Shown here piece by piece: positions 1 to 34,163 of a stretch of 34,163 nucleotides of DNA. Under the pieces are notes generated by a model. That model was not told the origin of the DNA. It saw only the letters and a program-made list of their open reading frames with translations, and made no database searches. The DNA comes from a virus (Duplodnaviria > Heunggongvirae > Uroviricota > Caudoviricetes): the IMG/VR virus record IMGVR_UViG_3300025288_001461; one strand, written 5' to 3'. Both the position numbers and the translations under genes were made by a program. How positions within the stretch are numbered: position 1 is the first letter of the stretch; every line of letters begins with the position of its first letter.

Positions 1-42
1 GTTTTAGGTGGTTGGACTGGAACAAGAGATGGATTTAAATAA
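1..42 (+). CDS. 3' end of a CDS entering from the left edge (VLGGWTGTRDGFK*), product unknown
   Basis: Frame 1 is open from base 1 to TAA at 40-42 with protein-like codons. Too short to assign, and the TAA could itself be a nonsense lesion because the frame stays open afterwards. Confidence 0.35.
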   Translation, partial: VLGGWTGTRDGFK

Positions 43-138
43 TTAAAAAAATATTCGTTTGGATTAGATATTAATGAAGATGAAGTAGTAGACAGTTTTT
101 TCTATATATTATATAATTGGAAAAAGTTAAGGACTAAT

Positions 139-359
139 ATGAAAAGAAAATACAAACTAAAGGATGGAGAAGGAAAGAATTTTACTGTTGGTTATGCAAA
201 ATTTAAAGGGTTTGAAAAAAATGAACCGTTAAATAAATTAAATTATTTTATTTAGAGCATAACTTAGAAGACTTTACTATTCAGATTGAGCCTGATAAAT
301 TAAAAGAATTAGCAGCTAAAATTGTTCTTTTGGCAGACGCAATGATTGCAACAAAATAA
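139..359 (+). pseudogene. Small hypothetical gene (~73 aa) with a 1-nt frameshift near 250-254
   Basis: AGGA SD then ATG at 139. MKRKYKLKDGEGKNF...LNYFI hits TAG at 253-255. One extra T in the T-run gives ...LEHNLEDFTIQIEPDKLKELAAKIVLLADAMIATK* (TAA 357-359). Confidence 0.5.
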
Positions 360-394
360 ATATTTTTTATGATACAATTACAAAATTAATAATA

Positions 395-997
395 TTGAAA
401 AAATATGTAAAAAATAAAAATAAAGATATAAGCAAATTCTTATCATATGTATTAAGGCATCATCCTGCTGAAATAAAAATAGAATTAGATGATAAGGGTC
501 GGATTAATGTTGATTCATTATTAACTAATGCAAAAAAATATGCTAATTTAAATATTTCTTTAGAAGATTTGTATTTTGTTGTTAAAAATAATGACAAAAA
601 GAGATTTGACTTAACTGATGACTTGTTAAAAATAAGGGCAAATCAAGGGCATTCTATTGAGGTAGATTTAGATTTACCCAATATAGAGCCTACAGAATAT
701 TTATATCATGGAACAGCTACAAGATTTTTAGATGTAATTCAAAATGAAGGTCTAAAATCAATGGAAAGGCATGATGTACATTTGTCTTTTAGTAAAGAAG
801 TTGCAATTAGTGTTGGAGAAAGACATGGGAAACCTGTTGTTTTAAAAATTAAGGCTAGAGAAATGTTTAATGCTGGCTTTAAATTTAACTGCACAAAAAA
901 TAATGTGTGGTTAACAGAAACAGTTCCATCTATGTTTTTTGAAGTATTAGAAATTTTCAATAAAGAAAAACAGGTTCTAGGTTCGAAAATAAAATAG
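395..997 (+). CDS. kptA: RNA 2'-phosphotransferase (Tpt1/KptA family)
   Basis: Family motifs SKFLSYVLRH, KKRF, IRANQGHS, LYHGT, VHLS and NNVWLT..VP are present. TTG start with no clear SD. The usual GW appears as GR. Confidence 0.95.
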   Translation: MKKYVKNKNKDISKFLSYVLRHHPAEIKIELDDKGRINVDSLLTNAKKYANLNISLEDLYFVVKNNDKKRFDLTDDLLKIRANQGHSIEVDLDLPNIEPTEYLYHGTATRFLDVIQNEGLKSMERHDVHLSFSKEVAISVGERHGKPVVLKIKAREMFNAGFKFNCTKNNVWLTETVPSMFFEVLEIFNKEKQVLGSKIK

Positions 998-1072
998 TGA
1001 GTTATTGTTTTTAACAGTTAGTTTTCCAATAGCCTTAATTTATTTTTAAAGAGAATTTAACAGGGTTAAATT

Positions 1073-3352
1073 TCATTTCATATTAATAAGTTCTTGATTT
1101 GCCAAAAATAGATGGCTTAGAAATCCATGATTAATATTTTTATTATTAATGTTTTCAATCGCATTGTTTTTAATTATATACCAAAGTTTGGATTTATTAT
1201 AAACTTGTGTAGATTTTGTCTGTGGGTTAAAAAATATAAAGTAATTTTTTTGTTTACCTATATGTAATATTTTTATATTATGTTTTTGGTTTATTGAGTA
1301 CCATTGATTTACATATATTAATTCATCTAGTTTTATATTTGATAATTTAATTTCTTTATCTGCCTTTTCATAAGAAATAGGGTCAGATAATAAATTATTA
1401 ACATCGCTTTGGAATTGTTCTTCAATTAGTTTTATTTTGTTTTTTTCTTCGTCATGTTTTGTTTTGTTAGAATTAGAGAGTAATAAATCAAAGTTTTTTT
1501 GCAAACATGAAAATAGTGGTTTAAAATATTTAGATTCAATATTTAAAGAAAATGATATTTTAGATAAACTTTCATTTATCTTTGGCAATAAGGATTTAAT
1601 TTTGTCTGTTTTTTGTGTTGTAATTTCTTGATTATTATCAATTGAAATAATTAACTCAAAAAGATTAATAGATTGTTGCCAAGTATTCTTTGCTTCAACA
1701 GTCAAGAAGTCAATAAAATTACCTTTTTCAAAGATAAATAAATCTACTTTACTAGAGTATTCTTTAATATATGAAAATAGCCAAACTCTTTCAATAAATG
1801 TAGTAATCATACTATTTTTACATTTTGAAGTAATTGGTTCTAAGTATCTAATTATTTCATTATGAAAGTATTCATTATTTTCATCTTCAGTAACTTTTTT
1901 TACATCATTATTAATAATTTCATTTTGTGATTTTATTTCATTTTGGATTAATTCCTTGATATTCGTTGTTAAGGAAATTAAAAAATCATTATTAATAATT
2001 TCTTTAAAATTTAAATTAGAAATTAATTCATTGGTTTTAACAAAAATTTCATTATTATAAAAAAATTCATTATTAAGTATAAAATCTAAAAGGTTTCTTC
2101 CTGGGTGGTGAATATCAAAGAAGAATGATTGTCTAATTAAAGCTAGTTGTAATATAAATAACTGTGTTTTATATAATATTAATTTTTGTTGTATTGTAAG
2201 TTGTTCATCGTGAAACATATTACTATAGGTTTTGTCTAAAATAGTAAAAACCATAATATCATGATCATTCATTTGGGTTGCAAACAAATCATTATTTAAT
2301 ATCTCTTTTAAAATTGATTTGTTTAAGTAGTCAGTGCTTTCAAAATTAGATGTTTTAAGTTTTGAAAGTTTACTTTGTAAATCAATAAGAGTTCTTACAA
2401 ATGTGTTATTTGATAATATTTTAGAGTGAGAAATCTGTCTAGATGGTAATATTTCATATTCTAAAAACAATTCAGAAACATCTATGTTTTTAATTTTCTG
2501 TTTTTGTGATGCTAAGATGTCATCTAAGTCTAGAAGTAAATATTTTAAGTTTTTGTGATAATCTACTTCTAACTCAATTTTTTCATTTTTTATTTGAGTA
2601 TTTAATTTTGGTGATTCAATTGATATTATTTTAGGTTCATTAATTATTTCAGGTTCATTAGATAAAAATGAATTAAAGTCTGGAACTATATTGATAGATT
2701 CAGAATCTTTTTTATCATAATCTTGAACTTCATTAGGTATGTTGTTTTCTATTAGATATTTACTTGCTGCTATATAGTATGGTAAAAGAAGTTTCACCCA
2801 AGATTCTGAAAAACAAATGATACCAGAAAAAACAATCTTCATTTGAGGAAAATATTTATTAAGTGTTTCAAAGATTGTCTTTGTAAGCATTTCAGAAGAA
2901 TATAGATTTTTTTTGTCTTGAAATAATTGATTTGTTAAATTGGTAACATTAAAAAGGTCATCGCCAAGATTTGATTTAATAGCGTCATTTAAAATATTTA
3001 AAACACGTTCTTTTTCTTTTTCATTTCCATCAATAGCTTTCATTTTTGTCCAACTTGGCTTTATGTTGTCTAAGTAATTGTTATTTATTTGTTCTTTAAT
3101 ATTTTTAATTAAAAAAGCCTTAAAAGTGTTGCCAATATCAACTTTAGAAAAATTTATTTTTTTATGTAGTTCACTAAGAACTTGTTTTTCACTAAAATTC
3201 GTAGTTATTGCTAACTTATTACTAATGTGTTCAATAACAGTATCAAGATGAAAATAAAAATCACCAGCCAGTTGTTCAACAAAGATACGCTCACAATATT
3301 TAACATGTTTTTGTATTATCGTTTTGTCGTTTTGAACATTAGTTGTAATCAT
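1073..3352 (-). CDS. DUF1631-like large helical protein (divergent)
   Basis: 759-aa ORF. The segment LQLALIRQSFFFDIHHPGRNLLD resembles the DUF1631 FF...HPARRLL motif. FIERVW and the C-terminal beta-rich segment (NQWY...KILHI...YFIFFN) also fit. Confidence 0.6.
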   Translation of the reverse strand: MITTNVQNDKTIIQKHVKYCERIFVEQLAGDFYFHLDTVIEHISNKLAITTNFSEKQVLSELHKKINFSKVDIGNTFKAFLIKNIKEQINNNYLDNIKPSWTKMKAIDGNEKEKERVLNILNDAIKSNLGDDLFNVTNLTNQLFQDKKNLYSSEMLTKTIFETLNKYFPQMKIVFSGIICFSESWVKLLLPYYIAASKYLIENNIPNEVQDYDKKDSESINIVPDFNSFLSNEPEIINEPKIISIESPKLNTQIKNEKIELEVDYHKNLKYLLLDLDDILASQKQKIKNIDVSELFLEYEILPSRQISHSKILSNNTFVRTLIDLQSKLSKLKTSNFESTDYLNKSILKEILNNDLFATQMNDHDIMVFTILDKTYSNMFHDEQLTIQQKLILYKTQLFILQLALIRQSFFFDIHHPGRNLLDFILNNEFFYNNEIFVKTNELISNLNFKEIINNDFLISLTTNIKELIQNEIKSQNEIINNDVKKVTEDENNEYFHNEIIRYLEPITSKCKNSMITTFIERVWLFSYIKEYSSKVDLFIFEKGNFIDFLTVEAKNTWQQSINLFELIISIDNNQEITTQKTDKIKSLLPKINESLSKISFSLNIESKYFKPLFSCLQKNFDLLLSNSNKTKHDEEKNKIKLIEEQFQSDVNNLLSDPISYEKADKEIKLSNIKLDELIYVNQWYSINQKHNIKILHIGKQKNYFIFFNPQTKSTQVYNKSKLWYIIKNNAIENINNKNINHGFLSHLFLANQELINMK

Positions 3353-3508
3353 ATATCCCCATTAATCCTATAGAATAATGGTAGTTTATTGAAATTACCA
3401 AAAAAAGCAATAGATGTAATTGACAAACAATTTGAATTATTTTAAATTATTTTAAGACGTAAACTATAATAACCCAGTAAGGTAATCAGTAGGTTAAATA
3501 TAAGAATA

Positions 3509-4369
3509 ATGAATAAAATTAAAACAGCAGAAACATTAGATTTTTTATCATCCCATTATAATAAAAAAGGGATACACAATAGTATAGAAGATTGGGAATT
3601 AACAAAAAAATATAAAAATTATAAGGGTATTACTTGTCGTGACTTTTCAAATTTAAGAATGAGGGTGCGTGCAATTGTATTAATAGAAAATGATGAGAAA
3701 TCTTTAACTATAATTGAAAATCAAAATTATGAATATTTTTTAAAAAATTTAATGAATATACCTGTTTTTTATTATGTTCCAACAATTTGTAATGATGGCT
3801 TAGTTTTTGTATTTGAGTTAGCTAATAAGTTTAATAAATTTAATCAGCTATATGGATTGGATGAACATAGTCGAATCCTTTTAAAAAAGAAGTTATTAAC
3901 ATTATTTTCTGAAGATGATATTTTTTCATTAAATCAAGGATTAATGTTTGCCTTCCCAAATACAGAAATGGATGAGGTTATTAGAAAGCTAGAAAGAAAT
4001 CAAATAACTTATAATGATAAGTTGTTTGATTTGTTAGATAAAGATATTTATCAACCTATTTTACCAGATATAGCTTTAGCATCATATAGGTTTCCAAATG
4101 ACGAAAACTTAAATCAAGAAGAAGCAATTGATATTATTTTTTCTATGGTGTCAAAAAAGAGTTTATTTACAAATGAAGATTATGCAAGAATAAAATTATT
4201 ATTGAAAAAGATAAAGCATGATGAGTTTCCAACTGTAAAGAAAATAGCATTAAGTTTCGCAAGTGGGAAAGATAAAAAGCTAATATATATATTTGATTCT
4301 GAAGTTAATAGAAAAAAGGCTCAAGAGCTTGTGCGGAAAATTTGGCTCCAAAGAATTAAAGATTATTAA
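3509..4369 (+). CDS. Hypothetical protein (286 aa)
   Basis: Long ATG-started ORF in very AT-rich DNA. No motif recognised. Confidence 0.8.
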   Translation: MNKIKTAETLDFLSSHYNKKGIHNSIEDWELTKKYKNYKGITCRDFSNLRMRVRAIVLIENDEKSLTIIENQNYEYFLKNLMNIPVFYYVPTICNDGLVFVFELANKFNKFNQLYGLDEHSRILLKKKLLTLFSEDDIFSLNQGLMFAFPNTEMDEVIRKLERNQITYNDKLFDLLDKDIYQPILPDIALASYRFPNDENLNQEEAIDIIFSMVSKKSLFTNEDYARIKLLLKKIKHDEFPTVKKIALSFASGKDKKLIYIFDSEVNRKKAQELVRKIWLQRIKDY

Positions 4370-4380
4370 TTTCTTGTTAA

Positions 4381-5044
4381 TTAATGAAAGTTGTTCTTTT
4401 TTGGAGTTGAAACAGTATTTATAGTATCATTAATTTTTGAAAAAAACCATTTTTTTGCAAATTGACTAATTGCTGGAGTTACAGTTTTTTTATCTAAACC
4501 GGATTCAATTTAAATGTCTTCTTCTTCTCTAATAGAGTCTTCAGCTACCCATTTAAAAAAAGTTCCTAGATTTTTAACTTCAAAATCAAGATGTTGTTCT
4601 TTTAAATATTCAAGACCTTGATTTAATCTGTTATCTGTAACAACTTTTTCAACAAATTCATTAATTGAATTTACTTTTTCAATATCTACTTCAGCAATAG
4701 ACAATAGACTTAGTGTGAGATACAGAGTGTTCTTTACCTTTAACTTAAAAAACTAAATCATCAGTTTTAATGAGTGGATGATTTGACACACATTTCCAAA
4801 CAACACCTTCACCAATACCATCCGATCCTAATTGAGAAGAAACAGGACATTTTGATTCAACAGAATTAGTTATTTCAATTAACTGATTTTGTATTTGCTT
4901 TGGGTTCTCCATGTCTATTTCAATTTCCCAAGTTGGGAAATCATAAATATTATAAATTTTATTTTCTGAACTAATATTATTAAGCACCATATTAATTTGA
5001 GATTTACTTAACCAAATCAAACAAAAGATAGCAATATCTTGTTA
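4381..5044 (-). pseudogene. Remnant of a phage-type Rnl2-family RNA ligase (C-terminal half only)
   Basis: Reconstructs as ...KIYNIYDFPTWEIEID...CPV...GIGEGVVW...VF*VKGKEHSVSHTKS/IAEVDIEKVNSINEFVE..VTDNRLNQG...FFKWV..D..REEEDI*IESGLD...AKKWFF. In-frame TAA at 4745-4747, 4510-4512 and 5042-5044. A 7-bp duplication (CAATAGA at 4695-4701 and 4702-4708) shifts the frame. The N-terminal adenylylation motif is absent. Confidence 0.85.
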
Positions 5045-5070
5045 TTGTAGTCCAATTCTTTCATTTGCTA

Positions 5071-5100
5071 TATTTTTAGAGAAAAGTTGTCCATAATTCT
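5071..5100. repeat. 30-bp imperfect direct repeat, copy 1
   Basis: TATTTTTAGAGAAAAGTTGTCCATAATTCT matches 6992-7021 at 25/30 positions, with an 11-bp identical core GAAAAGTTGTC. Confidence 0.6.
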
Positions 5101-5103
5101 ATT

Positions 5104-5132
5104 TTGACAAATTTTATTAAAGATATTAGAAT
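5104..5132 (+). promoter_or_regulatory. sigma70-type promoter
   Basis: TTGACA (5104-5109), 17 nt, TAGAAT (5127-5132), upstream of the GAGG SD and ATG 5162. Confidence 0.75.
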
Positions 5133-5161
5133 TCAATTAGTTTATATATTGAGGAATAATT

Positions 5162-6577
5162 ATGGGAAAATATATCATTGATGGAAAAGATGGGAAAAAC
5201 ATAGAATTAAATTTTACTTTTGATAATGGGTTGCCAACTAAGCCAATCATTGCACCAGATTATGATGTTGGATATTCAAAAGAAGAAAAATTTTATGCTT
5301 TATCTATGTATTTTTCTAATGAGGATTTAGAAACTTTAGAAGATTGCAATATAGATAGTATTTATACATCAAAAGAATTAAAGGAATTATGGATACTTAT
5401 TAATAATCATTATGTTGTTTTTGGAGATTTAGATGATAAAATAATAGAAGAAGCTGAAAATAAAAAATTGGTCTACTATTTTTTTAAGTCAGATGAAACT
5501 TTTATTACTGGAATAAGAATTGATTGATACAGAAATAATATTTTTCATCAAGAACATAATAATTTTCCAACATTATTCCCAAAAAAAATATATTTTAATT
5601 TTCTTAGAGATACTTATTATGAACAGTATCAGCATTATAAAAATCAAGATATAGAAAAAAAATTAGGAACAGAAGATCAAATAAGAATTAAAGAGAATTT
5701 AAAGCCAGAAGAAAAAGTTAATAATCCATATGAAAAATATGCAGAAATTAAAATTAATGATGAAAAATTTAATGCTCCAAGAATAGATATATCTACAGAA
5801 CATGTAAGAAATATTGTAAAATTGAATTCTGAATTTAATGGGGCATTTCTTAATTCACTGAAGAATAATTTTTCTAAAGAAACTAATAATTTTTTATTAT
5901 TAAATGCAGATAAAACACATAAAATAGTTACTGAATTGGTGATATGGCATGAAGTAGCACATTGGATTTCTTCTAAAAAATTAAGTGGAACAATTTTATC
6001 TAGAAGTTTTAGAGATATTAAAGAAGAAAAAAATAAACCAAATTTTGAAATTAATCATTTAAATAATATATCAAAAAATATATTAGAAGGATTTTCAGAT
6101 TGTTTTGCAATATATTTAACACAGCAACATTACAAAGAGTATAATATTATTGACACTTATAAGAAGTGTAGAGAAGAAACTTCTAATGTTAGTAAAAAAT
6201 CAATAAATTCTTATGATTTATCTAGCATTTTTAAGGAAGTTAAAAAAATATCACAATCTTCTAATAATAGCATAGATAAATTAATGGATAAGTTTTTAGA
6301 AATATCTATTAATAATGCTTTTAATATAGCAGAGAAAAAAATCAATAGTGATGAAAAATTCAAAAATATCTTAGAAAATAATTTAAATTATTATGCAAAA
6401 GAAGAAGGTGTGAAATTAGGTTCAATAGATTTATTAACAAATTTGAAAAATCACTTAATAACAAAAATACCAACATATAATATTACAATTAATCAATCTC
6501 AAGCAATATTTAACATATCAAACATGAAAAATAAGTATACAAACACATCAAAAAGCGACAATAAATTTAAACTATAG
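5162..6577 (+). pseudogene. HExxH zincin-like metallopeptidase frame interrupted by one in-frame TGA (5525-5527)
   Basis: ORFs 5162..5527 and 5822..6577 share a frame. I translated 5528-5821 (98 codons) and found no stop. The distal part has WHEVAH...EGFSD and ends KFKL*. Confidence 0.65.
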
Positions 6578-6585
6578 GAACAATT

Positions 6586-6999
6586 ATGAAATTTAGTTTA
6601 AAGCCTTCAGATAGAAAATATAAAGATGTAGATTCTGAAATTATTCCAATTAAAAAACTTGAAGAAACTTTAATTGAAAAGAAACTTAATCCTTGGGATT
6701 ATATTCGTGTAGTTAATGTTAAGGGTGAAAAAGACTACCAAGCAACTCCAGATGAAAAAATTATAATAGCTCATCGGGGCAATCCAATTCTTGGAAATAA
6801 ACATCCAATGTTAACTCAAACAATGTCTGAGAGAGATAGGGTGATAGCAGAACATAAAAAAGATTTAGATGCTGATTTAGATATTAAAGGAACGATATAT
6901 CAACTATTACAAGAAGTGGCTAAAGATATTGTTGAAAACAAACAAAAAATTGCTTTGCAATGTTTCTGCACGCCATTTATTTCATTTGATATATTTTAA
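6586..6999 (+). pseudogene. DUF4326-like protein, paralog 1, C-terminally truncated
   Basis: HRGNPILGNKHPM...ERDRVI...IALQCFCTP aligns with the 7800 paralog, then diverges to FISFDIF* and lacks the CACHA segment. Confidence 0.7.
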
Positions 7000-7021
7000 T
7001 AGAAAAGTTGTCTATAACTTT
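6992..7021. repeat. 30-bp imperfect direct repeat, copy 2
   Basis: TATTTTAATAGAAAAGTTGTCTATAACTTT, 25/30 identical to 5071-5100. Confidence 0.6.
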
Positions 7022-7084
7022 AATCTAATACATATTGAGTTATTAGTAGTATTTGTTATATTAATAAAATAAATAAGGATTAAA

Positions 7085-7798
7085 ATGGATATTATAACAA
7101 ATAAAGATATTGTCTTAACAGTTTTAGGGGCAGGAATTGGTGCATTTTTAAGTTACTATTATGCTGAGTTAGCAAGTAAAAAAGAAAAACAATCTCTTAA
7201 AAATGATAATTTAAATATGAAAGAAGAACTAGCTAAAATAAAAAAACATGTTACTCTTAATCCAATAATTGATCCAAAGTTAATGTTCCAGGATGAAAGT
7301 TATAATGATATAACTTCTGGAATAATAGATGGAGAAAATTACATATGTGTAAAAAGGCATGATTATAAAGTATTAAAAGTAAGTTATATTAAAGATGGTG
7401 GAAAAGAAATAATAATTTTATTCTCAATAGGAAATCATGCTTCGCCAGAACTTTCAATAGAAGAAATTGTAGAAGATTTATTTGGTGAAAAAATTCCAGA
7501 TAATGTTTTACTATATGAATGTTTAATTTTTAGTAAGGATAATAAGAATATTATTAAGCAATTTTTAGATGAAGATCAAGAAAAAGATAAAACAAGAACA
7601 GAAGAACATTTAAGACGGATTGTATTAGAATGTATCGTTGAAATAAAAAGACAATTTTTAGAATTTGACGGCATTGTATCACTTTATAATGAAAAGAAAA
7701 TAAGTGAAAATTTAAAAAAACAGGTGGTTGAAGATTTTGAAATAACCAAGGAAAACATATTAAATTCCAAAATTAGTGCTTGGAATTTTAGGGGGTAA
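7085..7798 (+). CDS. Hypothetical protein with an N-terminal TM helix and a short coiled coil
   Basis: AAGGA SD, ATG. Hydrophobic IVLTVLGAGIGAFLSYYYA followed by a K/E-rich helix. Confidence 0.8.
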   Translation: MDIITNKDIVLTVLGAGIGAFLSYYYAELASKKEKQSLKNDNLNMKEELAKIKKHVTLNPIIDPKLMFQDESYNDITSGIIDGENYICVKRHDYKVLKVSYIKDGGKEIIILFSIGNHASPELSIEEIVEDLFGEKIPDNVLLYECLIFSKDNKNIIKQFLDEDQEKDKTRTEEHLRRIVLECIVEIKRQFLEFDGIVSLYNEKKISENLKKQVVEDFEITKENILNSKISAWNFRG

Positions 7799-7799
7799 G

Positions 7800-8300
7800 A
7801 TGAATTTCAGTTTAAAGCCAAAAGATAGAAAATATAAAGATTCAGAAGTTAATTTTGAAATTTTACCAATTGAAAAATCAAAAAAAGATGAAACTATTAT
7901 TGAGGAAAAATTTAATCCTTATGATTATGTTCGTGTAGTTAATATTCGTGGTGAACCTGAATATCAAGCCACATCAGATGAAAAAGTTATAGTTGCACAT
8001 CGTGGTAATCCAATTCTTGGAAATAAACATCCAATGAAGGCTCAAACAATGAAAGAAAGAGAAAGAGTAATTTCTGAATATAAAAAAGATTTAAAGGCTG
8101 ACTTAGAGACTGAAGGCCAGATGTATAAATCATTAAAAGAAATTGCTAAAGATATAATTGAGAACAACCAAAAGATAGCTTTGCAATGTTTTTGCCATCC
8201 ATGTGCTTGTCATGCCCAAGAATTAGTGCCAGTAATAATAAATATGGTTGAAGATTTATTACTATTAAATAAAGAAAATAAATTTAAATTTAAAATATAG
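7800..8300 (+). CDS. DUF4326-like protein, paralog 2 (full length)
   Basis: Likely ATG at 7800 after a GGGGG SD. HRGNPILGN...ERERVISEY...IALQCFCHPCACHAQEL fits the DUF4326 pattern (G..P.GN...R..VI..Y...L.C.C.P..CH). Confidence 0.75.
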   Translation: MNFSLKPKDRKYKDSEVNFEILPIEKSKKDETIIEEKFNPYDYVRVVNIRGEPEYQATSDEKVIVAHRGNPILGNKHPMKAQTMKERERVISEYKKDLKADLETEGQMYKSLKEIAKDIIENNQKIALQCFCHPCACHAQELVPVIINMVEDLLLLNKENKFKFKI

Positions 8301-8307
8301 TAAAAGT

Positions 8308-8337
8308 TTGCCTTTAAGATAGAAATAATGCTATAAT
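8308..8337 (+). promoter_or_regulatory. sigma70-type promoter with extended -10
   Basis: TTGCCT (8308-8313), 18 nt, TATAAT (8332-8337), preceded by TGn. Confidence 0.6.
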
Positions 8338-8370
8338 TGCTCGTGCAGATTATATGGAAAATTTAAAATA

Positions 8371-8766
8371 ATGAAATATCAGGATGAAAAAAAATTTTTA
8401 ATTATTGCACCAACTGAACAAGAAATCTCTGAATTAAAAATTCAATTTAAAGAAAATAATGATGTTGTTTTATATTTAGCTCAAGCTAGAGAGCTATCAG
8501 ACGACAATAGCTACAATACATTAATTTATTTTGAAAATAATAATAATGGATATATATTTAGTGAGTATGAAAATCCTGCTCATGCTTCATACAATTCAGA
8601 TATTAAAGAATGTAGTGTGCAACATTATTGGGAGAAACTATTTGAAATAGATAGATTATCAGGAGATTGTTTTTTTAAAAGAATTAAAATAAAAGAAGAT
8701 TATGAGTTTCTAAATAAGAATATAGAAGAAAAAAATCAATTTAATATAAAAAAAATAAAAATATAA
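8371..8766 (+). CDS. Hypothetical protein (131 aa) ending in KKIKI
   Basis: ATG-started ORF with its own promoter. No domain recognised. Confidence 0.75.
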   Translation: MKYQDEKKFLIIAPTEQEISELKIQFKENNDVVLYLAQARELSDDNSYNTLIYFENNNNGYIFSEYENPAHASYNSDIKECSVQHYWEKLFEIDRLSGDCFFKRIKIKEDYEFLNKNIEEKNQFNIKKIKI

Positions 8767-8769
8767 GTG

Positions 8770-8799
8770 TTGACCAGTAAATTAAATATGTGGTATATT
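8770..8799 (+). promoter_or_regulatory. sigma70-type promoter with extended -10
   Basis: TTGACC (8770-8775), 18 nt, TATATT (8794-8799), preceded by TGG. Confidence 0.6.
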
Positions 8800-8825
8800 T
8801 AACACAAGTATTATGAAATTTATAA

Positions 8826-9815
8826 ATGAAACAGTTTAAGGTAAAAAATGGAACCATATTTAATGGTGATGTATTAGATGCATATAATAAATGGGAGTCT
8901 CCAATTTGTATTGTTTCAGATAGACCTTATGGAATAGATGGTTATGAAGGTGATGAATTAACACCCAATACACTAAGTGATGCATATCTTCCTCATGTTG
9001 AGGCCTGGACAAAAGCATCTAACTCACAAACAACATTATGGTTTTGGTGCACTGAACTTGGTTGGGCGAATGTTCATCCAATTCTAGAAAACAATGGTTG
9101 GTTATATCGTGGTTCAAATGTGTGGAATAAGGGAATTAAACATGTAGCTGGTAATTGTAATGGGAAGACTATGAGAAAGTTTCCAACAGTAACAGAAGTT
9201 TGTGTTCATTATGTAAGAAAAGAAGAATTTAAATTAAATGATGGTAGCACTCTAAGTATTCAAGATTGGATGCGTAATGAATGGAAAAGAACAGGTTTAT
9301 CATTTGCTGAATCAAATATAGCTTGTGGTGTTAAAAATGCGGCCTCTAGAAAATATTTTGCAAGAGATCATTTGTGGTACTTCCCACCACAAGAAGAGTT
9401 CTTAAAATTAGTTGATTATGCTAATAAAAAGGGTAGTAGTGATGGAGCACCATATTTTTCCATAGATGGAATAAATGCTTTATCTAAAAATCAATGGAGT
9501 AGAATTAGAACAAAATTTAATTTTGAATATGGCATAACAAATGTTTGGGATTGTCCTCCATTAAATGGAAAAGAGAGACTTAAATATGAATCAAAGTTGG
9601 CTCATCCAAATCAAAAACCCCTAGAATTAATGAAGAGAATTATTTTAGCTAGTACCGATGTTGGTGATTTAGTTTGGGAACCATTTGCAGGAACATCTTC
9701 TGCAAGTGTTGCTAGTATAGAATTAAATAGAAGATTTTTAGCCTGAGAAATAAAAACTAGTTATTTTAACCAGTCAGTTGATAGAATAAATAAATATAAT
9801 ATAGGAGAAATATAA
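8826..9815 (+). pseudogene. Beta-class N4-C/N6-A DNA methyltransferase with a premature TGA (9744-9746)
   Basis: Motif IV region IVSDRPYG near the N-terminus, TNVW, HPNQKP, motif I WEPFAG near the C-terminus. The frame continues after TGA as EIKTSYFNQSVDRI... to TAA 9813-9815, which overlaps the next ATG (TAATG). Confidence 0.85.
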
Positions 9816-10318
9816 TGGGACCACAATTTAATGTATTTGGCAAATTAAAAAAATTAGAACTGTCAGAAATTAAATTATATGAGGGAGATAAGCCATTAGA
9901 GAAAAATGTAGCATCATTTTATTCTAATCCTGAATTTCCAGCGCATATATCGGGTTTAGATTCAGAGTTGTTTTATAAGTGCAATGGTAAAAGAATGTTA
10001 TTTGGAGCCGCCACATATATTGAATATGGTGAGTTTAAAAATCACTTGGCAAAAATTGCAGGATTTGAAACAGCAGAAAAATTATGGACTAGTGGAGTTC
10101 CAACATTCTTCCTAGAATTAATTAATTTTTCAAATTCAGTAGGAACTATTGGTCCAGTTATTTGCCAAAAGTTATATAGTGATTTTAAAGATAATTATGA
10201 AATAGCAGAAAAATATTTTATTAATTTAGATAATGGGGAAAAGTTTTGGATGCATTATCAAAATTGGTGTAAGGCATTACATGTAGCGAAACAAAATGGG
10301 GCAATTTTAATTTCATAG
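9815..10318 (+). CDS. Conserved phage-type hypothetical protein
   Basis: ELINFS..GTIGP..C.KL..DF...W..A...A..NGA pattern recalled from small phage/plasmid proteins. GGAG SD. Confidence 0.75.
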   Translation: MGPQFNVFGKLKKLELSEIKLYEGDKPLEKNVASFYSNPEFPAHISGLDSELFYKCNGKRMLFGAATYIEYGEFKNHLAKIAGFETAEKLWTSGVPTFFLELINFSNSVGTIGPVICQKLYSDFKDNYEIAEKYFINLDNGEKFWMHYQNWCKALHVAKQNGAILIS

Positions 10319-10336
10319 TGCTAGAGAAAATCTGTT

Positions 10337-10365
10337 TTTACAAGTAAATTTGAAATTAATATAAT
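10337..10365 (+). promoter_or_regulatory. sigma70-type promoter
   Basis: TTTACA (10337-10342), 17 nt, TATAAT (10360-10365). Confidence 0.7.
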
Positions 10366-10413
10366 ATATACTATAATTAATCATGAAATATTAATTTAAT
10401 GAGGAAGTGAAGT

Positions 10414-11001
10414 ATGAAAGTTATTAATTTATTTGGAGCACCAAGTGCTGGCAAAAGTACAACAATGTTAGGTTTAACATATCATATGAAATTAATGGGG
10501 TTATCTGTAGAAAATACCCCTGAATTTTTCAAAGAAATGATTTATGAAGATAGTAAAACCGAGTTATTTGGTGGTCAACTTTATGTTTTAGGAGAACAAA
10601 ACCGTAGAATAGCAAGATTAAATGGTAAAAATGATTTTGCCGTTACAGATTGCCCATTACAATTAATTGGGTTTTATACACCACCAGATTATGTTCCTGG
10701 ATTTAATTCTTTTGTAAAAAATTTAAATGATACATATAATAATGTAAATTATTATATTGAGCGTAATCATGAATTTGAAAATGAAAAAAGAGTTCATGAT
10801 GAAGCTCAATCAAAAAATATTGAAAATAATTTACCAAATTATTTAAATGAAATGGGGATTAAATATAAAACAATTAAATCCGGTGAAGATTTAGTTCAAA
10901 ACCTTATTGATGACCTAATTTTTAGTAATGTAATTACAGTTGAAAACATCAAGAATTCTAGAAGTGAAAAGGTTAGAGAAAAATATTTAAAACTAAAATA
11001 A
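10414..11001 (+). CDS. NadR/Ttd14-like P-loop ATPase or nucleotide kinase (AAA_28-like)
   Basis: INLFGAPSAGKST Walker A, PEFFKEMIYE, VTDCPL, YYIER...R.H. GAGG SD. Confidence 0.8.
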   Translation: MKVINLFGAPSAGKSTTMLGLTYHMKLMGLSVENTPEFFKEMIYEDSKTELFGGQLYVLGEQNRRIARLNGKNDFAVTDCPLQLIGFYTPPDYVPGFNSFVKNLNDTYNNVNYYIERNHEFENEKRVHDEAQSKNIENNLPNYLNEMGIKYKTIKSGEDLVQNLIDDLIFSNVITVENIKNSRSEKVREKYLKLK

Positions 11002-11100
11002 TAAACCAATATTTTATATTAAATTTGATTTATTGTAATGAAGTAGTATAATGTTTATGTTAGTTGACGGTTATTAATTTATTAATTCAAGGAAAATAAA

Positions 11101-11277
11101 ATGAAGATGAATCCAAAAGAAGTGGAAACACTTTTAGAACAAGATAGTGATGTTTTGGAATTTAAAATTGACAAAGAAAAAGTCAATGAAAAAATAAATA
11201 AATTGCATGCAAAAGAAGTGCGTGCTGATAAGTCAGTGTATGGGAATAAAGACCCTAAGCGTAAATTTAAAAACTAA
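11101..11277 (+). CDS. Small charged hypothetical protein (58 aa), absent from the ORF track
   Basis: AAGGA SD, ATG 11101, MKMNPKEVETLLEQDSDVLEFKIDKEK...KDPKRKFKN* (TAA 11275-11277). Upstream TTGATT-16-TATAAT at 11025-11052, downstream TACTAAT/ATTAGTA hairpin. Confidence 0.7.
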   Translation: MKMNPKEVETLLEQDSDVLEFKIDKEKVNEKINKLHAKEVRADKSVYGNKDPKRKFKN

Positions 11278-11302
11278 CTTTACTAATTTTTATTAGTAGT
11301 AG

Positions 11303-11830
11303 TTAAGACCAAAGGTTAAGACTTCTACTAATATCTTTCAGGTTAGATAAGCTAAGTCCATTATTTTTGTTAACAAAAATACTGTGATTATAGTTTACAG
11401 TATATTCTTTTGTAATATCTAATTGATTTTTATATTCATCACTAATTAGTGCTGTTAAATTTCCTTGAGGATTAGATTTAGTCCATAAATGAATGGCAGC
11501 TAATGGTGATGTATATTCAAGGTAATTGACATGCCAATTGTCATGTAGAGATACATTGAGTTCATTTATAGAAAACAAATATTCAAAATTTTCTTTTGCG
11601 TGTTTTTCTTCTGTAATCCACAAATCTAATAAAACAACATTGAATTCATAAAGTTCTTGAAGATTATTAATAAATTGTACAGCAATTGGGTCAGCATGTG
11701 AATTTAAAATATGTTCATTAAAGTTGAAGTCATTCAATAGTTTAATTTTTGAATCTTTAAAAACATTAGTTCTGTCACTAAAAAATGTATTTCTTAAATC
11801 AATAAAAATAGTGTTAAGTGATTCTTTCAT
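11303..11830 (-). CDS. Degenerate HAD-fold protein of the 'Swiss Army Knife RNA repair-like' type
   Basis: Overall pattern IFID....ADPIAVQFIN.L......VVL..W...HDNW...IHLW....P...ISDE...NGLS fits, but motif I reads DLRNT instead of DxDGV. Confidence 0.5.
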   Translation of the reverse strand: MKESLNTIFIDLRNTFFSDRTNVFKDSKIKLLNDFNFNEHILNSHADPIAVQFINNLQELYEFNVVLLDLWITEEKHAKENFEYLFSINELNVSLHDNWHVNYLEYTSPLAAIHLWTKSNPQGNLTALISDEYKNQLDITKEYTVNYNHSIFVNKNNGLSLSNLKDISRSLNLWS

Positions 11831-11858
11831 TTGATTGTTCTCATGTAAATGTTATAAT
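11831..11858 (+). promoter_or_regulatory. sigma70-type promoter in a 62-bp divergent intergenic region
   Basis: TTGATT (11831-11836), 16 nt, TGn-TATAAT (11853-11858). Confidence 0.6.
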
Positions 11859-11892
11859 TATCAAATAATAAAAAGTTTTAAGGAAAAAGCAA

Positions 11893-12345
11893 ATGTTAAG
11901 AATGTATCATGGCACAACTTCAAAAAATTTGGATAAACTAATTAAAACTGGATCTGAAAAGTTATATTTAACAATGGATGAAGACCAGGCTCAATACTAT
12001 GCAGAATGTGCTAGTGAAGATGATGAGAGTGAGCCAAAAATTATTGTTGTTGAAATATGTGAGAGTATGTTGTTTGCTGACACACCAAGTTTTGATGAGC
12101 CTTTAACATATATTTTAAATTACAACAATTTAAATGAGTCTGAATGGCATGAGGCTATTAATTCTGGAGAAATTAAATATCCATCAATTAAAGATTGGAA
12201 AACATCTTTAAAGTATACAAAAAATGTAATTGCCATAGGGAATATAAAGCCGGAACAAATCTTGGGAGAAGATGCTAGCTTAACTGAAGAAGATATTAAA
12301 AGGGTTGAATTACTTTTTGTAAAAGTTAAAAAAATGAAAAGCTAA
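11893..12345 (+). CDS. Stand-alone ADP-ribosyltransferase-fold (Tpt1 C-domain-like) protein
   Basis: MYHGTT..LD.L...G...LYLT.....A..YA......PKIIVVEI parallels the YHGT..G..VHLS..A..PVVLKI core of the KptA in this window. Confidence 0.5.
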   Translation: MLRMYHGTTSKNLDKLIKTGSEKLYLTMDEDQAQYYAECASEDDESEPKIIVVEICESMLFADTPSFDEPLTYILNYNNLNESEWHEAINSGEIKYPSIKDWKTSLKYTKNVIAIGNIKPEQILGEDASLTEEDIKRVELLFVKVKKMKS

Positions 12346-13389
12346 TTAAGCAAGTCTATGTATTTTTAAATGTTCTGAAAATAAGAAATAAATTCCATCA
12401 GAATCGAATTCAAGCCACTGTTTGATAATTGTATTAGTAAGTGTATTTTCATTTATGGCAATTTTAGATAGTTTTTTTCTTTCCATATCTATTTTAAGAG
12501 CATGTTGTCTATTAATATCATTAATATTATAAAATAATTCCTGAGTTTTCTTTAATTCAATTTTAGCTTTTTCAAATTGTTCTTTCATCCGAATCTCCGA
12601 TTTCATTGAGTTTATAGCTGAAATATTAACAAAATATTTAAATGCATATTTTAAGTCAAGCTTTAAAAGAGAGTTATCTTTATAGTTTAATGTTTCAGGA
12701 TATAAGGATTTAAAATTTTCAACATAATAAGAAAGGTTTGTACATCTAGCGGCAATTGTTGAATTTTTTAAAGAAGAAGAATCAGTTAGTTTTTTATTAA
12801 CAGAATAGGATTCATTATCTTCTAATGAAATGGCGACATCAATTTCCTCTATAAGTTCTTTACAGTTTTTAACAATTAAGGTTGCTTGGTTAAGCATATC
12901 AGAATGGTATGTTTTTTTATCTAATTTCCAATTGAGACAATAAGATATAAAGGGGGGATCAGTTTTATTGATAGCTAATTGCATTTTATTAAGCAATTGA
13001 TCAACTTTAATTTGTTCTAATATTTTTAGAGATAATTTAGAGATAATTTCATTATGGTTTTTATTTATTTCTAAATAATTTTTTTCTTGCAAATCTTCCA
13101 TAGATTTTTTTTGTTTTTTCAATGTAACTTTAATCTCCATGAGAGTATTCATTAGTTTTTTATCAAATTGAGGAATTTTTGAGAATTCTCTTATTCTTTG
13201 ATTTGCATAGGTTGATTGTATTCCTATTTTTGTTGATTGTTCTTGAAGAAACCAATCATAATCCATTAGTTTTTTAAATTGCAATTCTTCATCAATAAAA
13301 GTCTTTGGACTATTAAAGTTTTTAAAACAAAGTTCAAAAATATAATTCGAATATTTTTTTCTCAATAATACAACGTCAGTAAATTTCAT
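12346..13389 (-). CDS. Hypothetical helical/coiled-coil protein (347 aa)
   Basis: Long ATG-started ORF rich in K/E/L. Its stop abuts the convergent stop at 12345. Confidence 0.8.
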   Translation of the reverse strand: MKFTDVVLLRKKYSNYIFELCFKNFNSPKTFIDEELQFKKLMDYDWFLQEQSTKIGIQSTYANQRIREFSKIPQFDKKLMNTLMEIKVTLKKQKKSMEDLQEKNYLEINKNHNEIISKLSLKILEQIKVDQLLNKMQLAINKTDPPFISYCLNWKLDKKTYHSDMLNQATLIVKNCKELIEEIDVAISLEDNESYSVNKKLTDSSSLKNSTIAARCTNLSYYVENFKSLYPETLNYKDNSLLKLDLKYAFKYFVNISAINSMKSEIRMKEQFEKAKIELKKTQELFYNINDINRQHALKIDMERKKLSKIAINENTLTNTIIKQWLEFDSDGIYFLFSEHLKIHRLA

Positions 13390-13575
13390 GTTAATTTCTA
13401 TATAAATATCATTATTATTAAAATAGTTTAAAAAAAACAGAAAGACAAGACATAAATGGATTGACTTTTTTATTATTATGAAATAGTTTTAAAAAGAGGT
13501 TTGAAAAAATCTCATAATAATAATAAAAAAAATCAAAGAGACTATAATTTGTAAAAATATATAGTAAGGGAAAAG

Positions 13576-13607
13576 AAAAAGCATCAATAAAATGATGCTT
13601 TTTTTTT
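13576..13607. terminator. Intrinsic terminator, probably bidirectional
   Basis: AAAAAGCATCA-ATAAAA-TGATGCTTTTTTTTT, 20 bp beyond the stop of the 13627 gene. Confidence 0.8.
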
Positions 13608-13626
13608 AATAAAAATACGTCTTATT

Positions 13627-15117
13627 TTAAGAGTTAGGATGTTCTTTTGAATCTAATAATATGGCTGGACTATCTGCCTTAATAAATCCCCATTCTAAGT
13701 CAAGATTTTTTAATCCTGTAGTTATTATATCTCCAAGAAAATCAACAGCTTGCCCATTATTTACCTTGATTATTCCATTTTCATAGTTAAGAGAAACTTT
13801 AAATTGTTTAGGATTTTCTGTTGGAATAACATCTTGATTTAATTTGTTATTTTGACTTAAAAGATTATTTGCCATTTGAGCAAGTTCACCATCAGCAGTT
13901 AAACTAGCACCAAATTTACTTTGTCCTGAAATTGTAAAGTCTTTACCTAATAGAGTTGGTAAAATTTCATAATGACCATTAAAATCAATAGAATTATCTT
14001 GGTTTTTAAATTTAATTTTATCAATACTAAAACTTAAGCCAGATTTAAGACTATCAATAATGGTTATGTTTGCATCCGCTTGGTCTTTTTCAGAAAAGTT
14101 AATACCTGATGCATACATTGTTGTCGCTTTCTTATATAGGGTCATCATTTTATTGTCGATTCCATTAATGGAGTATCCAAGTTCAAAAGAAGATTTTTTT
14201 TGATTTAATATAGTTAATTCACTAACTTTAGAATCAAATTTTATATTAAATTTATTATTTATATTATTGACAGAAGCAAATAATTCAATTCCATTAACAG
14301 TAAAGGCATCTGTTCCATTATTAATTGTTGCCATTTTAAGAACAAACTCCCCCAATGCTAAACTGTTAATATTAAAGTTATGACTACCATTTATTCCGGA
14401 TGCAACAAGTTTATCTGTGGAGTCTTCCAAATCTTCAGCCGTAATAGATGCATATTTAAAATTATTCTTAATGTCTCCAGTTTTACTAGTGAAAGTTAAA
14501 TCACCCCAAGCACCAATAAAAGAAACAATCATTCCTGTTTCACCAATTGGTTTAACTGGTTGTGTGGTAGGCTGTGATTTATCTATAGAAATAGAAGATA
14601 TAGCTGGTTCTTGAGTTTCAATAGAAGGTTTTATTGGTAATGTATCGTAATTTGTTTTTGCAATGACAAAACTAAAGTCATTAATAAGATAAGTAGAGGA
14701 AATACTTCCATCTTCTTTAATTAAGCCATTGATTTCAATGATATTATCTTCTTTAGATTTTAATTTTGTTTTCTTAATGAATTCACCATCAACTTTACCT
14801 TTAGCAGTAAATTTAATGTCACCACCAAAAAAAGAATAGAAATCATGTGATGCTTTATATTTAAATATAATATTACCATTGTAATCTGTAGTATCTTTTT
14901 CTGAAAAAGATAACTTATAAGTTCCCGTAGATTCAAATAAACCATTTTCAGAACTAATCTGTTCAAATTTTAATTGTGCTAATAGATTACTATTAACTTT
15001 TTGCATGTTTTTAACCATAGAGGCTTCTCTATTCTCCATGTTGGCTTTAGCTAAATATGTAATGCCACCTAATGAAATCATAACTATTACTAAACCACCA
15101 ATGATTTTTTTACTCAT
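13627..15117 (-). CDS. YdgA/DUF945-like membrane-anchored exported protein
   Basis: Likely ATG at 15117 after GGAGA. MSKKIIGGLVIVMISLGGITY anchor, then GLFESTG, a long beta-rich body, and a C-terminal ..YENGIIKVN typical of DUF945. Confidence 0.65.
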   Translation of the reverse strand: MSKKIIGGLVIVMISLGGITYLAKANMENREASMVKNMQKVNSNLLAQLKFEQISSENGLFESTGTYKLSFSEKDTTDYNGNIIFKYKASHDFYSFFGGDIKFTAKGKVDGEFIKKTKLKSKEDNIIEINGLIKEDGSISSTYLINDFSFVIAKTNYDTLPIKPSIETQEPAISSISIDKSQPTTQPVKPIGETGMIVSFIGAWGDLTFTSKTGDIKNNFKYASITAEDLEDSTDKLVASGINGSHNFNINSLALGEFVLKMATINNGTDAFTVNGIELFASVNNINNKFNIKFDSKVSELTILNQKKSSFELGYSINGIDNKMMTLYKKATTMYASGINFSEKDQADANITIIDSLKSGLSFSIDKIKFKNQDNSIDFNGHYEILPTLLGKDFTISGQSKFGASLTADGELAQMANNLLSQNNKLNQDVIPTENPKQFKVSLNYENGIIKVNNGQAVDFLGDIITTGLKNLDLEWGFIKADSPAILLDSKEHPNS

Positions 15118-15198
15118 ATATTTCTCCAATTGTGATTTATCGTATAGTAAAACTTAAAAGAATCAATGATATTTTGCTGTTTTTTTAGAAATAATGAA

Positions 15199-16929
15199 CT
15201 AAATTTTTATTTTCTTTTTTTCTATAACATTATTTTCTGTCATCGTATGGGATAAGCAAATTTTATTTAAATAATTATATAAATTCATACTACCTTCATA
15301 AAAGTTAATTTTCTCATCAGTAATAGATTGATGATTTAATTTTTCTAACGCAAGATTCCAATTTAATGTTTTATCCGTAGCACAATAATCAATCATTGTC
15401 ATATATAATTGATATCTTTCTGTTGATTCTTTAATTTTTTTTGTTCCATAAAAATCAAAAAGCTGAGAAACTATTTGAAAATATTTTCCTCTATAATCAA
15501 TTTCTAAATTATCATTTTGAGATAGTAAAGATAAATGTTCATCAATTAAAAAAATAGATTTTCGTGAAAAAGATTCATTGCTTAAATAGACATTAAAATT
15601 TATTTCTCTTTCTTTCAAATAGGTTGAAGAATAAGTTGTACTTGGAGCATAAACCGGAGCAAAAAAAGTTTGTTCTAAAATATTGCTAATTAATTGGAGT
15701 TTTTTATTAATTCCTGTTTTTTCCAAGTTTTGTTTACTAAATTTTTTAGAAAGGATTTCTAAATCGTCATAGTTAATATTTAATATTGAATTATATTTTG
15801 CTTCTCCAGTAGTCAGGATTAATGCGAAATTATTATATGTTGTCCCATTATTGTCTGTTTTTTGTTCAAATAGCTTTTGTAAAAATGTTTTATATTCAAT
15901 TTTATTTTCACTTAATAAAGTTTTAAAATCCTTATTGTCAGTATTTGAATCTAAAATAGAAGAAAGAAAAATTGTATTGCTTATTGGAAAGTAGTCAAAA
16001 ATATCAGCACCATTATTAAGTAGTTTTTTAAAAATAATTGGATTTTTATGTTCAGAAGAATAAGCCCACAATGGAATTTCTTCTGGGAAATAAGATGAAA
16101 TGTTACTTGTTCCATGTTTATTTAGTGCTACTTTTAATAGGTCAAAGTTTTTTGTTTGAGATAAAGTTCTAGCAATAATTGTTTCTTTACCAAAATCAGT
16201 AACAAGGGGGAAAATAGTTTCAATAAATGATATCACTAAAGGAATATCAATTTTTTCTTGATTTAAATGATAATTCATCCAACTATCAGACTTGGTTTCA
16301 AGTGAAGAGTATGTTATTTTTGAGTAAACATCTAGTAGCAATGGATTTTTTAAACAATATTTAAAAAAAGCCTCATCTAAAGATAGCTCATCTTCAAATC
16401 CATGCACTTTTTTAGGTTCATAGGTTGCTAAAGAGCTTAATATAAAGTATTCATTTTTAAGTTCTGAAAGACTATTGTGAAATCCATTTTTAAAAAGAGA
16501 TAATACTAGTGGTTCTATTAATATTTTTGTTTTTTCCTCATCTTTTAATTTTGAAATAGAATAATCTTTTAGAATGGTAGAAAATTGTTTATCATTAAGA
16601 TAAGGTAGTAAAAAGAAAATAATTGGAGCATCATTTGGAATTTGAGAGTCCCAAAACTTATTAAATTTGGTAATTTTTTTGTCATCAATTTCTATATAGT
16701 TTCTAATTAAGTTTAGATTGCGACTAATCATTAAATCAAAAAGAAAGTTTTTATCTTCTTCTTTATCAACGATAGAAAACATATTTATTATAAAATTTGA
16801 ATCATTTAAAAGATTACCTGGAGAATCAAGACTAGATAATGCAAGTTTAAATAAAGAAAATGTATCACCATTAGAAAAATCAATTAATGATTTTTGAATG
16901 TTATCTTCATTTATATAATTAAATCGCAT
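15199..16929 (-). CDS. Large hypothetical protein with degenerate ankyrin-like repeats, ending KKKIKI
   Basis: 576 aa. The segment PLWAYS..HKNPIIFKKLLNNGADIF is ankyrin-like. Confidence 0.7.
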   Translation of the reverse strand: MRFNYINEDNIQKSLIDFSNGDTFSLFKLALSSLDSPGNLLNDSNFIINMFSIVDKEEDKNFLFDLMISRNLNLIRNYIEIDDKKITKFNKFWDSQIPNDAPIIFFLLPYLNDKQFSTILKDYSISKLKDEEKTKILIEPLVLSLFKNGFHNSLSELKNEYFILSSLATYEPKKVHGFEDELSLDEAFFKYCLKNPLLLDVYSKITYSSLETKSDSWMNYHLNQEKIDIPLVISFIETIFPLVTDFGKETIIARTLSQTKNFDLLKVALNKHGTSNISSYFPEEIPLWAYSSEHKNPIIFKKLLNNGADIFDYFPISNTIFLSSILDSNTDNKDFKTLLSENKIEYKTFLQKLFEQKTDNNGTTYNNFALILTTGEAKYNSILNINYDDLEILSKKFSKQNLEKTGINKKLQLISNILEQTFFAPVYAPSTTYSSTYLKEREINFNVYLSNESFSRKSIFLIDEHLSLLSQNDNLEIDYRGKYFQIVSQLFDFYGTKKIKESTERYQLYMTMIDYCATDKTLNWNLALEKLNHQSITDEKINFYEGSMNLYNYLNKICLSHTMTENNVIEKKKIKI

Positions 16930-16931
16930 AA

Positions 16932-16972
16932 AAAAATCCCTCTGTTAATTTAATTTTAACAAAAGGATTTTT
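16932..16972 (-). terminator. Hairpin/terminator after secA, overlapping the SD of the 16929 gene
   Basis: mRNA AAAAAUCCUUUUGUUAA-loop-UUAACAGAGGGAUUUUU forms a 17-bp stem with two G.U pairs. Its U-run leads directly into the ATG. Confidence 0.65.
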
Positions 16973-16989
16973 AAAGTAAACAATAAAAG

Positions 16990-19854
16990 TTATTCTACTA
17001 CATCTTCTTCTTCAATAAAAATTGTTTCAGGAGTATTGCTTTGAATAAAGTTTTTAACATTTGCAAAATCAATAATGGTTCTTTGTTTAAATTCATTTAC
17101 CATAGAATTAAAAGAATCAAAACAAAGTTTTTTAAATTCATTAATTGGGTTTTTTTGAGCTAATGAACTAAATGCAACATTTTGTCTTGAATCATCTACG
17201 AAAACAAGATGGTCAATCCATTTTTTATCTAGCTCCCTAATTGAAATATAATTAAGATTATCAAAAACTTCTAATTCGTGAGTGCGTATAATTGTTGAAA
17301 TCTTGGCTTCAATAATATCAATTAGATTTGGTTTAATAGTTTTCATATTGTTATATGGTCGTTCATTTAAAAAGTTTTCACTATACCTATTTATTTCTTC
17401 AATAGGAAAATCAAGAACAGTATTAAGCAAAGTCTTTGAATCATCTATACCTAATTTTAATTTTTCATCCATAAAATCAATAAAGTCATCATGAGCAAGA
17501 GGTAGCATCATATCAAATAAGGCAGATTGTAATATTCCTTTAATTGTATTTGAATCTTCAAGTAAAGCATTGCGTAATTTCAAAAATTGTCTTCTGCCTT
17601 CATCGGCAATACTATCATATTGAAATGTATCTTTTCTAGAATTAAAATGATGTGACTCAATACTTCTTTGTGCTTTAGCAAATGCTTTTGTAACCATTGG
17701 TGATGAAATTGCTTCATTAGGAGGAAGTGTTTTAGCTAAGTGATTAAAGATTGGATTCTTACCAAAGATATTAACCCAAGGGTCCTCAATACTAAGATAA
17801 AAACATCCCTCACCAGGATCTCCTTGTCTTCCTGCTCTGCCTCTTAATTGGTCATCAATTCTTCTAGATTCATTTCTAGAACTACCTAAAACAAACAGTC
17901 CACCAAGAGAAATAACATGTTCTCTCCACTTTTGACTAGAAGACTCAACAATGGTTATTTGTTTGACTACACTTCTTTCAAGTATAGCTAAATGATGTTT
18001 TATAAAATATAAACCTTGTTGTAATATTCCTGGGATATGTTCAGAATTATATAGATAACCAATTTGTTCTTGAACTTCATTGTGATCAATGTGAGCATTA
18101 GAAAGTTTAATTAATTCTTCTTCTGAAACATTTTCTTCATGATTAATTTCGTTTCCATCTGAATCTTTATTTAGATTGAGTTGTTCAATAAGAGAGTAAA
18201 AAAATAATCTTCTTTCTGTAATTGAAGTAAGTTGTTCATTTAATATTCCTAATAGAGCATCTTTATTTCCACCTAAAATAATATCTGTTCCTCGTCCTGC
18301 CATACTAGTAGAAACAGTCACAGCAAATGGTTGACCCGCTTGAGCAATAATTTGTGCTTCTCTAAAGTTATTTTTTGCATTCAAAACATGATGTGGAATT
18401 TTTTTATTTTTTAATAGTTCACTAATTATTTCTGATTCTGAAACACTTGTTGTTCCAATTAAAATTGGTTGACCATTACTATGTCTAGTGTAAATGTCGT
18501 CAATAATGCCTTGATATTTTGCATTAAGATTAAGATATATTTTATCATTATGATCTTTACGAATCATTTTTTTGTTTGTTGGAATTTGAAGAGTATTTGT
18601 ATTATAAATTTGTTCAAATTCTTCACTGCTATTCATTACTGTTCCACTCATTCCAGAAATCTTTACATAGTTTCTAAAGTAATTTTGAATAGATATACTT
18701 CCAAGAGTCATGGTTTCTGGATTTATTTCAACACTTTCTTTAACTTCAATTGCTTGATGTAACCCATTAGACCATGTTCTTCCTTGAGATAATCTTCCGG
18801 TATTTTGGTCAACAATAATAATTTCGTTTTCACTAACAATATAATCTTTATCTTTAATATAACAATATTCAGCTTTTAATGCATTTAAAACTTCATGTAT
18901 AATCCAAGAATTATGATTTTGATAAAGGGAAGATAAGTGCTGTTGTAGTGTGTTGTGTTCTATATCTATCGTAATTAGGGCATTTTGAAGAGCAAGTTTT
19001 TCAAGGGTTATATATCCTTCTTCACTTAAGTAAACAGTTTTAAATTTATCATCAACCCAAAAATCACCAGGTGGAATTTCTTCTAAATCAAGAAAACTAT
19101 CACTAGGAGCTTTAGCCATTTTAGTTAATTGTTTAGATATGTCTTTAATCATAATATACATTGAAAATTCTTTAGCTGGTGCTTCACCAGAAATAATTAA
19201 AGGTGTTCTGGCTTCATCAATTAAAATAAAATCAGCCTCATCAATAATAGCTTTAACATTGTCAAAATTTAATGGTTGTATTTTTTCATCAAGAGAATAA
19301 ACTAAGTTATCACGCAAAAAATCAAACCCTAACTCTTGTGCTGTAGAATAAAGAACATCAGCTTTATATGATTCTTTCTTTTGGTGTTTTTCCATTTTAG
19401 ACGAACATGAGCTACTAGAAATCCCAAGGAAAGAATAAAGTTCGGCTAGTGTTTGTTGGTCACGTTGTGCTAAATAGTCATTAGCTGTTGCAACATGAGT
19501 AGAATATCCAAGCACAAAATTAGCAGCTACAGCAGCACTACAAGTTAAAGTTTTACCTTCACCTGTTTTCATTTCTGCTATACATCCATCTACAAGTGCA
19601 AGAGCACCTATAAGTTGAACATCATAATAAGAGATGCCAAGAATATGTTGAGATGCTTTTCTTGAAATCGCCAGAGCATGTAATATTTTTTCTTTATTAC
19701 TTATTGCTGTTGTATTTTTAATGTCTAAAAGTTTATCTTTTAAATTAGAAGGAAGAACATGATTGTATATTGTTTCTTCAAAATAATGTATTTTTTTAAT
19801 TAAAGAATCATATTTCTTTAGGTTTTTTTGATTGAAAAATTGAGTAAGGTTCAT
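16990..19854 (-). CDS. secA: Preprotein translocase ATPase SecA (divergent, no C-terminal zinc-binding tail)
   Basis: EMKTGEGKT, ATANDYLAQRD, ELGFDFLRDN, IIDEADFILIDEARTPLIISG, GRTWSNGLHQAIEVKE, MAGRGTDIILGG, ESRRIDDQLRGRAGRQGDPG. Confidence 0.97.
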   Translation of the reverse strand: MNLTQFFNQKNLKKYDSLIKKIHYFEETIYNHVLPSNLKDKLLDIKNTTAISNKEKILHALAISRKASQHILGISYYDVQLIGALALVDGCIAEMKTGEGKTLTCSAAVAANFVLGYSTHVATANDYLAQRDQQTLAELYSFLGISSSSCSSKMEKHQKKESYKADVLYSTAQELGFDFLRDNLVYSLDEKIQPLNFDNVKAIIDEADFILIDEARTPLIISGEAPAKEFSMYIMIKDISKQLTKMAKAPSDSFLDLEEIPPGDFWVDDKFKTVYLSEEGYITLEKLALQNALITIDIEHNTLQQHLSSLYQNHNSWIIHEVLNALKAEYCYIKDKDYIVSENEIIIVDQNTGRLSQGRTWSNGLHQAIEVKESVEINPETMTLGSISIQNYFRNYVKISGMSGTVMNSSEEFEQIYNTNTLQIPTNKKMIRKDHNDKIYLNLNAKYQGIIDDIYTRHSNGQPILIGTTSVSESEIISELLKNKKIPHHVLNAKNNFREAQIIAQAGQPFAVTVSTSMAGRGTDIILGGNKDALLGILNEQLTSITERRLFFYSLIEQLNLNKDSDGNEINHEENVSEEELIKLSNAHIDHNEVQEQIGYLYNSEHIPGILQQGLYFIKHHLAILERSVVKQITIVESSSQKWREHVISLGGLFVLGSSRNESRRIDDQLRGRAGRQGDPGEGCFYLSIEDPWVNIFGKNPIFNHLAKTLPPNEAISSPMVTKAFAKAQRSIESHHFNSRKDTFQYDSIADEGRRQFLKLRNALLEDSNTIKGILQSALFDMMLPLAHDDFIDFMDEKLKLGIDDSKTLLNTVLDFPIEEINRYSENFLNERPYNNMKTIKPNLIDIIEAKISTIIRTHELEVFDNLNYISIRELDKKWIDHLVFVDDSRQNVAFSSLAQKNPINEFKKLCFDSFNSMVNEFKQRTIIDFANVKNFIQSNTPETIFIEEEDVVE

Positions 19855-19860
19855 TTATGG

Positions 19861-19918
19861 CTCCATATAAGTTTGTTTTTGTTTTGAAAGTAAATTTTTA
19901 AAAAACACTTATATGGAA
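19861..19918 (-). promoter_or_regulatory. mRNA hairpin sequestering the secA Shine-Dalgarno
   Basis: Perfect 10-bp inverted repeat TCCATATAAG (19862-19871) / CTTATATGGA (19908-19917), extendable by about 7 bp across a 2-nt bulge. The 5' arm holds the upstream ORF's stop and the 3' arm holds UAUGGAG, 6 nt before the secA ATG. Confidence 0.75.
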
Positions 19919-20328
19919 TAGGAATAAAAATATATTTTATAGTAGTTGGAATGAAATATTTTATTAATTGATTTTATTTTATAAAAAATATTTTTTTGTA
20001 TTTTTAGTTTAAGATTTAAAAAATAAGTAAATATTTTACTTAATTTGATTTTATTTAGTGTGTGTTTCTTTTGTAATTTTTTAGCTAATACTAAAGAAGA
20101 AAGAAGAATAAATAAGGTTTTCACTAAATTTAAATATTCAAAAAATTCTTTTTCAGTAGATTTTTCTGTAATATTAATTGATTTTATAGGTGAATTTAGT
20201 TTTATATTTTCACTATAAGAATCATGTTTTATATAGCTTTCTGAATTAATAGCTCCACCAAAAAACAAATAAATATTTGTTAGCATCAGTGATGGAAAAA
20301 GTAAAGCTCTTTTGAGTGTTATGTTCAT
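19909..20328 (-). CDS. secA leader ORF (139 aa) with a signal-peptide-like N-terminus, a second hydrophobic helix and a basic tail
   Basis: ATG 20328: MNITLKR-ALLFPSLMLTNIYLFFGGA, then LVKTLFILLSSLVLA. The extra 15 codons in the ORF track overlap the promoter. Confidence 0.6.
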   Translation of the reverse strand: MNITLKRALLFPSLMLTNIYLFFGGAINSESYIKHDSYSENIKLNSPIKSINITEKSTEKEFFEYLNLVKTLFILLSSLVLAKKLQKKHTLNKIKLSKIFTYFLNLKLKIQKNIFYKIKSINKIFHSNYYKIYFYSYSI

Positions 20329-20333
20329 TTTAA

Positions 20334-20363
20334 AATTTATACAAAAAATCAAAAAAAAGTCAA
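20334..20363 (-). promoter_or_regulatory. sigma70-type promoter giving a probable leaderless mRNA
   Basis: TTGACT (20363-20358), 18 nt, TAAATT (20339-20334), then 5 nt to ATG 20328. No SD present. Confidence 0.55.
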
Positions 20364-20540
20364 ATAAAAACAAAATTTGACTTTTAAAATATGAAAGTCT
20401 GTTACAGTGTGATTTTTTTTATATATAGTAACGGTGTTATTTCTAGTTTTGAGTTTTTTAAACTTTTTCATCATAATTAGTTATTTTAATAAATGTAGTG
20501 ATTTAAGTAGCTAATAAATTGTGTGATTAAGGTGTATTTA

Positions 20541-20569
20541 TTGACTAAAAATTGTTTTATATATATAAT
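20541..20569 (+). promoter_or_regulatory. sigma70-type promoter of the Ter biosynthetic operon
   Basis: TTGACT (20541-20546), 17 nt, TATAAT (20564-20569). AGGAG SD before ATG 20593. Confidence 0.8.
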
Positions 20570-20592
20570 ATTATGATATTTAGGAGAAAATA

Positions 20593-21900
20593 ATGATATT
20601 CCAAAAAGGTCAAAAGGCAAAAATTCAAGATTTAGGTGTAGGTGAATCATTTGTTGTTAAGTGTTATATTAAAACTAACTTATCTATTGATATGACTTGT
20701 TTTGGTGTTGATGAAAATAACAAATTAAGTGATGATAGATATATGATTTTTTATAATCAAAAGGCATCTCCAGGTGGTGAAGTTAAGCTAACAAAAGATT
20801 CTCCAGATACAGAATTCCAAGTATCATTAAGTAATTTACCTTCTTCAATTGTTAAATTATTTTTTACTGCAGCAATTGATGGAAGTCAGACAATGAATCA
20901 AATAAGTTCTTTAGATTTTGCTATTGGAGAACACACATTTAATTTAACTGGTTCTGATTTTAATCAAGAAAAAGCAATTATTATTGCAGAAATATATAAA
21001 AAAGATGGTGTATGGCGGGTTGGAGCAGTAGGCCAGGGATTTAATGGTGGCTTAAATGCTTTACTAACTTATTTCGGTGGAGAAGTGGCTGAAGAAAAGA
21101 AGGAAAGTCCTCCAATAAAATTATCTACTGTTGATTTAAATAAGAAAGTTTTCTTGGAAAAAAGAATAAATTTAGAAAAATCTTTAGAAACAAGTTCTCC
21201 GAAATTATTAAATTTATCTAAGAAAGCGGCTATATCTCTAGAGAAAAAAGGTCTTGGTGAACATAAGGCTAAGGTTGCATTATGCTTAGATATATCTGGC
21301 TCTATGGCAAAAATTTATGCTAGTGGAGCAATTCAAGAATTTGCAGAAAGAATTTTAGCATTAGGGTGTAGGCTTGATGATGATGGAAGTATTGATGTTT
21401 TCTTGTTTGGTGAAAATGGCTATCAACCTAATGCATTAACTGTAACAGATTTTCCTGGATATGTTACAAGAATGTTAAAGGTAAATAAATTAGAAGGTGA
21501 TACTAAATATTCAAAAGCAATGGAATTAGTAAGAAAATTTTATACCCCATCATATAAATATGAGAGGTCTGAGCCTCTATGTTTAGATACTCCAATATAC
21601 ATTATGTTTTTAACTGATGGTCAACCTTCAGATAAAATGGCGGCTACAAAAGCTTTAAAAAATGCATCATATGAGCCAATATTTTGGCAATTCATGGGAA
21701 TTAAAGGTGGTGGTTTTTCTACTCCAGATTTTAGTTACCTAGAGAAGTTGGATGACTTAGAGGGGCGTTATGTTGATAATGCTGATTTTTTTAGTGTTGG
21801 AAATATAGCAGAAATAAGTGATGATGTTCTTTATGAAAAATTAATGAACGAATATCCAAACTGGTTAAAAGAGGCAAAGATTAAAGGTTTATTAGCGTAA
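20593..21900 (+). CDS. TerD-domain plus vWA (TerF C-terminal type) protein
   Basis: TerD-like N-domain (DDRYMIFYNQKASPGGEV, AEIYKKDGVWRVGAVGQGFNGGL). vWA MIDAS motifs LDISGSM, GDT, FLTDG, then PIFWQFMG and DNADFF. Confidence 0.9.
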   Translation: MIFQKGQKAKIQDLGVGESFVVKCYIKTNLSIDMTCFGVDENNKLSDDRYMIFYNQKASPGGEVKLTKDSPDTEFQVSLSNLPSSIVKLFFTAAIDGSQTMNQISSLDFAIGEHTFNLTGSDFNQEKAIIIAEIYKKDGVWRVGAVGQGFNGGLNALLTYFGGEVAEEKKESPPIKLSTVDLNKKVFLEKRINLEKSLETSSPKLLNLSKKAAISLEKKGLGEHKAKVALCLDISGSMAKIYASGAIQEFAERILALGCRLDDDGSIDVFLFGENGYQPNALTVTDFPGYVTRMLKVNKLEGDTKYSKAMELVRKFYTPSYKYERSEPLCLDTPIYIMFLTDGQPSDKMAATKALKNASYEPIFWQFMGIKGGGFSTPDFSYLEKLDDLEGRYVDNADFFSVGNIAEISDDVLYEKLMNEYPNWLKEAKIKGLLA

Positions 21901-21926
21901 TTTAGAAAATATTAAATAAGGAATTT

Positions 21927-23012
21927 ATGAAAAAAGTAATTTGGTTTATGAAGGGGTATGCAAATCTTTATCATGCTATTGCAGATATTAAAAGTGCAGA
22001 TATTGAGTCTCAATTTGAAGTCTTGTGCACACATGAAAATAAGGGATTTGTTGGTTTTGAAAGTGCTGATTTTTTTGAAATAGAACCACAATGCTCAGAT
22101 GAGAATTTTATTAAATTTTGTCTTGATATGGTTATGAAGTATAAAGTTAATGTTATTTTTGCTTCACAACGGCAAGGTCTTTTGATTAAAAATAAGCAAA
22201 AATTTCGTGCATTAGGTGCAGAAGTTGTAACTGTTGCAAATGAAAAAATGATTAATAGTATTAATAATAAGAGTAAATTATATACAATGCTAAAGGGTAA
22301 TTCTGTTGTAAAAATACCAACATTTAAAAGTTTTGGAACAAGTAAAGAATTTAATAAAACTTATGATGAATTAAGAAAAATACACAAACAATTGTGTATA
22401 AAGCCATTACAGGGTGTATATGGTGTTGGTTTTTATGTTCTTAAAGAAAGCACAGATCAATTAAAAAACCAACTTTCACAATCTCAAATATGGTCAGTTA
22501 AAGGTTTTAAAAAAAGCATAAAAAATAGAGTCTTTAAAAAGATGATGTTAATGCAATTTTTAGAAGGAAATGAAAGAAGTGTAGATTGTGTAGCTTATCA
22601 TGGGGATTTAATAGGTGGTGTTATTCGTAAAAAATTAAGTAGCAAATTGCCACAAGTAATTGAAGATAATCCTAAATTAATAGAGCAGGTTAAGTGGTTA
22701 ACAAAGAGATTAAATTTAAACGGTATGTATAATATTCAGTTTAGAGATTGTAATGGTGAACATTATTTATTAGAAATTAATACTCGTCTTTCTGGTCGTT
22801 CATTTTATGCTACAATGGCTGGTCTAAATTTACCTTATGTGGCAAGTTTGGTTTTTAGTGGACTCAAGAAGCCAGAAGAAATTATTTTCAAAGTGGATAA
22901 AGGAATGTTGATTTCGGCCGTTACTAAAGGGATAGTAATAAAGAATAAACTACTTTCTAATTTAGCTAATTCTATGGATATGCCTGTTGTAAATAAAAAT
23001 GAAAGTGAATAA
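21927..23012 (+). CDS. Ter-associated ATP-grasp protein
   Basis: NNKSKLY, CIKPLQGVYGVGF, LMQFLEGNERSVDC, YNIQFR, LLEINTRLSG. Confidence 0.9.
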   Translation: MKKVIWFMKGYANLYHAIADIKSADIESQFEVLCTHENKGFVGFESADFFEIEPQCSDENFIKFCLDMVMKYKVNVIFASQRQGLLIKNKQKFRALGAEVVTVANEKMINSINNKSKLYTMLKGNSVVKIPTFKSFGTSKEFNKTYDELRKIHKQLCIKPLQGVYGVGFYVLKESTDQLKNQLSQSQIWSVKGFKKSIKNRVFKKMMLMQFLEGNERSVDCVAYHGDLIGGVIRKKLSSKLPQVIEDNPKLIEQVKWLTKRLNLNGMYNIQFRDCNGEHYLLEINTRLSGRSFYATMAGLNLPYVASLVFSGLKKPEEIIFKVDKGMLISAVTKGIVIKNKLLSNLANSMDMPVVNKNESE

Positions 23013-24141
23013 AATGAAAGTAACATTACCATCTGGTGATTTAGTTTTGAATGTAGAAAGCACAGAAATTCACATTGATGAATTGTGTGGTTTTGCTTGT
23101 CGTCAAAATCCAAAGAGGGGGTTTTTGTTTGTAAGTAAAATTCTAGGAAAACACTATCCTGTCAAGCCTTCAATTATGAAAAAATCATATGAAATTTTAT
23201 CTGAAAAGGTAAGGAATAAGGTTAAGACAAAAGAACCTATGTTGTTTCTTGGGTTTGCTGAAACAGCAACTGGACTTGGGGCAGGTTTATTTGAATCATG
23301 GAATAATGAAAATAAACAAGAATCTTTATACCTTCATACCACAAGATATGAATTTGAAAAAGAAGTTTTATTTAGGTTTCATGAAGAGCATAGTCATGCT
23401 ACGGCCCATATTGTTTATAAGCCAGATAATGATTTTAATTTAGGGAAATATAAAACATTAGTTTTGATTGATGATGAAATGACAACAGGTAAAACTGCAA
23501 TGAATTTTATAGAAAAATTCATTAAGCTAGATGGGTGCTCTATAAATAAAATTATAGTTGTTTGTCTTAAAAATTGGATGTCAGAAAGTGCCTGCGAACT
23601 ATTTAAAAAAAGTCTACCTTCATGTGATGTTGAATTTATACATATATTAAAGGGTAATTATGAGTTTATTAAAAATGAAAACTATGTTTGCACAGAGATG
23701 CCAAAAGTTGATTCAAATGGAGTAAAGAAAGATTTTTTAATTGATAGAAACTATGGTCGTTTTGGCTTAGGGAATATTCCTAAATATAATTTTGATTCAA
23801 TATTGAGTGGTGTTACTGGAAAAAAAATACTAGTTCTTGGAACAGGTGAATTTTCTTATTTCCCATATAAGATTGCAGAGTTTTTGGAAAATAATGGAAT
23901 AGATGTTGTATATCAATCAACGACTCGATCACCAATTTTATTAGGTGGAATTATTACTGAGAAAATTGAATTTAAAGATAACTATGGAGAGAATATTAGT
24001 AATTTTGTTTATAATGTAAGCAAGGAAAAATATGACGAAATTTTAATTTGTTACGAAACAAATGAGAAATTTAATTTTGATCTAGATAAAAAGATTAATG
24101 CTAAAAATATCTTTTTTAAAGATTTGGAGTTAATTGAATGA
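22999..24141 (+). CDS. Ter-associated phosphoribosyltransferase with TRSP domain
   Basis: RQNPKRGFLFVSKILGKH, GFAETATGLG, EEHSHAT.H, LIDDEMTTGKT (PRPP loop), QSTTRSPI. Confidence 0.9.
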   Translation: MKVNKMKVTLPSGDLVLNVESTEIHIDELCGFACRQNPKRGFLFVSKILGKHYPVKPSIMKKSYEILSEKVRNKVKTKEPMLFLGFAETATGLGAGLFESWNNENKQESLYLHTTRYEFEKEVLFRFHEEHSHATAHIVYKPDNDFNLGKYKTLVLIDDEMTTGKTAMNFIEKFIKLDGCSINKIIVVCLKNWMSESACELFKKSLPSCDVEFIHILKGNYEFIKNENYVCTEMPKVDSNGVKKDFLIDRNYGRFGLGNIPKYNFDSILSGVTGKKILVLGTGEFSYFPYKIAEFLENNGIDVVYQSTTRSPILLGGIITEKIEFKDNYGENISNFVYNVSKEKYDEILICYETNEKFNFDLDKKINAKNIFFKDLELIE

Positions 24142-24875
24142 TAATTTTTACTGATATTGATGATACTTTGATGAAAACATCAAGAAAAATAGACCAAGAT
24201 GTATCAACATTAACCGTAGGAGCTTTAAATAAAAAAGGTAAACCGAATTCATACATTGAAAAAAAACGAGAAAAATTAATTATTGAACTAATTAATAAAT
24301 CTATTTCTATTCCTGTATCGGCAAGGTCTATTGTTGGTTTAAGTAATCTTAAGATTAAATTTAACCACCATGCAATTTTAAATTTTGGTGCAACAATTTT
24401 AAATAAAAATAAATTATTAATGAATAGTTGGAATAAAATTATATCACTCAAATCTAGGGAGCTAAAACAAGAAGTTATATTTAATAAAATAAATATTTTA
24501 TTTGGTCTTATCCTAGAAGATTTTGAGTGTAAAATTGCATACGAAGATAAATTGTGTGTGTATATGAATTTTCGTGATAATGAACAAGAGAAAGATAAAT
24601 TAAATTTATTAAGAGTAAATTTGGAATCTTTTTTAAGAGAAGAAGGATGGTTGGATAAGTTTTATTTTTATCAAACAGATAGAGATTTGTCCATTATTCC
24701 AACTTTTATAAGAAAAGAACATGCCGTATCATATTTGATTGAAAAGGTATATTCTAAAGAAGATTTAATAATTGGCTTGGGTGATCATAAAAATGATTTA
24801 TCTTTCATGTCTGTGTGTGATTTTGCTCTCATGCCAACAGACAGTATGTTAATGAAAATGTTAAAAGAGGGATAA
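24138..24875 (+). CDS. HAD-superfamily phosphatase (Ter cluster)
   Basis: IFTDIDDT (motif I), VSAR (II), K (III), GLGDHKND (IV). ATGA overlap with the upstream gene. Confidence 0.9.
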   Translation: MIIFTDIDDTLMKTSRKIDQDVSTLTVGALNKKGKPNSYIEKKREKLIIELINKSISIPVSARSIVGLSNLKIKFNHHAILNFGATILNKNKLLMNSWNKIISLKSRELKQEVIFNKINILFGLILEDFECKIAYEDKLCVYMNFRDNEQEKDKLNLLRVNLESFLREEGWLDKFYFYQTDRDLSIIPTFIRKEHAVSYLIEKVYSKEDLIIGLGDHKNDLSFMSVCDFALMPTDSMLMKMLKEG

Positions 24876-24877
24876 AT

Positions 24878-25963
24878 ATGTTTAGTGGTTCATATGAAGA
24901 TAATGATGTTCAATTTTTATTGAAAAAAATTAATATATCATCAACGAGTGTTGAGGATAAAGAGCAGAAGATTCAAAAGGAAAGTGGACATTATAGTGAA
25001 ATGATTACTCATGAAAACCCACCAACAAAAGAATATATGAATATTTTTTATGATGCGGTAAAACAAAATGGTGAGAAGTTTTCTTATCATTTGTGGTTAT
25101 TATCTAAAAAGATTGAATTGGATTATGTTAAGGAAAAAGAAATTGTCATTGTTTCTTTAGCTAGAGCAGGAACTCCAATTGGGGTTTTACTAACAAAAAT
25201 TTTAAGATTTTATTATGATAAAAAGATAAGTCATTACAGTGTTTCAATTATTAGAGATAAGGGTATTGATGTAAATGCTATTGCTCATATAATTAAAAAA
25301 CATAAAGATACAAATATTGTTTTTGTTGATGGGTGGACAGGTAAAGGTGTTATTGGAGAAGAATTAAAAAGTAGTATAAATAACATAAATAAAGATAAAG
25401 ATACAAATATATCTTCTAATTTATATGTTGTAGCAGATATTTCAGGAACAGCTTATTGGTCAGCAACACATGAAGACTATTTATTGCCATCAGCAGTATT
25501 AAATTCAACAGTTTCTGGATTAGTAAGTAGAACAATATTAAATAAAGATTATATTTTTGAAGGAGATTTTCATGGATGTATTTACTATGAGCATATGAAA
25601 GAAAATGATGTTTCAGTTTGGTTTATTAACGAAATTGTTAAAATAATTAAAAATAAAGAAAAAAATTATATATTTGTAGATAATATCTTATCAAATAAGG
25701 ATGAGCTTCGCCATAAAAGCAATTTATTATTAAAGTTTTTTATGGATAAATTTAATTTTAGTGATAGGAATTTCATTAAACCAGGTGTTGGTGAGTCAAC
25801 TCGTGTGTTATTACGTAGGCTGCCAAAAGAGATATGGATTAAAGATGAAACAGATACATCTTTAAAACATTTAATTTATTTGGCGAAAAGTAAATCAATT
25901 AAAGTACATATTGATAGTAATTTAAGTTATAATGCTGTTTCAATTATTGAAGAATTAGATTAA
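24878..25963 (+). CDS. StiP-like protein (Ter-associated PRTase plus PELOTA-like domain)
   Basis: FSGSY, HYSEM...E..P, LVSLARAGTP.G, HYSVSIIRD.GID, FVDGWTGKG, DYLLPSA.LNSTVSGLVSRT, IKPGVGESTRVLLRR. Confidence 0.9.
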   Translation: MFSGSYEDNDVQFLLKKINISSTSVEDKEQKIQKESGHYSEMITHENPPTKEYMNIFYDAVKQNGEKFSYHLWLLSKKIELDYVKEKEIVIVSLARAGTPIGVLLTKILRFYYDKKISHYSVSIIRDKGIDVNAIAHIIKKHKDTNIVFVDGWTGKGVIGEELKSSINNINKDKDTNISSNLYVVADISGTAYWSATHEDYLLPSAVLNSTVSGLVSRTILNKDYIFEGDFHGCIYYEHMKENDVSVWFINEIVKIIKNKEKNYIFVDNILSNKDELRHKSNLLLKFFMDKFNFSDRNFIKPGVGESTRVLLRRLPKEIWIKDETDTSLKHLIYLAKSKSIKVHIDSNLSYNAVSIIEELD

Positions 25964-25975
25964 TTTTTAGGAGAA

Positions 25976-34163: not shown

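What the first reader, a model, noticed from the sequence alone, without database searches (positions are those of the whole stretch)
19852..20363. secM-like secretion monitor with no known arrest motif controlling the accessory secA
Seen: a probably leaderless 139-aa ORF with a signal-like N-terminus ends 55 nt before secA. Its last codons and UAA form the 5' arm of a hairpin (10-bp perfect, about 17 bp total) whose 3' arm is the secA SD (UAUGGAG). Established: in E. coli secM-secA, and analogously mifM-yidC2 and vemP-secDF2, a stalled ribosome on an exported leader melts an SD-occluding hairpin so the translocase gene responds to secretion stress. Known arrest motifs include RAGP and RAPP-like sequences. 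Seen: this leader ends ...KIFHSNYYKIYFYSYSI with no such motif. Inference: an independently evolved monitor with a new aromatic-rich arrest sequence, or simple termination-coupled unfolding. An alternative frame (..IPTTIKYIFIPIPY..) runs through the hairpin and stops in an ATGA overlap with secA.
Basis: partly seen in the sequence, partly recalled or inferred. Interest (0 to 1): 0.8.

Follow-up and report, generated by a model that had tools for sequence, protein, structure and literature searches.

The report
Leaderless small gene gating secA translation
A conserved small membrane-protein gene sits just before a divergent secA export-motor gene, and the RNA around its stop codon folds back to hide secA's ribosome-binding site; this is the wiring of the SecM secretion monitor, but with an unrelated peptide whose ability to stall ribosomes is untested.

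Summary
The 139-aa ORF (19909-20328, minus strand) is a real gene. In 12 of 13 related secA loci from uncultured AT-rich bacteria, a 99-202-aa homologue lies directly upstream of secA.

All 12 share three features:
- A promoter placed so that transcription should start at the ATG (leaderless).
- An N-terminal hydrophobic segment, a second membrane helix and a basic, aromatic-rich tail.
- A stem pairing the last codons and UAA with the secA Shine-Dalgarno (SD) sequence.

The arm sequences differ between lineages but stay complementary. The predicted probability that the SD guanines pair with the stop region is 0.85-1.0 in all 12 loci. In 46 other gene junctions of the same loci the median is 0.002.

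I conclude that secA translation is gated by ribosomes reaching the end of the upstream ORF. The gene meets all four published bioinformatic criteria for a Sec monitoring substrate. It has no RAGP/RAPP-type motif. Actual stalling cannot be tested here; I put it near 35-40%.

"Accessory" secA is unproven because no genome is held. The alternative-frame/ATGA idea is rejected. This scan found comparable SD-hiding upstream ORFs before on other DNA (known secDF families), but not this family.

The parts
20358..20363 (-). -35 hexamer TTGACT of the operon promoter
   Evidence: Read from sequence and found by the promoter scan. TTGAC[AT] lies 28-31 nt before the small ORF's ATG in 12 of 12 loci, against 3 of about 140 other ORFs.
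20335..20343 (-). Extended -10 element (TGtATAAAT). Its last base is 7 nt before the A of the ATG, so the transcript should begin at or next to the AUG (leaderless). No SD precedes the ORF.
   Evidence: Sequence. The same geometry holds in relatives. Most other genes in the window carry GGAG/AGGA 6-10 nt before the ATG. The start site itself is inferred, not measured.
19909..20328 (-). Small ORF, 139 aa: a conserved leaderless gene for a small membrane protein, the candidate leader or monitor of secA
   Evidence: ORF list. Syntenic homologues of 99-202 aa occur upstream of secA in 11 other loci. The profile search finds only 19 representatives in 1.84 billion proteins. Codon-position substitution pattern is coding-like. 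No Pfam or NCBIfam family.
20248..20307 (-). Residues 8-27: N-terminal hydrophobic segment (signal-anchor or signal peptide), the most conserved part of the family (consensus LLLPSLLLxNAYL)
   Evidence: Alignments A1, A5, A7. Hydropathy. AF2 helix 3-22, pLDDT about 87. No conserved AXA or lipobox site; this is read from the alignment.
20134..20247 (-). Residues 28-65: poorly conserved, net acidic or neutral loop, predicted periplasmic
   Evidence: Loop net charge is -1 to -6 in the 11 loci where two hydrophobic segments were detected. AF2 pLDDT is below 50 for residues 28-52.
20083..20133 (-). Residues 66-82: second hydrophobic (transmembrane) segment
   Evidence: Hydropathy in all 12 homologues. 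It lies within the AF2 helix 58-137.
19912..20082 (-). Residues 83-139: basic (net +12), aromatic-rich tail, predicted cytoplasmic. Residues 114-136 (19921-19989) form the conserved block IKSIxKxFHSxYxKIYFYS. The motif K-hydrophobic-[YFH]-x-x-S-[LF] has its K at -7 or -9 from the stop in most of the 18 aligned members.
   Evidence: Alignments A5 and A7. Charge analysis. AF2 continuous helix, pLDDT 81-96. No Pro and no RAGP/RAPP motif.
19900..19918 (-). 5' arm of the SD-occluding stem: last three and a half codons, the UAA stop (19909-19911) and 9 nt downstream. It contains the anti-SD UUCC.
   Evidence: An equivalent arm lies at -25 to +9 nt around the stop codon in all 12 loci.
19880..19899 (-). 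20-nt A/U-rich loop of the stem
19861..19879 (-). 3' arm of the stem, containing the secA Shine-Dalgarno GGAG (19861-19864), 6 nt before the ATG
   Evidence: The SD guanines are predicted paired to the stop window with P = 0.86 here and 0.85-1.0 in all 12 loci.
16990..19854 (-). secA, 954 aa: all four SecA Pfam domains, no SEC-C zinc tail. Member of a divergent clade 50-72% identical within itself and about 39% identical to enterobacterial SecA.
   Evidence: Pfam. Homologue search. tblastn. NCBIfam scores are below the cut-offs of canonical SecA (786 < 814; 760 < 800) and far below all SecA2 models.
13627..16929 (-). Downstream genes kept in synteny: a 576-aa protein of no known family (15199-16929) and a DUF945 protein (13627-15129). 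They probably belong to the same operon.
   Evidence: The homologue of the 576-aa protein follows secA in 9 of 11 related loci (not L013 or L095). DUF945 proteins follow it in six loci by Pfam, and unannotated ORFs of similar size in the others.

Best explanation
This is an upstream-ORF-gated translational switch on secA.

Shown or directly computed:
- One promoter is placed so that the mRNA should begin at the AUG of a 139-codon gene for a small two-helix inner-membrane protein.
- The secA Shine-Dalgarno sequence, 54 nt downstream, is locked in a stem whose other strand is the last codons plus the UAA of that gene.
- Both features are conserved in 12 of 13 related loci, and the arm sequences co-vary.

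Inferred:
- A ribosome that reaches the last codons or the stop codon covers and melts the 5' arm. This frees the SD for a new 30S subunit. SecA synthesis therefore follows translation of the upstream ORF to its very end, and how long ribosomes dwell there.
- The dwell time may be lengthened by the conserved basic, aromatic C-terminal peptide and shortened by membrane insertion of the nascent chain. That would make it a true SecM/MifM-type monitor. I put this at about 35-40%. It is not required for the coupling.
For: - Window hairpin: 12 + 6 bp including UAA and GGAG, z = -3.1.
- MFE folds of 12 homologous junctions pair the SD with the ORF's stop region, or within 30 nt upstream of it, in every locus.
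- Partition-function probability that the SD guanines pair with the window stop-30..stop+12 is 0.85-1.0 in 12 of 12 loci. In 46 other same-strand junctions of the same loci the median is 0.002 and the mean 0.11 (Mann-Whitney p = 8e-8).
- RNAduplex energies of the small-ORF/secA junctions take the six best places, and seven of the best eight, among 66 junctions.
- Cognate arm pairs bind better than non-cognate ones (-10.8 vs -8.1 kcal/mol; 0 of 20,000 permutations reach the observed sum). Examples: UUCCAUAUAAG/CUUAUAUGGAG here, CUCUCCAA/UUGGAGAG in L009, AUCCAUAA/UUAUGGAU across a 188-nt spacer in L095.
- Leaderless promoter geometry in 12 of 12 loci, while most other genes carry normal SDs.
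- The ORF is coding and conserved.
- The 5' arms end between -11 and +9 nt from the stop. By my reckoning from the usual ribosome footprint on mRNA, that is within reach of a ribosome with the stop codon in its A site.
- Precedent: the secM-secA stem that sequesters the secA SD and is disrupted by the ribosome at the secM 3' end (PMC7897499).
Against: - There are no expression data. No RNA run is listed for this DNA, so the transcription start, co-transcription and SD occlusion in vivo are all predictions.
- The sequences are very AT-rich, and G.U-tolerant U-runs offer several alternative anti-SD partners. The exact register is therefore uncertain in some loci.
- One clade member (L014) has no upstream ORF and no stem, so the device is dispensable.
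- With spacers of 54-188 nt the coupling cannot be simple termination-reinitiation. A briefly terminating ribosome may open the stem too short a time to matter unless it pauses. That pause is the untested step.
Confidence: 0.72

Rival explanations
1. Secretion or insertion monitor proper. The conserved C-terminal peptide arrests its own ribosome at or just before the UAA. The arrest is released when the nascent chain is inserted by this SecA/Sec pathway, so SecA output rises when that pathway is failing. This would be a new proline-free arrest class.
For: - All four published screening criteria are met: an unannotated small upstream ORF of secA, an N-terminal signal or TM, a conserved C-terminal sequence, and a spacer over 30 aa (criteria in PMC10987492; data).
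- The SD-sequestering stem that SecM is described as using is present and conserved. That MifM and VemP use one too is my own knowledge.
- The motif K-hydrophobic-[YFH]-x-x-S-[LF] keeps a nearly fixed distance to the stop, with K at -7 or -9 in most members.
- Non-RAPP Lys/aromatic arrest peptides exist. Some stall at termination with UAA in the A site, as CliM does (PMC13183943). Stop-dependent classes such as uA_NSP-stop are also known.
- The tail of about 50 aa after the second membrane helix would place that helix just outside the tunnel when the ribosome is at the stop (inference).
Against: - Arrest is unmeasured.
- The last 3-5 residues, and probably the S-[LF] of the motif, are dictated by the anti-SD RNA arm rather than by the peptide.
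- The N-terminal helix is more conserved than the tail, which is unusual for a pure monitor.
- Short forms (P0134/L094, P0142; L012) lack most of the conserved tail yet keep the stem.
- A second membrane helix is not found in SecM or MifM.
Confidence: 0.37
2. Plain translational coupling to a working partner. The small protein is a functional membrane subunit, for example an anchor or regulator of this SecA or of the downstream 576-aa and DUF945 proteins. The stem only ensures that SecA is made together with it. No nascent-chain arrest is involved.
For: - Protein-level constraint is strong on the N-terminal helix (substitutions by codon position 274/136/397).
- AF2 predicts a confident 80-residue helix running from the second membrane segment into the cytoplasm.
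- The block small ORF-secA-576-aa homologue is fixed in 10 of 12 loci, including this window, while the genes upstream of it change.
- Stem-mediated coupling between operon genes is common (general knowledge).
Against: - There is no detectable family or structural analogue.
- Conserved long-range pairing across 54-188 nt is not the usual geometry of coupling between subunit genes.
- L014 keeps secA without the small gene.
Confidence: 0.4
3. The stem has no translational role. It could be an mRNA-stabilising or processing hairpin, a transcription attenuator, or composition-driven chance, with secA translated independently.
For: - In AT-rich RNA the few G and C bases tend to find each other in folding programs.
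- 5 of 46 control junctions also exceed P = 0.5.
- Some relatives have extra inner hairpins in the spacer.
Against: - 12 of 12 independent junctions against a control median of 0.002.
- Cognate arms bind better than non-cognate arms, with different arm sequences in different lineages.
- No terminator-like site is found and no Rfam family matches.
- The paired element is always the SD itself.
Confidence: 0.06

Closest known systems
secM-secA of E. coli and other Gammaproteobacteria (secretion monitor)
   Same: A small exported or membrane-targeted upstream ORF lies directly before secA. The secA SD is sequestered in a stem whose other strand lies at the 3' end of the upstream ORF, and a ribosome at that 3' end opens it (PMC7897499).
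   Different: No sequence similarity and no Pfam SecM hit. No FxxxxWIxxxxGIRAGP motif and no Pro in the tail. The upstream ORF is leaderless and encodes two hydrophobic helices rather than a cleavable signal. The 5' arm contains the stop codon itself. Arrest has not been demonstrated.
MifM-yidC2 (Bacillus) and VemP-secDF2 (Vibrio)
   Same: Same logic: a membrane- or export-targeted leader whose 3' end controls an SD-occluding stem of a translocase gene. Like MifM, the product is a small membrane protein with a cytoplasmic C-terminal tail.
   Different: Different target gene and unrelated sequences. MifM has a single N-terminal TM and an acidic multisite arrest region, and VemP has a cleavable signal.
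[quoted passage not shown] 2024, PMC10987492; CliM paper PMC13183943)
   Same: Arrest peptides without a RAPP-type motif. CliM uses a Lys/aromatic motif a few residues from the C-terminus, and C. difficile CliM stalls at termination with UAA in the A site. The stop-dependent classes need the stop codon. In the present family a Lys/aromatic motif sits 7-9 residues from a UAA that lies inside the regulatory stem.
   Different: The motif is different (K-hydrophobic-[YFH]-x-x-S-[LF], not KYxIW or NSP). CliM precedes yidC in Clostridia. The resemblance is in style only; no homology was detected.
Translational coupling by ribosome-dependent melting of an SD-occluding stem (classic operon and phage examples)
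   Same: The downstream SD is base-paired to the end of the upstream cistron, and upstream translation is needed to expose it.
   Different: The upstream cistron is leaderless, the target is secA, the pairing spans 54-188 nt, and the upstream product has the hallmarks of a Sec substrate.

Membership tests
Sec/YidC monitoring substrates (functional class; screening criteria of Fujiwara et al. 2024, PMC10987492) | (i) Small ORF of no annotated function directly upstream of secA, secDF or yidC | tested here: met
   No Pfam or NCBIfam hit. The ORF lies 54 nt before secA and is syntenic in 12 of 13 loci.
Sec/YidC monitoring substrates (functional class; screening criteria of Fujiwara et al. 2024, PMC10987492) | (ii) N-terminal secretion signal or transmembrane segment | tested here: met
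   Basic N-terminus followed by a hydrophobic segment at residues 8-27, seen in all 12 homologues once the L013 start is corrected. AF2 helix 3-22. No dedicated signal-peptide predictor was available.
Sec/YidC monitoring substrates (functional class; screening criteria of Fujiwara et al. 2024, PMC10987492) | (iii) C-terminal sequence conserved among homologues | tested here: met
   The block IKSIxKxFHSxYxKIYFYS is present in the core group. The K-hydrophobic-[YFH]-x-x-S-[LF] motif is present in nearly all 18 representatives. It is weaker in the short or divergent forms L094, L095 and L012.
Sec/YidC monitoring substrates (functional class; screening criteria of Fujiwara et al. 2024, PMC10987492) | (iv) More than 30 residues between the localisation signal and the end of the conserved C-terminal sequence | tested here: met
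   About 110 residues from the first hydrophobic segment and about 53 from the second.
Sec/YidC monitoring substrates (functional class; screening criteria of Fujiwara et al. 2024, PMC10987492) | mRNA stem sequestering the downstream SD, disrupted by a ribosome at the upstream ORF's 3' end (SecM, MifM, VemP) | tested here: met
Sec/YidC monitoring substrates (functional class; screening criteria of Fujiwara et al. 2024, PMC10987492) | Nascent-chain-dependent arrest of elongation or termination (peptidyl-tRNA accumulation, toeprint) | not testable with these tools
   Needs in vitro translation or toeprinting.
Sec/YidC monitoring substrates (functional class; screening criteria of Fujiwara et al. 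2024, PMC10987492) | Arrest released by export or membrane insertion, and the downstream gene induced when the pathway is impaired | not testable with these tools
   Needs reporter genetics.
SecM family (sequence homologues) | Sequence similarity to SecM and the C-terminal FxxxxWIxxxxGIRAGP arrest motif | tested here: not met
   No Pfam family matches. The tail has no Pro and no RAGP.
RAPP-like arrest peptides (ApdA, ApdP, ApcA, RQH family) and uA_LPPP / uA_NSP-stop | C-terminal R/Q/H-A/G-P-P, LPPP or NSP-stop motif | tested here: not met
   None of the 18 family representatives carries such a motif.
CliM (uC_KYxIW) | K-Y-x-I-W motif, upstream of yidC in Clostridia | tested here: not met
   Different motif and different downstream gene.
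Accessory SecA2 (NCBIfam TIGR03714, TIGR04221, TIGR04397, NF012136) | HMM score above the curated cut-off of a SecA2 model | tested here: not met
   Scores 537, 496, 593 and 481 against cut-offs 930, 725, 1085 and 1100.
Accessory SecA2 (NCBIfam TIGR03714, TIGR04221, TIGR04397, NF012136) | A second, housekeeping secA in the same genome | not testable with these tools
   No genome is held for the window or for the relatives' records.
Canonical SecA (TIGR00963 / NF009538; Pfam SecA domains) | All SecA domains present and an equivalog HMM score above the cut-off | tested here: inconclusive
   All four Pfam domains are present. Equivalog scores fall just below the cut-offs (786 < 814; 760 < 800), and there is no SEC-C tail.

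The most novel reading that the evidence does not exclude
The tail is a new, proline-free Lys/aromatic arrest sequence (K-hydrophobic-[YFH]-x-x-S-[LF], 0-2 residues before UAA in most members). It stalls the ribosome at or next to termination and is released by Sec-dependent insertion of the two-helix nascent chain. This would be a new class of secA monitoring substrate: leaderless, and dedicated to a divergent SecA lineage in uncultured AT-rich groundwater bacteria.
Probability: 0.35. Interest if true: 0.75.

Novelty: new variant of a known kind. Interest (0 to 1): 0.6.

Why it matters
Monitoring substrates are the known way for bacteria to sense export capacity through the ribosome itself. 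Finding new arrest sequences is an active field: domain-wide screens in 2021 and 2024, and CliM and LudP in 2026.

This family offers a candidate that passes the field's screening criteria and also carries the conserved, co-varying SD-occluding stem. It has no RAPP-type motif, a leaderless start, and a stop codon built into the switch.

If it stalls, it adds a new arrest chemistry and a new design: 70S-initiated leader, two-helix substrate, termination-linked. If it does not stall, it is a clean natural example of long-range, termination-dependent translational coupling that controls a translocase motor.

Either outcome can be tested with short synthetic constructs.

Tried and rejected
- **Alternative frame through the hairpin ending in an ATGA overlap.** It is open for 40 codons only in the window and for 1-21 codons in the relatives, never reaching back into the ORF. 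The frame offset differs between loci. Rejected as chance.
- **TTG start at 20373.** Rejected in favour of the ATG at 20328, from the alignment and the promoter geometry.
- **Word-based homologue search of the small ORF.** It found only itself. Homologues appeared only through synteny and a profile search.
- **Complex prediction.** Complex prediction on SecA 1-940 with tail residues 85-139 returned no verdict.
- **ESM Atlas look-alikes of the small protein.** Nothing usable.
- **Rfam.** No match in the region.
- **Terminator scan.** None in the region.
- **Related-loci searches.** The query built from the alignment of the 576-aa protein failed because no block was conserved enough. With a clade-specific SecA block, the metagenome collection gave one clade member (L014) among 80 generic secA loci, and the viral collection gave none.
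- **Whole-genome searches for a second secA.** Not possible.
- **Sequencing runs.** Only DNA runs from groundwater or aquifer metagenomes hold the stretch, and no RNA holder is listed.
- **Ungapped longest-helix registration of the arms.** Unstable because U-runs pair with GGA through G.U. Thermodynamic measures were used instead.
- **TGA recoding as an explanation of nearby broken genes.** I noted the point but did not take it up. secA reads through under table 11 with all six Trp as TGG.

Full report
**What is in the window.** On the minus strand, secA occupies 16990-19854. It encodes 954 aa with all four SecA Pfam domains.
- Upstream of secA, after a 54-nt spacer, a 139-codon ORF runs from 20328 to 19909 and ends in TAA.
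- The repeat finder reports inverted arms at 19862-19879 and 19900-19917, 18 nt long, 89% complementary, 20 nt apart.
- RNAfold pairs UUCCAUAUAAGU, which contains the stop codon, with ACUUAUAUGGAG, which contains the secA GGAG.
- These 12 contiguous pairs are followed by six inner pairs. The MFE is -15.7 kcal/mol against -7.6 +/- 2.6 for dinucleotide shuffles (z = -3.1; 1 of 200 shuffles folds as well).

**The small ORF is a real, conserved gene.**
- A word-based search found only the protein itself.
- The SecA, however, belongs to a clade of about 45 metagenomic proteins 50-72% identical to it. All lack the SEC-C tail, and all come from AT-rich contigs of up to 2.2 Mb.
- I fetched 11 of these loci. 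Every one has an ORF of 99-202 aa ending 61-188 nt before secA, even where the genes further upstream differ.
- The products align with the window's protein (alignments A1, A5, A7).
- A profile search of 1.84 billion representatives finds only 19 members. The family is small and confined to this clade.
- Substitutions by codon position are coding-like, 274/136/397 in the N-terminal block and 305/269/398 in the C-terminal block.
- One further clade locus, L014, lacks the ORF. It has a 288-nt AT-rich spacer with its own promoter-like site.

**Architecture of the protein.**
- All members have a basic N-terminus followed by a hydrophobic segment with consensus LLLPSLLLxNAYL. This is the best-conserved part of the protein.
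- Next comes a poorly conserved loop of 33-51 aa (about 100 aa in L095) with net acidic or neutral charge.
- A second hydrophobic segment follows, then a basic tail of about 50 aa (net +6 to +13) in the core group.
- The positive-inside rule suggests N-in, loop-out, C-in. No conserved signal-peptidase or lipobox site is visible.
- AlphaFold2 with the 18-row alignment gives a helix at residues 3-22, a disordered stretch at 28-52, and one confident helix at 58-137.
- The tail carries the block IKSIxKxFHSxYxKIYFYS. Across nearly all members it carries K-hydrophobic-[YFH]-x-x-S-[LF], with the K at 7 or 9 residues from the stop in most members.
- The last three to five residues vary. They are largely set by the RNA arm: UCC, CUC and UUC codons supply the anti-SD.
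- There is no Pro-containing RAGP, RAPP, LPPP or NSP motif.

**The SD-occluding stem is conserved and co-varies.**
- MFE folds of the 12 junctions pair the secA SD with the end of the upstream ORF, at the stop codon or within 30 nt upstream of it, in every locus.
- Arm sequences differ between lineages:

| Locus | 5' arm | 3' arm |
|---|---|---|
| window | UUCCAUAUAAG | CUUAUAUGGAG |
| L009 | CUCUCCAA | UUGGAGAG |
| L095 (188-nt spacer) | AUCCAUAA | UUAUGGAU |
| L010 | UCCAUuuAAGUUG | CAACUUuAUGGA |
| L094 | UUCCAcuUUGUAA | UUACAAuuuUGGAG |

- Cognate 5'/3' windows bind better than non-cognate combinations: mean -10.8 against -8.1 kcal/mol. None of 20,000 permutations reaches the observed sum.
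- Against other same-strand gene junctions in the same loci, the small-ORF/secA junctions take the six best duplex energies of 66, and seven of the best eight.
- The partition-function probability that the SD guanines pair with the window from stop-30 to stop+12 is 0.85-1.0 in all 12 loci. In 46 control junctions the median is 0.002 and the mean 0.11 (Mann-Whitney p = 8e-8).
- The 12 loci represent about ten lineages whose spacers cannot be aligned with one another, so this is not one inherited sequence counted many times.
- No Rfam family and no terminator-like site is present.

**The upstream ORF is leaderless.**
- In the window, TTGACT (20363-20358) is followed after 17 nt by TGtATAAAT (20343-20335). 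That element ends 7 nt before the ATG, and there is no SD.
- TTGAC[AT] lies 28-31 nt before the ATG in 12 of 12 loci.
- In L013 this required moving the start 18 codons upstream. Doing so also restores the family's N-terminus.
- Only 3 of about 140 other ORFs in the same loci show this spacing.
- Most other genes in the window have ordinary GGAG/AGGA sites.
- The transcription start itself is an inference from this geometry.

**Mechanism.**
- Shown by computation: secA's ribosome-binding site is sequestered by the 3' end of a leaderless upstream cistron, and selection maintains that pairing.
- Inferred: a ribosome with the last codons in its P site, or the UAA in its A site, covers the 5' arm. 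The arms end between -11 and +9 nt from the stop. By my reckoning from the usual ribosome footprint on mRNA, that is within its reach. The SD is thereby freed.
- This is the logic described for secM-secA (PMC7897499).
- With spacers of 54-188 nt, reinitiation by the same ribosome is unlikely. The output should depend on how long ribosomes sit at the end of the ORF.
- That is where the two sub-models part: a programmed pause caused by the conserved tail (a monitor), or ordinary termination (plain coupling).

**Comparison with what is known.**
- The gene meets the four screening criteria that Fujiwara et al. used to find Sec/YidC arrest peptides in 30,000 genomes (PMC10987492). It also has the SD stem.
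- It does not belong to any described class: SecM, MifM, VemP, ApcA, ApdA, ApdP, the RQH groups, uA_LPPP, uA_NSP-stop or CliM.
- CliM shows that a Lys/aromatic motif near the C-terminus can stall ribosomes at termination with UAA in the A site (PMC13183943).
- Three points speak for a working membrane protein rather than a pure sensor. The N-terminal helix is conserved more strongly than the tail. There is a second membrane helix. Short forms lack most of the tail yet keep the stem.
- My estimates: 35-40% for a true monitor, about 40% for plain coupling to a functional partner, and about 6% for no translational role.

**Is secA accessory?** This could not be tested.
- No genome is held for the window or for the relatives' records.
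- The protein scores just below NCBI's cut-offs for canonical SecA and far below all SecA2 models.
- It lacks the SEC-C tail and is only about 39% identical to enterobacterial SecA.
- In 10 of the 12 loci, counting this window, secA is followed by a conserved 551-581-aa protein of no known family. DUF945 proteins follow that in seven of them by Pfam.
- This is suggestive of a dedicated system but is not evidence for a second secA.

**Origin.**
- The stretch occurs in many groundwater and aquifer metagenome runs from 2017. No RNA run is listed.
- A PurA found on a contig of the same length as the longest contig carrying this ORF (137,791 nt) is labelled 'archaeon' at NCBI.
- SecA, sigma-70-type promoters, SD sites and DUF945 point to a bacterium.
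- Relatives sit on contigs of 0.3-2.2 Mb beside housekeeping genes such as purA and cysS. A cellular genome is therefore more likely than a plasmid or phage.

**Verdict.** I class it as a new variant of a known kind of regulatory device. The scan has met SD-hiding upstream ORFs before on other DNA, belonging to known secDF families, but not this family.

Noticed in passing
window 13627-19854 (-); L004-L012, L094: The block secA, then a 551-581-aa protein of no known family, is kept in 10 of 12 loci, counting this window, while the genes upstream of the small ORF change. One or two DUF945 paralogues follow in seven of those loci by Pfam, and unannotated ORFs of similar size in the others. The 576-aa protein has no signal peptide and ends in a basic KKKIKI tail. 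These may be clients or partners of this SecA.
   Followed up: partly
L014:222-509: One clade member has no small ORF before secA. Instead there is a 288-nt AT-rich spacer with a roughly 34-nt direct repeat, a TTGACT...TATAAT promoter-like site about 75 nt before the ATG, and no recognisable SD.
   Followed up: partly
window 16990-19854 (-): This SecA clade has its own versions of nearly universal motifs: THVATAN[ED]YLA for VHVVTVNDYLA, GSISIQNYFR for ASITFQNYFR, and ISGMSGT for LSGMTGT. It also has an insertion in NBD2 and no SEC-C tail. It scores below the curated cut-offs of all NCBIfam SecA and SecA2 models.
   Followed up: partly
whole record (P0155): The PurA that appears to lie on the same 137,791-nt contig is named 'archaeon' at NCBI. 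The window's features are bacterial: SecA, sigma-70-type promoters, SD sites and DUF945. The bin is probably mislabelled. Its closest named PurA relatives are Burkholderiales, at only about 50% identity.
   Followed up: no
window 20541-20569 (+) and 20593-21900 (+): A near-consensus promoter (TTGACT, 17 nt, TATAAT) points away from the small ORF. It would drive a TerD-vWA (TerF-like) gene that heads an approximately 11-kb Ter cluster (ATP-grasp_Ter, PRTase_2/TRSP, StiP, TerC/DUF475, TerD x2, TelA-like). The same TerD-vWA gene is the divergent neighbour in L004, L005, L006 and L008.
   Followed up: no
L013:5463-5918: The gene call for the small ORF in this relative starts 18 codons too late. 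The upstream ATG restores both the family's N-terminus (MRNNLRNIFLLNS...) and the TTGACA-29 nt-ATG leaderless geometry.
   Followed up: yes
L010:5923-6000, L013:5918-6000, L012:5934-6000: Several relatives carry an extra, locally strong hairpin inside the loop of the long-range stem, for example ACCCCUU...AAGGGGU in L010. It may simply bring the two arms together. None is followed by a U-run.
   Followed up: no
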